A DNA stretch of 64,000 bases from Bdellovibrio sp. (lineage in GTDB: Bacteria > Bdellovibrionota > Bdellovibrionia > Bdellovibrionales > Bdellovibrionaceae), in the NCBI GenBank assembly GCA_036676395.1, contig JAKFCY010000003.1, positions 32,001-96,000 of the forward strand, in the 5' to 3' direction. The notes beneath the pieces are model-generated. The model was given only the letters and a program-made list of their open reading frames with translations, made no database searches and was not told the DNA's origin. The first letter of the stretch is position 1, and every line of letters begins with the position of its first letter. Both the position numbers and the translations under genes were made by a program. Below are positions 1 through 64,000 of the stretch, piece by piece.

Positions 1-175
1 GTTCTGCTTATTTAAAAACTTTAAAAAACTAAATACACTAATCCTATGCTTGTACCCCAAAAGTCGGCGCTCGCACGACGGCCTTTGGTGGACAAATTCC
101 AATACGGATTTGTCCCTTTTGTCAGACTCATTTCAGTAAGTCCAACCCCAGGTCACAGATTCAAATCGTTTGAAT

Positions 176-1015
176 CTATCCTTTGTTCAACAACTGAAGA
201 GCTAAGCCCGGTTGTTGATTCGCCTGTGCTAGTACTGATGTTCCAGCTTGCAGAAGAATATTCTGTTTCGCTAATTCAGTACTTTCATCCGCGATGTCCG
301 CATCTCTAATGCGTGAATTCGATGCTGACAAGTTCTCTAAGTTCGTTTGCAATCCCTCAACAGTTGAGTTCAATCTGTTTTGGATCGCCCCGAAACCTGC
401 CCGTAGCTGATTCACATAGTTGATCGCGCTATCTACATTGGCTAAGCTGCTCTGAGCAGACGTCTTATCCAAAATACTTGTTAAATCCAATCCCAGTGCG
501 CCCGTACTCGCATCTGTTAGTGTGGCGTCAAAAGAAATTCGGTCAAAGTCGGCCGAGTTCTTTACACCAATCTGGAAGTCCAACAATCCGCCCGTTCCGT
601 TAAGTAATGGCGTTCCGTTAAATTCTGCACTTCCTGTCATACGATCGATTTCTTCTAGTAGCTGCACATACTCGACATTTGCCAATCCGCGCTCTCTGTC
701 CCCGATCGTATCTGATGCTGCTTGCACCCCTAATTCACGTAATCTAATGAGCATGTTACTAACTTCGCTTAATGATCCTTCTGCAGTCTGAATCATTGAG
801 ATACCGTCTTGCGCATTTCTGTTGGCCTGTTTAAGACCTCTCATTTGCGCTTTCATGTTTTCAGAAATCGCTAATCCCGCCGCATCGTCAGATGCTTTGT
901 TGATTCTGTTTCCTGAAGACAATCTGGCCATCGCCGTATCCATTTTGTTCTTCGTACCCCATAATGCCTTTTGAGCATTTAGCGCCGTAACATTTGTACC
1001 AATTCTTAATCCCAT
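176..1015 (-). CDS. fliC: Flagellin (short, ~279 aa)
   Basis: N-terminal RIGTNVTALNA...RLSSGNRINKASDDAAGLAISE and C-terminal SRIRDADIADE...QAGTSVLAQANQ flagellin motifs. Start moved to ATG 1015 behind a GGAGG SD. Confidence 0.97.
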   Translation of the reverse strand: MGLRIGTNVTALNAQKALWGTKNKMDTAMARLSSGNRINKASDDAAGLAISENMKAQMRGLKQANRNAQDGISMIQTAEGSLSEVSNMLIRLRELGVQAASDTIGDRERGLANVEYVQLLEEIDRMTGSAEFNGTPLLNGTGGLLDFQIGVKNSADFDRISFDATLTDASTGALGLDLTSILDKTSAQSSLANVDSAINYVNQLRAGFGAIQNRLNSTVEGLQTNLENLSASNSRIRDADIADESTELAKQNILLQAGTSVLAQANQQPGLALQLLNKG

Positions 1016-1122
1016 AACTTCCTCCATGAAGCTGTTCCGGTGTGTAACTACTCTGTGAGACTCCTGTCTCACTTCGTTTCATACCGAAGCGGTGTATTTT
1101 GAGAATCCATCCTTGAATTCTC
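1016..1122 (-). promoter_or_regulatory. fliC 5' UTR with three GGA-loop hairpins (CsrA-type sites)
   Basis: GAGAATTC-AAGGATG-GATTCTC, GTGAGAC-AGGA-GTCTCAC and GCTTC-ATGGAG-GAAGT, the last holding the SD in its loop. Confidence 0.65.
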
Positions 1123-1146
1123 AGAATCGTATTACTCTTAAACACT

Positions 1147-1173
1147 TTTTCGGATCATCCTGAGAAAACTTGA
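1147..1173 (-). promoter_or_regulatory. sigma28 (FliA)-like promoter of flagellin
   Basis: Minus strand TCAA-N15-TCCGAAAA versus consensus TAAA-N15-GCCGATAA, upstream of fliC. Confidence 0.7.
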
Positions 1174-1361
1174 GACGTTCGTATCAAGAAAGATCACTTT
1201 TGGCCTTTGGTCTGTCCTGTAATGCAATTAAACACGTCCTGACTAAATATTTTTCACATTTCAGGTCTAAGGGCTGTGGGCTCTCTTGCTCTCTCTTTTG
1301 TTCAAAAACCCTGTTTTAGCGTGACTCTGTTGTTAAATTTCAGTAATTTTCATACTCATAT

Positions 1362-2642
1362 ATGGAAATACGCGATCCCATTCACGGTAGTATTTATCTC
1401 TCAGACGGCGAAGAAGCGATCATCGAATCAGTTGAGTTTCAACGTCTGCGCGAAATCAAACAATTAGGTTTTTCTGAATTTAGTTTTCCGGGAGCAACTC
1501 ATAATAGATTTTTACATTCTATTGGTGTGAGCCATGTTTCGGGGTTAGTGTTTGACAGTATTTTCAGAGCGTATCCGTTAAAGTCTTCGAACAAAATTCG
1601 TTTTCGCCAGATGGTCAAATTAGCTGCGTTACTTCATGATGTGGGTCACGGCCCGCTATCACACACGACAGAACAAGTGATGCCCCAGCTTGATAAACTA
1701 AAGATTAAAATCTACCAAGAGCAAGGCGTTGATCAAAATCGCCAGGCCAATCACGAAGACTACACGATCAAGTTTGTGACTGATTCAAATATCGCAGACA
1801 TTATTAAAAAATATTATTCTGATATTGATCCGCTCCATGTGGCTTGTCTGATCGATAAAGAATTAAAATGTTCACCAGACGTTTTTACTGACGGGATCAT
1901 TAACTTCAGACCTTTATTAAGTCAGATTGTTTCAAGCGAACTAGACGCTGATCGTATGGATTATCTAGAACGCGATTCTTATTTCTGCGGAATTAACTAC
2001 GGTAAGATCGATCGCGATTGGTTAGTGCAGAACTTAACTCTACATATTAAAGACCATAATGCTTACTTGGCCCTTAATAGACGCGCACTGTATGCCTTTG
2101 ATGATTTTTTGATTTCTCGTCATCATATGTACCTTATGGTGTACTTTCATCATAAGAGCATTATCTATGATGAAATGCTGAACCTGTACTTAGGTTCTAA
2201 CGAGGCTACTTTTAAAATTCCTGCTGAACTTGAAAGTTATATTCCATACACCGACTACAAACTTTACGAACATTTAGACACGGTTCAAAACCCATGGGCT
2301 AAACGTATTGCTGAACGTAAGCCTTACCGCGTGGCCATCGAATTACATAACCAAGATAAAACCCGCGTTGAAAATGTTCGCCATCTATTAACAGACTCAC
2401 AAATTCATTCAATCTGGGCCAGCTCGGACGTTCGTCTGTCTAAATATCATCAAACGATTTCAGACAATGATATCAACATCTTCGTGGTTGATCAGTACGA
2501 CAAATGGGATAAACCATCCCCAATCAACAACGCGACTCAGATCTTTCAAAAATACGAAGGCTCACGCGTAATCGACCGCGTCTACGTAGCTCCAGAAAAC
2601 TTCGACACCGCAAAAAAAATCCTGAGCGAAAAAAAATATTAG
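1362..2642 (+). CDS. HD-domain phosphohydrolase (SAMHD1/dNTPase-like family)
   Basis: IRDPIHG, FQRLREIKQLG, ATHNRFLHSIG, ALLHDVGHGPLSH and LDADRMDYLERD motifs. Confidence 0.92.
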   Translation: MEIRDPIHGSIYLSDGEEAIIESVEFQRLREIKQLGFSEFSFPGATHNRFLHSIGVSHVSGLVFDSIFRAYPLKSSNKIRFRQMVKLAALLHDVGHGPLSHTTEQVMPQLDKLKIKIYQEQGVDQNRQANHEDYTIKFVTDSNIADIIKKYYSDIDPLHVACLIDKELKCSPDVFTDGIINFRPLLSQIVSSELDADRMDYLERDSYFCGINYGKIDRDWLVQNLTLHIKDHNAYLALNRRALYAFDDFLISRHHMYLMVYFHHKSIIYDEMLNLYLGSNEATFKIPAELESYIPYTDYKLYEHLDTVQNPWAKRIAERKPYRVAIELHNQDKTRVENVRHLLTDSQIHSIWASSDVRLSKYHQTISDNDINIFVVDQYDKWDKPSPINNATQIFQKYEGSRVIDRVYVAPENFDTAKKILSEKKY

Positions 2643-2666
2643 GTGCCAGGCCGTCTTTCTGGTTAC
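2640..2666 (+). repeat. REP-like repeat copy 1
   Basis: TAGGTGCCAGGCCGTCTTTCTGGTTAC; overlaps the TAG of the HD gene and the TAA of the RAYT. Confidence 0.85.
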
Positions 2667-3301
2667 AGCGTGTCATTAACTGAGAAAATTGGCTTATTAT
2701 AATTAGTATCTTTTTTCGATTCGAAAAATTGTTTTGTGAATCCCCATCGAACTGCTTCTAGTTTTTCAGGATTGGGAGCTTTGTTTAACCACTCTAATAT
2801 TCCAACTCGATCCTCGATCAGCAATGTATCTTCAACCAGCGGAATTTTATTTTTAGATATTTTTAATTTACTCTGTAGTGAACTAAACGGATAAGCTTCG
2901 ACAGTATTACAAAGCCCTGCAGCCACTGGATTGCGGTAGTTATATTTATAGGCGCAGAGATAATAGTTATACTCTTGCAATATGCATTTAAAATGCCTTC
3001 CAGCAAAAGTTTCGTTTATTCTATTTCCTTCTCTCGTCAGTCTTTTACTCGTCCGAGTCATAAACTGATGCATGCATTGGCTGATGTTAGCTTCTGGGGT
3101 AGAAGCTATTAAATGAAAATGATTGCTCATCATAACAAAACTGTGAAGTTGCCATCCGTGATCATAGTGTGTACGCGAAAGCTCTTCACAAAAAATATCC
3201 CAAACGATTTCTAACGGAATATTAAACCATTCGCGGTTAATACAGCGCGCACTTATGTTGTATGGAAATTCAGATTGTAATATTGCTTTAACTCGACCCA
3301 T
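2663..3301 (-). mobile_element. REP-associated tyrosine transposase (RAYT, Y1/HUH)
   Basis: PYNISARC N-terminus, HUH motif MSNHFHL, catalytic Tyr region YNYRNPVAAGL and YPFSS. Flanked by inverted REP-like copies. Confidence 0.9.
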
Positions 3302-3382
3302 CCAGCATTCAAAAGCAAAGATGATGACACGACATACTCATTTACTTTTAGTTTTAAGTCCGGAATTCGAATTTAATGCATT

Positions 3383-3409
3383 GTGACCAGAAAGGCGGCC
3401 TGGCACCTA
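3383..3409 (-). repeat. REP-like repeat copy 2
   Basis: Reverse complement TAGGTGCCAGGCCGCCTTTCTGGTCAC; the TAG is the stop of ORF 3407..3682. Confidence 0.85.
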
Positions 3410-3682
3410 TTTCAGAGTACAGGTCTTTTTATAACAGATGACTTTGCGCTTACGTTTATCGATCGGCATACAATCTACATAGGGCATGATTTTTTTCGCA
3501 TGCTCTTCAAATTCAGTTTTATACTTTTTATTAACTGCATCTGGACCACACGCCCCGGCAGCAATAGTACACTCGTTATCTTTGAAGCATTTAAACCAAA
3601 TTGTTTTGTCTGGTTCAGGCCCTGATTCAGCATGAGCTGAACCAACAACCATTACTAAAGATAAAATTAATAAACTACGCAT
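3407..3682 (-). CDS. Small secreted Cys-rich hypothetical protein
   Basis: Signal peptide ending AHA-E, six Cys, GGAG SD. Confidence 0.75.
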   Translation of the reverse strand: MRSLLILSLVMVVGSAHAESGPEPDKTIWFKCFKDNECTIAAGACGPDAVNKKYKTEFEEHAKKIMPYVDCMPIDKRKRKVICYKKTCTLK

Positions 3683-3715
3683 AAAATCTCCATTTTAAGA
3701 TATCTTAGACGCGCC

Positions 3716-3743
3716 GTAACCAGAAAGACGGCCTGGCACGCTA
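3716..3743 (-). repeat. REP-like repeat copy 3
   Basis: Reverse complement TAGCGTGCCAGGCCGTCTTTCTGGTTAC; the TAG is the thiolase stop. Confidence 0.85.
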
Positions 3744-4922
3744 AACTCTTTCAAGAATCATGGCGATACCTTGACCGCCACCGATGCATGCTGAACCGAG
3801 CGCGTACTTTGCCTGGCGCTTTTGTAATTCATACGCCAATAGATTCATAATACGTGTGCCTGAAGCGCCTAGTGGATGTCCCACAGCAATTGCTCCGCCG
3901 CGCACGTTGGTTTTTTCTTTATTTAATTTTAATTCTTTTTCTACGGCTAGGTACTGGGCTGCGAAAGCTTCGTTCACTTCGACTAAATCCATTTGATCTA
4001 TGCCAAGACCTGCGCGCTCTAAGGCTTTTCTTGCTGCTGGTGCTGGGCCGATGCCCATGATTTTTGGATCGCAACCTACTGCGGCCCAAGAAACAATTCT
4101 AGCCATGGGTTTTAAACCGTGTGCTTTTACGAATGATTCGCTGGCGATTAATGAAGTGGCTGCACCGTCGACGATTCCTGAAGCAGTTGCCGCAGTTACT
4201 AAACCATCTTTTTTAAACATAGCCTTCATTGTTCCGATTTTTTCTACTGTGACTTCTGGTTTTGGGTGTTCATCTTTATCGATGATCACTTCACCTTTTT
4301 TAGTCGTGATTTTTACAGGCGTGATTTCATCTTTGAAAAGACCAGCCTCTAAAGCTTTTTTATATTTTTGCTGAGTAAAAACTGAGTATTCATCACATTG
4401 TTGTCTGGTGATGCCATACATCTCACCTAGATTTTCTGCAGTGATCGCCATCGGCGTACCTGTATAAAGATCAGTTAATGCTGAAGTCATTGCATCTTCT
4501 AGTTCGAAATTTCCCATGCGCATACCATCAAATCTAACTTTTCTTGCGACATACGGGATTTGTGACATTTGTTCTACGCCACCGGCTAAGATACATTGGG
4601 CTTGGCCAGTTAAAATCATTTCTGCCGCATTCGCGATAGATTGAAATCCTGAGCCGCATAAACGATTAATTAAATAAGCACCGCGCTCAACCGGGATTCC
4701 TAATTTTAATCCGACGTGACGTGCAACGTAGGCAGCATCGGCTCCGCTTTGTACGACATTACCAATAATTGTGTGATCGATTTTATCTGCAGTGATACCT
4801 GCAGCTTCTAATGTGGCTTTGCCTGCTGCGACTGTTAAGTCAGTTGCCGACACATCTTTTAAACCACCACCAAATGAACCAAACGCTGTTCTTTTACCAG
4901 ATACTAAATAAATTTTTTCCAT
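3741..4922 (-). CDS. Acetyl-CoA C-acyltransferase (thiolase)
   Basis: NRLCGSG active Cys, [19 protein letters not shown] and CIGGGQG motifs. Confidence 0.96.
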
Positions 4923-4961
4923 ACGTTATTAGATCTTAGAAATTCAGACGAGACAATGAAA

Positions 4962-5528
4962 TTACCATTTCCATTTAAGCGATACGGCAGACTTCTGTTC
5001 GTGATTAGACATTTCGTGCGAAAGCACTAAATCATTTTTATCAGATAAGGCTTCTGAGACTTCTGCTGCTGCGCGCGCTGCTTTTAAATCGTAATTAAGT
5101 GCGGCATTTACCCAGCCTGTGTATTGAATCTTAGCTAAAGCCTGAATAGCTAAAACTTTAAAATTGAAGCGGTGATTAACTTGATTTTCGTCTTTAAACG
5201 AAGCTTCAACGTTTAATTTTTTCTCTGCTGATTCAACGGCTTTCCCTGCTGTTGAATGACGAAGTGGCGAATGTTTCCAGTATAATGATAAACTGTTATC
5301 AGCCACTTTTGTTAAAAAAGACTGCGAAGTTTCATCTGCAGAGATTCGTTCTGGCAAAATTTCGCCAGCAAAAACATCCGATAATGATTCCGCACCAGTC
5401 TTTGCCGGTAATACTAATTTTTTCGTGTTCGCAACATTCACTTTTGCCGAGGCCAAACTGCCCAAGCTAGAGCACAAGCTAAAAACTGAAAACATTGTAA
5501 ATACGGTTAAAACGAATCTCACAACCAT
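4962..5528 (-). CDS. Hypothetical exported protein with beta-strand-rich C-terminus ending in W
   Basis: Hydrophobic N-terminus from ATG 5528; C-terminal VSLKWKW resembles an outer-membrane beta-signal. Confidence 0.65.
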   Translation of the reverse strand: MVVRFVLTVFTMFSVFSLCSSLGSLASAKVNVANTKKLVLPAKTGAESLSDVFAGEILPERISADETSQSFLTKVADNSLSLYWKHSPLRHSTAGKAVESAEKKLNVEASFKDENQVNHRFNFKVLAIQALAKIQYTGWVNAALNYDLKAARAAAEVSEALSDKNDLVLSHEMSNHEQKSAVSLKWKW

Positions 5529-5703
5529 ACCAGATATATATTCAAGTCCTGGGCCACTCCTAGACGGTGGCAAAGCGACCTATTCGACCTAATAGGCTTA
5601 TTATGAGACACACTGTCAAACCAGTTGCCAGGTGGTGATATTGTTTTAACCTAAGAGTCAGGTTGATACGTCTTAGAAGTACAAGCTTCAAGGAGGAGGC
5701 AAC

Positions 5704-5838
5704 ATGAACAAAACAATGTTTTTCTTAATGGCCGCTATGGTATTTTTCGCATTCTTTTCAGGGTGTGCTTCGATCCAAAATTCAGAAAGCAAACCTAGCA
5801 CTAGAGTAACCAATTACGATCGACTTCCGTTTCTATAA
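5704..5838 (+). CDS. Small lipoprotein, 44 aa (absent from the ORF track)
   Basis: AGGAGGAGG SD; MNKTMFFLMAAMVFFAFFSG-CASIQ... with an FSGC lipobox. Confidence 0.75.
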   Translation: MNKTMFFLMAAMVFFAFFSGCASIQNSESKPSTRVTNYDRLPFL

Positions 5839-5883
5839 TATTACATTTGATTCAGCATACAAACTCAATAACAATGGGTTTGT

Positions 5884-6948
5884 ATGCGTGACCAATCTTT
5901 AAAATTAATTTTATTTTCTATTTGTTTTCTAATTACTTCGAGCCTTCAGGCGCAAATTTCTGTCGGTTTAAGAGAATCCGCAATGGGTAACAGTGGCGCG
6001 GCCATCACTGAATCGTCAGCCCCTTCATTTTACAATCCAGCACTATTAGCTGAACGACAAAAAAGTTATTTCAGTGTCACTGGAACAACTTTAACTTCGT
6101 TTAAATCTAAAAGTGATACTGAAGAATTCAATTCAACAAAGTTTGCGCCGAATTATTTGTCGAGTATTCATGCCTTTGAAAATTATGTTCACGAATTTTC
6201 GCTAGTTAACCAGATCTCACTTGATGCCAGAACATCTTCACCTATCACCGATGGCTCAAGAAACACGAGCCTTAGAACAGACCAGTACAACCTGGCTTAT
6301 TCTTTTGCGTTTCGAAATTTTCCGTTCGGATTTCAGTTAGGTCTGCGCATTAATGAAAGCAGCTTTAATGTTAATCAATCCACCAATGATGGCAACATTG
6401 CAACCGGCGCTAATTTCGATATCTCGCGAAGAACCGGACATTTGTTCGCAGGCTTTGGCGGCATTCACCAATTTGGCAGCAGCTATCGTTTTGGTTATAA
6501 ATATGAATCAACTGGATTACGCGTTTATGATAAAACTGAACAGGCTGGATCATATTATTATTACGATAAAGGTAATAACTTATTTACGTCAGGCCAAACA
6601 GAAGGTTCAGTTGCCGATAACCCTATCTACACACAAGCTGTCATCTTAGGGCACAGTTTTTTAGTGGCTGATCATGAGTTTCTAACTGATTCACGGTTCA
6701 ATGCAACTGATGCAAGTGAAAATACTTATAATTTTTTTCAAACTTTTGGATACAAATTAAACTTCTCGAATCAAATGCAATTCATGACCGGTGCCTCTTA
6801 TGAATTCGACACCAATGCAAAATATGTTTCTGCGGGGTATTCTTGGCTGACAAACACTTTACGTTCAACGATCAGCGCTTATCACGCCGAAGATGGCAGC
6901 GATATGCAATCGACCGGATTTACCTTCGGCAGTGAATTTATTTATTAA
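5884..6948 (+). CDS. Outer-membrane beta-barrel protein (FadL-like N-terminus)
   Basis: Signal peptide; GLRESAMGNSGAA...FYNPALL FadL/PorV-like motif; aromatic C-terminus. Confidence 0.7.
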   Translation: MRDQSLKLILFSICFLITSSLQAQISVGLRESAMGNSGAAITESSAPSFYNPALLAERQKSYFSVTGTTLTSFKSKSDTEEFNSTKFAPNYLSSIHAFENYVHEFSLVNQISLDARTSSPITDGSRNTSLRTDQYNLAYSFAFRNFPFGFQLGLRINESSFNVNQSTNDGNIATGANFDISRRTGHLFAGFGGIHQFGSSYRFGYKYESTGLRVYDKTEQAGSYYYYDKGNNLFTSGQTEGSVADNPIYTQAVILGHSFLVADHEFLTDSRFNATDASENTYNFFQTFGYKLNFSNQMQFMTGASYEFDTNAKYVSAGYSWLTNTLRSTISAYHAEDGSDMQSTGFTFGSEFIY

Positions 6949-8221
6949 TCGTCACGCTTTCAAATAATGTTCCGATAGTGCGCTGCAAATTAAAATGCAT
7001 TGAAACTAAATTTCTTTTTAGCTGCAAATTTGATTGCCAGTAATTAGAACGTGTATCGATTGCGGCGATCATATCTTTAAATTCAACATCTTCGCCTTTT
7101 TCAATTTTACGAAATATTTCTGTAATACGCGCATCGGCTTGCTGTAAATTTTTTTGTTGCAAGCTATGTAAACGCTCTAGATTAACTAAGGCTTGATAGC
7201 GCGAATTTAAGCTGTATTGCACATCAGCTAAAGTGGCATCGCGTTCACTGCGAGTCGCCGCCAAATCTTTATTACCGGCACGGTTACGATACATAGAACC
7301 AGCACCAATGGTGTACGTTACTGAAACGCCCACGTAAGCACCTTTTGAATGCATGGGATCACTGCCCGATGTACGCGTATTGTTACCACTGTAGCTGGCA
7401 TTTAAATCAACTTGCGGACGAAACATTCGTCTTTTATCAGCTTCACGTTCATGCGTTTCTGCGGCCAAACGATGATCCATACTTTGAATATCCGGACTTT
7501 TACTTAAAGCTAATTCAAAAGCTTGTTCAGCATTATTCGGAATCGTTAATCCTTTGCGCATTTGCTCTAAATTTTCCAGGCTTGAAGCCTGTGGAGCGGC
7601 CAATGTCGTAAAGTAAGTAAAATCTTTTTGCGCCTCGCTAATACCGAAATCAACATTAACGTTAGCTGTCTGCATATCATTGATTCTTTGATCCAGAGTT
7701 TTTCCTTCTTCTTCATTCAGCGATGCTTTTTTCAAAAACTCTAATTTTTTTTCCAGATCAACAACAAAACTTTTTTGCTCATAATTTTCTACAAGTCCAA
7801 TGTAGGCCTCAAAAACCGAACTAGCAAAACTTCCACGCGTATTCGGAATACGTGAATTACTTGAATTATATTCGGCATCCATAGCCTTTAAGCGCTCTTC
7901 AGAAGCACGCAGTGATTCAACATCGGCGCCGCCATTATAAAGATTCATTGAGATGCCAACGCTATTACTACGCCCAGTCGAGCGATTTGTTCCCGGAACA
8001 CCACCGGTTTGCCTGGTCGAATGATAAACCGAACTTGAAATATTCAGCGAGGGAAATAAATCCATGTATTGAGCTTTTTTACGATCTTGCATAGCCTGCA
8101 CGCGCAGATCTATAGCTGCTGTACGCGGATTATTTTGAATAGCGCTTTTAATCGCATCTTTTAATCCGATGCCATAAGATGTAGAGGCGCTCAACGTAAC
8201 GTACAAAATCAGCTTTTTCAT
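6938..8221 (-). CDS. TolC-family outer-membrane efflux protein
   Basis: L-x-DAIKSAIQNNP, LFPSLNIS, NLYNGG and a second repeat ALSKSPD...RPQVDL. Confidence 0.85.
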   Translation of the reverse strand: MKKLILYVTLSASTSYGIGLKDAIKSAIQNNPRTAAIDLRVQAMQDRKKAQYMDLFPSLNISSSVYHSTRQTGGVPGTNRSTGRSNSVGISMNLYNGGADVESLRASEERLKAMDAEYNSSNSRIPNTRGSFASSVFEAYIGLVENYEQKSFVVDLEKKLEFLKKASLNEEEGKTLDQRINDMQTANVNVDFGISEAQKDFTYFTTLAAPQASSLENLEQMRKGLTIPNNAEQAFELALSKSPDIQSMDHRLAAETHEREADKRRMFRPQVDLNASYSGNNTRTSGSDPMHSKGAYVGVSVTYTIGAGSMYRNRAGNKDLAATRSERDATLADVQYSLNSRYQALVNLERLHSLQQKNLQQADARITEIFRKIEKGEDVEFKDMIAAIDTRSNYWQSNLQLKRNLVSMHFNLQRTIGTLFESVTINK

Positions 8222-8242
8222 ATTTGCTCCTGAACCGGAGTT

Positions 8243-8258
8243 TACAAAGATTATGCCG
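8243..8258 (-). promoter_or_regulatory. Possible sigma54 promoter of the TolC gene
   Basis: CGGCAT-AATCT-TTGTA versus consensus TGGCAC-N5-TTGCW. Confidence 0.35.
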
Positions 8259-8327
8259 AAGCCTATTCGATTAAGTTAGAAATGAGTGTCTTATTTTTAG
8301 ACACTGAACGACGATTTGCTGATCTTG

Positions 8328-9332
8328 TTATTCGTTATCTAAAATATAGTTCGCTGGATTTACGGCGATACCGTTTACGCGAACTTCATAATGACAGTGC
8401 GGACCAGTTGATCTACCTGTACTGCCAACTGCAGCAATCACATCGTAACGTGAAACTTTTTGTCCCACTTGCACAAAGATTTGTGAGTTATGCGCAAAAC
8501 GCGTTAGCACGCCATAACCGTGATCAATCGAAACAAGCTTACCGAATTGATCATCCCAGCCGGCAAAACTTACGATTCCATCAGCTGGCGCACGCACTGG
8601 TGTTCCCGGAGGAGCCGTAATATCTAAACCCGCATGCATTTTTTGACGACCGTTGATCGGATCAATACGATAACCAAAACGTGAGCCGATCGGTCCACGT
8701 GCTGGTTGAATACTTGGAGTTGCTGCCAATAAACTTTGGCGATCTGATAACAGCTCCCATAATTCAATCACAGATTGTTCTTTTAAATTAGAATCTTTCA
8801 CCGCTTGATCAATACGAATCACAAGAGACGCATAATTTGCTGAAGATTTTTCTGAAGCCACTTCACCCTTCATAGGATTTAATGGAGTTTCAGTTTCAAT
8901 GACGGGATCATCGCGCTCCATATCATCTAAACTCATACGCGGATTTGGATCATCAAGCCTTGAACCCACCACTTGCGCTGCCGGAAAATTTAATTTTTCT
9001 GGACGGTCTTTTAACTGAACATCTGTAATTAATTTTAATTTGTTAGAAACATTTGTGACCCGGTCCATCGCTGATTGCAATGAATCAAGTTTGGCTTCAA
9101 CCACCTGAAACTGGTTTTTTAATTCGATGTTTTCTAGTTTTAATTTTTTATTTTCTAATGACTGAGCTAACAAACCGAAATAATCAATGAAGCCCGCCAT
9201 TAATAACACGACAAAAAGACCTACAAAAAATAACGAGATTTTAAAATAGGCGACCGGTAAGCTGATCTTTTTAGTTTCGCTTTCATTACTGGTCACAAAA
9301 TAAAGAGTGATCTGTTTACGTGGTTCGCTCAT
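8328..9332 (-). CDS. M23 family metallopeptidase with N-terminal TM and coiled coil
   Basis: HAGLD, GSTGRSTGPHCHYEV motifs. Confidence 0.93.
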   Translation of the reverse strand: MSEPRKQITLYFVTSNESETKKISLPVAYFKISLFFVGLFVVLLMAGFIDYFGLLAQSLENKKLKLENIELKNQFQVVEAKLDSLQSAMDRVTNVSNKLKLITDVQLKDRPEKLNFPAAQVVGSRLDDPNPRMSLDDMERDDPVIETETPLNPMKGEVASEKSSANYASLVIRIDQAVKDSNLKEQSVIELWELLSDRQSLLAATPSIQPARGPIGSRFGYRIDPINGRQKMHAGLDITAPPGTPVRAPADGIVSFAGWDDQFGKLVSIDHGYGVLTRFAHNSQIFVQVGQKVSRYDVIAAVGSTGRSTGPHCHYEVRVNGIAVNPANYILDNE

Positions 9333-9339
9333 GCATTTT

Positions 9340-10065
9340 TTATGTTTCGCTGAAATTCAACACAAGAACTGTGACGTTGTCATCACCGCCGTGAGCTAAT
9401 GCCTGCTGAATAAACATCGGAGTAGTTTTATCCGGAGTATTGTCATTAAAAATCTGGCACATCTCCTGATCAGTGATCATTCCGGTTAAACCATCTGAGC
9501 ACATTAGAAAAATATCACCAGGTGAAACTTCGCGTTCAATAATATCTGGATACACATCACGTTCAAAACCCACACTGCGGGTAATAACGTTTTTACCGAT
9601 GGTGGCTTTGGCTTTTTCTTCAGATAAAAATCCAAGACGAATTTGTTCATTAATTAAAGAATGATCTTCGGTTAATTGCCACACGTAAGGTTTACGGTAC
9701 AAATAACAACGGCTATCACCCACGTTAGCAATGTATAATCGTGAATCACGAAAATAACCCATCACCATCGTTGTGCCCATACCATTTAATTTTGATTCTT
9801 GAGCGGCACGATCGAAAATCCGATGTGAAGCTTCTTGGTACGCCTGCATTAACACTTCTCGCGGAGAAAATTGTAACGCTTTCGGATGTCCCAAAACTTC
9901 GCGAACAGTCTCAACTGCTAGGGCAGAAGCGACCTCGCCGCCCATGTGACCACCCACGCCATCTGCGACTACAAAAACACCAATTCGTTCGTCAATCAGA
10001 AACGAATCCTGATTGCCGGAGCGTTTAAGCCCTTTATCTGTTAAGCACCAACATTGAAATCTCAT
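9340..10065 (-). CDS. PP2C-family Ser/Thr protein phosphatase
   Basis: NQDS, VADGVGGH, NVGDSR, CSDGLT and GGDDNVT motifs. Confidence 0.95.
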   Translation of the reverse strand: MRFQCWCLTDKGLKRSGNQDSFLIDERIGVFVVADGVGGHMGGEVASALAVETVREVLGHPKALQFSPREVLMQAYQEASHRIFDRAAQESKLNGMGTTMVMGYFRDSRLYIANVGDSRCYLYRKPYVWQLTEDHSLINEQIRLGFLSEEKAKATIGKNVITRSVGFERDVYPDIIEREVSPGDIFLMCSDGLTGMITDQEMCQIFNDNTPDKTTPMFIQQALAHGGDDNVTVLVLNFSET

Positions 10066-10286
10066 TCCTATACAGTGTCATGGCGATTACCATCCGAGTC
10101 AAAGGGCACAAATTAAACCATTACTTATGGCCTACCTAGACACTGGTCTAGTTCTTAAAAAATACGACTAAAGGTCATCACCGAAACCTCAATTTCAAAC
10201 GTCATACAACCGATAGTCTAGTAAGAGATTTGCTTAACTATCTAGTGTAACAAAAAACAAACACTAGCTACCAAACAAAGGTCGAT

Positions 10287-11171
10287 ATGAAACGCACAAG
10301 TCGCCTTAAAATTTTTATTACTCTGTCTATTGCCATACATATGGGATTAGCAGCGGTGGTTTTTGTTTTACCAAAAATTCAACAACACTATGCACCTATC
10401 GAAGTTGTGCTTGTTGAACCCGAAGAAATTATCGACGACGCGGCCAAAAACGAAAAAGATCCAACTCGCATTGTTGAAACTGACGAAAAATCAGCCAACG
10501 AACAGGTTAACGAAAATGCAAAATATTTAAGTGTAAAAAATAATTCAGTTGAAAAAGAAACTATTGCTAAACTTGGCGAAACTTTTAAAAACGCACAACC
10601 TGTAGCAAAAAAATCTGTGAAAGCCGTTAAAAAATCTTCGCCAACTTTGTTCGGTGAAAAATTTAATGCTTACGATGCCATGGCAAAAAAAGCGGCTAAC
10701 GGTAAATCAGATATCAACGGCAAACAACAAGACCAATCACAAACTGCACAAAACGGAAACGATCGCGGCGTTGAAGCCACAGCAACAGATCAACTAGCGC
10801 AAGTTGAACAAACTTTAAAAACTCAGTTGAACACACGCGAATACAAATATTACGGTTATTACCAACGCATTAAAAACCAGCTAAATCAATTTTGGCAGCC
10901 AGAAGTTAAGCAAAAAGTATCACGTCTTATGACACAAGGTAGAACAATTGCCTCTGATTCGAACAATAAAGTCACTAAATTGATCATTGTTCTTAACGAC
11001 GCCGGCACGTTAGTGAAAGTACAGGTCATTGGTGAATCTGGAGTTCGCGATCTCGATGAGGCCGCAATAGAAGCCTTTAGGCAGGCTGCGCCCTTTCCAA
11101 ATCCCCCTAAAGGGATGGTCGAAAATGACGGCACCATTAAGATCCGCTGGGACTTCGTGGTGGAGTCCTAG
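10287..11171 (+). CDS. TonB-family energy transducer
   Basis: N-terminal TM with S-xxx-H (LSIAIH); C-terminal ESGVRDLDEAAIEAFRQAAPFPNPP. Confidence 0.85.
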   Translation: MKRTSRLKIFITLSIAIHMGLAAVVFVLPKIQQHYAPIEVVLVEPEEIIDDAAKNEKDPTRIVETDEKSANEQVNENAKYLSVKNNSVEKETIAKLGETFKNAQPVAKKSVKAVKKSSPTLFGEKFNAYDAMAKKAANGKSDINGKQQDQSQTAQNGNDRGVEATATDQLAQVEQTLKTQLNTREYKYYGYYQRIKNQLNQFWQPEVKQKVSRLMTQGRTIASDSNNKVTKLIIVLNDAGTLVKVQVIGESGVRDLDEAAIEAFRQAAPFPNPPKGMVENDGTIKIRWDFVVES

Positions 11172-11312
11172 AAGCCGGCCAAAAAACCAAAGCCAAATCT
11201 AAAAAATCTGCAGCCGCAGATGAAATAAAGTCTTTACTCTAAATACAATAAGTTTTATCTCTATAGCGTTGAATTTTTAGCTACTGTTTTAAGTTATAAA
11301 AAAGGACCACTT

Positions 11313-14123
11313 ATGTCTGGAAAAGAAATCACGTTAAAGGATCTAAAAGATCTGAATAAAGACACGTTAGACTCGATCGCAAAACGCGCGCATTACTTGG
11401 CGACGCAAATGATCTTTCAAGCCAACATTCGCGAAAAAGATAAAGGCGATCCAAAAATCGGCGGCCATCAATCGGCATCGGCTTCTGCATTACACATCAT
11501 GGGCGCATTACACTTAATCGTAAAATCTGGTTATGACCACATCGCGAATAAGCCACATGCATCACCTACTGATCACTCGTACAATTATTTATTAGATCTA
11601 TTTTTAAAATCTGATTTATCAAAATTATCTGAAGAAGATAAAAACATCGCGATGATGGGTTTACGTAAGTATTCTAAAAACGGCGAACCTGTTTTTCAAT
11701 CTTACCACTCAACTTACGATTCTGATCACCACAACTTCTTCCCTTCGGGCACAGTGGGCATTCCACCAGTTCAAGCCGGATACCTTGCATTAGCTTACCG
11801 TTTTGCTAAAGAGCATAACTACGATATTCCTGAAGCTCACTTTTGGGCGTTATCAGGAGATTCTGAATTCCGTGAAGGTTCAATGTATGAAGCTGTTCCA
11901 GATTTCGCTGAACGTGAAATCGGAAACCTAACTTGGATGGTCGACTACAACCGCCAATCGTTAGACGGTCACCGTATCGTGAATCAAAAAATCATGGAAG
12001 GCACTGATGCTGATCGTATTGAAAAATCGATGGCAGCTAATGGCTGGGAAGTGATTCAAGTACGTCACGGTTCTAAACGTTTAGCACTTTTCAAAAAACC
12101 AGGCGGCGATGCTTTCAAAAAATTATTAGAACACGAATTAGTCGATTACGATTTACAAGCGTTTTTATTAATTCAAGATGTGAAAGCGTTAAAAGCCGGA
12201 ATGGCCAAAGATCATCCGCAAATTAAAAAATTCTTAGACGGAGTCTCTGGCGAAGAATTATACGAAGGCTTACGCGATTTCGGTGGTCACGACATGATTC
12301 AACTTGCTGAAGCGATGTTGAAATCTAAAGAATCAAAACGAAAGCCTACAATCATCATCGTTCATACGTTAAAAGGCTGGGGCTTAAAAATGGCCGCTCA
12401 ACCTGGCAACCACTCAGCTTTAAATAATCAAGAAGAGATGGACGAACTAAAAGCTAAACAAGGTATCAAAGGCGAAACACTATTTGCAGGCTTTGACCCT
12501 AAAACTGCTGAAGGTAAATTCTTACAAGCTCGCGGTGAAAAATTATATTCTGAAATCAAAGCGCAAAATGCTTTGAAAGATAAAAATAAAAATTTCTTCG
12601 CCAAAGAATTTGAAAAAATCGGTGGCTTTCCTGAAAAGTTAGACATCAACACAAAAATGGCCAGCTACCCGCACACTCAATGGATGCTTGGTCAGTTAAC
12701 TGCCAAATTAACTCGTATCGCAAATGCTGATGTGACAAAATTAAATGATTTCGAAAAACGCTGGAAGACAGCGGGCGAATTATTTATGACCATGGCGCCA
12801 GACGTAGGAACTTCAACGAATTTAAATCCAGCAATGGATGGTAAAATCTTCGGAGCTCCAACAGTGACAGATGTCGAAGCTGAATACGGCGTTAAAGACA
12901 CGAAACTTCCTGATCTTGTTCCGGGCGAAGAAGAATCAGATCGTTTCTTACGTTTTGAAATCGCTGAAGGTAACGTCATGTCATGCGTGGGTTCGTTCGG
13001 TCGTATCCGCGACACCTTGGGCGTTCCGGTAATGCCGTTAATGACGGTTTACGATTTCTTTATTAAACGTGCCTTAGATCAGTACTTCTACAATCTTTAC
13101 TGGAAGTCTTCTTTCATCTGCGTGGGTACTCCATCAGGTGTAACATTATCTCCGGAAGGTGCGCAGCATGGTTGGAAGTCTGACTTCCAAATTCCTGGGC
13201 AAATCACTTGGGAGCCGTTCTTCTGCTTAGAGCTTGATTGGATTTTATGTGAAACCTTTAAAAGACACTTATTAAACGACAATGCTGGCCGCAACGGTAC
13301 ATTACTTCGTTTAGTGACTCGTGGTGCTGACCAAAAAGATTTAATGAAATATTTAAATAAACAATTACGCTTCAAAGCTAATCCAGAATCAAAATTAGCC
13401 CGCGCTGAATTTCCAGTAGCTGGTGGCGTAAATGAAGAAGAAGTAACAGCCAAATCTGAAACTGAAATTCACGCAGTTATGCGCGAAGAAGTTTTAAAAG
13501 GCGCTTACTACTTAATCGACTACCGTGGTTACGCTGGTTACGAGCCCGGTGATAACGTAGTCAATATTTTCTCGATGGGTTCAATGACAACTGAAGCAAT
13601 CAAAGCCTCAGAAGATTTATTAACTCGCGGAATTTACGCCAACGTGATCGTTGTAACTTCACCTGATTTATTATGCGGTATTTTAGCTCATGAAAATGAC
13701 TACAACTACTTACGTAATGAGTTGGGAATCACGTCTGATTTATATTTAAACCGTCAAGGTGACGTGGGTTCTGCAGATCTAGTGATGGCCTCAGGCCGTC
13801 GTATTCCAATCGTGTCAGTTCACGATGGTGAAGCAGGTTTACTTGATAATTTAGGTTCAATCGTTGGCGTAAGACAAGAATCATGCGCCGTACGTAAACA
13901 CTCTAAGTGTGGCCGTCCGGTCGAAATCTATCACTTCCACAGCATCGACACTGAAGCAGTTGTTGAAGCGTGCGGTAAAGTATTATCAGAAACAGCTTTA
14001 GAAAAAGTAATCGTAAATAAAACTACGATGGAAGAAACTGCACTTGCTGCAGCTTCAACTGGCGAACAACGTCCTCACTGGACAGAGTTATGGCCTTCTA
14101 AAACACAAAATCAAAAGCACTAG
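11313..14123 (+). CDS. aceE: Pyruvate dehydrogenase E1 component, homodimeric type
   Basis: KIGGHQSASAS, GDSEFREG...YNRQSLDG ThDP motif, HTLKGWG, EGAQH; 936 aa. Confidence 0.85.
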   Translation: MSGKEITLKDLKDLNKDTLDSIAKRAHYLATQMIFQANIREKDKGDPKIGGHQSASASALHIMGALHLIVKSGYDHIANKPHASPTDHSYNYLLDLFLKSDLSKLSEEDKNIAMMGLRKYSKNGEPVFQSYHSTYDSDHHNFFPSGTVGIPPVQAGYLALAYRFAKEHNYDIPEAHFWALSGDSEFREGSMYEAVPDFAEREIGNLTWMVDYNRQSLDGHRIVNQKIMEGTDADRIEKSMAANGWEVIQVRHGSKRLALFKKPGGDAFKKLLEHELVDYDLQAFLLIQDVKALKAGMAKDHPQIKKFLDGVSGEELYEGLRDFGGHDMIQLAEAMLKSKESKRKPTIIIVHTLKGWGLKMAAQPGNHSALNNQEEMDELKAKQGIKGETLFAGFDPKTAEGKFLQARGEKLYSEIKAQNALKDKNKNFFAKEFEKIGGFPEKLDINTKMASYPHTQWMLGQLTAKLTRIANADVTKLNDFEKRWKTAGELFMTMAPDVGTSTNLNPAMDGKIFGAPTVTDVEAEYGVKDTKLPDLVPGEEESDRFLRFEIAEGNVMSCVGSFGRIRDTLGVPVMPLMTVYDFFIKRALDQYFYNLYWKSSFICVGTPSGVTLSPEGAQHGWKSDFQIPGQITWEPFFCLELDWILCETFKRHLLNDNAGRNGTLLRLVTRGADQKDLMKYLNKQLRFKANPESKLARAEFPVAGGVNEEEVTAKSETEIHAVMREEVLKGAYYLIDYRGYAGYEPGDNVVNIFSMGSMTTEAIKASEDLLTRGIYANVIVVTSPDLLCGILAHENDYNYLRNELGITSDLYLNRQGDVGSADLVMASGRRIPIVSVHDGEAGLLDNLGSIVGVRQESCAVRKHSKCGRPVEIYHFHSIDTEAVVEACGKVLSETALEKVIVNKTTMEETALAAASTGEQRPHWTELWPSKTQNQKH

Positions 14124-14130
14124 GATATAA

Positions 14131-14880
14131 ATGTTTCCTGACAAAGGTGAATTGTTTAAAGCGGCAGATAAAAAATCAGAACATCTGGTTTTTTTCTGCC
14201 ACTTTTTTAAAGGCCACAAAAAAGCCTTACGCCGCCATATTGATTTAGTAAATGAACTTGGTTTTGATGCTTACGTCTTTAATTTAAAAGACGATTTAAA
14301 AGATCACAAGTTTGTGCCTTACTCGAAAAAATCGAAAAAGTTCGGCATGAAGCACGCTTTAGCTGAACAAATCGGTCAGCATTTAGAATTATTATCTGAA
14401 TATAAAACAAAAATTCTTTTTGCGTTTTCGAATGTTGCAGGCTGTGCGATCGAAGCTCACACACTTCGCCTTAAAGAAGGTAAGAATGATGTGATCGCTA
14501 TGGTTTGTGATAGCGGCCCAGGCGCTGGTAATTTTTTTCAATCGTCGTACATGTTATTAGAAGATCAAATCGGCGTTAAATCATTACCGTTAAAGATTAT
14601 CGGCACACCGGCCGTAGCGTTTGGTTGGAGTCCGAAATTAAATTCAGATATTCGTCACGACTTAGATAGTTTTCCAGAAGGATTTCCACTTTTAAGCATT
14701 CGTGGGTGGCGCGATCGTTTGATCACACCACAAGATATCGACAAAGTTTTTGATCATCACAAAAATTTAAACTGGAAGAAGTTATCGTTGCCAGAAGCAG
14801 GTCATCTGAACGGATTAAGAGATTTTCCGAGTGAATATAAACCTGCAGTTGAAGATTTTTTAAGGCAGTTTAGATACTAA
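14131..14880 (+). CDS. Alpha/beta-hydrolase fold protein (DUF829-like)
   Basis: FAFSN nucleophile elbow, CDSGPG, DRLI and AGH candidate triad. Confidence 0.75.
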   Translation: MFPDKGELFKAADKKSEHLVFFCHFFKGHKKALRRHIDLVNELGFDAYVFNLKDDLKDHKFVPYSKKSKKFGMKHALAEQIGQHLELLSEYKTKILFAFSNVAGCAIEAHTLRLKEGKNDVIAMVCDSGPGAGNFFQSSYMLLEDQIGVKSLPLKIIGTPAVAFGWSPKLNSDIRHDLDSFPEGFPLLSIRGWRDRLITPQDIDKVFDHHKNLNWKKLSLPEAGHLNGLRDFPSEYKPAVEDFLRQFRY

Positions 14881-14891
14881 TTTCAATAAAT

Positions 14892-15668
14892 TTATTTCTT
14901 AAATTCTTTTTCAAATTCAACTTTTCCAGAATCAAGATGATATAAAGCCTCATTGATTTTAATATGATGAGACTTTACAAAGTCAGAAATAATTTTCGAT
15001 CTTAAAACTAGATCGTGTGAGACACCTTTAACATTAGCCCAAGATTCAGTTACGAGTCCTTTTGTGGGTTGAGCGCCTTTAAACGAAGTGATTCGAGGAT
15101 GTATATCCCCTACTAGTTTATCAAGACTGGGGCTACCGGCAGAAGAGCCATCTAGAGTATTCATTGCTGCTGTTACGGCTCCGCAAGAAGTATGGCCCAT
15201 GACAAGGATATGTTTTGCACCCAAATGTTCCAGAGCATACTCAACTGATCCTATAACATTTCCATCGAGAGCTTGTCCTGCAGTTCTGATCACAAAAACC
15301 TCACCAAGTTTTTGATCAAATAAAATCTCTGGAGGAACTCTCGAATCAGAACATGATAAAATTATAGTGTGTGGCTTTTGCCCAGTAGACAATCTTTTGA
15401 CATCAGACATTTTCTGACCGTCTTTTCTTAGACTGCCTTCAAGATATCTAGTATTACCATTTTTAAGCCAACCCAATGCTACTTCAGCAGTAACGCCAGC
15501 ACTATTATCGTGGCCATGATGAGAGGCCGAGGCATGCTTAGTAGAAACAGGCAAAGTGTGTTCAGATTTTTTTGCAGTTTGATTTTCATGAGCCTCATTC
15601 GCAGGAATGGTGCTACAACCTAATGTATAAAAAAATACTAAAATTATAGGTAAAGTGATTTTAGACAT
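14892..15668 (-). CDS. Beta-class carbonic anhydrase, probable lipoprotein with His-rich linker
   Basis: CSDSRVPPE, RTAG and GHTSCGAV Zn motifs; LGC lipobox. Confidence 0.93.
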   Translation of the reverse strand: MSKITLPIILVFFYTLGCSTIPANEAHENQTAKKSEHTLPVSTKHASASHHGHDNSAGVTAEVALGWLKNGNTRYLEGSLRKDGQKMSDVKRLSTGQKPHTIILSCSDSRVPPEILFDQKLGEVFVIRTAGQALDGNVIGSVEYALEHLGAKHILVMGHTSCGAVTAAMNTLDGSSAGSPSLDKLVGDIHPRITSFKGAQPTKGLVTESWANVKGVSHDLVLRSKIISDFVKSHHIKINEALYHLDSGKVEFEKEFKK

Positions 15669-15757
15669 TTCATGTCTCCTTAATTAATTATTAAGTTATA
15701 GTTCACTGTTTTGTTCAGCGATAGTCCTGCAAATACCTTCTAGACTTAAGCTCCTTA

Positions 15758-15877
15758 CTTCTTCAGTCGGCACAAACTTGTTTATCGCTGAACTTCTGTT
15801 TTGACAGAGGTTACCCGTGGCGAAGTTGCATGAAAGCTGCATGTGTTCGTTTTCAAGTTGATAACAATTTTCAATGT
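15758..15877 (-). pseudogene. Deleted remnant of the O-methyltransferase gene at 27241..27894
   Basis: 15758-15777 = 27267-27286; 15775-15807 = 27343-27375; 15820-15877 matches 27806-27863 with 2 mismatches. Confidence 0.9.
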
Positions 15878-15985
15878 TGGAAAAAACTTTCTCTACCGGA
15901 AGCAGGTCATTTAAATGGCCTTCGCGATTTTCCGAGTGAATATAAACCTGCGGTCGAAGATTTTTTAAATCAGTTTAGTCATTAA
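15878..15985 (+). pseudogene. Displaced 3' end of the alpha/beta hydrolase
   Basis: Translates WKKLSLPEAGHLNGLRDFPSEYKPAVEDFLNQFSH*, versus ...FLRQFRY* at 14773-14880; differences are mostly synonymous. Confidence 0.92.
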
Positions 15986-16059
15986 TCAAATATCATCACT
16001 ATCGACTCCGATTAAATTAATAGTGTGTTTTGACCTGAACCCAATTTCTGTACCCGCCC

Positions 16060-16632
16060 TTATTTTGAAAAACAAGCCGCAAATGCGCCGTCGGCAGGCG
16101 CACTAGATGGAGGCATTTGCCCAGACGAAAATGCTCGCTGAAGCGTTTGTAGCTCTGACGCTTCAAGCTGACCGCAGCTTTTTCCAAATTTGGCTTGGCA
16201 TAGAGAACTTAAATTTTTCTCAGCGAAAATGTTTGCAAGCATTCCAAAGTAGATAGAGCGCATTGCCGATGTTTCATATTTCATTGCAATAGCTTTAGCT
16301 AAATAGGCATTACTCATGTGCCAAAACAACATGCCTCCTGATGCACTCGTAAGATTTTTAGCAATGAATGACGACATATTCTCTGTGCATGCCTTCGATG
16401 AACTTGCATGTGGTAAGCAGCTCAAACAAAGCATCGCTTCTGGCATTTCGTCGCCATTCACTGAGGAGCTAAACTCTTTTCCAAAGCCCGACATCAGTTG
16501 AGTCAGGCTAATTCCCGGCTTTATTGAGTCCTCTGAGGGAAGCTTGGAGTAGTAGTATGCTAAGGGGAAAGCCAAGCCGCACATAACGACTAAGACCGAG
16601 ATTCCACCGTACAAAATAAATTTATTGCCCAT
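16060..16632 (-). CDS. Membrane-anchored protein with degenerate transglycosylase (GT51)-like motifs; candidate immunity protein
   Basis: N-terminal TM; SFIAKNL, AYLAKAIAMKY and AKFGKSCGQLEASE resemble GT51 motifs, but there is no EDxRF. Confidence 0.55.
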   Translation of the reverse strand: MGNKFILYGGISVLVVMCGLAFPLAYYYSKLPSEDSIKPGISLTQLMSGFGKEFSSSVNGDEMPEAMLCLSCLPHASSSKACTENMSSFIAKNLTSASGGMLFWHMSNAYLAKAIAMKYETSAMRSIYFGMLANIFAEKNLSSLCQAKFGKSCGQLEASELQTLQRAFSSGQMPPSSAPADGAFAACFSK

Positions 16633-16640
16633 AAAAAATC

Positions 16641-16890
16641 CTACCTTCCGCCAAGTCCTCGAAGCCTTCTGCCAACGCTGCCAGGAAAGAAAAAGTTATT
16701 TCCTAAACTCTTGAATGGCCCGATACCATTTTTTTGAACAGCTCGGTAATTTATCCCAGGTTATTTTTCAAAATAACTATGGCAGCCAAGTGCGGGCCCT
16801 GACCAGCTGCAACAAGCCGCTCTGAATAGGTCCACCACAATTATTAGAAGTAGCGTTATAACTACCCGAATTGTTTTTTAAGTTATTCGC
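16641..16890 (-). pseudogene. Probable relic toxin C-terminal tip
   Basis: Interrupted frames ...SGSYNATSNNCGGPIQSGLLQL and KNGIGPFKSLGNNFFFPGSVGRRLRGLGGR*, ending 8 nt before the 16632 start. Confidence 0.4.
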
Positions 16891-17494
16891 TAGTGTTGGA
16901 AGCATACTTCCTAATAAATAAACGAATTTTTCCCTGGAACTCCTTATTGTCGCGATAGGGCCTTTCAAAAATTCCACTACCTTGCAAATCTTTTTTAAGA
17001 TTCTCAAAAACTGAAGCAGTCAGAGGATACTGTAGCGACTCTCTCAATAGCAGATACCCAAGAAAATCGTCTTCGCTCTGCCATTTTTGCCAGTCTAACG
17101 CTTTTGAAACCATGCTCTTGCCTGGCATGTGAACAATGATTTCTTCAATTTCTTCGAGCACCTTGGTCAAAAACTCTTCATCCTGCGAACTAACCTTAGA
17201 TGAGCACTTAACGATGGCTTCGCGCCACTCTCGACGAAGCTCTTCTCCGAGAACTTTATCGCTAGAAAAATCAAAATACTTTTCTAGAACACCTCGTAAT
17301 CGTTTTCGTAAATCTGAATCCACTATTTCCCCCATGGCCAGTGTTTGACGACCCCTGAAATGACGCGCTTGCCAGGTTTCATATCTTTCAGCCTCCAGAA
17401 AAATTTTTGGCCCGTGCCACCCACTTTTTATCGCGTCAATGGATCGCGTGACGCAATGAGAATTTTGACACGATGAAATACTACCGGAGGCCAC
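16883..17494 (-). CDS. Hypothetical helical protein, start uncertain
   Basis: 203-codon ORF with no recognised motif. Confidence 0.5.
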   Translation of the reverse strand: MASGSISSCQNSHCVTRSIDAIKSGWHGPKIFLEAERYETWQARHFRGRQTLAMGEIVDSDLRKRLRGVLEKYFDFSSDKVLGEELRREWREAIVKCSSKVSSQDEEFLTKVLEEIEEIIVHMPGKSMVSKALDWQKWQSEDDFLGYLLLRESLQYPLTASVFENLKKDLQGSGIFERPYRDNKEFQGKIRLFIRKYASNTSE

Positions 17495-17617
17495 CTACAG
17501 TAGTAATACGGACAAGGTAGCAATTCAAATGGAAGCTATTAAAGCCAAAATGCGTAAAGAACTTACGCACCAAGAAATTAACTAACAAAATCATGCGCTC
17601 ACTTGAGCTTAAGTACA

Positions 17618-18052
17618 TTAAAAAGTCTCAAGTACTTCATTTAGAAACTCACCTACGTGAGGATATTCATCATCTTCGATTTTTAGAACTTGTGGAGTCG
17701 GCATAAAAATATGTTTGTGATGAAACTGATTGTGGTCTTCGTGTGGTGAACAGTAACGAATTAAGTTTTGACCGTTCGGATTTGGCAAATTCGCATTGTA
17801 AGAATATGCAACGGTTCTAGCTTGCAAACGTCCATTTACTTCATCAACCAGAATATCTTTTTTAATGTCTATGCGAACATCTGTTCCCTTGTAAGTACGC
17901 ATAGGGATTTGTTGGCATTGGATTTCGTAATATCGAGTTGTATGTTTAAATATTGTATAAGTTTTTACTACCGTCATGTACGGGTTGTAAAAACGAAGTG
18001 TTTTTTCATGTATCGAGAGATAGTGCTCCCACGAGTTCCAACCATGCTTCAT
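17618..18052 (-). CDS. DUF6516/TumE-like toxin
   Basis: YSYNA...LIRYCSPHEDHNQFHHKH matches the YxY...RYDN..H...HHKH pattern; ATGA overlap with the upstream gene. Confidence 0.7.
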   Translation of the reverse strand: MKHGWNSWEHYLSIHEKTLRFYNPYMTVVKTYTIFKHTTRYYEIQCQQIPMRTYKGTDVRIDIKKDILVDEVNGRLQARTVAYSYNANLPNPNGQNLIRYCSPHEDHNQFHHKHIFMPTPQVLKIEDDEYPHVGEFLNEVLETF

Positions 18053-18330
18053 TTTATTTGAGCTTTATAAAATCTAACTTGGCTTTGTAACGATAACGCT
18101 CTAAGAAACAATTCATTATAAGTCGCGCTGTTTTCGGCTTTTACTAAAAGTGCTTCAATGGTTAAGTTCATGCTAGATGCAATTGTTTCAAGTTCTTGTT
18201 GTGTGGCCATCAAAGCTTCCGTATTGGAAGAAAATTTAGCTTGAAGTTTTTGAGCTTGTGTAAGTAGATCACTAGATTCACTCACGATATTAGATTCGAG
18301 ATTTTCGTTTGCTTGAATTTGTTGAGACAT
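18049..18330 (-). CDS. Putative antitoxin, 93 aa, helical
   Basis: AGGAGG SD; translationally coupled upstream of the DUF6516-like gene. Confidence 0.65.
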   Translation of the reverse strand: MSQQIQANENLESNIVSESSDLLTQAQKLQAKFSSNTEALMATQQELETIASSMNLTIEALLVKAENSATYNELFLRALSLQSQVRFYKAQIK

Positions 18331-18433
18331 AGAGAACCTCCTTTTGGATTACTTTAACACTAATGGCCTTCAAGATCAAAATTAAAAACCTAGTAAAATC
18401 AATAACTTATGATTTCTATCTGGGCGCGATTCA

Positions 18434-18592
18434 TTATTTAGACTTAAGCTCTGTTTTGGTTAAGATAAGGCCTTTTTCAATGGCTTCCATTATAACGTCA
18501 TTTTTACGAACCACGCGTTCGTCACCATCACGGTTCTTATTATAAAGCTTCACAACTTCATCAACGGCCTTATTTAGTCGTTCCTTATCAGC
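18434..18592 (-). pseudogene. C-terminal fragment of a small helical (possibly DNA-binding) protein
   Basis: Frame ADKERLNKAVDEVVKLYNKNRDGDERVVRKNDVIMEAIEKGLILTKTELKSK* with no start; abuts the integrase fragment. Confidence 0.4.
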
Positions 18593-18601
18593 TGGTCAGA
18601 T

Positions 18602-18778
18602 TTAGGTCGCGATTGGGATTCTTTTACATTTAGACATACATTTGCATATCATTTTTTACGCCGTGGTAAAACACTGCAGCAGTTGCAAGTTGTGCTCGGT
18701 CACAGAAACATTCAGCAAATGATAGATTTCTAAGGCGATATTGTTAGCCGTGAAGAGCAAAAAAGTTCACCGTACTAA
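18602..18778 (+). pseudogene. Tyrosine recombinase/integrase C-terminal fragment
   Basis: FRHTFAYHFLRRGKTLQQLQVVLGHRNIQQMIDF*GD is box II; TAA at 18731 sits at the catalytic Tyr position. Confidence 0.88.
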
Positions 18779-18793
18779 TTCACGAAAAAACAG

Positions 18794-18963
18794 CGTGCCA
18801 ACGATTTTTTGCGTTTTTAAAATCGTGCCAATTTTGACCCTAAAATCGTACCAAATGCTGAAATAATTCACAGGTGTTTTTTGAATATGCGTGCCAGAAT
18901 TAGGCACGCAACTGGCACGGTACATGTGACAGTGATTTTCAACCGAGGGATTTTTGGCACGAT
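18794..18963. repeat. att-like array of CGTGCCA motifs with a central inverted repeat
   Basis: CGTGCCA at 18794, 18824 and 18890; CGTACCA at 18847; inverted copies at 18903, 18913 and 18955; TGCGTGCC-N7-GGCACGCA at 18888-18910. Confidence 0.75.
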
Positions 18964-19236
18964 CTAAAGCTCATTTTTACATGAGTCACACTTTTTAGGA
19001 AAAAACATAAACCACTTATTTTGAAAATTCGTTGGAGAGGAGCGTCGCATAACCTTCACTCCACATTTAGCGCACTTGATCTGATGAAGATGCAATTTTA
19101 AGATAAGGGCCGTAGCCCATCCTAAGATAATCCACGCAACTTCTTTTGTGTAAACCACTGCGACGAATGATCCAATAAATATGAGGAGCAGTAAAATTGA
19201 TTCTAGTCTGTAAAAAGTGAATTTATTTATCTGCAT
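18964..19236 (-). CDS. Putative immunity protein (2 TM plus CxxC...CxxC)
   Basis: Immediately downstream of the orphan Rhs tip; GAGG SD; CAKC and CDSC. Confidence 0.65.
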   Translation of the reverse strand: MQINKFTFYRLESILLLLIFIGSFVAVVYTKEVAWIILGWATALILKLHLHQIKCAKCGVKVMRRSSPTNFQNKWFMFFPKKCDSCKNEL

Positions 19237-19251
19237 GTTTCCTCTCAGTTA

Positions 19252-20466
19252 TTACTGACACACGTTAGTTGTAGGTTTAACAGGGCTTCCATCGCCTCTT
19301 CCAATGATACCTATTGCTCCTGTATTGCCAATTGTTATTGATCCACCACGAGGCGAACCTATACCAATACTTCCACCATATCCTGTTATTGCGCCGTTAT
19401 TTGGATTTGTGACTACCGAACCTGACAAAAAGCCTATATTTCCATTGTAATTTAAAGAAGATCCAGTGATCGAATTTGCATCAGGGTAAAAAGTTCCTTG
19501 GAGACCAATGCCTGCACCGCCACCAAAACCAGTCGCTCCAAAACCGTATAGACCTGCGAATACTTGGCCGTTTTGCGAGCCAAAATAAAACCCTCCAGCA
19601 GCATCCGCACCGCCTCCCAAATAGCCGCCGATGCCTATGCCTATTGTTATTCCCCATAATCCTGTTGGGTCAATACAGCTCACTGGGTTATTGTTGCAAT
19701 ACGCGTATAGGTTTGTGTCACCGCCATTAAATCCCGAAGGATCTTTAGTTAACCAGCGGCCAATGGTTGGGTCGTAGTCACGGGCACCGAACCTCGTCAG
19801 CCCAGTATCAGGATCGTGCAATCCGCCGGCAAATCCAAAAGGTTGAAATCCTGGCGCAGTATTTTTTGTAACTTTACCAAACTCATCGTGCAACATTTCT
19901 TGAGCAACAGAACCATCTTTAACTCGAACTATTAATCTAACACTACCAAGGTAATCAGTTATGATTCGATACATTTCACCTTTAATAACCATATAATCTG
20001 GAACATGAAATTTTGCACCATAGATATAACGCTGTAACACTTTACCATCAGGGCCAACGACGCCAGCCACTCGAATTTGATCCTGATAGATGTAAGAACT
20101 TTGCAGGGTACCGTTTACGTTATTTTGAATTCTTCGGCCATAACCATCTATTTCATATTCATAAGATGTCGAGCCTAATTTTACGGATGTAATTTGGCCA
20201 AATGAATTATACGTGAATGAGGTTACTTGATTAGAAACGTTATTTTTCTTCGACTCAAGCTCACCGTTTAAATTATATTGAAAACTGTCTGCGTTGTATG
20301 TCACAAGACGGTCTTGAGAATCATACGCTGCAAGAGTTGCCTGACCACTTGCAATGCCAGAAATACGATTATTATTGGCATCATATATGTATTTTCCAGA
20401 AGTGATTCCATTTTGTTTAACTTGGCTTAGTCGATTTCGCGTATCATATGCGACCTGAGACCCAAA
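19252..20466 (-). pseudogene. Orphan Rhs core plus Gly-rich C-terminal tip (5'-truncated)
   Basis: YD repeats, FGFAGGLHDPDTGLTRFGARDYDPTIGRWLTKDP and PVSCIDPTGL. The frame stays open with Rhs-like sequence (AYDTRNRL...) upstream of the called GTG. Confidence 0.88.
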
Positions 20467-20616
20467 CTAGTACCAATAGAGTCAGACGACGGAGTTAATT
20501 CAGTCGCAGCGTAACCATAAATCCCTAGGATAATTCCAGCAATTAAAAGCAAAAAGGAATGCTCACTAAAAAGAATAATCCTAGATCAGAGTTTTTTAAA
20601 AAATCCAAATTTATTT

Positions 20617-20649
20617 CCCGTGTCGGTTCGATTCCGACCCGATCTACCA
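20617..20649 (+). other. tRNA/tmRNA-like 3' fragment (att remnant)
   Basis: T-arm GTCGG-TTCGATT-CCGAC, then 7 nt, then ACCA; no 5' half upstream. Confidence 0.75.
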
Positions 20650-20659
20650 TCTTACTTCA

Positions 20660-21712
20660 TTAATTCGATGTATTCTGCATATAGATCTTATAGTGACCTG
20701 CAAGGCTTTTGCAGCCATCACTCTGATCTGTAATAGTGCGTTTTGTAATTAAATAATTCTGCTCAGTTAACCGAAAAGACACCATATAAGAGCATGTTGT
20801 GTCTGAACCTTGATTAACGGCATGAATTCCATTTTGATTAACCACAATTTGATTAGTACTGAAAACTTCATTCTTGCCATTAGTCACCCATGCCTCTTCT
20901 GCCAAGTTTATTTTGTCGCCAAAAATATCTTCAGTAGATTTGAGTGAATACAAAAAAGAACCTTTTGCGCCCCCGTTATCTGTAATGCCGTCAGGAAAAT
21001 ATCCAAAACCAGAAGTCAAACCTCCACCACTCATTGCACCGGCAAACCTCATCCAATTGCCCAAAAGTGCGTTCAACTGGGGAATACGCGCTTTTGAAAA
21101 AGCTTCTTCTGCAGCCTCAAAACTAAAGTAAGCGCTATTGCCATTTAGTGGTGGATTTTTTTGGGCAGCAGCAGCTGTTTTATATATTCTGTAATTCTTA
21201 TCGCCACCCTTGCATGTAGAGCTCTGAGTAATCTGAGTTTTTGTAATTAACATATTATCTTTTGTAATACGAAAAACTAACGTTTGTTCACAAAATTCAT
21301 CTGTTTCAGGAGTAAGACGAGTCACTTCTGATTTATATGTCACTAAGCGTGTAGAGTCCCAGATATTATTGTATTTACCCTCTGTAGTGCGAACCCTTTC
21401 GAACAATAGGGTGCTGGTACCAAAAATATCTTTCGCGAACATAAAGAAATTCCAGATGTAGCCTTTATTGCCCGCATTACTTGTTACAATGCCATCTGGA
21501 AAATAACCGACTTCCCAACTTGGCGTCTGACTATCTGTGGCTCCACCAATCATCATCCAAGCACCAACAAGCTCTTGAGTTTTAGGAACATGAGCGCCAG
21601 CAAATATTTTTTGTGCTTTAGCAAAATCAAAGTTCCCTACTTCATTTGATTGAGCTGCAGATGTTGTAGATACGAACATAGACATTGCAAAAATCATTAC
21701 GATTTTTATCAT
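20660..21712 (-). CDS. Secreted protein with a tandemly duplicated ~160-aa domain
   Basis: Signal peptide; F.F..A...F..A..P....L.G.WM..GA, GYFPDGI, DIFG, FR.T..N.LITK and Y.IY each occur twice. Confidence 0.8.
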   Translation of the reverse strand: MIKIVMIFAMSMFVSTTSAAQSNEVGNFDFAKAQKIFAGAHVPKTQELVGAWMMIGGATDSQTPSWEVGYFPDGIVTSNAGNKGYIWNFFMFAKDIFGTSTLLFERVRTTEGKYNNIWDSTRLVTYKSEVTRLTPETDEFCEQTLVFRITKDNMLITKTQITQSSTCKGGDKNYRIYKTAAAAQKNPPLNGNSAYFSFEAAEEAFSKARIPQLNALLGNWMRFAGAMSGGGLTSGFGYFPDGITDNGGAKGSFLYSLKSTEDIFGDKINLAEEAWVTNGKNEVFSTNQIVVNQNGIHAVNQGSDTTCSYMVSFRLTEQNYLITKRTITDQSDGCKSLAGHYKIYMQNTSN

Positions 21713-21910
21713 GGGATTTATTCTCCTGAGTAAATAAAATTTAATTGAGCATAGTTTATTCTGTTTAATTTGAGAACCGAAATCTACAAATTCTTAATAA
21801 ACTATGGAAAAAAGCCTCGCGTATCACTTCCCATATCTAATTAATAAAAGTGATATCGGCTTCAGCTGGGGTGACCTTACATGAGTTTTCCGACCACTTT
21901 GAATTAGAAT

Positions 21911-22129
21911 CTAGCCGGACATTTTGGGCACAATCGTAACCCTCATTAAAACTGCTGAAATAATTAATATTATTACTGCTAACGACAAGTATACCAGAAA
22001 CAGTTTGATCGATTTTTTGCGAATTACTATAGCTGCATATAACCCAACGACTGTTCCTGTTATTAATAACAAAAACGGAATGCTAACTAAAAACAGTAAT
22101 CCTACATTTGAGCTTTTTAGAAAATCCAA
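21911..22129 (-). CDS. Small 2-TM membrane protein; putative immunity protein
   Basis: TTG start 1 nt after the stop of a tip-like remnant; two hydrophobic helices. Confidence 0.55.
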   Translation of the reverse strand: MDFLKSSNVGLLFLVSIPFLLLITGTVVGLYAAIVIRKKSIKLFLVYLSLAVIILIISAVLMRVTIVPKMSG

Positions 22130-22130
22130 T

Positions 22131-22226
22131 TTACTTCCCTAATCCTTCGGCAAAACTTCTGCAATTCGTCGACTCAGAACTAGAAGTATAATCACTCATT
22201 AAACCGCCAACAAAATTGTACTTTAA
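22131..22226 (-). pseudogene. Probable relic toxin tip end
   Basis: LKYNFVGGLMSDYTSSSESTNCRSFAEGLGK* has a YN...NCxxFA papain-like/PPPDE-type pattern. Confidence 0.4.
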
Positions 22227-22335
22227 AAGATGGTAGTTTTCATATAAGTTCCCTCTAATATGCTTACATTCTGTGAGGTTACCACGGGCCGAGGTTGCTC
22301 CAACTTTGGTGGTATTTTTGAACAACCTATAAGAT

Positions 22336-22761
22336 TTATTTTTTCTCATTTTTATTGATTTTAACTATTATTGATCTTTCTTTTTTACTAAACGGCATTA
22401 TTGAAGAAGGATTATAGTTTTCACTAAAAAAAATATATTCTTTGTTTGAATCTAAATTGATTATTAACTAGCAATCTATATCTTTTTCAACTTTATCGTC
22501 TTTTGCCGCATTCGTGCTAAATGGTCCAATCTTAAATTCAGAAACATTAGCTAAGTTTTTGATTTTTTCTCGCGCTTCTAATATAAAATATTTTTTTTCG
22601 TTTTCAATTCTAGTTTCTTTAACTTTACCGACAATGATCCAATCACTATTTTTAACCAATTGGTTTTTTTTCCAAAACCAAGAGCTTTCATAATTGAGTG
22701 AACAGGCATTCGAATAGGAATTACCAAACAATAAACAAAGCACTAATGTTATATTCTTCAT
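22336..22761 (-). pseudogene. TIMP/NTR-like secreted protein with a premature stop
   Basis: Signal peptide then ACS, NSDWIIVGKV, DC*(TAG 22468), and the frame continues LIINLDSNKEYIFF to TAA 22336; AGGAG SD. Confidence 0.6.
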
Positions 22762-22841
22762 GCCAACTCCTACTATTCCCCTGCCTCTTTTGGAAGACAT
22801 CGATTATATTTTTCTGCTTGTCGACGGTATCCGTACGCACA

Positions 22842-23210
22842 TTATCGATTGTGCTTTTCGGTACGCTCGACACCTTCTGAACCTTTAAACAGATATGTAG
22901 AAGCGTCAGACTCATATATAAGTTTTTTCCCTGTAGAATCAACAAAATCAACAGATTTTATTTCTTCGCTTGGTACATAATGGCAAATTTCATTTTCATT
23001 TTTCAATAAATCCAAGCCTTCGATACTCAACGGATATTTACCGCATTTATCAAAATATGCAGAAAGTGCCTTTTGAATTACTTTCATTCGAGAAGTTAAT
23101 CGATATAACTCAGCGTCATCGTCGTTAACTTTTTTTGACGCTAAAAAATAAGCAGCCACTAACATTAATACGCCCACTACCACCAAAATGAAAAATCTAT
23201 TTTTTTTCAC
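22842..23210 (-). CDS. GspG pseudopilin-like protein; putative immunity protein of the Rhs
   Basis: TM followed by IQKALSAYFDKCGKYPLSIEGLDLL...DSTGKKLIY; overlaps the Rhs 3' end by 14 nt; no prepilin GFTLIE motif. Confidence 0.7.
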   Translation of the reverse strand: MKKNRFFILVVVGVLMLVAAYFLASKKVNDDDAELYRLTSRMKVIQKALSAYFDKCGKYPLSIEGLDLLKNENEICHYVPSEEIKSVDFVDSTGKKLIYESDASTYLFKGSEGVERTEKHNR

Positions 23211-26200
23211 ATCGTCTCCCTGAAAACTTCAAGAAATTATCACCATTCTCTTCCTGAAATGCATCTGATTTTCCGAATATGTCGAAATGCGCCCTGTTTC
23301 TATTGAAGATCGAGCTAAGCACTACTTTGGCCAGACCTCCATATCCACCTTGAATATGCAGCGCCTCATGATACACAGTATTTAACAAATCTAAGACTTG
23401 GTCATCATTTAGAATCCCTTGATATTTTGAATCCAGTAAAATTTGATTGTTAAAAACACTAGCCGAACCAGAATCTCCTGGACTGTTTAAAGTTCCAAAA
23501 GATGTATTCTGAATTTCAGGAATAAATCTTTTCACGAAAGCAATTGCCTGATTGATATCTTGCTGGGTTCTACCACTCGGGTCCACATAATTGATTGGAT
23601 CACTACCTACATACCCATATAAATTCTCATCTCCTCCTCTAAATCCAATCGGATCTTTACTAATCCAGCGACCTATCTCTGGATCATACCAACGCGCTCC
23701 AAAATGAACTAAATTCGTATTATGATCATACAATCCACCGGCGAAACCAAAAGGTTGAAAACCTGGATTGGTATTTTTTAAAATTCTACCGAATTCATCA
23801 TGCAACATTTCTTGCATAATTGTGCCGTCGCTAACTCTGACTACTAATCTTACGCTTCCAAGATGATCAGTAACAATACGATAAACAGCGCCCTTCATAA
23901 TCATGAAGTCTGGTGCATGAGATTTCGAAGCATAACCAAATCGCTGTAATACGTTACCTTCAGCATCTAATACACCAGTCAGCCTTAGTGGGCCTTGATA
24001 TATATACGTGCTTTGCAATACTCCGTTTACAAAATTCTGCGCTCTTCTTCTAAGACCATCGTACTCATAACTAATTGCTGTCGAACCTGATTTAACTGCC
24101 GCAAGCTGACCTAACGAATTAAAAACATAAGATGTTTCTTGGTTAGTTATCGAATTTTTCTTCGAAACAAGATCACCTTTTAAGTTATATTTATAATTCT
24201 GTGTGTTGTATGCAGAAAGTCGGTCTTGTGAATCAAACACCGATTTAATCGATTGAGTACTTAAATTTCCACCAACACGATTTCCGTTAGCATCGTAAAC
24301 ATACCTAGAAGCAATGGTTCCATTAGTTTTTACTTCAACCAGCTTGCCACCTAAGTCGTACGCGTAGTCATATGTTACCTCGACACCATTAATGGATTCG
24401 ACTTTTTTAACTATTCTACCTAAATCATCACGAACTAATTTATATGAATATAAAGTTGGATCGACCAATGCATTCTTGTTGTGGTATTTCAGGATATAAG
24501 AATTTAATTCCCCAAATTGATTATACGAAAATTCGTCTCTAGCTGTGTTTTCACCTTCGAAGACTTTAGTTTCACTGATTTGTCCTGAGTCAGATGCATA
24601 TAGAATATCTTCGTTACCTATGCGGCTGATTTTTCCTGCAGGCCCATAATTATATTTGAAAATAATTCTAGGTGAACCTTTAACACCGTTTACAACTACA
24701 TCTTCAACAAGTCGTCCTAACGAATTACGAAATGCCATATATGCACCGACTACTGCGTCTTCTTTTTCCAAAACATCCTGATTTATAAACCCACCTTCAA
24801 ACGGGTATAAATACGAAGCTAAAGTAGCTGGAGTTTTAATTCCATCATAAATTCCAAACTTAGAATTAAATCTGTAGTTGTAAGTGCCTTCTGGGGTTAC
24901 AATACTCTCGAGCGTACCATTGGCTTGGTGATAATTAAAAATATTCATGCTGCCATCTGGGAATGTGATTGCAGTTAGTTGTTTATCAACATTGTACGAG
25001 TAGTTTGTCGGAGTTGATTCTTCACCTTCCAACAGGGGTGGAGAATAACTTATTGGCAATTCTAATACGTTGAAACTAAAGTTATGTTTTTGCTTGTTTG
25101 CTGGAGTGATAGCAATCAATTTGTCATTTTCATCGTAATTATAGATAACTTTTCTGCCATCGGGATATTGAATAGAATCTAATTTTCCAGTTTTAGTATA
25201 AGTATAATCAGTTGATTGGCCTAGAACATTACTTGTTGAAGTTAACAAATTTGTTAAAGGATCATAAACATTCTCGATGATACGATTGCCCTGAGATATA
25301 CGAACTAGTTTATCTTGCTTGTATGAAAATGTTGTCGGCACATAGCTTCCCCATTGAAAAGCTACAACTCTTTCAAATTCATCAATTTGTGATTTAAAAT
25401 TAATGCCATCTGCAGTTTGCGTGGTGAATATTCTTTTTTCGCCATTGTAACTTGTTACAGTATTCTCTCCAAATGCATCAGTTAGTTTAGAAGAATAATT
25501 CTTGATCGAAAAAGGATTGGCAGGATCATTTAATTCAAAATTTTCTGATGTTTTTGCCTTTGTATTTAAAGTTGTTCCAGAAGCTACGTTGCGTGTGACA
25601 GTGCGTGCGAAATCCTTAAATCTCAGATCTGGCGTATAGTAAGTAAAATAATCTATTCCGTTTTTTCTTTCAGACAATTCACTCTCAGCAGCCCACGACT
25701 GTACCACGGTTTGATCCGGATTCAGAACACGCTTATAATAATAGACCTCGTCTTTTCCATCAGCGTTTTTGTACGTTTGATTGTCAGTTGTATAGTTTGT
25801 GATACGGCCCATTGGCGATTTAGAATTAATTTGAGTTGGCTTGCCAGGCACAACATTCTTTTCTAAATTGATACTATGTCCGCCTGAATGAGCATCGTAA
25901 ATTAAATTACCTAGATTATCATATGAAAACGAACTGACTTGCCCTTGGGGCTTTCTGAATGTTTTTAATAAACCTAATTCATTATGGTAAGTTACTGAGT
26001 ACGTTTGACCCGCAGGATTTTTAATCGCAGAAATAAATTTAAAATTATTCAGAGTTATTTGAGTGACTTGGCCACCAGGCGCGGTAATTGAAACTAAATC
26101 CCCTTCTGCATTACGATTGAACAGAGTTCTTTTGCCGAATGCATCTGAAATTGAATTTAATAATCCATTTGCACTATGTTCAAATGAATATACTAAAGCA

Positions 26201-27153
26201 CCTAACCAAAAAGTTTTAGTTTGAAGATGTTTACCACTTAACGAATCAAAAATATAAATAAGCGATCTATCAGAATCGATAACTCGCAATTGATTATTAG
26301 CCAATAGTTCTGCTTTTGCTGTTAAACTTGAACCATCCCCTCTTAACACTTGTTTGCGATTTAAATCATAGAAGTGGTAAATAGTCGGAAGCCAAAGTCC
26401 AAATCCTAAATACTTCGCTTGTAAGCTCCCCATCGGAACTTGAAAAGATGTTGCAACTCCTGTTGGAAATTGCTTAACAAAAACCTCAGCTGCCATAGAA
26501 CCTATGTTTTGACTTCCATTTACTTTTCCATTCCAAACATATTGAGCACTAAGATTCGTAGCAATTGGAAGAGCTTTATTCTCAACCACTTCACCGTTTA
26601 TTTTAATCGCGTATTTAACTTGAGTAGCACCAGCATCAAGTTTATCTGAAGTCAGCGGAATTCTTAGAGTGTAATCACCAATTCTTCCAGAAACCTTATT
26701 CGTAAAATAAGCTAATGAAAAATTAGTACCGACGATTCGCACTTCTTCCCCAAGCACTTGGTTATCTGTAAAAATAATTGAGGCACATTGGATTGAAGTT
26801 TTATCGACCGATGGAACTGTAAATGTTCTGGGAGTTGGATCATCTTTAGGTCTTGGCGGTGTAGGCGTAGGATTTGGTGTTGGGGTCGGCGTTGGATTGG
26901 GATTGCCACCATCGCAGTAAGCTGTGGCTCTTCCTACATCTACAGCTCCCTGCCAACTAATAGTACATTCAGATTCAAATCCCCCCTCAAAATAGCGGAC
27001 GACTTTAAATTCTCTCTTCATATCTGGAGGACCACTTATTTCAAGACATTGCTTTTTGTGACGTTCGATCTCGTCCTTACAAGAAACTGCTTGAGCTTGA
27101 GAATTGAAAGCTAAAGCTACAATTAACAATAACGAACGAAAAATAGAATTCAT
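23197..27153 (-). CDS. Sec-secreted teneurin-like/Rhs (YD-repeat) protein with C-terminal HExxH metallopeptidase tip
   Basis: Signal peptide from ATG 27153, PT-rich linker, YD repeats, FGARWYDPEIGRWISKDP, PINYVDPSG and tip YHEALH. Confidence 0.93.
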   Translation of the reverse strand: MNSIFRSLLLIVALAFNSQAQAVSCKDEIERHKKQCLEISGPPDMKREFKVVRYFEGGFESECTISWQGAVDVGRATAYCDGGNPNPTPTPTPNPTPTPPRPKDDPTPRTFTVPSVDKTSIQCASIIFTDNQVLGEEVRIVGTNFSLAYFTNKVSGRIGDYTLRIPLTSDKLDAGATQVKYAIKINGEVVENKALPIATNLSAQYVWNGKVNGSQNIGSMAAEVFVKQFPTGVATSFQVPMGSLQAKYLGFGLWLPTIYHFYDLNRKQVLRGDGSSLTAKAELLANNQLRVIDSDRSLIYIFDSLSGKHLQTKTFWLGALVYSFEHSANGLLNSISDAFGKRTLFNRNAEGDLVSITAPGGQVTQITLNNFKFISAIKNPAGQTYSVTYHNELGLLKTFRKPQGQVSSFSYDNLGNLIYDAHSGGHSINLEKNVVPGKPTQINSKSPMGRITNYTTDNQTYKNADGKDEVYYYKRVLNPDQTVVQSWAAESELSERKNGIDYFTYYTPDLRFKDFARTVTRNVASGTTLNTKAKTSENFELNDPANPFSIKNYSSKLTDAFGENTVTSYNGEKRIFTTQTADGINFKSQIDEFERVVAFQWGSYVPTTFSYKQDKLVRISQGNRIIENVYDPLTNLLTSTSNVLGQSTDYTYTKTGKLDSIQYPDGRKVIYNYDENDKLIAITPANKQKHNFSFNVLELPISYSPPLLEGEESTPTNYSYNVDKQLTAITFPDGSMNIFNYHQANGTLESIVTPEGTYNYRFNSKFGIYDGIKTPATLASYLYPFEGGFINQDVLEKEDAVVGAYMAFRNSLGRLVEDVVVNGVKGSPRIIFKYNYGPAGKISRIGNEDILYASDSGQISETKVFEGENTARDEFSYNQFGELNSYILKYHNKNALVDPTLYSYKLVRDDLGRIVKKVESINGVEVTYDYAYDLGGKLVEVKTNGTIASRYVYDANGNRVGGNLSTQSIKSVFDSQDRLSAYNTQNYKYNLKGDLVSKKNSITNQETSYVFNSLGQLAAVKSGSTAISYEYDGLRRRAQNFVNGVLQSTYIYQGPLRLTGVLDAEGNVLQRFGYASKSHAPDFMIMKGAVYRIVTDHLGSVRLVVRVSDGTIMQEMLHDEFGRILKNTNPGFQPFGFAGGLYDHNTNLVHFGARWYDPEIGRWISKDPIGFRGGDENLYGYVGSDPINYVDPSGRTQQDINQAIAFVKRFIPEIQNTSFGTLNSPGDSGSASVFNNQILLDSKYQGILNDDQVLDLLNTVYHEALHIQGGYGGLAKVVLSSIFNRNRAHFDIFGKSDAFQEENGDNFLKFSGRRCEKK

Positions 27154-27240
27154 ATGGGCTTCCTCAGAACCCAACGGTATAAATAAATATTAATTTATAA
27201 GCAACAGAATTTATCGAAGCCCGAAATCAGGGCATCTTCT

Positions 27241-27894
27241 TCATTTTTTAACAGCCAGAAGTAAACCTTCTTCAGTCGGCACAAACGACGCCGTAAAATT
27301 CGCATCCGCGAAAACATCCGTAGTCATCTCTTTCACCGTCTGAACTTGTTTATCGCTGAACTTCTGTTTTGACAGGTCTCCCCAGACACTTCCTGCTAAA
27401 AAAACATTGTCGATGAGGATCATTCCACCTGACCTGATATTGTTTTTGGCCCACATCCAGTAATCTTTATAGGCCGCTTTATTACCGTCGATGAAGATCG
27501 CATCGAAGGGCCCCTGGCTTGATAGCTTAGGTAGTTCTTCACGAGCATCACCGGCCACTATCACGCATTGGCCGCGGTCTATCCAGGGCTTTAAGGCTTG
27601 GCTTGCAAGTGCAATATGTTCAGTAGACTTTTCTAATGTGTAAATGATGCCATCTTGTTGTAATGATTGAAGAAAGTACTGACAAGATAGGCCCGTCAGC
27701 GTGCCTATTTCTACAACTTTTTTCGGTTTAATTAGGCCGACCAAAAACCCCATTAAATGGGCTTCGGTATGAGAAACAGAGATGCCACCTAAACCTAATT
27801 GATCTGCGAATTTGCGTGAAAGCTGCATGTGTTCGTTTTCAAGTTGATAACAATTTTCAATGTAGGTGTACGAGGGCTGGATTGAATTTCTCAT
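27241..27894 (-). CDS. SAM-dependent O-methyltransferase (CCoAOMT/TrmR-like)
   Basis: VEIGTLTGLS, FDAIFIDGNK and GGMILIDN motifs. Confidence 0.92.
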   Translation of the reverse strand: MRNSIQPSYTYIENCYQLENEHMQLSRKFADQLGLGGISVSHTEAHLMGFLVGLIKPKKVVEIGTLTGLSCQYFLQSLQQDGIIYTLEKSTEHIALASQALKPWIDRGQCVIVAGDAREELPKLSSQGPFDAIFIDGNKAAYKDYWMWAKNNIRSGGMILIDNVFLAGSVWGDLSKQKFSDKQVQTVKEMTTDVFADANFTASFVPTEEGLLLAVKK

Positions 27895-27965
27895 GCTTAT
27901 TGTTTACGTCGAAAATTTTGGATTTTCAATTGCTGATCATTAGGCAAACCATTATAACTTACAAC

Positions 27966-28958
27966 ATGTCTGAAACATTACTAGAAGTTACAAATTTACG
28001 TACTCGTTATAAAACTGATGATGGTGCTATTTTTCCGGTAGATGACATCTCTTTCCGCGTGAAAAAGGGTCAAACTCTAGGCATCGTGGGCGAATCAGGT
28101 TGTGGTAAATCACAAACTGCACTTTCAATTATGCGCCTTATTCAAAAACCAGGTGAAATTGTTTCTGGTGATGTGCAATTCAAAGGCGAAAGCTTATTGA
28201 AAAAAACTGAAGATCAAATGCGTGAGATTTTAGGTAATCAAATGGCAATGATTTTTCAAGAGCCGATGACTTCGTTAAATCCGGTTTACACGATCGGTGA
28301 CCAAATCGAAGAAAGCATTCGTCTTCACCAAAAAGGTTTAACAAATTTAGAAATTAAAAATAAAGCGATCGATATGTTAAAGCTTGTGGGTATTCCTGCA
28401 GCTGACAAACGTTACCATGAATATCCGCACCAATTATCAGGCGGTATGCGCCAACGTGTGATGATCGCTATGGCGATGAGCTGTACGCCGCAATTATTAA
28501 TTGCGGATGAGCCAACAACTGCACTTGATGTTACTATCCAAGCACAGATCTTAGATCTAATGCGTAAAGTTCAAAAAGAATTTCAAGCCGGCATGATTTT
28601 AATCACGCATGATCTAGGCGTAGTGGCTGAAATGTGCCAAGACGTTATTGTTATGTACGCTGGTAAAATCGTTGAGTACGGCACTGTAGAAGATATTTTC
28701 TACCGCCCGAAACATCCGTACACTAAAGGTTTACTTGATTCTATTCCGCACTTTGAAACTGGCTCGCGCATGAAACAGTTAAATACAATCCCGGGCTTAG
28801 TACCAAGTTTGTATAGCCTGCCTGTTGGTTGCCGTTTTCAAGAACGTTGTAAATTCGCTCAAGAAGACTGCCGTCGTGCAGAACCTAATTTAGAAAACTT
28901 ACGTGGCGTTCATAAAGTCGCTTGTTATCATCCAGTTCAATCAGAAGGAAATAACTAA
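27966..28958 (+). CDS. oppD: Oligopeptide/dipeptide ABC transporter ATP-binding subunit
   Basis: [24 protein letters not shown] and C-terminal HPYT/CRFQERC; start moved to ATG 27966. Confidence 0.92.
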
Positions 28959-28960
28959 TC

Positions 28961-29947
28961 ATGTCTCAGACTCAGCCGTCCGCACAACCACTTCTTACCG
29001 TTGATAATGTTGTAAAACACTTTCCGATTCATGGCGGATTATTTTCTCGTCAAATCGCGGCTGTTAAGGCCGTACAAAATATTTCATTTACCTTAAACAA
29101 AGGTGAAACGCTGGGCCTAGTTGGCGAATCAGGCTGTGGTAAATCTACACTTGGTCGTTGTTTGATTCGTTTGATCGAACCAACTTCTGGAAAAATTATT
29201 TTCAACGGTGAAGACATCACGCATGTTGATTCAAACCGCATGCGCGATTTACGTCGTAAAATGCAAATCATCTTCCAAGATCCGTATGCGTCTTTAAATC
29301 CGCGCATGACAATCGGTGCGATCTTAGAAGAGCCTTTAGTTATTCATAATCTTTACCCGAACTCAATCGAACGCCAAGAACGCGTGCAAGAATTAGTAAA
29401 ACTTGTTGGTCTTCGCCCTGAACATTTATCGCGTTACCCGCATGAGTTTTCAGGCGGACAACGTCAACGTGTGGGCATTGCCCGTGCGTTAGCGGTAAAT
29501 CCAGAAATTATCATCTGTGATGAACCAGTTTCTGCCTTAGACGTTTCTATCCAGGCGCAAGTCATTAACTTGTTAATGGAACTTCAGCAAAAACTTGGTT
29601 TAACTTATATCTTTATCGCCCATGACTTAAAAGTGGTTGAACACGTTTCAACCAAAGTGGCCGTGATGTACTTAGGCCAAATCGTCGAGATGGCTGAAGC
29701 TGATGAGCTTTATAAAAACCCGCAACATCCTTACACCAAAGCGTTGTTGTCAGCGATTCCGGTACCAGATCCTAAACCTCGCCCAGAGCGCATCATCTTA
29801 ACAGGGGATGTACCATCGCCAATCGCGCCGCCGCCAGGTTGTTATTTCAACCCACGCTGCCCGATGGCTACTGCAGAATGTACAATGACAAGACCTGAGT
29901 TAGTTGAAAAATCACCGGGCCACTTTGTAAGTTGTTTAAAGGTTTAA
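28961..29947 (+). CDS. oppF: Oligopeptide/dipeptide ABC transporter ATP-binding subunit
   Basis: [25 protein letters not shown] and GCYFNPRC. Confidence 0.92.
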
Positions 29948-29948
29948 G

Positions 29949-30224
29949 ATGAAATTATTTTTATCATTACTTACGTTAGTTAGTTTTATTTCAATCGCCC
30001 AAGCTGAAGAGACTTTGGTTGAAAAAGCAGAAGCTACAGCTAAATCTGTAGTTCGCGAAGTTAAAAAAGGCGCCAACCGTGCCGAAGAAATGGCTTGCGG
30101 CAAATTAACTGGCGATAGCAAGGCTACATGCCTTGCTAAAAAAGCTAAGAACCGCGTTACTGAAACGACAGACACCGTTGTCGATAAAGCTGACGAAATC
30201 AAAAAATCAGTCGATTCTAAATAG
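29949..30224 (+). CDS. Small secreted helical protein
   Basis: Signal peptide AQA-E; one Cys pair. Confidence 0.75.
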   Translation: MKLFLSLLTLVSFISIAQAEETLVEKAEATAKSVVREVKKGANRAEEMACGKLTGDSKATCLAKKAKNRVTETTDTVVDKADEIKKSVDSK

Positions 30225-30354
30225 TTTTTTGCGTGGTCACTGTCTCATAGTGACCACTGTCTTATCTTAATTTGAGAATATTAAACTATACGTGGTTTTC
30301 ACGTTTTCTGCTCTGATATCCTATAGGTAGCTATCTTTTCTTAAGGGAGTACTT

Positions 30355-31467
30355 ATGGGACGTCTTGCCTGGAATTTTCAGCTTTCGTTTTTATTAATTT
30401 TTTTATTGGCGATGAATGTTAATGCTGGTGGTGCTATCGCCGGCAAAGTCACAATTCTAAAAGGCAAAGTTTTTTTCGAACGCGGCGGACAAAAAATCCA
30501 AATTAAAAAAGACGATACGGTTTTAGAATCAGACACCATCGAAGCTGAAGTGGGAACTGCGCGCATTACGATGATTGATTCTAATTTAATCGATATTTAC
30601 CCGAAGACAAAAATTACGATCTCAAAATATGTTTACAAGCCAAATCAAGATCAAAAAGAAGTCGATTTAAAAATCGATTTTGGTAAAATTAAATCCACTG
30701 TTATTCAAAAATACGATGGCGCTAAAAGTAAGTTTCAAATAAAAACTCCTGCAGCTGTAGCCGGAGTGCGCGGAACAGTATTTACGGCTGAATACGATAA
30801 AATTAAAAAAGTTGCTAAAATTGTAACGATTGAAGGTTTAGTTGCCGTTGCTAAATTACTTGAAGATAACAGACAATCTGCTCCAGTGTTTGTACGCCCT
30901 GATCAAGTGGTCAAAGTTGATGTCGAACAAACAAACTCAGAACAGCCCCGTGATCTAACGCCCGAAGAGCGCGATAGCCGCAAAAAAGAAGATAAAGATT
31001 TAGGTTATCAGTACGATCCAAAAAGTGAAGCAACACCGCCGACACCGCCAAGCGCTAACAATCCACCACCACGGCCACCGGTAGCAGGCGGTCCTGCGCA
31101 AGGACAACCACCCACTCAACCACCAGTCACTGCAGGCGAAACCCCAACTGCAAATCGTGGCGCAAATTCAGAGCCGCCTAAAGAGCCTGTTAAACAAATC
31201 AAAGAATCTGTACCTTCAACTGTGAAAAATTCAAGTGATCGTCAACAACAACAGCAGCAGCTAGCACAACGTCGCCAAAAACAGCTTGAACACGAGCAAG
31301 CCAGAAAACAGAAACAGTTAGAAGAAGAAATGAGAAAACGCCAGCAATTAGAAGCCCAAAGAGCCGAGGCTGCCCGACGTCTGGCAGAAAGCACGATTAT
31401 CAATAGACCTCCGCCGACGACCACCGTGCCGTCAACTCCAAGCCCGGGTGCGAACTCTCCGTATTAG
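30355..31467 (+). CDS. FecR-domain protein with Pro-rich linker and short coiled coil
   Basis: Signal peptide; FQIKTPAAVAGVRGTVF FecR motif. Confidence 0.85.
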   Translation: MGRLAWNFQLSFLLIFLLAMNVNAGGAIAGKVTILKGKVFFERGGQKIQIKKDDTVLESDTIEAEVGTARITMIDSNLIDIYPKTKITISKYVYKPNQDQKEVDLKIDFGKIKSTVIQKYDGAKSKFQIKTPAAVAGVRGTVFTAEYDKIKKVAKIVTIEGLVAVAKLLEDNRQSAPVFVRPDQVVKVDVEQTNSEQPRDLTPEERDSRKKEDKDLGYQYDPKSEATPPTPPSANNPPPRPPVAGGPAQGQPPTQPPVTAGETPTANRGANSEPPKEPVKQIKESVPSTVKNSSDRQQQQQQLAQRRQKQLEHEQARKQKQLEEEMRKRQQLEAQRAEAARRLAESTIINRPPPTTTVPSTPSPGANSPY

Positions 31468-31627
31468 ACGTCATTTGGTCACTACTAAATAAATTTTAAT
31501 TCAATAGTTTACTTTTATTGTCGAACAATAAATCACCTCGCATCTTAATTTGAGAATGTTGAAGAATACATGGTTTTCATATTTTTCTGGCTGCTATCCT
31601 GTAGGTAGATATTTAACGGGGAGATCT

Positions 31628-33019
31628 ATGGCACGTCTTTTGGGAAAGTTACGACTTTCATTCTTAACGGTTTTTTTACTAGTCTTTAACGCGAATGCAG
31701 CTGGCACTATTGCCGGCAAAGTTACGATTTTGAAAGGCCAAGTTTTTATTCAACGTGGTGGACAAAAAATCCAAGTCAAAAAAGACGATACCATTTTAGA
31801 ATCTGACATCATCGAATCAGAAGCCGGCACGGCTCGCATTACGATGATCGATTCAAACTTAGTCGACGTTTATCCGCGATCAAAGGTTGAAATCGCCAAA
31901 TACATTTACAAACCAAATGAAGATCAAAAAGAAGTCGAATTAAAAATCGATTTTGGTAAAATCAAATCTACAGTAAATCAAAAATATGACGGGGCTAAAA
32001 ATAAGTTTCAGGTGAAAACGCCATCAGCGGTAGCCGGTGTTCGCGGAACAGTATTTACTGCTGAATACGACAGAATTAAAAAAGTTTCTAGAGTCGTAAC
32101 GATTGAAGGATTAGTCGCCGTATCTAAAATGCTTGATCGCGAAAGACAAACGCCTCCGGTATTTGTACGCCCCGATCAGGTTGTAAAAGTTGATGTTGAA
32201 CAATCAAAAGCTGAACAGCCACGCGATTTAAAACCAGAAGAGCGCGATGTTCGCCAGCAAGAAGATAAAGACTTAGGTTACCAATACGACCCGAAACAAG
32301 AACTAAGCCCAGAACAACAACCTACTGGTGCGATCAAAGAACCAGTAAAAGATATCAAAGAAAGCCTAGTTCGCGAAGTTAAAGAAATTCGTGAACCGAT
32401 TAAAGAAATTGCCGTGATAGAACCTGTTAAAGACACGGCTGTCGTTAAAGAACAAATTAAAGAGCGTCGTAAAGAATTCAAAGAACGACTTAAAGAACTT
32501 AAAGAAGTCAGACGCGCTAAAGACGATGAACCGATTAAAGAAATTAGCGTTCGCCCGCCGGTAGTTAATGAAATGCCACCGCGCGAACCTGTTAAACAAA
32601 TCAAAGAAACTATCACGACTGCGGTAAATAACTCAGGCAAGCGTGAACAATTGCAACAGCAAGCCCAAGAGCGCCGTCAAAAACAGCTCGAAGAAGAACA
32701 AGGAAAAAAACAGAAGCAATTAGAAGAAGATCAGACTCGAAAACAAAAACATTTAGAAGAAGAGCAGGTCAAAAAGCAAAAGCAGTCTGAAGAAGAACAG
32801 GCCAAAAAACAAAAACATCTCGAAGAAGAGCAAGCTAAAAAACAGAAACAGTCAGAAGTCGCACAGGCAAAAAGACGAGCTATGGAAGAAGCTCAGAAAA
32901 AATCTGAGTTAGCTCGTCGTCTGGCTGAAATTGCAAAACGCGGTTCAATGATCAGACCTCCGTCTGGAACAGACACTGGCCTGACACCTCCGAATACAAT
33001 TACTCCCATCAATAAATAA
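31628..33019 (+). CDS. FecR-domain protein paralog with long charged coiled-coil tail
   Basis: FQVKTPSAVAGVRGTVF; N-terminal ~220 aa closely similar to the 30355 protein; start moved to ATG 31628 (GGGAG SD). Confidence 0.85.
   Translation: MARLLGKLRLSFLTVFLLVFNANAAGTIAGKVTILKGQVFIQRGGQKIQVKKDDTILESDIIESEAGTARITMIDSNLVDVYPRSKVEIAKYIYKPNEDQKEVELKIDFGKIKSTVNQKYDGAKNKFQVKTPSAVAGVRGTVFTAEYDRIKKVSRVVTIEGLVAVSKMLDRERQTPPVFVRPDQVVKVDVEQSKAEQPRDLKPEERDVRQQEDKDLGYQYDPKQELSPEQQPTGAIKEPVKDIKESLVREVKEIREPIKEIAVIEPVKDTAVVKEQIKERRKEFKERLKELKEVRRAKDDEPIKEISVRPPVVNEMPPREPVKQIKETITTAVNNSGKREQLQQQAQERRQKQLEEEQGKKQKQLEEDQTRKQKHLEEEQVKKQKQSEEEQAKKQKHLEEEQAKKQKQSEVAQAKRRAMEEAQKKSELARRLAEIAKRGSMIRPPSGTDTGLTPPNTITPINK
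32678..32875 (+). repeat. Six degenerate 33-nt (11-aa) coding repeats
   Basis: QKQLEEEQGKK / QKQLEEDQTRK / QKHLEEEQVKK / QKQSEEEQAKK / QKHLEEEQAKK / QKQSEVAQAKR. Confidence 0.85.
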
Positions 33020-33106
33020 TAAATCGCTGCGACTTACTCGGCTTTAGGTAAGTCCAGCCTCTTTTTAACGATGATCAAGCCCAACGCCTTATGATAAATT
33101 TATATC

Positions 33107-34678
33107 GTGAGGCATTTCATCTTTGTACTACTTCTCATTCACTGTTTTTCAGTAACGGCATATGCCGTTAATTTAAAATATATCAACGGCCTATACTTAC
33201 ATAAAAATTGTGAGTACTTTGCGCGCGATCTTAAAAGTAATTGGGATATCATTCCAGAAAACGAAAGAAACGACTATCTGGCAAAACTTGCAGACTGTTC
33301 TGTAGACCGCGGCCAATTAGAATTTGCTGAATCATTATTTAATAATCTTGAACGCAAAGGTTATAAATCTTCAATTTTAAACCAGGCTAAAGCTAAACTT
33401 GATCTTTCACGCAGCGACTTTAAGCGCATTACCGATGATTATGAATTGAAAAAACCTAAAAAAGCGACTTTTCAATATTACATCTACGTGGCGCAAAGTT
33501 ATTACGAACAAGAAGATTATGATTCTTCGTTGAAAATTTTAAGTTATATCAGCCCGAATAAATTAACTGATTACCAAAGAAATATAATTCGTTACTGGAA
33601 AGCTAAAAATTATTTTTTAAAAGACGAATACGATAAAACGACCTATTTTTTAGATTTAATCTTAGAAGATGACGAAGAACGCGGGTGGGTTAAAGATGCT
33701 GCCCAGGTGTTAAAAAATGCCGTTCATGATAAATACCGACCCTTTCGTGCAGTAATTTATTTAAACGCCACTTACGACACGAACACCAACAAACAATCTG
33801 TTGTTGAAAATCTGACTTTAGATGATAAACCTGCGTCTTACATCATCGACGGAACTTATCGAATAAACCCATCGCTAGATTTTTATATCAGAAAAGACCG
33901 CACGACAAAAAAATACATCAATCTTGATTTCAGCTTTGCGTGGTCTAGCAAAGAAACCGCCAATGAATCTGAAACCTATTCTATTAAATTCAGAAATTCT
34001 AAAAAAACTGATTCACGTAATACTTTTTCCTGGGATTTAGGTTTAACTAAATCGCAACTTGAATTTTTAGATGCATCTAACGATGCTTTTTTACGCTTAG
34101 GTTTATTTCATCTGGTCACTGACGATAAATTTGCTACTGCGACTTATCGTTACAGCCGAAATATTGAGTTTCAGTACAAATATGCTCACACTGTTTCGCT
34201 ATCGCTATTTAAAGTCTATGACACGCAACTGCTTTACGGCACGATCTCGCATAGCCAAAATTTTGATGAAGCCGCCAGGTATGATTTTGATGGCTTCTCT
34301 GCACCTATCGCCGAAAGCGGAACTGTCTTCGGAAACTATGGCATAACCAGCATTGATCTAGCCCACAGTGTTGATTTCACCGATGAACATTCATTACGAA
34401 CGCAATTGTCATACTCAAACACGGCTTACCAGGCTGAAGACTTGCCTGCCGGTTCTGAAGCTTTAACCAACTCAACAGCTAAGCGCAGTGATCAGACTTA
34501 TAGTTTTTCTTTGGTGTATGCCAATAAATACGATGCAGAAACAAACATTGAACTTTTTGCGACAGCTATTTTAGGCAGAAGTCACGGTCATCAAGGCTAT
34601 ATTTCTGCCGGTGAATTCAGTCACAAAAATTACACAGCTAACCAATTTGGTATTAATTTAGATTGGACCTATGAATAG
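33107..34678 (+). CDS. TPR plus outer-membrane beta-barrel protein
   Basis: Signal peptide, TPR-like helices, YDTN strand start and an aromatic-rich alternating C-terminal half. Confidence 0.7.
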   Translation: MRHFIFVLLLIHCFSVTAYAVNLKYINGLYLHKNCEYFARDLKSNWDIIPENERNDYLAKLADCSVDRGQLEFAESLFNNLERKGYKSSILNQAKAKLDLSRSDFKRITDDYELKKPKKATFQYYIYVAQSYYEQEDYDSSLKILSYISPNKLTDYQRNIIRYWKAKNYFLKDEYDKTTYFLDLILEDDEERGWVKDAAQVLKNAVHDKYRPFRAVIYLNATYDTNTNKQSVVENLTLDDKPASYIIDGTYRINPSLDFYIRKDRTTKKYINLDFSFAWSSKETANESETYSIKFRNSKKTDSRNTFSWDLGLTKSQLEFLDASNDAFLRLGLFHLVTDDKFATATYRYSRNIEFQYKYAHTVSLSLFKVYDTQLLYGTISHSQNFDEAARYDFDGFSAPIAESGTVFGNYGITSIDLAHSVDFTDEHSLRTQLSYSNTAYQAEDLPAGSEALTNSTAKRSDQTYSFSLVYANKYDAETNIELFATAILGRSHGHQGYISAGEFSHKNYTANQFGINLDWTYE

Positions 34679-34689
34679 GAGCAAAAACC

Positions 34690-35379
34690 ATGAACCAACA
34701 AGTTAAATGGTGTTTTTATGATCCCGAAACAAAAACCAAAACTGCCGATCTAGCTACTGATGAAGCGCAAATGACCATTTTAAAAATGCGCCCAAAAGAT
34801 ATCAACCGTTTCTATTTTTCACGTAGCGATGACAGCGCCTGGAAGCCATTAAAGTTGTTAATGACTTCTAGCGCATCCCCTTTTTCCGGTTTAGCTTTAC
34901 TGACTTCTATGGGGGCCGAAAAAGCTGCACAGCCTGTAGCTAACCCCAAACTAAAAATGCACCCCGTAGATCGCGGCACACAAGACGAAATCGAACGCAC
35001 TTTTACAAATTCTTGCATTGATAATAATAAAACATTAGCCGTAAGCTTTAAAAAACCATCAGCTCACAAAATCGAAATCGTTATCATGAATAAACAGGGT
35101 ATGATTTTTCGGGCAAATGCCGTCAACGCCACACCAGAAGGTACGCTGTGTGATAAGGTTATCCCCACTCATTTCCACAACACTATTCTTGATGTCGTTA
35201 TTATTAATTCGCTAGCCATTAATAAATTTTTTGAAAAAATTAAAATTACCGGAAAAATAGCCACAACTGGTAACGGCCAGTACTTAGAATTCAATTTCGC
35301 TTCTGATGCATTGAGAAGTCAGCTTGTAGAAAGCTTAAACTTTTGCGAGAACAACTCACACCGTAAAAAAGCTATTTAA
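34690..35379 (+). CDS. Degenerate PilZ-like paralog of 40205..41041
   Basis: N- and C-terminal blocks align by eye with the 40205 protein; RxxxR is missing and NATPEG replaces NISLTG. Confidence 0.65.
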   Translation: MNQQVKWCFYDPETKTKTADLATDEAQMTILKMRPKDINRFYFSRSDDSAWKPLKLLMTSSASPFSGLALLTSMGAEKAAQPVANPKLKMHPVDRGTQDEIERTFTNSCIDNNKTLAVSFKKPSAHKIEIVIMNKQGMIFRANAVNATPEGTLCDKVIPTHFHNTILDVVIINSLAINKFFEKIKITGKIATTGNGQYLEFNFASDALRSQLVESLNFCENNSHRKKAI

Positions 35380-37979
35380 TGAAGATCAAAATCTACGGAA
35401 TCATTTTAGCCAGCATACTTTTTTTAAGCTTTTTAATGCTTAATTTAAAGTATAAAAGCATTCAAAATAATCCTGAGGTTGTTGAAAATAATATTTTTTA
35501 TAGTTTTCTATTCGAATTTAATAATAAAATTTACGACACCTTTTATAAAAACAAAGTAGAACGCCAAAAAAGCGATAATGTTTTTTTAATCGATATTGAC
35601 GAAGACTCTGTGCGTGAATTAGGACGCTGGCCTTGGTCGCGCGAAATTATCGCGACGATCTGGGAAAACAGCATGAAAAACGGCGTCAAAGTTATCGCGA
35701 ATGATATTATCTTTTCAGAAGCGCAAAATAAGAAAGCCGATGGCCGCTTAGAAGAAGTTATTAAAAAATACCCGGCACAAATTATCTTAGGCACTTTCGG
35801 CGAAGGCCCGATTGCTTATGGTAACCCACCCTATCAAGATTATTGTTTTGTCGAATCATTTCGCCGTAGCGGTGGCGATAAAATCGTGACTTTAAATGCC
35901 ACTTTAACTTTCGATGATAGTAATTCACAATTTGAGCAGGTTTTTTTCAGTAATGAATTAAAAGCGATATTTGATGATCTAGATCAACAATTTGAACAAA
36001 CATATTTAGCACGTATTAATAAAAAATCTCTGCAAGATTTAGATTTTTATCAAAAAAACAGCCTTGCGTCTGAAAAAAGTCGTAATTTAGTCAGCTACTG
36101 CTTTCGCTGGTTGCAAGATGACGATGAGTATTTACGAAGTGCCGGGCAGGATTTATTAAAATCTTACAACGCCAGTTTAGACCGAATTCCCGGGTACGAA
36201 AAATTACCATCTTTAAATGATAAAATCAAAAAGTTTAAAGATGATGTAAATCAATTATTAGTTCCACAGTTCGCCACCTGGCCAGCCAATATTTCTGAAC
36301 TTCAAACGGCCGCCGAATACACAGCCACATTTAATGCTGATATAGATTTTGATGGCGTGATCCGCCATTACCCGTTGATCTACCGCTCGGGTAATAAAAC
36401 GAATTTGAGCTTTATCCCGTCATTGGCTTTACAAGCTTATTTATTAGCTACCGGCTATCAGGCTGTCTTTTATCCAAAAGTAGAAAACAATATTAAAACC
36501 ATCAACAGCGTAGTTATTCGTGATATCGAAAATGAAAAAGATGTGATGTCGTTGCCGGTTGATTCAAATGGTCGTTTAAATATTAATTATTACGGCCGCG
36601 GAAATTCAATTCCTTACGTGTCAGCCCGCGATTTATTTCATGATGATAACCCCGAAATGGTGGTGCAGTTAAATGGCCGTGCCACAACCGTGAATAAAGC
36701 CCAATGGCTTAAAGATAAAGCCGCTGTTATGGGCCCAACCGCAACAGGCATCTTCGATTTACGAAACACTCCGGTAGAAAAAGCCTTACCAGGAGTAGAA
36801 ATCCATTTAACTGTATTAGGTAACTTGTTTGATCAAACCTTTATGAAGGTTTCACAAGACGAATTTAAAATTTCAGTTTTTGTTTTATTATTTCTGGCGA
36901 TTTCTATTGTCGGGCTATTTCTATATAGTAATTTATTCATCGCCTCATTATACCTATTAGTCGTTAATTATGGTCTCTATAAAGTGGCCCTACACAACTT
37001 TAATAAAAACCTCTATTTTGAGCTTTTAGCGCCGACAGTTATATTTACAATTTCAATTTACATTGTATTTTTGATTTACATTTATTTTTTCGAAACCAGA
37101 AAATCCAAAGAAATTAAGAACACTTTTTCAAAATACGTTTCTAAAGAAATCGTTGAAGAGATTTTAAAAAATCAGGAAAATCTGGAACTTAAAGGGCAAA
37201 AACTAAAAATGACCGTGTTCTTTTCAGATATCAGAAGTTTTACAACGCTTTCTGAAGAAATGGACCCACAAGAATTATCAATGATGTTAAATAAATATTT
37301 TACCCCCATGTCAGAAATTATCTTTGGCAGTAATGGCACGATCGACAAATTTATGGGCGATGCGATTATGGCCTTATTCGGCGCGCCGCTAAATTACCCG
37401 GATCACCCGCAAAAAGCTTGTACCGCAGCACTCAGCTGTATTGAAAAATTAAAAGATGTAAATATCGAATTAAAAAAACGTAACTGGCCAGAACTAAAAA
37501 TTGGTATCGGTCTGAACACTGGGATTATGGTTGCCGGCAATATTGGTTCAGATCAGATTCAAAGTTACACAGTCATCGGTGATGAAGTGAATTTAGGTCA
37601 ACGTTTAGAAAGTTTAACGAAGACCTATCAGGCTAAAATTTTAATTTCAGAAAGTACTTATTTAGAAGTCAAAAATGAATTTATCGCCCGCGAAGTCGAT
37701 AATGTGCGTGTTAAGGGTAAAAACCGTGCCGTTAAAATTTACGAATTAATTGCCCACGGTAAAACTCATCCAGCTATGGCATTTTTTGATTCTTATCATC
37801 AGGCTCTACAGAAGTTTTATGCCAAACAGTTTAATGAAGCTGAAACGGCTTTTTCAGAATTGTTAAAACAAAAGCCCGATGATTTTTTAACTCAGATGTA
37901 TCTAGAACGTTCTGCCTACTGCTTGAAAAATCCAGTACCTGAAACTTGGGATGGCGTATTTGAACGCCGTAAAACTTAA
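35379..37979 (+). CDS. CHASE2-domain class III adenylate cyclase
   Basis: IDIDEDS...GRWPWSR, DFDGVIRHYP, PGVEIH, three TMs, FSDIRSFT, DKFMGDAIM, YTVIGDEVNLGQRLE and VKGK. Confidence 0.95.
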   Translation: MKIKIYGIILASILFLSFLMLNLKYKSIQNNPEVVENNIFYSFLFEFNNKIYDTFYKNKVERQKSDNVFLIDIDEDSVRELGRWPWSREIIATIWENSMKNGVKVIANDIIFSEAQNKKADGRLEEVIKKYPAQIILGTFGEGPIAYGNPPYQDYCFVESFRRSGGDKIVTLNATLTFDDSNSQFEQVFFSNELKAIFDDLDQQFEQTYLARINKKSLQDLDFYQKNSLASEKSRNLVSYCFRWLQDDDEYLRSAGQDLLKSYNASLDRIPGYEKLPSLNDKIKKFKDDVNQLLVPQFATWPANISELQTAAEYTATFNADIDFDGVIRHYPLIYRSGNKTNLSFIPSLALQAYLLATGYQAVFYPKVENNIKTINSVVIRDIENEKDVMSLPVDSNGRLNINYYGRGNSIPYVSARDLFHDDNPEMVVQLNGRATTVNKAQWLKDKAAVMGPTATGIFDLRNTPVEKALPGVEIHLTVLGNLFDQTFMKVSQDEFKISVFVLLFLAISIVGLFLYSNLFIASLYLLVVNYGLYKVALHNFNKNLYFELLAPTVIFTISIYIVFLIYIYFFETRKSKEIKNTFSKYVSKEIVEEILKNQENLELKGQKLKMTVFFSDIRSFTTLSEEMDPQELSMMLNKYFTPMSEIIFGSNGTIDKFMGDAIMALFGAPLNYPDHPQKACTAALSCIEKLKDVNIELKKRNWPELKIGIGLNTGIMVAGNIGSDQIQSYTVIGDEVNLGQRLESLTKTYQAKILISESTYLEVKNEFIAREVDNVRVKGKNRAVKIYELIAHGKTHPAMAFFDSYHQALQKFYAKQFNEAETAFSELLKQKPDDFLTQMYLERSAYCLKNPVPETWDGVFERRKT

Positions 37980-39301
37980 AAGCGCGTTAAATAAACGTAC
38001 TGGATACCGATTGAAGAATCAGCATAAGTATAATCTTCAATCGTTGAATCATTGCGCGACAGACCTAAAAATCCATTGATCGTGGTACGATCGCTTAGAT
38101 CTTTTGCAATAGAATACGTAATGGCACCTAAATTATCACGTCTGGCTAACTCAGATAAGTTATAGTTCGTTAAACCATAACTCACTTTAAAAATGGAATA
38201 CGTGTTTTTAAAAGTCGGTTTTTCATAGCTTAAATTTGTGTAAACTTTGTAATAGCTGGCATTATCTCCATCGGCATCATTTAAAATAAAACCTAATTCT
38301 CCGGTCAGACTTTGCATCCGGCGCATTGAGTATTTTAAAGTTCCAGAAATGTCATACTTAATTGCCGTTTGATTATCTTCAGCATCGGTAAAAGTTAATT
38401 GCGACTGATCGCGGCCGATTATTAACTGGCCATCTAAATCTAAATCAGTAGTTAATTTCGAGCCCAGCGTTTGTTTGAAATATAAAAGCGTAATCGACAT
38501 TTCGCGAATTTGTGAATCAGACGGTAACATGTATAAACCAATATTTGCTGAAGAGCTGCTGCGGTAGCCGTCAAAATTAGTTCTATAGGGAATCGTCGCT
38601 AAAAGCATCGTCGCATCAGCAGCCTGAATTTCTGCTGTTGATTCTAATTTATGATTTAAAGTGCGGCTGTCAGCAATGTACAACATCGGTTCAATAACAG
38701 AATTCTGGTCTTGATAAAATTTATAAGCCATAAATCCGCTGGCATTCAAAGTGTGCCCAACAAGAACATCCTGCTGAGGGGCCACATTTAAAGCGTTACT
38801 GTCATAACCATAACCGGCCGTAAAGCCCATGGTGTATTTTAATTTGTCAGATTCAATTTGATTTTGAATTTGCATGCACTTTTCGATTAATCTTTCAGCG
38901 CGTCTGTCTTGTTCGGGGTCTTTAGAGGTATCGATCGATAATTCAAGACTGTTCACGGCTTTTTCGTAATCGCCTTTATAGTACTGGCTCAGACCTAAAT
39001 AATAATAGGCTAAAGATATTTCCTTAACACTGTTCGCGCGAGTGACTTCTGATAAATACTTTTCGGCTAAATCATAATTTTCAATGCGATAATAATTTAA
39101 ACCTAATAAATAATAAATTCCGGGCGTTTGGCTTGGATCACTTTTCAATTTTTGTAAAACCGCTATTGAAGATTCAAATTGTTCTTTTTTATAAAATTCA
39201 TAGGCTTGGGCAAAGGCCGGTGGAAGCGCCTCTAGAGCTTGAGTTTGCGCATACACAGAGAAACTTAAAAGACTCGATAAAAGAATAACAATATTTTTCA
39301 T
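37976..39301 (-). CDS. TPR plus outer-membrane beta-barrel protein
   Basis: Signal peptide, clear TPRs (YYLGLSQYYKGDYEKA), GYGYDSN and terminal F. Confidence 0.8.
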   Translation of the reverse strand: MKNIVILLSSLLSFSVYAQTQALEALPPAFAQAYEFYKKEQFESSIAVLQKLKSDPSQTPGIYYLLGLNYYRIENYDLAEKYLSEVTRANSVKEISLAYYYLGLSQYYKGDYEKAVNSLELSIDTSKDPEQDRRAERLIEKCMQIQNQIESDKLKYTMGFTAGYGYDSNALNVAPQQDVLVGHTLNASGFMAYKFYQDQNSVIEPMLYIADSRTLNHKLESTAEIQAADATMLLATIPYRTNFDGYRSSSSANIGLYMLPSDSQIREMSITLLYFKQTLGSKLTTDLDLDGQLIIGRDQSQLTFTDAEDNQTAIKYDISGTLKYSMRRMQSLTGELGFILNDADGDNASYYKVYTNLSYEKPTFKNTYSIFKVSYGLTNYNLSELARRDNLGAITYSIAKDLSDRTTINGFLGLSRNDSTIEDYTYADSSIGIQYVYLTRF

Positions 39302-39303
39302 AT

Positions 39304-40092
39304 TTAGCGCTCGATGATGATGTTAACATTTGCAGGTTTATTAATAATATTTTTTGCAGAATCACCCAATAAGTTATCATTGCGCTCTTGAATCGCGATA
39401 ATCTGGCTGAAGTCATTTTTTGGAACAAACACTTGTTGTGGATCAGTGCCCTTATCGTCTTTTTTGACGGCTGTATCACCTTCGATGCGTTTTAATTCTG
39501 ACGGGCTAACTTTTATTGGTGAACCAGGCTGTTTGCCATCGATGTTTTCTGAAGTTTCACCACGTTTAACTAACACGGCCTCAGTTAATTTATTTGATAA
39601 ATTATCTAAACCACGAAAAATAACTTCACCACGAAATGTGGTTACACCAGTGATATTATTTGCTTTACGATAACTGGTCATAAACTGGGTTCCGCGCACA
39701 CCGACGACAGCAGAAGGCGTTTTAATTTCAAATCTATTTTCATGAGTATCATATTTTTGTTCGACGTTAGTGCGCACTTTGCCTTCGAATAAACTTAACC
39801 GCACATTTTTTTCTTTACTGTCATTAATATACTGATCAATGCGCAGCTTCGTTTCTGGTAGCACGTTAATAATATTACGATCACTCATGACAATTTTAGC
39901 GCGTGAATCTTTGCCCGTAATGATGGTGTCTTGGGGGTAAACTTTGCTTCCTACTTTTACACCCATGGGCTGAGATTTCATTTTAGCAACTTGCACTTGG
40001 CCTTTGACGATCATTAGCAGACCGTAAGTTTCCTCAGCTAAAGCCTGGGAAAAACCGCCTAAAACCAACAAAATCAGGATTAATCTTTTCAT
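39304..40092 (-). CDS. FecR-domain protein
   Basis: Signal peptide; FEIKTPSAVVGVRGTQF. Confidence 0.85.
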   Translation of the reverse strand: MKRLILILLVLGGFSQALAEETYGLLMIVKGQVQVAKMKSQPMGVKVGSKVYPQDTIITGKDSRAKIVMSDRNIINVLPETKLRIDQYINDSKEKNVRLSLFEGKVRTNVEQKYDTHENRFEIKTPSAVVGVRGTQFMTSYRKANNITGVTTFRGEVIFRGLDNLSNKLTEAVLVKRGETSENIDGKQPGSPIKVSPSELKRIEGDTAVKKDDKGTDPQQVFVPKNDFSQIIAIQERNDNLLGDSAKNIINKPANVNIIIER

Positions 40093-40204
40093 AACAGATA
40101 TTATCTCTGTAACTCAGACAAAAGTTTACTAGACCATCATCCAGAATTCACTCCAGCAAACGCCTAGCCTCAAATATGAGGCCCTGTAAACCGATAATAA
40201 TCAC

Positions 40205-41041
40205 ATGTCGACTACGGGTAAAACTTGGGTACTACTTGATGGTATCACTAAAATTCAATCGCAACCGTTGCAAACCGAGCAGTTGCAATTAGCCATTCTT
40301 AAATTGAATGAGCGCGATTGGACAAGATTTTACGTGTGGACACAAGGTTGGGCAAACTGGCAGCTGTTAAAAGATTTTTTAAACAGCGATCAAAAAGATT
40401 TTGCTTTGGCAGGCACACCGGCGTCTGAAGAAAACGTGAAAGCACATATTCATGCGCAAATCGCCAGTCGCAAAAAAGTAACAATTCAGCCGCAACAACA
40501 AGAAGACACTGTGACTAAAGCAGCCCATTATCCACAGCAAAAACAAGCTGGTGGTAAAGCCATGACCATGGTGAGTTCGTCAGAAGAAACGATCGTTCCT
40601 GAAAGCATGGAAAAAGATTACAACGGTGATACCATTGATGAAAGTGCTTACCACAAACCGCCGCAGCCGCTAGATTTTAAAGAGATCAGCGAAGCTTATA
40701 AAAACCGTGCTGAACGTCATGAATTAAAAATTGAAATTTTATTAATTTCACAAAAAGGTAAAACTTTTAAAAGCTATTCTAGAAATATTTCTCTGACAGG
40801 ATCTCTGTTAGAAGATAATATTCCTTTTGATTTTTACGGTGTGCATTTTGATCTTGTCGTTGTTAACCGTAACTCATTAAACCCACAGAATGGCCGTGTG
40901 CAAATGCGCGCTGAAACTGTTGGTGATGGTCTCACTCAACGTGTGCGCTTTGTAACGCCATCAGAGATGCTGAAGCAACGCTTAATGAATCTGCTGAATG
41001 ACTATCTTACTCAGCAAGCTAAACTACGAAAATCTGGCTAA
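40205..41041 (+). CDS. PilZ-domain protein with GYF_2-like N-terminus
   Basis: RAERH (RxxR-like) and NISLTG PilZ motifs; VWTQGWANW. Confidence 0.75.
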   Translation: MSTTGKTWVLLDGITKIQSQPLQTEQLQLAILKLNERDWTRFYVWTQGWANWQLLKDFLNSDQKDFALAGTPASEENVKAHIHAQIASRKKVTIQPQQQEDTVTKAAHYPQQKQAGGKAMTMVSSSEETIVPESMEKDYNGDTIDESAYHKPPQPLDFKEISEAYKNRAERHELKIEILLISQKGKTFKSYSRNISLTGSLLEDNIPFDFYGVHFDLVVVNRNSLNPQNGRVQMRAETVGDGLTQRVRFVTPSEMLKQRLMNLLNDYLTQQAKLRKSG

Positions 41042-41109
41042 AAACGTTACCTAGAGATAACGATAGACTCTAACCCCGTTACTATTGTAAACGTGCGGTT
41101 GAGGTGTCT

Positions 41110-42051
41110 ATGCAAATCCTTCTGTGTTTTATATTCGTTATTTTAAATGCGGCTGTTTCTTTCTCTGCCGATTTAATACAATCTCAATATGCTAGCATCG
41201 CAAAAATTCAATCGAATCTTCTTAAAGGGTTAAGCGCTCCTGGTGGCATAGGCACGGGAGTTCTTCTTGAGAAAAATCATGGTTTTGTGCTTACGAATAT
41301 TCACGTGATCGTTACTTGCTTTGATGCCCTTGGCGAAACCAATCCATGGCAGCCTTCGAATACAGTCGTTGGCAAAATCTGTCCACTAAGCACCTTGAAT
41401 ATTATTTTTCCAAATGTAGATGGCATGGCTAGTACAGCTGAAGCAAAAATTATAGCGATTGGAAATCCCGCTCACCTTGGGACTAATAGCCTGCTTAATG
41501 ATTGGGTTATTCTGCAAATCAATCCAGCCATAGTTAAAAATATTCCTGTTCTTAAAGCTTTTTCGCGCGAATTAATCCCCGGCGAAAGCATTCATTTCGC
41601 CGGATTTCCTGCAGCTCCGGTCGGAGAAAAACTAGCGAATACCCCAGGATTTTACTCAAGCGCAGGTCAAATTTTATCTTCGTCTTATGCCTCTGAAGTA
41701 TCGAAATCAATTTACGAATCACTTAATTTATCAGAGGCCAATTTTAATTCTCTGAGAGACTATACACTGAATAATTTATTTAATAACACGAGTGTCTTTT
41801 TTCACGATGCCCTGATCATCGGCGGCTACAGCGGCAGTCCCGTTTTTGATCAGTCTGGCATCATGGTGGGAATAATTTTTGGCAATGCAAGCGCTTGGGA
41901 TTATAATTTCGGTGAATACCCTGCGGCTCTTGGCGCTGATGCCAGCAATCCATCTAAACCCGCAAACAAACTTTCAACTGGAGTTCTTTTAAAATCCATT
42001 TGCGAACATTTATCTGTGGATATTAAATCTCTAATTAATTTTTGCTATTAA
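41110..42051 (+). CDS. Secreted trypsin-like (S1) serine protease
   Basis: LTNIHV, NDW and GYSGSPV triad motifs; signal peptide; GAGGTG SD. Confidence 0.88.
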   Translation: MQILLCFIFVILNAAVSFSADLIQSQYASIAKIQSNLLKGLSAPGGIGTGVLLEKNHGFVLTNIHVIVTCFDALGETNPWQPSNTVVGKICPLSTLNIIFPNVDGMASTAEAKIIAIGNPAHLGTNSLLNDWVILQINPAIVKNIPVLKAFSRELIPGESIHFAGFPAAPVGEKLANTPGFYSSAGQILSSSYASEVSKSIYESLNLSEANFNSLRDYTLNNLFNNTSVFFHDALIIGGYSGSPVFDQSGIMVGIIFGNASAWDYNFGEYPAALGADASNPSKPANKLSTGVLLKSICEHLSVDIKSLINFCY

Positions 42052-42532
42052 GAATTTCTTTGATACGAACTTTTAGTTTTTCGATATCAAAAGGTTTTTT
42101 GATATAATCGTCGGCGCCAACTTCGCGGCCTTTTTGCAGATCTTCTTCTTCAGCCGATGCCGATAAGAAAATTAATGGAATATGTTTTAGTTCGCGGTGT
42201 TCTTTAAGCATTTGCGCTAATTCAAAACCGTTCACCCAAGGTAAACCCACATCCATAATAATAAAATGCACTTCGATGTCTTCGTCTAATAACGCCGTCA
42301 ATTGCGGAGCATCAGCTGCTAATTTAACTTGGTAGCCATCTGATTCTAAAATTCTTTTTAATGAAGTACGTTGAGTTTCTTCATCCTCGATCACTAAGAT
42401 CGTTGTCGGATGAAGTTTGTTCTGAGCATCACGAAACTGATCTAAGGCCACGACTTCCTGACCAGCAATACGTTGCTTAGTCAGTTTTTCGATTTTGCGG
42501 ATTAAATCAGAGGTGCTTAATTTTTTAGTCAT
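42035..42532 (-). CDS. Stand-alone response regulator receiver
   Basis: LVIEDE, IMDVGLP, FLS and YIKKPF. Confidence 0.92.
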   Translation of the reverse strand: MTKKLSTSDLIRKIEKLTKQRIAGQEVVALDQFRDAQNKLHPTTILVIEDEETQRTSLKRILESDGYQVKLAADAPQLTALLDEDIEVHFIIMDVGLPWVNGFELAQMLKEHRELKHIPLIFLSASAEEEDLQKGREVGADDYIKKPFDIEKLKVRIKEILNSKN

Positions 42533-42548
42533 GTGCTTCCTTAGAGTC

Positions 42549-43490
42549 CTATACGTGCTGTGCTTCTAACCATCTTTCGCAATCAATTGCTGCCATACAA
42601 CCTGTACCGGCTGCAGTAATTGCTTGGCGGTATACAGAATCCTGCACATCGCCCGCGGCAAACACACCATCAATATTCGTGTATGTGGTGCCTGGTTTTG
42701 TCTTGATATATCCCACATCATTTAGCTCTAGCAGTCCATTAAAAAGCTTGGTATTAGGCTGATGTCCAATAGCTACGAACAAACCTTGCAGGTTCTTAGT
42801 CGTAACATCACCTGTCTTAGTTGATTTCAGACGAAGTCCAGTCACAGATTTACCGTCACCGATCACTTCTTCAACCACAGTATTCATAATAAATTCAATT
42901 TTAGGATTAGCTTTAGCGCGATCTAACATGATTTTAGAAGCTTTGAAATTTTCGCTTCTGTGAATCACATAAACTTTAGTCGCAAAACGAGTTAAGAAAT
43001 TAGCTTCTTCCATTGCCGTATCACCGCCGCCAACAACCGCTACTTCAACGTTTTTGAAAAACGCCCCATCACAAGTTGCGCAGGCTGATACGCCGCGGTT
43101 CATGTATTGTTTTTCGCTTGGTAAACCAATGTATTTCGCACTGGCACCCGTCGAGATAATAATTGAATTCGTTAAGTGCACATCGTTGCCAACATGAACT
43201 TTAAATGGTTTAGCTGAACAATCTACTTTAGTGACGTTACGAGTGATGTAGCGAGTTCCAAAACGCTCTGCTTGCTTGCGCATAACTGCAACTAGTTCAG
43301 GACCAGTTACACCATGAGCAAAACCGGGAAAGTTTTCAACTTCAGTTGTAATCATTAACTGACCACCGGCTTCTTCGCCTTCGATCATTAAAGGATTTAG
43401 ATTTGCACGAGCCGTATAAACCGCTGCCGTTAAGCCTGCTGGGCCCGAACCGATGATAATTACATTTTCAACTTTTTGTGCTTCTGACAT
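42549..43490 (-). CDS. trxB: Thioredoxin reductase
   Basis: GSGPAG, CATCDG, GGGDTAMEEA and FAAGDV. Confidence 0.97.
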   Translation of the reverse strand: MSEAQKVENVIIIGSGPAGLTAAVYTARANLNPLMIEGEEAGGQLMITTEVENFPGFAHGVTGPELVAVMRKQAERFGTRYITRNVTKVDCSAKPFKVHVGNDVHLTNSIIISTGASAKYIGLPSEKQYMNRGVSACATCDGAFFKNVEVAVVGGGDTAMEEANFLTRFATKVYVIHRSENFKASKIMLDRAKANPKIEFIMNTVVEEVIGDGKSVTGLRLKSTKTGDVTTKNLQGLFVAIGHQPNTKLFNGLLELNDVGYIKTKPGTTYTNIDGVFAAGDVQDSVYRQAITAAGTGCMAAIDCERWLEAQHV

Positions 43491-43571
43491 ATAAACTCCA
43501 CTCAAATATTCACTCTAGATGGTAAAGTTTATCGAATCTAATTGATAGACAAAAGAGATAACGCCTATTGG

Positions 43572-44195
43572 TTAATTTAGAGAATCAATCAGCTGCAAAG
43601 CTACATTTTCAGCAGACTCAGCTAGACCCTGCTGACGAGGCCAGCTCAATGCAGGCAGCATGTCAGTTTCGATATAACCAGGCGAAAATAAGTCGATTTT
43701 GAACACAGTTTTGTTTTCTGCCTGCAGAGTTGCAATTAAACCTTTCAAGGCATGTTTTGCTGCGCAATAACTAGCCGCCCCTGGGTCTGGTTTATTTTCG
43801 GCAACCGCCGAACCCACGACCACAAACTTTTTTAAACTATCAGGAGGTGTTTGCATTAAAGAATGTAGAAGCTGAGCCGGAAATAAAAAACTTACATTCA
43901 GCGCCCACTGATGATCAGCCCATTTTTTATCTTGAAAATTTCCGTACGGTCCACCAGCGGCAAAATAAATAATTGTCGTTGGTTTAAAATCAGAAACCTG
44001 TGTTAAAAATTCTGCCGTTAACTCTTTGGCGAAATCAAACTTGAAAGATTGATAATTGCCTTCAGCAATTTTACGCGACACTAATAAAAATTTTGCGGCA
44101 GGATATTTTTTAGCTAACGCCTGATAGGTCGCATGGCCCAGCCCGCGGCTAGCACCCAGCAAAATAAATTTGTGCGCTGAACGATCTTCATTCAT
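43572..44195 (-). CDS. Short-chain dehydrogenase/reductase
   Basis: GASRGLG and YCAAK; start moved to ATG 44195 to avoid overlap with the divergent gene. Confidence 0.88.
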   Translation of the reverse strand: MNEDRSAHKFILLGASRGLGHATYQALAKKYPAAKFLLVSRKIAEGNYQSFKFDFAKELTAEFLTQVSDFKPTTIIYFAAGGPYGNFQDKKWADHQWALNVSFLFPAQLLHSLMQTPPDSLKKFVVVGSAVAENKPDPGAASYCAAKHALKGLIATLQAENKTVFKIDLFSPGYIETDMLPALSWPRQQGLAESAENVALQLIDSLN

Positions 44196-44206
44196 ACTTT
44201 TCTTAT

Positions 44207-44482
44207 ATGCCAACTCTATCAATTCCACAAAAGAATTTGGAAATCTCCGTTGCCGACGGAAAAAACCTCATGGATGCGCTGATCGAAGCAGGTTTACCAG
44301 TAGCTTCAAGCTGCCACGGCGACGGCATTTGTTCAAAATGCGCCGTTTTAATGACTCCACAAGGAACCCGCTCTGAACTGGAAATCAAAACTGCCCAGCG
44401 CAATAAATTACCAGACATCATGCGTTTAAGTTGTCAGGTTTTTATCGATAAAGACTTAACAGTAGCCACAACTTACTGGTAA
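44207..44482 (+). CDS. 2Fe-2S ferredoxin
   Basis: SCHGDGICSKC...RLSCQ. Confidence 0.93.
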   Translation: MPTLSIPQKNLEISVADGKNLMDALIEAGLPVASSCHGDGICSKCAVLMTPQGTRSELEIKTAQRNKLPDIMRLSCQVFIDKDLTVATTYW

Positions 44483-44492
44483 ACATTTTCGC

Positions 44493-45113
44493 ATGAATAA
44501 ATTATCGTTAAATGTAAAAGACCTCGAGCAGTTACTGCCGATCATGAAGAAAAATTCTTTGGCCACAGTGATTGCCTATGCTGATAACCAGCTTGTGACC
44601 TGCCCGTTGCCATTAGTGTCTGAATTTAAAGATAATAAGCTGACTATTTACGGCCACCTATCAACGCGCAACCCTTTAGCAAAACATTTAAAAATCGCCT
44701 CTGAAATTACCATTTTATTTCATGGTCCGAATACTTATATCAACTCAAGTTGGTACCAAGTCGATGACGTTTCAACATGGAATTATATCACCGTACAAGC
44801 CTCTGGAAAACCCGCAACTCACGAAGATCACGCCTCACTCATTGATATTTTAAAAAAGACTACTGCTTTAGCGAATGAAAACTATGCCGATCAATGGGAT
44901 TTTAATATTCCGTCAGATTTACAGAGCGAAAGTGAATTAGAAGCAGCCATCATGGGATTTTCTTTAACGCCGACAAATATTTCTGGTCGCTTTAAATTAA
45001 GCCAATCAAAATCTGCAGCTGATCAACGCAACATTATTGCCGAATTAGAAAAAAGAACCGATTCAGCTAGCCACCAAATCGGCGAATTCATGACGAAAAA
45101 CTTTAAAGACTAA
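44493..45113 (+). CDS. FMN-binding PaiB-like protein
   Basis: GHLSTRNP, FHGPNTYINSSWY, TWNY and FKLSQ. Confidence 0.88.
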   Translation: MNKLSLNVKDLEQLLPIMKKNSLATVIAYADNQLVTCPLPLVSEFKDNKLTIYGHLSTRNPLAKHLKIASEITILFHGPNTYINSSWYQVDDVSTWNYITVQASGKPATHEDHASLIDILKKTTALANENYADQWDFNIPSDLQSESELEAAIMGFSLTPTNISGRFKLSQSKSAADQRNIIAELEKRTDSASHQIGEFMTKNFKD

Positions 45114-45173
45114 TTTTAGGTCTTAAGCCAGAAGTTGACCATCATCAGGGCGCGACATAAATTCAAACTTCTT

Positions 45174-45539
45174 CTACTGAACAGCGCACTCAAATCCAAT
45201 AATGTTTCCAATTGGATCTTGAATTTGTAAAATAGTTCTTTGAATTTCAGAAACTACGAGTGGGCCTCGATAGACTTTACCACCGAGGGATTCTGCTTTC
45301 TTTACTAAAGCATCTAAATCATCAACCAGCCAATATCCTACTGCTCCACCCGTTGATAAAGGATTTTTCAGATCTGGCACAGTGATATCAAAACAAGTTT
45401 GGCCAATTTTAAAAGAAACAAAATTTTCTGAATCTTCCAGCGGTTCTATTCCTAAAAAAGCTTTATACCAATCACGGCTCTTCTGAATGTCATCTGAAAA
45501 AATACGAATTGTCGAAAATTCTTTAATATAAAAACTCAT
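45174..45539 (-). CDS. VOC/glyoxalase family protein
   Basis: DIQKSRDWY, VDDLDA...LGG and DPIGNIIG. Confidence 0.9.
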   Translation of the reverse strand: MSFYIKEFSTIRIFSDDIQKSRDWYKAFLGIEPLEDSENFVSFKIGQTCFDITVPDLKNPLSTGGAVGYWLVDDLDALVKKAESLGGKVYRGPLVVSEIQRTILQIQDPIGNIIGFECAVQ

Positions 45540-45548
45540 GATAAATTC

Positions 45549-46109
45549 CTATTTTGTGTTGCGAAATTTTAACCAGTCTTCTTTTTTTAGTTCCCAAACT
45601 TCATGCTCAGTCAATTTTGGATCAACAAATTTAGCAGGCTCTACCCCAATCAGGCGACAGCCGGTTTTTTCTTTCACACGGCGCGAAGCTGTATTACCCA
45701 CCGCATTTGCAAAACACAGAACCAAAAATCCTAACTCGTTAAAGGCATAATCCATCACTGGCGCAACAGCTTCAGTCATGATGCCTTTTCCCCAATGCTG
45801 TCGGCTTAACCAGAAGCCACGATTTTCAGGTTTTCCCGGGCGCCAAAGATCAACACAGCCAATAAGTTCATTCGGATTTTCTTTTAGAAAAATGCCCCAC
45901 ACCCAACGGTTCTTTCCCTGATTGGGTATCACAAGATTTTTTAAAAAACTTAAAGAGCCATCATCCGGGTAAGGCCACGGTACAAAATGAGATAAATGAC
46001 GAATCACTTCATAATCATGAAAGTGCTTTTGCCAATCCGAAGCATGAGCTTCTATGGCTTCGCGAAGAATTAATCTTTTAGTTTCTAAAGTCGGAAGAGT
46101 ACTCATCAT
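45549..46109 (-). CDS. GNAT N-acetyltransferase (RimJ/RimL-like)
   Basis: LETKRLILR, HWGKGIMTEA and NTASRRVKEKTG. Confidence 0.9.
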   Translation of the reverse strand: MMSTLPTLETKRLILREAIEAHASDWQKHFHDYEVIRHLSHFVPWPYPDDGSLSFLKNLVIPNQGKNRWVWGIFLKENPNELIGCVDLWRPGKPENRGFWLSRQHWGKGIMTEAVAPVMDYAFNELGFLVLCFANAVGNTASRRVKEKTGCRLIGVEPAKFVDPKLTEHEVWELKKEDWLKFRNTK

Positions 46110-46203
46110 AATTGAGCTTAAGCGTGCCCTCGCGAGCTGGCAAATTTATACCTTACTCTTGCTGCGTGCTGGCTAGGTTATTTATCACGACCCACTAATG
46201 CCA

Positions 46204-46269
46204 CTCTGTATTTGGGTTTACACTTTTTAATGCCTGGATCCTGACAAAACTGTAAACCCAAATACAGAG
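46204..46269. repeat. Perfect 19-bp inverted repeat with 28-nt spacer
   Basis: CTCTGTATTTGGGTTTACA ... TGTAAACCCAAATACAGAG. Confidence 0.85.
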
Positions 46270-46337
46270 CGAAAATTAACGATCTAGATTAACAATCCAA
46301 GATGGTGCCAAAAATTGAATTCTAAAATTTTTAAAAA

Positions 46338-47084
46338 TTAATCTTTAATTAAACGAATGTAATTAATTTCGATACCTTGCTTAGTAAAGATTTTTTCAAA
46401 TCCTGTGGCAAAGTTTTCGTCTTTATACTTATTATTTTCACCGTATAAATTCAAAGTTTGAAATTCAATGCGGTATTTAGAAGCTTTGATTTCTTCTAAA
46501 GCCCATAAGAAATACTCTCTAGAGTCTGTTTTAAAATCTAAAAAATTACCCGGGCGTTGCATATCAAAAAGCCAGTCTAAGATAATACGATTTACGACGC
46601 GGTTTTTTGGTTTGTGCGGCGAAGTCCATGGATCAGGAAAATGAATAAACACGTTATTCACTTCATTTTTTTCAAATAATAAATCTAAGTTAAACGCGTG
46701 GTACCTGCAGATGGCCGCATTTTTACCACCGCCCATGCGAGCACGGCGAATCGATTGAATTAATGGTTTATATTTTAATTCTAAGCCCACAAGCAGGCGT
46801 TCTGGATAACGAGTTACCCAGTGCGCGAAGTGATGGCCTGCGCCGGTTCCGATTTCAATATCCATCGGGTGCGTATCAGCCACTTTAAAAACCTGGCTGC
46901 GCCATTTGCCTTTGTTTTCTGGAGAACGCTCTTCATTAAACGCGAAATCTTTGTACTCGTTATCCAAAGCCAGAGAATACTCGGTTGGTTTTGGTAAGGT
47001 GCGAGTTAAATTAATGATCGGACGTTTAAGCACTTTAACGTGTTTAAAGTAATCGACTTTATCAAATTTTTCGGTTTGTTCCAT
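46338..47084 (-). CDS. trmB: tRNA (guanine-N7)-methyltransferase
   Basis: IEIGTGAG, HFPDPW and FKTD. Confidence 0.92.
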   Translation of the reverse strand: MEQTEKFDKVDYFKHVKVLKRPIINLTRTLPKPTEYSLALDNEYKDFAFNEERSPENKGKWRSQVFKVADTHPMDIEIGTGAGHHFAHWVTRYPERLLVGLELKYKPLIQSIRRARMGGGKNAAICRYHAFNLDLLFEKNEVNNVFIHFPDPWTSPHKPKNRVVNRIILDWLFDMQRPGNFLDFKTDSREYFLWALEEIKASKYRIEFQTLNLYGENNKYKDENFATGFEKIFTKQGIEINYIRLIKD

Positions 47085-47108
47085 AGACAGCCTTATCGCA
47101 TAAGCGAC

Positions 47109-48110
47109 TTAAGCTGTCTTTTTATTTTTGTCGAAAAGTGCAATAACTGAAGACTTTTCAAGTTTATGTAAACGGTCAAAACTAGGATCATAACAAACCA
47201 CGCGGTTACGGCCTTGGTGTTTAGCTTCGTATAAAGCAGAATCTGCTCTACGCACGAGTTCTTTGGCCGAAATAGAGACCGATGGGTCGCCATCGTAAGT
47301 GGCAAATCCAATCGATAAAGTTAATTTAATTGAGTCAGGGCCTGAGCTAAAGGTGTGTTGCTCAACGCGATTACGTAGCTTTTCGCAGAAAAAGCCAACA
47401 CCAGATAGCGGAATTTCTGACAACACGATTAAAAATTCATCACCGCCGTAGCGGGCCGGAATATCCACGGTACGTGTGTTTTGGCGAATAATTTTACCCA
47501 CTTCAGAAATAACAAAACTTCCGAATAAATGATCATGCCCGTCGTTCACAGATTTAAATTTATCCATGTCGATCATAATCACTGTCACTGGGCGAATAAA
47601 ACGTTGTGCGCGTTCAATTTCAAATTCTAATTTTTGGTATAACGATCGCGTATTAAATAACCCGGTAAGGTCATCAATCTCGATCATTTCTTGTAATTTT
47701 TGATTCGAAGCCATGAGCTCTTCTTGCATATCACGCATGCGTAATTGCGTCCGAACACGGGCTAAAAATTCCATAGGAACAAATGGCGAACTGATAAAAT
47801 CAGAAGCCCCTAAATCTAAAAATTGCGTGATTTTCTCAGTCGTTGGATTCGTTGAAACTACCAACACTGGAACTTTTTGTAAGGTCGAAAACAGATTGTT
47901 TACGAAAATAAAGCCATTACCTTCAGCAAAATCCGGATCTAAAATAATTAATTGCGGGCGCAGATAGTTTAACGCTTCAGTCGCTTCTTTTTCAGAAGTA
48001 AAGCCATGAACATCGTAGCCTTCCCAACGAAGGGGTTCCACCATCAGTTCAAGCGTTGTTGGGTCCTCGTCTAGTACTAAAATTGGCCTCTGTTTTGGAT
48101 CCTTTTTCAT
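47109..48110 (-). CDS. REC-GGDEF diguanylate cyclase
   Basis: Receiver domain, DDLTGLFN, DKFKSVND, I-site RTVD and RYGGDEF. Confidence 0.95.
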   Translation of the reverse strand: MKKDPKQRPILVLDEDPTTLELMVEPLRWEGYDVHGFTSEKEATEALNYLRPQLIILDPDFAEGNGFIFVNNLFSTLQKVPVLVVSTNPTTEKITQFLDLGASDFISSPFVPMEFLARVRTQLRMRDMQEELMASNQKLQEMIEIDDLTGLFNTRSLYQKLEFEIERAQRFIRPVTVIMIDMDKFKSVNDGHDHLFGSFVISEVGKIIRQNTRTVDIPARYGGDEFLIVLSEIPLSGVGFFCEKLRNRVEQHTFSSGPDSIKLTLSIGFATYDGDPSVSISAKELVRRADSALYEAKHQGRNRVVCYDPSFDRLHKLEKSSVIALFDKNKKTA

Positions 48111-48241
48111 AGATAACTTATCGACACTAAAACGAACTTTCTAGAGACAAACCGCACCATTTTTTCGCAGTTTTTTAACAATTCTTCTCATTATGAGATT
48201 TTAGAGATAGTGTGGTGTCTAGCCGGAGGCTAGCATTAACT

Positions 48242-50623
48242 ATGAAACACAACGAAATCGAATCAAAATGGCAACAGGCCTGGACTAAAGCGCAAGCTTA
48301 CAAGGCTGACAACAACTCGACCAAACCAAAATATTACGCGCTCGATATGTTCCCTTACCCGTCTGGATCAGGTTTACATATGGGTCACATCGCATCTTAC
48401 ACGCCAACAGATATTGTTTCTCGTTATAAAAGAGCGATGGGTTTTAATGTGTTACACCCTATGGGATACGATGCTTTCGGTTTGCCGGCAGAACAATACG
48501 CCATTCAAACTGGTGTGCATCCGGCGATCACGACGCAAAAATCAATCGAGAGTTTCAGAGCCACCCTTCAGCGCTATGGATTTAGCTTTGACTGGTCTCG
48601 CGAAATTTCAACTTGCGATGAAAGCTATTACAAATGGACTCAATTTATCTTCTTAAAACTTTTTGAAAAAGGTTTAGCTTACCAAAAAGAAGTTCCGGTA
48701 AACTGGTGCCCGGCTTTAAAAACTGTTTTAGCCAACGATGAAGTCATTGATGGCAAATCAGAGCGCGGTGGTCACCCCGTCATCCGTAAACCAATGAAGC
48801 AGTGGATGTTAAAAATCACTGACTATGCAGAACGTTTACTAAATGACTTAGATAAAATCGACTGGCCAGAGCGCACCAAAGAAGCGCAACGTAACTGGAT
48901 CGGTAAATCTGAAGGTGCAGTTGTAAAATTTAAAGTTAAAAATTCTGAAGCAGACTTTGAAATCTTCACGACCCGCCCAGACACTATGTTTGGCGTGACG
49001 TTTATGGTGCTGGCTCCAGAACATCCCTTGGTTAAAAAATTAACTTCGGGCGTGCAAGCTAAAGATGTGGCTGATTATATCGAAGCTTCGGCTAAAAAAT
49101 CTGAAGTGGATCGTAAAGCCAATACTGAAAAAACTGGCGTCTTCACTGGTGGTTTTGCGGTAAACCCTGTCACTGGCAAAGATATTCCGGTATGGATTGC
49201 TGATTACGTGATGATGGATTACGGAACTGGCGCGATCATGGCGGTTCCTGGACACGACGAGCGCGATTTTGAATTCGCGACCCAGTTTAAAATCCCGGTT
49301 GTTAGGGTTTTAGAATCAGAAACTGAATTGCCTTTCACTGGTGAAGGGCAATTAACAAATTCTGATTTCTTGAATGGCTTAACAAAAACTGAAGCCATTA
49401 AAAAGATGAATAATTATCTTGAAGAAAAAGGGTTGGGTAAAAAACAAGTTCAGTACAAGCTGCGCGATTGGTTATTTTCACGCCAACGTTACTGGGGTGA
49501 ACCGTTTCCGGTTTACCATGAAGATGGTCAAATCAAACCTGTACCATTAAATGAACTGCCGGTGGTTTTACCACAAGTGGCAAATTACGAACCTTCTGAT
49601 TCTGGAGAATCTCCGCTAGCGAATAATGAAGAATGGCTACCTTATAAAAACGGGCGCCGAGAAACAGACACTATGCCTGGGGCTGCGGGCTCTTCATGGT
49701 ATTTCTTGCGCTACGCTGATCCACATAATACGACTGCGCCATTTTCTGCTGAAGCGATCAAGTACTGGTTACCAGTAGATCTTTATGTGGGCGGCGCCGA
49801 ACATACCGTAGGTCATTTATTATATTCACGTTTTTGGACGAAGGTGCTTTTTGATGTCGGCTTATGTTCTGTTGATGAACCGTTTAAAAAATTGGCTCAC
49901 CAAGGAATGATTTTAGGGCCAGATGGTGAAAAAATGTCAAAATCACGCGGCAATGTGATTCCTGCCGATGATGTGGCCAAAGAAACTGGCGTTGATGCTT
50001 TACGCTGTTACGTTAGCTTCTTGGGGCCAATGGATAAAGATAAACCTTGGTCAGAAACCGGCATCGATGGCGTTCGCAGATTTTTAGACCGCCTTCAACG
50101 TTTGGCCGTCAACGAGCAAACTGGCGAAGTGATCGCTACAGATGCCGCTATGCCTGCAGAAGTTGAAAAATTATTACACAAAACGATCAAAAAAGTTTCG
50201 CAAGATATCGAAGCATTAAATTTCAACACTTGCATCAGCTCGATGATGATTTTGGTCAACGAACTTTATAAATACGAATGCCGATCGAAAAAAGCGTTGT
50301 TGCCATTAGCCCAATTATTACAGCCATTTGCTCCGCATATCGCTGAAGAAATCTGGCATTTATTAGATGGCGCAGGTTTAGTCGTGACGGCTCCGTGGCC
50401 AAAATTCGACCCAGCACTTTGCCAAGACGACACAGTTACCATGGGCGTTCAAGTGAACGGAAAAATGCGTGGCACGGTAGAACTAGCTGTAGCCGCTGAC
50501 GAAGCCACTGCGGTGGCCGAGGCGCTAAAAATCGCTGCTGTAGCTCAAGCCCTAAACGGGGCCCAGCCAGCAAAAGTGATTTACAAAGCGGGCAAAATTT
50601 TAAATCTAATCGCCGGTAAATAA
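48242..50623 (+). CDS. leuS: Leucine-tRNA ligase
   Basis: MFPYPSGSGLHMGH, FTTRPDT and KMSKS; ATG 48242 preferred. Confidence 0.98.
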   Translation: MKHNEIESKWQQAWTKAQAYKADNNSTKPKYYALDMFPYPSGSGLHMGHIASYTPTDIVSRYKRAMGFNVLHPMGYDAFGLPAEQYAIQTGVHPAITTQKSIESFRATLQRYGFSFDWSREISTCDESYYKWTQFIFLKLFEKGLAYQKEVPVNWCPALKTVLANDEVIDGKSERGGHPVIRKPMKQWMLKITDYAERLLNDLDKIDWPERTKEAQRNWIGKSEGAVVKFKVKNSEADFEIFTTRPDTMFGVTFMVLAPEHPLVKKLTSGVQAKDVADYIEASAKKSEVDRKANTEKTGVFTGGFAVNPVTGKDIPVWIADYVMMDYGTGAIMAVPGHDERDFEFATQFKIPVVRVLESETELPFTGEGQLTNSDFLNGLTKTEAIKKMNNYLEEKGLGKKQVQYKLRDWLFSRQRYWGEPFPVYHEDGQIKPVPLNELPVVLPQVANYEPSDSGESPLANNEEWLPYKNGRRETDTMPGAAGSSWYFLRYADPHNTTAPFSAEAIKYWLPVDLYVGGAEHTVGHLLYSRFWTKVLFDVGLCSVDEPFKKLAHQGMILGPDGEKMSKSRGNVIPADDVAKETGVDALRCYVSFLGPMDKDKPWSETGIDGVRRFLDRLQRLAVNEQTGEVIATDAAMPAEVEKLLHKTIKKVSQDIEALNFNTCISSMMILVNELYKYECRSKKALLPLAQLLQPFAPHIAEEIWHLLDGAGLVVTAPWPKFDPALCQDDTVTMGVQVNGKMRGTVELAVAADEATAVAEALKIAAVAQALNGAQPAKVIYKAGKILNLIAGK

Positions 50624-50681
50624 TTTATTGCACCCCCCTAAAAAAACTGTATAAAAAAGTATTAATTTTTTAGGGGGTTTC

Positions 50682-52646
50682 ATGGAAACAGTTCCGTCGT
50701 CGTCATCGACACCTTTACAAACTTTTGCTTACTCAAAAGAAGCTTCTTGGAGCCCTGAAAAAAGTGCTGCCCTGTACGGAATCAATAACTGGGGTAACGG
50801 TTATTTTCGCGTAAACAATAACGGTAACGTTGCGGTAACTCCATTTTCTGAAAAAGGCCCATCCGTTGACCTTTACGAATTAACCCAAGAATTACAAGAT
50901 CGCGGTATTCGCGTTCCGATCATGATTCGTTTTCCAGATATCATTAACCAACGCGTGCAATTGATTCACTCTTGCTTTAACAAAGCGATGACTGAATACA
51001 GCTACAAAGGCCAATTTTGCGGCGTGTACCCAATCAAAGTAAATCAACAGCGTCACCTGGTTCAGGAATTAGTGCGCTTTGGTAAAAACTGTAAACTTGG
51101 TTTAGAGTGCGGCTCTAAACCAGAATTACTAGTGGTTCTTTCTTTAATGAATACTCCAGATGCAGTGATCGTATGTAATGGCTTCAAAGATGCTGAATAT
51201 ATCGAAACTGCGTTACTAGCGCAAAAATTAGGTCGTCAGATTATCATCGTTGTCGATCGTAAAGATGAATTAAAACTCATCATGGATGCGGCGAAAAAAT
51301 TATCTATTAAACCAAAAATTGGTTTCCGCGCGAAATTAAACACGCAAGGTGCCGGCAAATGGGTTGATTCAGCAGGCGCTCGTTCTAAGTTCGGTTTAAC
51401 TGCGGCTGAAATCGTTGAAGGTGTAGAAACTCTTCGTAATGCCGGCATGTTAGATTGTTTAGAATTACTTCATTATCATATCGGCTCACAGGTTCCGTCG
51501 ATCCAATCTATTAAATCTTCATTAAAAGAAGCAGCTCGCTTCTATGTGGAATTACACTTTTTAGGTGCAAAACTTAAGTATATCGATGTAGGTGGCGGCC
51601 TTGGCGTTGATTACGATGGTTCAGGTCACTCTGATTCTTCGGTAAATTACTCTGAGCAAGAGTACGCAAATGACGTGGTTTCAACGATTCAAACACTTTG
51701 TGATGAAAAAAATATTCCACATCCAAATATTATCACTGAATCAGGCCGTGCGTTAGTTGCGCATCACTCGATTTTAATTTTCAACGTGATGGGCGTAAAT
51801 AATCTTTACCGTCAACAACCACCAAATCCTGCAACTAAAAAAGATCCATCAATCATGCAGGATCTTCAGTACATCTTTGAAAAGTTAACTCCTGAAAATC
51901 TGAACGAGTGCTTCAATGATACTATGCAGGCAAAAAATGAGATCTTAAATTTATTCACTTACGGTGTATTAAATTTAACTCAACGTGCTTGGTGCGAAAA
52001 CATGCACTTCACAATCGCAACGAAAATGTTAGAACTTGCACGCAGAACGCCTGATTGCGAAGACATCGTTGAACAATTGCGCGAAGAGCTTTGCGATACT
52101 TATTTCTGTAACTTCTCGGTCTTCCAATCAGTTCCAGATTCTTGGGCTGTGGGTCAGTTATTTCCGGTTATGCCGATTCATAATCTTTCGCAAGAACCAC
52201 ACCATGAGGCTACAATTGCCGACTTAACATGTGATTCTGACGGTAAGATCGAAAAATTCATCGACACTGAAACTGGCGAATTCAAAAAAACATTAAGAAT
52301 TCACCCGTTCAAAGAAGGTGATCCTCCATACTTCTTAGGAATATTTTTAACAGGTGCTTACCAAGAGATCTTAGGCGATTTACATAATTTATTCGGTGAC
52401 ACCGATGCGGTTCACATTTCGATCCACGAATCTGGTTACACCGTAGATCACTACGTACCAGGCGACACAGTAACTGAAGTATTAAGTTACGTTCAGTACG
52501 GCCGCGCAGAAATGGTTGATAGCGTTCGCCAATACACTGAAGAATCAATCGCCTCAGGCGGTATTACTAAGTTAGAAGCCAAAGCATTGTTAAAACACTA
52601 CGAAGAAGGTTTATCAGGCTACACTTACTTAGAAGAGATGGAATAG
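50682..52646 (+). CDS. speA: Biosynthetic arginine decarboxylase
   Basis: YPIKVNQ, CNGFKD, HIGSQ, DVGGGLGVDYDG and DLTCDSDG. Confidence 0.97.
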   Translation: METVPSSSSTPLQTFAYSKEASWSPEKSAALYGINNWGNGYFRVNNNGNVAVTPFSEKGPSVDLYELTQELQDRGIRVPIMIRFPDIINQRVQLIHSCFNKAMTEYSYKGQFCGVYPIKVNQQRHLVQELVRFGKNCKLGLECGSKPELLVVLSLMNTPDAVIVCNGFKDAEYIETALLAQKLGRQIIIVVDRKDELKLIMDAAKKLSIKPKIGFRAKLNTQGAGKWVDSAGARSKFGLTAAEIVEGVETLRNAGMLDCLELLHYHIGSQVPSIQSIKSSLKEAARFYVELHFLGAKLKYIDVGGGLGVDYDGSGHSDSSVNYSEQEYANDVVSTIQTLCDEKNIPHPNIITESGRALVAHHSILIFNVMGVNNLYRQQPPNPATKKDPSIMQDLQYIFEKLTPENLNECFNDTMQAKNEILNLFTYGVLNLTQRAWCENMHFTIATKMLELARRTPDCEDIVEQLREELCDTYFCNFSVFQSVPDSWAVGQLFPVMPIHNLSQEPHHEATIADLTCDSDGKIEKFIDTETGEFKKTLRIHPFKEGDPPYFLGIFLTGAYQEILGDLHNLFGDTDAVHISIHESGYTVDHYVPGDTVTEVLSYVQYGRAEMVDSVRQYTEESIASGGITKLEAKALLKHYEEGLSGYTYLEEME

Positions 52647-52670
52647 GTGCCAGGCCCTATTCCTGGTAAC
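52644..52670 (+). repeat. REP-like repeat copy 4
   Basis: TAGGTGCCAGGCCCTATTCCTGGTAAC; the TAG is the speA stop. Confidence 0.85.
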
Positions 52671-52680
52671 GAGGCGTCAA

Positions 52681-53064
52681 ATGAATACAAATAAAAAAGT
52701 TTTCGCAAGTTTAAGTTTATTAATTGCAGCTGTTGTTACAGTTGCGACTTCTAAACAAGAAGAAGAAACTGAATACTCTTATTTTGGCGCTGCTTCAACC
52801 TGCGCTAACGCTACGACGACTAATCAAGCGATCAGCGTTTCATTTGGTTCAATCATAACTCCTGCAGGCATGACGTTTGTAGACTTAGGCATTCCTAAGA
52901 CGACATTAAATGTCGCAACAGATACAACAGTGTCTGGAACCATTGCCGGTGGCTTAGCTCGTGTTTGTACTTATTCATTAAATACAACCAGTGGCACGCT
53001 ACATGTGTATAGTTGTTCAGATAACAGCAATCCCGTTTGCCAAGTTAGTTTTACTCCGCAGTAG
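52681..53064 (+). CDS. Exported Thr-rich hypothetical protein
   Basis: Hydrophobic N-terminus; four Cys. Confidence 0.7.
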   Translation: MNTNKKVFASLSLLIAAVVTVATSKQEEETEYSYFGAASTCANATTTNQAISVSFGSIITPAGMTFVDLGIPKTTLNVATDTTVSGTIAGGLARVCTYSLNTTSGTLHVYSCSDNSNPVCQVSFTPQ

Positions 53065-53485
53065 TTCTATTTTCAAAAAATCTACGGCCAAAAAAATAAC
53101 ACGCAAGACTTGCGCTTACAGCAACTAAGTCTGTGGGATCACTTGTCACCACAATCGCAAACACATGATTTGAAAACCACTGCACAAATAAATCTTTAAT
53201 ATTCGCATTCAATTTCATTATACAAAACACAACGTCAGTAAAAACGATTGCCGCCAGCAACAGTCCTCGATTAAAAACAAAGTCTTTACGAAAAAGTCGC
53301 ACTAGCAACACGACAACAGCACATAGAAATAACGGAAAATAAAATAACCCCGTAAAATCCGATAGTTTACCGGTAATCATTCCCGCAAATTGATATTTTA
53401 AATAATGATCATTCACGCCTGTCAGAACCACAGCTAACAGCGGCAAGGGATGAATAAAAAAATGAATCGGCTTAAATGAATTCAC
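53051..53485 (-). CDS. Hypothetical integral membrane protein
   Basis: Four hydrophobic segments; NDHYLK, TGKLSDFTGL and DPTDL look like family motifs. Confidence 0.8.
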   Translation of the reverse strand: MNSFKPIHFFIHPLPLLAVVLTGVNDHYLKYQFAGMITGKLSDFTGLFYFPLFLCAVVVLLVRLFRKDFVFNRGLLLAAIVFTDVVFCIMKLNANIKDLFVQWFSNHVFAIVVTSDPTDLVAVSASLACYFFGRRFFENRTTAE

Positions 53486-53524
53486 TTATAAAACTATAAC
53501 TGAAAAACCTGGTTCTCAAAATGC

Positions 53525-53559
53525 AAAAAGCGAAATGGACTTAGGCCACTTCGCTTTTT
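53525..53559 (-). terminator. Intrinsic terminator
   Basis: AAAAAGCGAAGTGG-CCTAAGT-CCATTTCGCTTTTT. Confidence 0.8.
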
Positions 53560-53621
53560 ATTGTTTTTCGTCTCCGACCTGACTGGGAAGGAGTCCGAAT
53601 GACGGATTTTACATCTACCTA
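53525..53621 (-). ncRNA. Putative antisense sRNA (~95 nt, two hairpins), candidate type I antitoxin
   Basis: Promoter TTAA-N15-TCCGATAC (53654-53628); hairpin with CCTTCCC loop; terminator at 53525-53559; G-U pairs fit the minus strand. Confidence 0.65.
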
Positions 53622-53721
53622 TGTAAAGTATCGGAATTTGCGCAAAAATCTTAAGTATTACTTACGGCTAGTTTTAATTCTCTTAGAGATTTTAAGACGC
53701 ATAGTCGATTTGATATCTTAG
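53599..53721 (+). CDS. 40-aa basic amphipathic peptide, candidate type I toxin (absent from the ORF track)
   Basis: GGGAAGGAG SD 5 nt before ATG; MTDFTSTYVKYRNLRKNLKYYLRLVLILLEILRRIVDLIS. Confidence 0.65.
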   Translation: MTDFTSTYVKYRNLRKNLKYYLRLVLILLEILRRIVDLIS

Positions 53722-53850
53722 TTTTTAGCGGGACGCTTTCTTAGCTCACCAATACGTACACTAATTTGGTTAGGATACGAGATGACTGATGATCGATACC
53801 TATGACTGTAGTTATCGAAGTGTCGTGGCTTTAAGTCCACGTTTTAAAAT

Positions 53851-53881
53851 AAAAAAGACCGATCCTAAGATCAGCCTTTTT
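53851..53881 (-). terminator. Intrinsic terminator after the 53910 gene (possibly bidirectional)
   Basis: AAAAAGGCTGATC-TTAG-GATCGGTCTTTTTT on the minus strand. Confidence 0.8.
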
Positions 53882-53909
53882 CAAAGATTTCGAATGTTAA
53901 TTCAAAAAA

Positions 53910-55286
53910 TTACTTTTTATCAAAAAATGTAGCGCGTGTGAATGAAGTCACATCAACGATGCGGCCTAAACCTAAATCTACGCGAATAGAGTTAGCCGAT
54001 AAGTTTAATAATTCGCCGTCATTAGTTAAGCCAACCATAGTGCTAGCCGCTTTATGAACGCGCTTTACGTCTGCATCAACGGCTACGTTGTTAGCAGCAG
54101 TGATTTTACCAGTCGTACCTTCACAAGAGATTTTTACTACACCTTTAGTTGTATTAACATAAGCGTAGTTTTTCTCTGGAGTGTAACCTTCAGTATAAAC
54201 GATTGATAGGGCTTCACCGCCACCAAGCTGAACTTCGTTAGCTTGTGCTGGATTTTGACGTTTATCACAGAAAAATTTAACTTTAGTTTTTTCAACACGA
54301 GCATTCCATGTCCATGCGAAGTAGTAATCAACAACGTTTGCACGAGTCGCTGCATTGTCATTGTATTCGCCAGAAAGTGGAGAAATTTCGCCAGTTTGAA
54401 AAATTCTAGACATAGCTAAGTTTTTGTCTTCGGGAATAAAAACCAAGCCCATTTTGCTTTTTACAAATTGACCGTAGTTTTCAGTTTTACCGATGAGCTT
54501 AGCCGTTTTTAAGTTAGCATCGATGTGAAACATTTCACGATCAGCAGTTAAAGCTAAGAAAGCCTCTTCTTTATTGATAGTTACCGGAGTTTGAAATGCT
54601 TCAGCAGCATAAATCAAAGACGATGCTTGTGCTAAGGCACGGTGTGCAGGGTGAATGTCTTTACCGTAAGCGCCAAGTTGTGCGTAAGTTTCAACTGTTA
54701 CAGCGTATGAACCTGCATCAGAGATTTTTTTATCACAAGCACCGTTAAGACCAGCGCGAGGACCTTGCGAACAAGTTGTGTGTGGGTAACCTTCGATGTG
54801 ACGTGCTTCATGCATAAATACAGAAGCTAAATCAAGCGGAGTAAATGCAGGCGTTAAAGCCATCGGGCAAACGTGCATTGTGTTTTGGTGAAAAAATCCG
54901 TAAACGAAAGCGATCACACCTTGTGGGCATGATTTTTCGATAGCGAAAGTTTTTACTAAGTTAGTTGTGTATTTATACCAATCACCAGCAAAAGTGCCTT
55001 TGAATAAATCATCAGGGCTATTTGTCATAGGCTGAGTGAATTGCACTTTACGGATGTAGTGGATACCCGCAAGTAAGTAAGCTTCTTCTGAACCATCATT
55101 GCAATATTCTTTGCCAGATAGTTTTGCGAATTGTTTAAAGTCTTTCGCGATTTGAGTCATATCTGCTGCAGGAATACAGCTGCCTGCATCTGTGCCTGGA
55201 GTTGGCTCTGTGATTGGGCCGATGCCGATTTGAGCTTGTGCTGATAAAGAAAAACCAAGCACTACTGCTAATAATAATTGTTTCAT
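53910..55286 (-). CDS. Secreted HExxH metallopeptidase-like protein
   Basis: Signal peptide from ATG 55286 (AGGGGG SD); FMHEARHIEG. Confidence 0.75.
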   Translation of the reverse strand: MKQLLLAVVLGFSLSAQAQIGIGPITEPTPGTDAGSCIPAADMTQIAKDFKQFAKLSGKEYCNDGSEEAYLLAGIHYIRKVQFTQPMTNSPDDLFKGTFAGDWYKYTTNLVKTFAIEKSCPQGVIAFVYGFFHQNTMHVCPMALTPAFTPLDLASVFMHEARHIEGYPHTTCSQGPRAGLNGACDKKISDAGSYAVTVETYAQLGAYGKDIHPAHRALAQASSLIYAAEAFQTPVTINKEEAFLALTADREMFHIDANLKTAKLIGKTENYGQFVKSKMGLVFIPEDKNLAMSRIFQTGEISPLSGEYNDNAATRANVVDYYFAWTWNARVEKTKVKFFCDKRQNPAQANEVQLGGGEALSIVYTEGYTPEKNYAYVNTTKGVVKISCEGTTGKITAANNVAVDADVKRVHKAASTMVGLTNDGELLNLSANSIRVDLGLGRIVDVTSFTRATFFDKK

Positions 55287-55357
55287 GTGACTGCCCCCCT
55301 TGGTGTCGCCAAAGAGTTCACCCCAAAATGGAACCAGTTTCAACAAGATTTCGTCAG

Positions 55358-56098
55358 TTATTTCGAGATTTCTTTGAGTTTATTCTGAGCGTAATTTTTA
55401 ACACCGGGATCTTTTACACTGCGACTTAATTTTGTCAGCTCAGCTAAGGCCTTATTCGCTGCCGCAACATCATCGCCTCGCGCTAAATCTGCAAGTCGAT
55501 TAATTGCTAAAACGCGTAATGCGCGCTCTTGCACTTGCTGCGTCTCAGCCAAACTATGAGCTTCGGGCTTACCATCAAGCTTAATCGGGCTCAGAACTAA
55601 GGCAGAAAGATCGGCCACATTCGCATATCCTGCATAACCTAATAAATAGGCCGCAAGAATTCGATCATTTACATTCGGAGACTTCGCGCGAGCCACCATC
55701 GCTAATTGCTTAAATTGTGCTGGCGTCATCTTGTTTGTTATCTGCAGATAACGTTGCTGCACGACTTCTTCATTTACATTGTACTGATTCATTAATTTTA
55801 CTTCAGCGTCAAACCACTCTTTAAATTGATTTGGCGTTACTTCCGACGGATCAAAAGCAGGCAAAGCTGCCTGAGCCGCTGCTGCTGTAGCTGAAACCGC
55901 GTGAGCTTCAGCAGCTCCTGCAAAACCACCCGCTTGTTTTTTGCCTTTGATTTTTTCACTGACCGCTGCGGTTACAGATTTAATTTCATACAGTGGTGTG
56001 CGGCCAAATAGAATCCAATCAACTAAAGCCAGCAATACAACTAAGATTAAAAAACCAAAGAATAATTTTTTATTAAACCACTCACTGGAAAATTTCAT
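55358..56098 (-). CDS. Membrane-anchored helical (HEAT-like) hypothetical protein
   Basis: N-terminal TM, Ala-rich linker and helical C-terminus. Confidence 0.7.
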   Translation of the reverse strand: MKFSSEWFNKKLFFGFLILVVLLALVDWILFGRTPLYEIKSVTAAVSEKIKGKKQAGGFAGAAEAHAVSATAAAAQAALPAFDPSEVTPNQFKEWFDAEVKLMNQYNVNEEVVQQRYLQITNKMTPAQFKQLAMVARAKSPNVNDRILAAYLLGYAGYANVADLSALVLSPIKLDGKPEAHSLAETQQVQERALRVLAINRLADLARGDDVAAANKALAELTKLSRSVKDPGVKNYAQNKLKEISK

Positions 56099-56876
56099 AT
56101 TTTACCTCGGCCCAATATTCAAAGGCCTTTAAATCTTCGGGAGTTCCCCATTGAAAGAATTTATTAATTTCATAAGCGTGAACTTTTAAATCCCCGCGCA
56201 CATTCATTAAAGCTTTAGCCGCCAACGAAGTAAAAAATTCGCCGTGCCAGCTTAACTTTTGTTTTTGCTGTTCGATCAGCGCTTCTTTTAAAAGTTTTGC
56301 GCTTTTAAAATAATAACCACCTGTTGAAGCAAAATCATCTTCACGGTTTTTCGAAAACGATTCTTTTTCTTTAATATCTATAATTTGGTGTCCTTCGGTT
56401 TTAGCGTAACAATACATATTGCTTGTTAAGTAATGCGCGTGAAATCCACGGTAACCGACAAAACAAATATCTGAATCATTCGTATTTACAAAATTTAAAA
56501 AGTGTTCTGGATTCCAAACTTGACCGTAATCACAGTAAGTCACAAATACCGGCTGATCAGCGTGGATTAATTCTAAGCCCGCAATCACCGTTTGCATTGG
56601 TCCGCCAGTATTCGGCGCAATTTCTGCAAAACGAACATCATTGCGTTCGCCTTCGATAAATTGAATATGATTTTTTGTAAAATCTTGGTCGTTGATTACA
56701 CAAACCGTTGGCCAAGATTGTGGAAACAGATCAAGCACGCGCTTGACCATTGGTTTTCCTAAGACATTGACGAAGGGTTTTGGTTCGGTGTAGCCCGCTT
56801 GGCGAAAGCGAAGCCCTCTTCCGCCCATGGTCACTAATACTACAGGTCTACTATCGCCTTCCAAAAGATTAACCAA
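56082..56876 (-). CDS. Sugar-phosphate nucleotidyltransferase-like protein
   Basis: MGGRGLRF...PKPFVNVLGKPM, YCD, IKEK and WGTPEDL. Confidence 0.85.
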   Translation of the reverse strand: MVNLLEGDSRPVVLVTMGGRGLRFRQAGYTEPKPFVNVLGKPMVKRVLDLFPQSWPTVCVINDQDFTKNHIQFIEGERNDVRFAEIAPNTGGPMQTVIAGLELIHADQPVFVTYCDYGQVWNPEHFLNFVNTNDSDICFVGYRGFHAHYLTSNMYCYAKTEGHQIIDIKEKESFSKNREDDFASTGGYYFKSAKLLKEALIEQQKQKLSWHGEFFTSLAAKALMNVRGDLKVHAYEINKFFQWGTPEDLKAFEYWAEVKYEIFQ

Positions 56877-57903
56877 CCGACGATTTCGAATCGAATGCGT
56901 CGCGTACCGCTAAGCCGATATTAATTAATAACGTTAACGTTATAATTAAAGCGGCAGCTGGGTACCAGACTAACCACTCTGCCGTGGTAAAGTATTTTTG
57001 TGCCTGTTGCAGTAATTCACCCCAACTTGGAGTGGGTGCACGCAAACCTAAACCTAAATAATCTAAGAAAGATAAAACCGAAATATTTGCAGCAATATCA
57101 AACGGAGAAAACGTCACAACCGGCGTAATCGCATTCGGTAAGATATGTTTAAAAATCACGCGCTTGTCAGATGAACCTAAAGCCTTGGCTGCTTCAACGT
57201 ATTCACGTTTACGTAATTGTAAAAACTGCGCGCGCATATAAAGCGCCATCTTCGTCCAATCAAATAGTGCTAAGAATAAAACCAGCACTAATAAATTTGG
57301 CGTAAAAATAGAAATGATCGTGATCAAAATTAACGTTGTCGGCATTGTTTGAATAATTTCAACTGAACGCATACCAATTAAATCGATCTTACCACCGTAA
57401 TAACCGGCAATAGAACCAATCGTAATACCGACAAGGTACGAACAAATCCATGCCCCTAAGGCAAAGATAAATGAATAACGTAATCCGTAAAGTAGACGGG
57501 TTAGAACATCACGACCACGATCGTCTGTTCCCATCGGATTAAATTTAGTCGGAGCCGCCGGGTAACTTTCAACTGTCGTATTACTTTCAAACGGATCCCA
57601 TTGAACCACTGGCCATACAGCCCAGTCGCCTTCTTTAAAATCTAAAGAGCGGTAATCCATCACATAAATATCTTCGCGGCCAAATACGGTTGGGTGATAT
57701 TCTTTAACTAATGGAAAATAAATTTCACCCTGATATTTCATAACATGGGGTTTACTGTTCGCCCAGAATTCAGCCGTGAACGAAAAAAACAATAATGCCA
57801 AAATCATCCACGAAGAAAAAACGGCTAATTTATTTCTTTTAAAACGGCGGTAGCGTTTTAAAGTTAGTTCATTTGTAATAAATCTGTTTTCAATGATGTT
57901 CAT
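56869..57903 (-). CDS. oppC: Peptide ABC transporter permease (OppC/YejE-like)
   Basis: GTDDRGRDVLTRLLYG, EYVEAAKALG and PSWG. Confidence 0.88.
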   Translation of the reverse strand: MNIIENRFITNELTLKRYRRFKRNKLAVFSSWMILALLFFSFTAEFWANSKPHVMKYQGEIYFPLVKEYHPTVFGREDIYVMDYRSLDFKEGDWAVWPVVQWDPFESNTTVESYPAAPTKFNPMGTDDRGRDVLTRLLYGLRYSFIFALGAWICSYLVGITIGSIAGYYGGKIDLIGMRSVEIIQTMPTTLILITIISIFTPNLLVLVLFLALFDWTKMALYMRAQFLQLRKREYVEAAKALGSSDKRVIFKHILPNAITPVVTFSPFDIAANISVLSFLDYLGLGLRAPTPSWGELLQQAQKYFTTAEWLVWYPAAALIITLTLLINIGLAVRDAFDSKSSVG

Positions 57904-57915
57904 CTATATTTACCG

Positions 57916-58926
57916 TTATTTAAAATCAATACGAGGATCAACCAGTACATAGATAATATCGCTTAAGATATTTCCTATTAATAATAATAAGGCTGAAATG
58001 AATGTTAATCCCATGATCACGTTGTAATCGCGGGCAAGAATAGAACTGTAACCTAATAACCCGATACCATCTAAGTTGAAAACCGTTTCAACAATTAATG
58101 AACCTGCTAAGAACACACGTAAAAATCCGCCTAAACCAGTCGCTACCGGAATAAGGGCATTACGCAAAGCATGTTTGTAATAAACCATGCGGTCAGAAAG
58201 ACCTTTGGCGCGAGCGGTACGGATGTAATCAGATTTAATAATATCTAACATCGAGTTACGCACTAACATTGATAACTCAGTAAAGTTTCCGATCATGTAA
58301 CATGTGAGTGGTAAAACAAAGTGATACGCGCGATCGCCGATTTTACCCAGCGTTGTAAGATTGTCGTATTCATCAGATTTGATTCCACCAATCGGAAACC
58401 AATCAAAGTACGAACCACCAGCAAACCAAACAATTAAGAAAATCCCCAACACCAGCGGAGGAATCGAATAAGTGATGTAAAGTAAAAACCCTGAAATCTG
58501 GTCAAACGCACTTCCGGCTTTAATAGCTTTTTTTACGCCGAGCGGAATACAAACCAGATAAGTTAAGAACAACGAAGCCAAACCAAAAGATAATGAAACT
58601 GGAAATTTAGAAGAAATAACGTCAATCACCGGCTCTTGGTATGAGAAGCTATCGCCGAAATCCATTTTGGTAATATTTTTAAGCCAGATTAGGTAACGTT
58701 CATGGATAGGCTTATCAAAACCGTACTGTTTTGCTAAATTATCAAGCATTTCTTGTGATACACCCGTTGACCGACCGCCATCGCCGCCGCCGCCCATACG
58801 AATTTTTTGCATCTTTTGCTCAATTGGGCCGCCAGGGGCCGCATTGATGATCAAGAATGTAATTAAAGTAATACCGATGAAGGTAGGAATCGCTAATAGA
58901 ATACGTCTCAGGATGTAAACGAACAT
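57916..58926 (-). CDS. oppB: Peptide ABC transporter permease (OppB/YejB-like)
   Basis: YILRRILLAIPT, PGGP, DYIRTARAKG and DPRI; start moved to ATG 58926. Confidence 0.88.
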   Translation of the reverse strand: MFVYILRRILLAIPTFIGITLITFLIINAAPGGPIEQKMQKIRMGGGGDGGRSTGVSQEMLDNLAKQYGFDKPIHERYLIWLKNITKMDFGDSFSYQEPVIDVISSKFPVSLSFGLASLFLTYLVCIPLGVKKAIKAGSAFDQISGFLLYITYSIPPLVLGIFLIVWFAGGSYFDWFPIGGIKSDEYDNLTTLGKIGDRAYHFVLPLTCYMIGNFTELSMLVRNSMLDIIKSDYIRTARAKGLSDRMVYYKHALRNALIPVATGLGGFLRVFLAGSLIVETVFNLDGIGLLGYSSILARDYNVIMGLTFISALLLLIGNILSDIIYVLVDPRIDFK

Positions 58927-59064
58927 ACGAAGCTTATACTGATCATGAACTGAGAGGGCAAACGATTTTACAAAAACTGTGACAAATTTAGGGCATAAAA
59001 AAATGCCAGGAAGGCTTTTTTTCGCGCAAGCCCCGTAGGGGTTTCGGGCAGGAGCCCAAAACAA

Positions 59065-59094
59065 AAAACCCAAGGATTTGAAGCCTTGGGTTTT
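59065..59094 (-). terminator. Terminator/stabilising hairpin after the solute-binding gene
   Basis: AAAACCCAAGG-N8-CCTTGGGTTTT followed by a T run on the minus strand. Confidence 0.8.
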
Positions 59095-59154
59095 GTAGTT
59101 TCTACTCTGTTTAGAATTTAAACTCGAGTGATTACTTCGTAGCTAAACAAGGTG

Positions 59155-60795
59155 CTACTTCGTAGCAGCCCACCAAGTTCTGAAACCAAAATCATATTTA
59201 AAAGTGTCGCCCGGAGATTTCACTTTGTTAGACATACCGTAGTACTCATACTTGCGGTTAAACAAGAATACATACGGAACGTCGTCAGCGATTAAGCCGT
59301 AAACTTTTTTGAAGATCACATTACGTTTCTTAGGGTCTAATTCTTGGCGACCTTCATCGATTAATTTATCAACTTCTGCGTTCGCATAAGTTCCGTAGTT
59401 AGAACCACCTTTTGAAGCTGAAGATGAATGCCAAATTTGTTTTGGATCGCCTTCAACGTCTCCGCCGCCCCAGCCCATTGCCCATAATTGCATTTGGCGC
59501 TCGTCAACATTCTTGATGAAAGTATTCCACTCTAAAAGTTTTAATTCGATATCGATACCTGCTTTTTTGCAGTCTTCTTTAACGATAGTCCATTGTTTTT
59601 CAGAATCTTTATTCGCGTAGATAAAAGTTAATTTTAACTCTGTTTTCTTACCGTTAATTTCTTTTTCTAAAACACCATTTTTATCAGCATCAGCCCAGCC
59701 AGATTTATTTAATAAGGCTTTAGCTTTAGCCGGACTGAATTCGATCGCTTTATTAGCCGGAGACTGTGCCGTTCCAACCGGTACCGGAGAAGTTGCTAAG
59801 TGATTTAAGTTTTCGGCAAATTTTTTGTTCATTTCAGCGCGATTTACTAAATGAGCAAATGCGATACGAACGTTTTTGTCAGCTAAGATTGGATCTTTAA
59901 AGTTAAAACCAATGTAGCCGTATGATTTAGGCATATCATTTTTAACAGCTAAACCGATAAACTTTTCAGAAACAGTTTTTGCTTTGAAAGGCTTGCCAGT
60001 AGCTTTTAAAAAAGTGTCAGTTGATTTGAATTCAGCGTAATCAAGGTCACCTTTTTTAAGACGTTCAACTAAGATATTATCATCTTTAGTGAAACGAAAA
60101 TTGATTTGGTCAAAGTTATAAAAACCTTTTAAAGCCGGAACATTCCAGCCATACCATTTTTCATTACGTTTGATAGAGATTGATTGGCCTTTATCGTATT
60201 TAAGTAATGAGTACGGACCGGCACCGATCGCTTCTTTTTGCATCTTTACAGACTTGTTAATATCGCCGTAAACTGATTTAGGTAAGATGATCATACCGCA
60301 AAGAGAATTTAAATTTTGAAAGTATTTTTCAGAAGCTGTGAATTTCACAGTGTGCTTATCGATAACTTCTACTTTTGAGATTTTTTCAAAGTAAGGAAGC
60401 ATATTCAAAGCTTGGTGTTTAGGCTCTCTGATCGTTTCTAAAGAAAACTTAACATCTTCTGCAGTTACTGGTTCACCGTTTTGAAAAACAGCATCTTTAC
60501 GTAAGAAAAATGTAAAAGATAACCCGTCTTTACCGATATCCCATTTTTCAGCTAGGCGTGGCTCAAAAGCCCAAGTGTTAAAGTTATTAGTACACAAAGA
60601 ATCATGCACGTAATTGTTGAAGTATTGGTTATAAACATCGCCACCCATAATTGGATGTAAGCTTTCAGGCTCAGCATCGAAGTTATAGTTAAATGCGCCA
60701 CCCTTAGGAGCCGATGCATTTGCAGTTACCGCTTGTGCAACAGAAGTTAGGTTCATGACTACCGCTGCTGCTGTGATTAGTTTTAAGAATTTCAT
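59155..60795 (-). CDS. oppA: Peptide ABC transporter substrate-binding protein (family 5)
   Basis: PRLAEKW, LRKDAVFQNGEPVTAEDVKFS and GAGPY. Confidence 0.9.
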   Translation of the reverse strand: MKFLKLITAAAVVMNLTSVAQAVTANASAPKGGAFNYNFDAEPESLHPIMGGDVYNQYFNNYVHDSLCTNNFNTWAFEPRLAEKWDIGKDGLSFTFFLRKDAVFQNGEPVTAEDVKFSLETIREPKHQALNMLPYFEKISKVEVIDKHTVKFTASEKYFQNLNSLCGMIILPKSVYGDINKSVKMQKEAIGAGPYSLLKYDKGQSISIKRNEKWYGWNVPALKGFYNFDQINFRFTKDDNILVERLKKGDLDYAEFKSTDTFLKATGKPFKAKTVSEKFIGLAVKNDMPKSYGYIGFNFKDPILADKNVRIAFAHLVNRAEMNKKFAENLNHLATSPVPVGTAQSPANKAIEFSPAKAKALLNKSGWADADKNGVLEKEINGKKTELKLTFIYANKDSEKQWTIVKEDCKKAGIDIELKLLEWNTFIKNVDERQMQLWAMGWGGGDVEGDPKQIWHSSSASKGGSNYGTYANAEVDKLIDEGRQELDPKKRNVIFKKVYGLIADDVPYVFLFNRKYEYYGMSNKVKSPGDTFKYDFGFRTWWAATK

Positions 60796-61009
60796 ATGAA
60801 ATATTCCCCTTTTCATTCGCCTGCTAGAATAATGAAGTGTATTCGGTGTTCAAGGGGTAATTTGAATTTTATATATTATTGCTGCAGATAGCTAAAAACC
60901 TGTAATCACTTTGAAATTTTCTGTTGCGGCCCTCAAGTCCACAAGCTATCTATGCTTGAGCAAAAGTGCTAAATTTACTTATATTTTATTAAACTCTACC
61001 GAGGTTTTT

Positions 61010-62083
61010 ATGAGCTCAACCGACACCACTAGAAAAGCAAAATTTGATGCAACAACAACCATTTCATCTGAATTTGGCATCTTCGGCATCCCACTTTCTG
61101 AAGCAGAATGCCAATTAGTTATGCTGCCGGTGCCTTGGGAAGTCACAACTTCTTACGGCAAAGGCGCCTCAAACGGCCCGCGCATCATCCGCCAAGCTTC
61201 TGAACAAATCGATCTTTTCGACTTTGAAACAAAGACCGCTTATGAAGCCGGTTACTTCATGAAAGAAATCTCTGCAGAAATCGATAACAAATCAAAAAAC
61301 TTTAAAGAGATCGCGCAAAAAGTTATTCACATGAAAACTGAGCAGTCAGACGATAAAGCGACGATTGATAAATTAACAGCGCAAGTTAACCAAGCGTCAC
61401 GTGAATTAACTGACTGGGTTTACACTGAAACTAAAAAAATTCTGGATGCCGGAAAATTATTTGGTTTAGTTGGCGGTGATCACTCGACTCCATTAGGGGC
61501 GGTGAAAGCCATTTGTGAAAAGCATAAAGGCGAAGTTGGAATTCTTCATATCGATGCGCACTCTGACACGCGCAAAGCTTACCAGGGCTTTGAACAATCA
61601 CATGCTTCTATTATGTATAACGTAATGAATTTACCTGAAGCTTCTCGTCCTAAAAAATTAGTACAAGTGGGCATTCGTGATTTCTGCGAAGAAGAATTTG
61701 ATTTTATTAAATCTCGCTCTGACATTAAAACATTTTTTGACCTGCCGACTAAGCAACGTCTGTTAAAAGGCGAAAGCTGGGCTTCGGTGGCTGCAGATAT
61801 CGTTTCTGAGCTTCCGCAAAAAGTTTATATCTCATTTGATATTGATGGCTTAGACCCCCGCTTCTGCCCGTCGACTGGAACTCCTGTCATTGGTGGCTTA
61901 TCAACTGATGAAGTATTTTTCTTATTCACAACTTTAGCGGCCAGCGGCCGTCAAATCGTTGGTTTTGATTTAAATGAAGTTTCTACTGGCGAAGCTGAAG
62001 AGTCTGAATGGGATGGCAACGTAGGTGCACGTATGCTTTATAAGTTGTGTAACTGGTCAATCATGACTAACAATAAGAAATAA
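61010..62083 (+). CDS. speB: Agmatinase (ureohydrolase family)
   Basis: GGDHS, DAHSD, SFDIDGLDP and TGTP; ATG 61010 with GAGG SD; speA lies nearby. Confidence 0.88.
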   Translation: MSSTDTTRKAKFDATTTISSEFGIFGIPLSEAECQLVMLPVPWEVTTSYGKGASNGPRIIRQASEQIDLFDFETKTAYEAGYFMKEISAEIDNKSKNFKEIAQKVIHMKTEQSDDKATIDKLTAQVNQASRELTDWVYTETKKILDAGKLFGLVGGDHSTPLGAVKAICEKHKGEVGILHIDAHSDTRKAYQGFEQSHASIMYNVMNLPEASRPKKLVQVGIRDFCEEEFDFIKSRSDIKTFFDLPTKQRLLKGESWASVAADIVSELPQKVYISFDIDGLDPRFCPSTGTPVIGGLSTDEVFFLFTTLAASGRQIVGFDLNEVSTGEAEESEWDGNVGARMLYKLCNWSIMTNNKK

Positions 62084-62084
62084 T

Positions 62085-62708
62085 ATGAGTTTACCTGCTT
62101 ACTTTGATTCGCGTGTTCCGGTTATTCTTGATCTTGGCTTTCGCGAAGATGGCATTGCTTTATTAAAACAATATGTCGAATTACTATGGGCTTCGAATGA
62201 AGAATTAAATTTATTCAGCCGCAAAATGACTGCTGAAGAATTAGTGGATAATCACGTGATCGATTGTTTGCTTCCGTTAAAACAATTTCCGACAAATTTA
62301 AAGTATGCCGCTGATCTTGGTTCTGGTGGTGGTTTACCGGGCGTGATTTATGCGATTCAATTTCCGAACACGCGATATATTTTATTTGAAAAAAGTGTTT
62401 TAAAACAAAACTTTTTGAATAAATGTAAAACTCTTGCGCCTAATTTAGTAGTGCAAGGTGAAATCCCGCATGATTTAGAAAAAGTGCAGATCGTGACGGC
62501 GCGCGCGTTTAAACCCATCGATGTGATTTTAGATATCACGCGTTCTTACTACGGTAAAAAAGGTAAATACTTTTTACTAAAAGGCCGCCAAGAAAAAATC
62601 GATGAAGAACTTCAGCTAGCTCAGAAGAAATTCAAAGATCTAAAGATCGAAAGTGTTCCGCTTCACTCACCAGTAATGGAAGTGGAGCGCCATCTTGTGT
62701 TAATCTAA
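62085..62708 (+). CDS. rsmG: 16S rRNA (guanine527-N7)-methyltransferase
   Basis: NL...HVIDCL, DLGSGGGLPG, TARAF and LKG. Confidence 0.9.
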   Translation: MSLPAYFDSRVPVILDLGFREDGIALLKQYVELLWASNEELNLFSRKMTAEELVDNHVIDCLLPLKQFPTNLKYAADLGSGGGLPGVIYAIQFPNTRYILFEKSVLKQNFLNKCKTLAPNLVVQGEIPHDLEKVQIVTARAFKPIDVILDITRSYYGKKGKYFLLKGRQEKIDEELQLAQKKFKDLKIESVPLHSPVMEVERHLVLI

Positions 62709-62846
62709 ACACCAACACTGTGTCGACACACAACACATCTAGACCTACAGCCAAATTTCATTCCTGGCTTATATGACTAAACATACACTCGTGTAAGATT
62801 GATTTTGTTCACCGTAAAAAACAAAATCAATTTCACAGGAGAAATT

Positions 62847-63401
62847 ATGAAAAAAGCTTTTTTATTTTTCGCAGTCGTATTCGCTGCCGCTGTCGTAGTT
62901 CGCGCTGACCAATGCCAATGGAACTCAAAAACAGATGGCACATCTGCAAAACAGTTAATCCAAAAAAACGTTGAGCTTATCGACTGGTGTGGATCTTGCG
63001 ATGAGAAAAAACCAGGTCTTATCTATGTAGTTTCAGATGTTAGAATCGACAAAGAAACTGGCGAAATCTCAGTTAAAGCCACTTACAAATCTAGCAAAAA
63101 ACCTGTAACTCAATTCTCTACTCCAGACGGCTGGCACATGCTTGATCTAGCTTATGCTTATGTAAGAACTTCTTCTGATACATTTGCTAACTTAGCTCAC
63201 TTAGTTGGTTGCCCTTCGACGGGTTCGTATTCATTCATCCAAACTATGGGTAACTCGAAACGTCCTCACTACTACGATGCTAAAGGTGAACGCCAAGATT
63301 ACAAAATCAACAACAACATGGATATCGAAGTTATGCCTACAGAAGACATCGGTTCTTTCACTAAAGAAACTGGCCGTAAACCAGCTAACAAAAAGAAATA
63401 A
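62847..63401 (+). CDS. Secreted hypothetical protein
   Basis: AGGAG SD, signal peptide VRA-DQC, WCGSC and DLAYAY. Confidence 0.75.
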   Translation: MKKAFLFFAVVFAAAVVVRADQCQWNSKTDGTSAKQLIQKNVELIDWCGSCDEKKPGLIYVVSDVRIDKETGEISVKATYKSSKKPVTQFSTPDGWHMLDLAYAYVRTSSDTFANLAHLVGCPSTGSYSFIQTMGNSKRPHYYDAKGERQDYKINNNMDIEVMPTEDIGSFTKETGRKPANKKK

Positions 63402-63426
63402 TTGTTGAATACTAACAGTTAAAAAT

Positions 63427-63458
63427 AAAAAACCCGCTTTCATCAAGCGGGTTTTTTT
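63427..63458. terminator. Bidirectional intrinsic terminator
   Basis: AAAAAACCCGCTT-TCATC-AAGCGGGTTTTTTT between convergent genes. Confidence 0.88.
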
Positions 63459-63477
63459 AGTCTTTAATTAATGCGCT

Positions 63478-63504
63478 GTTACCAGAAACAGGGCCTGGCA
63501 CCTA
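63478..63504 (-). repeat. REP-like repeat copy 5
   Basis: Reverse complement TAGGTGCCAGGCCCTGTTTCTGGTAAC; the TAG is the dksA stop. Confidence 0.85.
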
Positions 63505-63969
63505 GCGAGCGTAACGTTTATCAACTGATTCGCGGATCTCAGCACCTTCGATGCTTAAACGAGTCCAAGGAATTGCGCGAAGTCTTTCAGTCTCGATGAT
63601 CTCTTCAGTTTCTTCGCAGAAGCCGTAAGAACCGTTTTCCATTCTTCCTAATGCGCTTTCGATTTCTAATAATTGGCTGCGAAGGCGGTCAGTTTGTGAC
63701 ATCACTTCTTGTTCAGCTAAGATTCTCATAGTTTGGTCAGCTTCATCGCCACCGCGCTCAACTTGATCTAACTTACCACGCGCTTCTTTTACGCGATTTA
63801 ATAAGTCAGCTTTTGTCGTTAAAAGCTTCTCGCGGCATTCACTGATTAAAGCCTCAGTGATTTTTGGAGCTTGGAATTCAACTCTTGGAGCTGCTGGTTT
63901 TAGATCAGTTACTCTAGTCGCTGCTACTTTAGTTTTTGTAGCCTTTGGTTCAACCGTAGTTTTTGCCAT
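63502..63969 (-). CDS. dksA: DksA/TraR-family protein, non-canonical zinc finger
   Basis: DEAD coiled-coil tip, IESALGRMENGSYGFCEET and ERLRAIPWTRLS; AGGAGG SD. Confidence 0.82.
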   Translation of the reverse strand: MAKTTVEPKATKTKVAATRVTDLKPAAPRVEFQAPKITEALISECREKLLTTKADLLNRVKEARGKLDQVERGGDEADQTMRILAEQEVMSQTDRLRSQLLEIESALGRMENGSYGFCEETEEIIETERLRAIPWTRLSIEGAEIRESVDKRYAR

Positions 63970-64000
63970 TGTACCCTCCTTGCAATTAGCCCAGATTCAT

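Follow-up and report, generated by a model that had tools for sequence, protein, structure and literature searches.

A conserved, many-copy module occupies the intergenic spacer

The window analysed here is a stretch of 64,000 nucleotides from a Bdellovibrio sp. contig (JAKFCY010000003.1). A first-pass annotation of it had proposed that an 'empty' intergenic region hides a type I toxin-antitoxin-like locus. The region is indeed flanked only by two minus-strand ORFs, 53051-53485 and 53910-55346, and the spacer between them houses a discrete module of about 344 bp (53501-53844). Five copies of the family were found in the host genome, and the family is present in 82 of the 151 sampled genomes of the same GTDB family, with up to 12 copies per genome and some tandem pairs in the sampled relatives; both the multiple copies and the conservation in relatives had been anticipated by the annotation. 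Pattern matches were also obtained in named isolates, among them Pseudobdellovibrio sp. HCB154 and Bdellovibrio sp. qaytius. One genome, G198, gave no convincing copy with either the RNA model (E 0.56) or the peptide profile (E 0.32). The module is a conserved, many-copy unit of predatory Bdellovibrio-like bacteria, and 41 non-redundant copies served as the comparison set.

At this very site, copies were also found in G016, G041, G062 and G067, and the copy has been retained in at least five species. The corresponding site in G018 (locus L010) is empty: about 10 bases replace 53501-53844, and the site is otherwise intact, its flanks aligning with window positions 52004-53500 at 87.5% and 53845-55404 at 95%. 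The whole module therefore behaves as a presence/absence unit. In one copy (L011), the ORF is broken and the downstream part is lost, and the part that encodes the predicted antisense RNA is retained.

The peptide ORF is under purifying selection

The plus strand of the module holds the 40-codon ORF that had been reported at 53599-53721 (MTDF...VDLIS), with a basic N-half and a hydrophobic C-terminal helix, and the strong Shine-Dalgarno (SD) sequence GGGAAGGAG in front of it (53585-53593). An ORF of 36-45 aa is present in all 41 copies. ATG together with a strong SD was found in 38 of them, and three, including L002 of the host genome, carry ATC in place of ATG. The median dN/dS was 0.315 over 292 pairs, vs 2.07 in another frame, and dN was lower than dS in 98% of the pairs. 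The ORF is under purifying selection, and the conservation by which the annotation had proposed to judge it is real. A 3-base codon periodicity was observed in the C-half of the ORF and none in the N-terminal codons. Most copies have NCG as their second codon, a sign of constraint at the nucleotide level.

The Kyte-Doolittle maximum over 19 residues reached at least 1.6 in 34 of the 41 copies, so that in both length and hydropathy the product resembles the small (<~60 aa) hydrophobic peptides of type I systems. The N-part has a median charge of +5 (41 copies). Judged by its hydropathy and the charge of its N-part, the peptide looks toxin-like, but small membrane proteins can be conserved without being toxic. 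The hydrophobic helix bears 1-3 K/R and 0-2 D/E residues and is amphipathic and charged; given these charges, insertion of the peptide into the membrane is a guess. A profile search among 1.84 billion representatives retrieved 235 clusters, mostly of 36-45 aa proteins, and none of the 17 cluster members inspected bears a name. Among the best 5 of 30 language-model (Atlas) neighbours, the only named clusters were TisB (0.82) and DinQ (0.80), which are to be taken as leads only.

The ends of the predicted peptide mRNA fold back on each other

The predicted peptide mRNA is about 300 nt long (53536-53841, plus strand, both ends being putative). Folding of 53520-53881 gave -107 kcal/mol for the plus strand (z -4.93, equalled by 0 of 100 shuffles) and -93.9 kcal/mol for the minus strand (z -3.92). 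When 53536-53841 was folded, the minimum-energy structure (-97.1 kcal/mol) had its ends closed on each other and contained all three nested long-range helices proposed earlier: 53583-53596 with 53731-53744 (13 of 14 positions paired), 53569-53579 with 53768-53779, and the outermost, 53536-53553 with 53821-53839. The 3' partner of the outermost helix (53816-53845, plus strand) reads CGAAGUG..GUGGCUUUAAGUCCA, can form a local hairpin GUGG...CCAC and is followed by GUUUU; a T-run lies behind the 3' partner in most copies.

The 5' and 3' repeats differ completely between copies, yet they match within each copy. The mean energy of the 5'/3' duplex was -24.1 kcal/mol for cognate and -15.4 kcal/mol for non-cognate partners, and the cognate partner was the best one in 20 of 40 copies and among the top three in 29. 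The pairing of the two ends co-varies between copies, as had been predicted, and its closure is under selection.

These repeats bear on whether the unit could be a miniature inverted-repeat mobile element, in which they would merely mimic a fold-back and the ORF and promoters would be incidental. Inverted repeats at both ends, a multicopy family and a whole unit that is present or absent at one site are all what such an element would display. However, repeats that match within a copy and differ between copies indicate selection for pairing rather than a shared transposase site, and the shared terminal repeats typical of such elements were not seen. Neither was a target-site duplication at the empty site of G018, where the junction instead resembles a deletion between AAAAT(G/A)(C/A)AAAAAG repeats. 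Purifying selection on the ORF and promoters that keep fixed positions from copy to copy speak in the same direction, and we regard a mobile element as very improbable.

In the predicted folds the ribosome binding site would be hidden: the mean pairing probability of the SD was 0.76 in 30 folded copies, with varying partners. In the minimum-energy fold of the present copy, the SD pairs with 53734-53742, within an anti-SD stretch, GGACGCUUUCUUAG, right behind the stop codon (53731-53744, plus strand). A consensus built from 7 close copies does not include this stretch, and most other copies have a different predicted SD partner, either in the 5'UTR or at the end of the ORF. The duplex between SD and 3'UTR in the first-pass annotation thus holds for this copy and its subgroup, but not as a general property of the family. 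The inconstancy of the SD partner across the family and the ATC in 3 of 41 copies are two observations that speak against a toxin-antitoxin reading.

Several local structures accompany the long-range pairing. A small hairpin, UCCG-AAUGA-CGGA (53594-53606, plus strand), would place the start codon in its loop; its helix (columns 25-28 with 55-58 of A3) is 86.7% paired over 57 sequences, and the hairpin recurs when 7 copies are folded together by RNAalifold. A second hairpin, UUUACAU...AUGUAAA, lies in codons 3-10 (53607-53627) and varies in sequence between copies. All 7 of its pairs change on both sides, with only 55-65% of cells paired in the model-fitted alignment. In 29 of 39 copies the minus strand gives it the greater stability, although an antisense RNA made from a sigma28 start near 53621 would not include its 5' arm. 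In the 3'UTR, the conserved motif UCACCAAUACGUACA (53746-53760, plus strand) is unpaired in the minimum-energy fold, and most copies have a CCAAC(G/A)UGUAC-like motif behind the stop codon. In its strict form, CACCAA-N1-3-CGTACA, the motif has 4 occurrences in the genome, of which 2 lie in flagellin 5'UTRs. Further downstream, RNAalifold on 7 copies predicted a hairpin with the conserved loop UGACUG (53794-53817, plus strand), in which pairs 284-288 with 305-309 change on both sides in 1-4 of the 7 sequences each.

A predicted antisense RNA with a sigma28-type promoter covers the translation start

On the minus strand, an antisense RNA of about 100 nt is predicted (53520-53621, ends placed from the promoter and the terminator). 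It would be fully complementary to the 5'UTR, the SD, the start codon and codons 1-8 of the mRNA. The promoter inside the ORF to which the annotation had drawn attention was found at 53654-53628 of the minus strand as a sigma28 (FliA)-type sequence, TTAAGATT-N11-TCCGATAC, whose 8+11+8 layout is present in 39 of the 41 copies. The pattern matched once in the window against 0.20 expected, and at least once in 19 of 100 shuffles, which by itself is not beyond chance; the weight of the promoter comes from its conservation across copies and not from the single match in the window.

The host genome carries fliA, and the same promoter layout was found upstream of 4 of its 8 flagellin genes, with TAAAGnnn-N11-GCCGAAAG, TCAAGTTT-N11-TCCGAAAA and TAAAGTTT-N11-GTCGATAA as its own flagellin promoters. 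The sigma28 consensus has -35 and -10 elements resembling TAAA-N15-GCCGATAA at a fixed spacing. The module promoter fits this consensus, which also agrees with the motif TTAAG-N16-CCGATA of FliA attack-phase promoters of B. bacteriovorus, as given in the part of the source available (PMC3627812); the spacing is N16 there and N15 in both the module and the host flagellin genes. The proposal of a FliA-type promoter thus finds a counterpart in the host's own flagellin promoters and in the attack-phase motif. The same paper (Karunker et al. 2013) describes attack-phase-specific small RNAs, 3 of 8 of which have a 'yes' in an unlabelled column (perhaps a FliA site); from the available part of the paper, none of the 8 could be linked to the present family.

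The antisense RNA would end at a terminator (53518-53554, minus strand) with a stem of 53554-53546 and 53538-53530 followed by UUUUUGCAUUUU. This hairpin, GCGAAGUGG/CCAUUUCGC plus a U-run, includes one G.U pair that becomes A.C on the plus strand. Across copies, the helix is 92.1% paired, and 10 of its 11 pairs show two-sided changes. Minus-strand G.U outnumbers A.C by 34 to 10, and in 27 of 39 copies that strand gives the more stable terminator, in agreement with the earlier view that its G-U pairs work on that strand only. The covariation of the whole model was 0.376 vs 0.186 in shuffles (0 of 500 reached it) and at most 0.097 when the model was slid; these shuffle counts should not be read as probabilities, since the copies are related to one another and the alignment behind the pair counts had been fitted to the model. 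The covariance model R1, built with a hand-drawn structure, gave 96.8 bits for this copy and found loci outside its building set (L187-L189 at 68-74 bits, and others), including loci of other genera. By contrast, MAFFT with RNAalifold on 39 antisense RNAs returned a nearly structureless consensus (-0.19 kcal/mol), owing to misalignment of the variable hairpin arms. Neither a terminator nor a relevant sigma70 site came out of a simple promoter and terminator scan of 53300-54100, although the 7-nt loop of the module falls inside the 3-8 range that the scan allows for loops. As for the CCTTCCC anti-SD loop described earlier, CCUUCCC is present, but in the minus-strand fold it lies partly in a stem and does not form a clean loop.

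Collectively, these features point to a cis-encoded antisense RNA gene over the SD and the start codon. The antisense module is also the best conserved part at the nucleotide level, as would be expected if the main product were a sigma28-driven small RNA that acts in trans through its C/U-rich anti-SD, with the peptide mRNA as a secondary target or sponge. The L011 copy, which has kept the antisense part without an intact ORF, fits that explanation, and the 3'UTR motif common to two flagellin 5'UTRs hints at a tie to the flagellar regulon. Yet the C-half of the ORF lies outside the antisense RNA and is nevertheless under purifying selection, and complementarity of the anti-SD stretch to its own mRNA follows from the layout itself. 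In addition, the antisense RNA gave no pairing signal with its own conserved 3'UTR region (mean z -0.12, below -2 in 3 of 39 copies). A small RNA that mainly acts in trans is, in our judgement, improbable.

A sigma54-like element precedes the peptide mRNA

A sigma54-like -24/-12 element, TGGTTCTCAAAATGCA (GG-N10-GC), was found at 53510-53525 on the plus strand, with the mRNA start predicted near 53536; this putative promoter is a new addition to the layout of the first-pass annotation. Of the 41 copies, 40 have the pattern [GA]G-N8-[ACT]TG[CTA][AT], placed 71-75 nt ahead of the start codon (80 nt in one case); a few have AG, GT or GA. An equally placed element was found in 12 of 13 loci outside the genus, and no conserved site was seen upstream of it. 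The edge of the 5'-3' complementarity gives no mRNA start, as the complementarity continues through the A-tract and T-run of both terminators. Host factors are at hand: the genome carries rpoN and 12 strong sigma54 activators, and its flgF operon has the canonical TGGCAT-N5-TTGCT. When the genome was scanned with the -24/-12 matrix, the top matches were the five copies and two other sites. Further matches upstream of genes (18 with a downstream ORF) had no obvious flagellar link.

On these grounds the peptide mRNA appears to start from a sigma54-type promoter, and the module is seemingly wired to flagellar sigma factors. One could go further and place the two RNAs on successive flagellar or life-cycle tiers. 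The peptide mRNA would then come from a sigma54 promoter, on the tier from which rod genes like flgF are also transcribed in this genome, and its silencer from a sigma28/FliA promoter on the late flagellar and attack-phase tier. The peptide would be made only when sigma54 activity outruns FliA, as might happen when hook-basal-body assembly stalls or when the cell switches out of the motile attack phase. If so, the module would be a checkpoint or a phase-transition brake in predatory bacteria. We consider this specific scheme speculative and rather unlikely. We know of no type I system described so far in which toxin and antitoxin each answer to a different alternative sigma factor.

Comparison with known type I systems

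No Rfam family matched the window at the gathering score. Hits at E up to 10 (STnc430, MicC, AgrB and others) were at chance level and driven by the terminator. For the peptide, Pfam gave no family at E up to 10 (Hok_Gef, TisB_toxin and DinQ included), and NCBIfam gave no meaningful match. By sequence, the module belongs to none of AapA/IsoA, Hok/Sok, TisB/IstR, DinQ/AgrB or other described families, and no description of it was found among the papers listed on type I toxin-antitoxin systems, Bdellovibrio, or flagellar and sigma54 control. The peptide family had not been recognised in the annotation either.

In layout, one of the closest likenesses is to AapA1/IsoA1 of Helicobacter pylori, which shares with the module as predicted here a short mRNA for a peptide of about 30-40 aa that is kept inert by 5'/3' pairing, and many chromosomal copies. 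There is no sequence or Rfam/Pfam likeness between the two. AapA1 and IsoA1 are transcribed from housekeeping promoters, whereas the promoters of the module look sigma28- and sigma54-type. In both systems the antisense RNA lies over the 5'UTR and the start of the ORF, a layout class of T1TAdb according to the available part of its description (PMC8594479); in the module, unlike AapA1/IsoA1, the antisense terminator passes the predicted mRNA start into the mRNA promoter, so that the overlap is incomplete.

With hok/Sok of plasmid R1 and chromosomes, the module as predicted has in common mRNA ends that fold back, an SD that is masked and a short antisense RNA spanning the region where translation starts, but no mok-like leader ORF was seen in it. 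TisB/IstR-1 and DinQ/AgrB of E. coli resemble it in their single hydrophobic helix studded with charged residues. The toxins TisB and DinQ are under LexA control, unlike the module with its apparent flagellar sigma factors. The antisense RNAs also differ in position: as far as the available part of the T1TAdb paper goes (PMC8594479), Sok lies 5' of the toxin ORF, whereas the antisense RNA of the module overlaps it, and the antisense RNAs of TisB/IstR-1 and DinQ/AgrB are encoded 5' of the mRNA with no overlap.

The module as a candidate type I toxin-antitoxin-like family

All the sequence-level predictions listed with the first-pass annotation came out favourably, and we think it probable, with some reservation, that the module represents a new type I toxin-antitoxin-like family of Bdellovibrio-like predators. 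The population pattern is toxin-antitoxin-like, with multiple copies, tandem pairs, an empty site in G018 and a remnant in L011. By analogy with AapA1/IsoA1 and hok/Sok, we infer the following mechanism. The full-length mRNA would be translationally inert, and the antisense RNA would bind the initiation region, so that ribosomes are blocked, the duplex is cleaved, or both. Once the antisense RNA drops and the mRNA opens up, possibly through trimming of its 3' end, the peptide would be made, enter the inner membrane and arrest or damage the cell. The two RNAs would be under two different flagellar or life-cycle sigma factors. Known antitoxin RNAs are mostly constitutive, and an antitoxin under an alternative sigma factor would therefore be unusual.

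That last feature also suits an antisense-controlled small membrane protein with a non-toxic job, such as tuning a membrane complex like the flagellar motor or a transporter as cells change between attack and growth. All the sequence evidence on the ORF and the antisense RNA fits such a protein equally well. Control by sigma28, and perhaps sigma54, resembles developmental regulation more than addiction, the helix is amphipathic and charged, and the copy at this site has been kept in at least five species. However, genomes with as many as 12 diverged copies, tandem pairs, and a fixed site where the module is gained or lost are what type I toxin loci typically show and are unusual for a housekeeping small protein, and double silencing by fold-back and antisense RNA suggests a dangerous product. 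We hold a non-toxic protein to be a possible explanation, to be entertained tentatively.

Occurring in much of the Bdellovibrionaceae, and in up to a dozen copies in a single genome, such a type I toxin-antitoxin-like family would extend the range of these systems to obligate bacterial predators. They are so far given only for Proteobacteria, Firmicutes and Tenericutes in the abstract of a 2025 paper (PMC12390103), and the words Bdellovibrio and Deltaproteobacteria are absent from the T1TAdb paper (PMC8594479). The family would add hundreds of unannotated small genes, as suggested by the 235 protein clusters. If the sigma factor wiring holds, it would offer a simple link between flagellar and attack-phase gene control and a membrane-active peptide.

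Traces of the module in soil metatranscriptomes

Two soil metatranscriptome runs yielded contigs 100% identical to the window, and only within the module, at 53549-53783 and 53583-53781, with the flanks uncovered. As these contigs are unstranded and without ends, and as DNA carry-over is possible, they are a weak sign of expression; the absence of contigs elsewhere in the window from the two RNA runs does not indicate silence. Both contigs stop at 53781-53783, which only hints at the 3' trimming of the mRNA proposed above.

Distribution of the peptide family

The module (window 53501-53844), comprising a plus-strand 40-aa ORF with a predicted fold-back mRNA and a predicted minus-strand antisense RNA, lies in a 424-base spacer flanked by minus-strand ORFs at 53051-53485 and 53910-55346. 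Neither of these ORFs nor two further neighbours gave a Pfam match. The first-pass annotation had proposed a search for further copies and for conservation in relatives, and both were found. A DNA search detected two diverged copies elsewhere in the same genome and several in relatives. In a six-frame search at E ≤ 1, the peptide matched 36/52 genomes of the genus (26/31 when restricted to good-quality genomes), with up to 7 matches per genome, some of them in tandem. After removal of five duplicate loci and two chance matches, 41 non-redundant copies were extracted, and their peptides were combined into a profile, A1.

The A1 profile recovered 5 copies in the own genome and, at E ≤ 0.01, matched 51/401 sampled genomes of the phylum; these included 33/52 genomes of the same GTDB family and a few in sister families of the order, while matches beyond the latter were weak and are not trusted. 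Against 1.84 billion representative proteins, A1 matched 235 clusters at E ≤ 0.001, nearly all of 36-45 aa, and none of the 17 members examined from ten clusters carried a name. In a large word-indexed protein collection, only 4 relatives turned up, all unnamed. A collection-wide pattern scan, which also matched unrelated terminators of other phyla by chance, found carriers in Pseudobdellovibrio, Bdellovibrio and Pseudobdellovibrionaceae genomes. By sequence, the module belongs to no family described in Rfam, Pfam or NCBIfam, in agreement with the earlier impression of an unrecognised family: Pfam and NCBIfam gave nothing useful for the peptide, Rfam gave no match at the gathering score, and a relaxed Rfam search gave chance-level matches only.

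Two own-genome copies, G000:C2:214648-214737 and G000:C3:191418-191498, represent a shorter, more hydrophobic subfamily (MRKPNYLRYRRLL...IVITIKSI), which shares the -24/-12-like element and the antisense module and has lower model scores. Tandem modules in the same orientation, ~330-700 bases apart, were seen in four relatives (L043, at G011:C19:8623 and 8975; G023:C172; G051:C517; and L042, at G060:C258).

Coding constraint on the ORF

The window contains the ORF at 53599-53721 together with its SD and every sequence block given in the first-pass annotation. An ORF of 36-45 aa was found in 41/41 copies, of which 38 have an ATG with a strong SD upstream. In its C-terminal half, variability at codon position 2 was far below that at positions 1 and 3. 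For the last 19 codons, median dN/dS over 292 copy pairs was 0.315, with dN<dS in 98%; an alternative frame of this DNA gave a dN/dS of 2.07, and the third frame is closed by stops. Judged by this substitution pattern, the ORF is a real gene. Codons 3-10 are without codon periodicity and form a hairpin whose arms vary between copies. The N-terminal part of the peptide is basic (median net charge +5 over the 41 copies), the hydrophobic helix carries 1-3 K/R and 0-2 D/E, and in 34/41 peptides the hydropathy maximum over 19 residues reaches 1.6 or more.

The three copies with ATC in place of ATG belong to one subfamily (L002, in the own genome at G000:C2:204694-204804, L020 and L022). They have no other in-frame start after the SD, and their 40-codon frame is open and conserved; possibly, ATC is still used as a very weak start, or the copies are silenced.

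The predicted antisense RNA gene

Inside the ORF, 39/41 copies carry TTAAG/TTTAG/TTAGC...-N11-(G/T)(C/T)CGA(A/T)A on the minus strand, with a constant 8+11+8 arrangement. A site of this type also stands upstream of 4/8 flagellin genes of the own genome, in which fliA is present. These results support the proposed sigma28-like promoter at this position. In B. bacteriovorus, Karunker et al. (2013, PMC3627812) mapped 140 attack-phase promoters and assigned TTAAG-N16-CCGATA, found in 92 of them, to FliA. Compared with the N16 of that published motif, the module has a spacing of N15, like the flagellin genes of its own genome.

A hairpin with a U-run follows ~100 nt downstream of the promoter. In an alignment of 57 matches to R1, a covariance model of the antisense RNA, the terminator helix was 92% paired, with both-side changes in 10/11 pairs. 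For the whole model, 81.3% of cells were paired versus 69.6% in shuffles, and the covariation score was 0.376 versus 0.186 shuffled (0/500 reached 0.376) and at most 0.097 with slid partners; these pairing and covariation figures are not probabilities, because the copies are related to one another and their alignment was guided by the model. The strand-specific G-U pairing ascribed to the antisense RNA was observed in its terminator: G.U outnumbered A.C by 34 to 10 on the minus strand, and a model-independent test found the terminator more stable as minus strand in 27/39 copies.

R1 matched 82/151 genomes and 22/41 genera of the family, with up to 12 matches per genome, and recovered other-genus loci outside its training set (L187-L189 at 68-74 bits, and others). 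In the own genome at E ≤ 1, its 5 best-scoring matches were the 5 peptide sites, and a sixth, weak match was the opposite strand of the window locus itself.

Predicted fold-back of the peptide mRNA

The region 53520-53881 folds to -107 kcal/mol on the plus strand (z -4.93) and to -93.9 kcal/mol on the minus strand (z -3.92). All three nested long-range helices of the first-pass annotation formed in the fold of 53536-53841. Across copies, the 5' segment paired best with its own 3'UTR (mean -24.1 kcal/mol cognate versus -15.4 non-cognate), the cognate partner ranking first of 40 in 20 copies and among the top three in 29. The pairing sequences differ completely between subfamilies, so it is the complementarity that has been maintained. 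A T-run usually comes after the 3' partner, and the partner itself amounts to the antisense terminator in inverted form.

Sequestration of the SD by pairing held up (mean pairing probability 0.76 in 30 folded copies), but the SD:3'UTR duplex did not hold as a general feature. The 3'UTR is the partner only in the subgroup of the window copy; elsewhere, the SD pairs with a CUCU/CCUC stretch of the 5'UTR or with the ORF end, and RNAalifold on 7 close copies preferred a local CUCC:GGAG hairpin.

The strict motif CACCAA-N1-3-CGTACA has only 4 sites in the 3.4-Mb genome: 53746-53760 in the module 3'UTR; G000:C2:376415 and G000:C2:2513716 in the 5'UTRs of two flagellin genes, oriented as in the module mRNA; and C2:965711. 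The motif may be bound by an RNA or protein common to these sites, which would link the module to flagellin control.

A sigma54-like element upstream of the mRNA

A second promoter signal, new here, is a GG-N10-GC element (TGGyyy..AAAATGCA; some TGGCAC) just upstream of the hairpin in 40/41 copies, 71-75 nt (once 80) ahead of the start codon. It occupies the same place in 12/13 loci from other genera. Conservation of the GG cannot be due to the antisense RNA, whose terminator stem stops 18 nt short of it. The own genome has rpoN and 12 strong sigma54 activators, and sigma54-dependent transcription starting 12 nt past the GC would begin at 53536, the beginning of the fold-back. Counting against a sigma54 promoter, however, the -12 part has ATGCA in place of TTGCA, the copies show no conserved upstream activator site, and other genomic matches to the -24/-12 matrix form no obvious regulon. 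The element is likely the sigma54 promoter of the peptide mRNA.

Two other own-genome sites, G000:C6:21089 (-) and G000:C2:831614 (-), score 23.0 and 20.5 with the matrix, at the level of true copies, and have no hairpin after them; the latter is followed, 82 nt on, by a 148-aa ORF whose start is signal-like. At G000:C2:331272, 92 nt ahead of a flgF-like rod gene (331364), there is a canonical sigma54 promoter (TGGCAT-N5-TTGCT), and a flgB-like gene closely follows the sequence for the C-terminal helix-turn-helix of an NtrC-type activator; this arrangement suggests a sigma54 tier in the flagellar cascade.

Comparison with type I toxin-antitoxin systems

We are nearly certain that the locus is a real, conserved peptide-plus-antisense module. 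In its predicted layout the module matches a type I toxin-antitoxin locus and most resembles AapA/IsoA, whose antisense RNA is likewise described as lying over the 5'UTR and ORF start (PMC8594479). TisB and DinQ were the only named neighbours among those shown by the Atlas look-alike search, the scores of which serve as leads only. In the literature, covered mainly at abstract level, we found neither a description of such a locus in Bdellovibrio-like bacteria nor a type I pair with one partner under sigma54 and the other under sigma28. The best reading of these sequence features is that the module probably works as a type I toxin-antitoxin pair. Its main rival, a small membrane protein that is non-toxic and antisense-controlled, appears rather unlikely.

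Possible transcript evidence, gain and loss of copies

Only two public runs contain the stretch, both soil metatranscriptomes kept as contigs. Their two contigs span 53549-53783 and 53583-53781 with 100% identity each, and the flanks 53000-53548 and 53784-54356 are without a contig. This cover fits a fairly abundant RNA reaching past the antisense region, read from contigs that carry no strand and may include DNA carry-over. Both contigs end within 2 bases of each other (53781-53783), immediately ahead of the 3'UTR hairpin and ~60 nt short of where the mRNA is predicted to finish; at best, this hints weakly at a 3'-shortened or processed form of the mRNA.

Same-site copies are present in four other species, and the genome G198 held no convincing copy. 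In the relative G018, the flanks of the site align and 53501-53844 is missing; no target duplication was seen at this empty site, and its junction resembles a deletion between two AAAAT(G/A)(C/A)AAAAAG stretches. At locus L011, the ORF has been lost and the antisense part retained. The A-run, GAUC...GAUC hairpin and T-run at 53855-53881 resemble a bidirectional terminator serving the adjacent gene (53910-55346); they are kept in the empty site of G018 and therefore lie outside the module.
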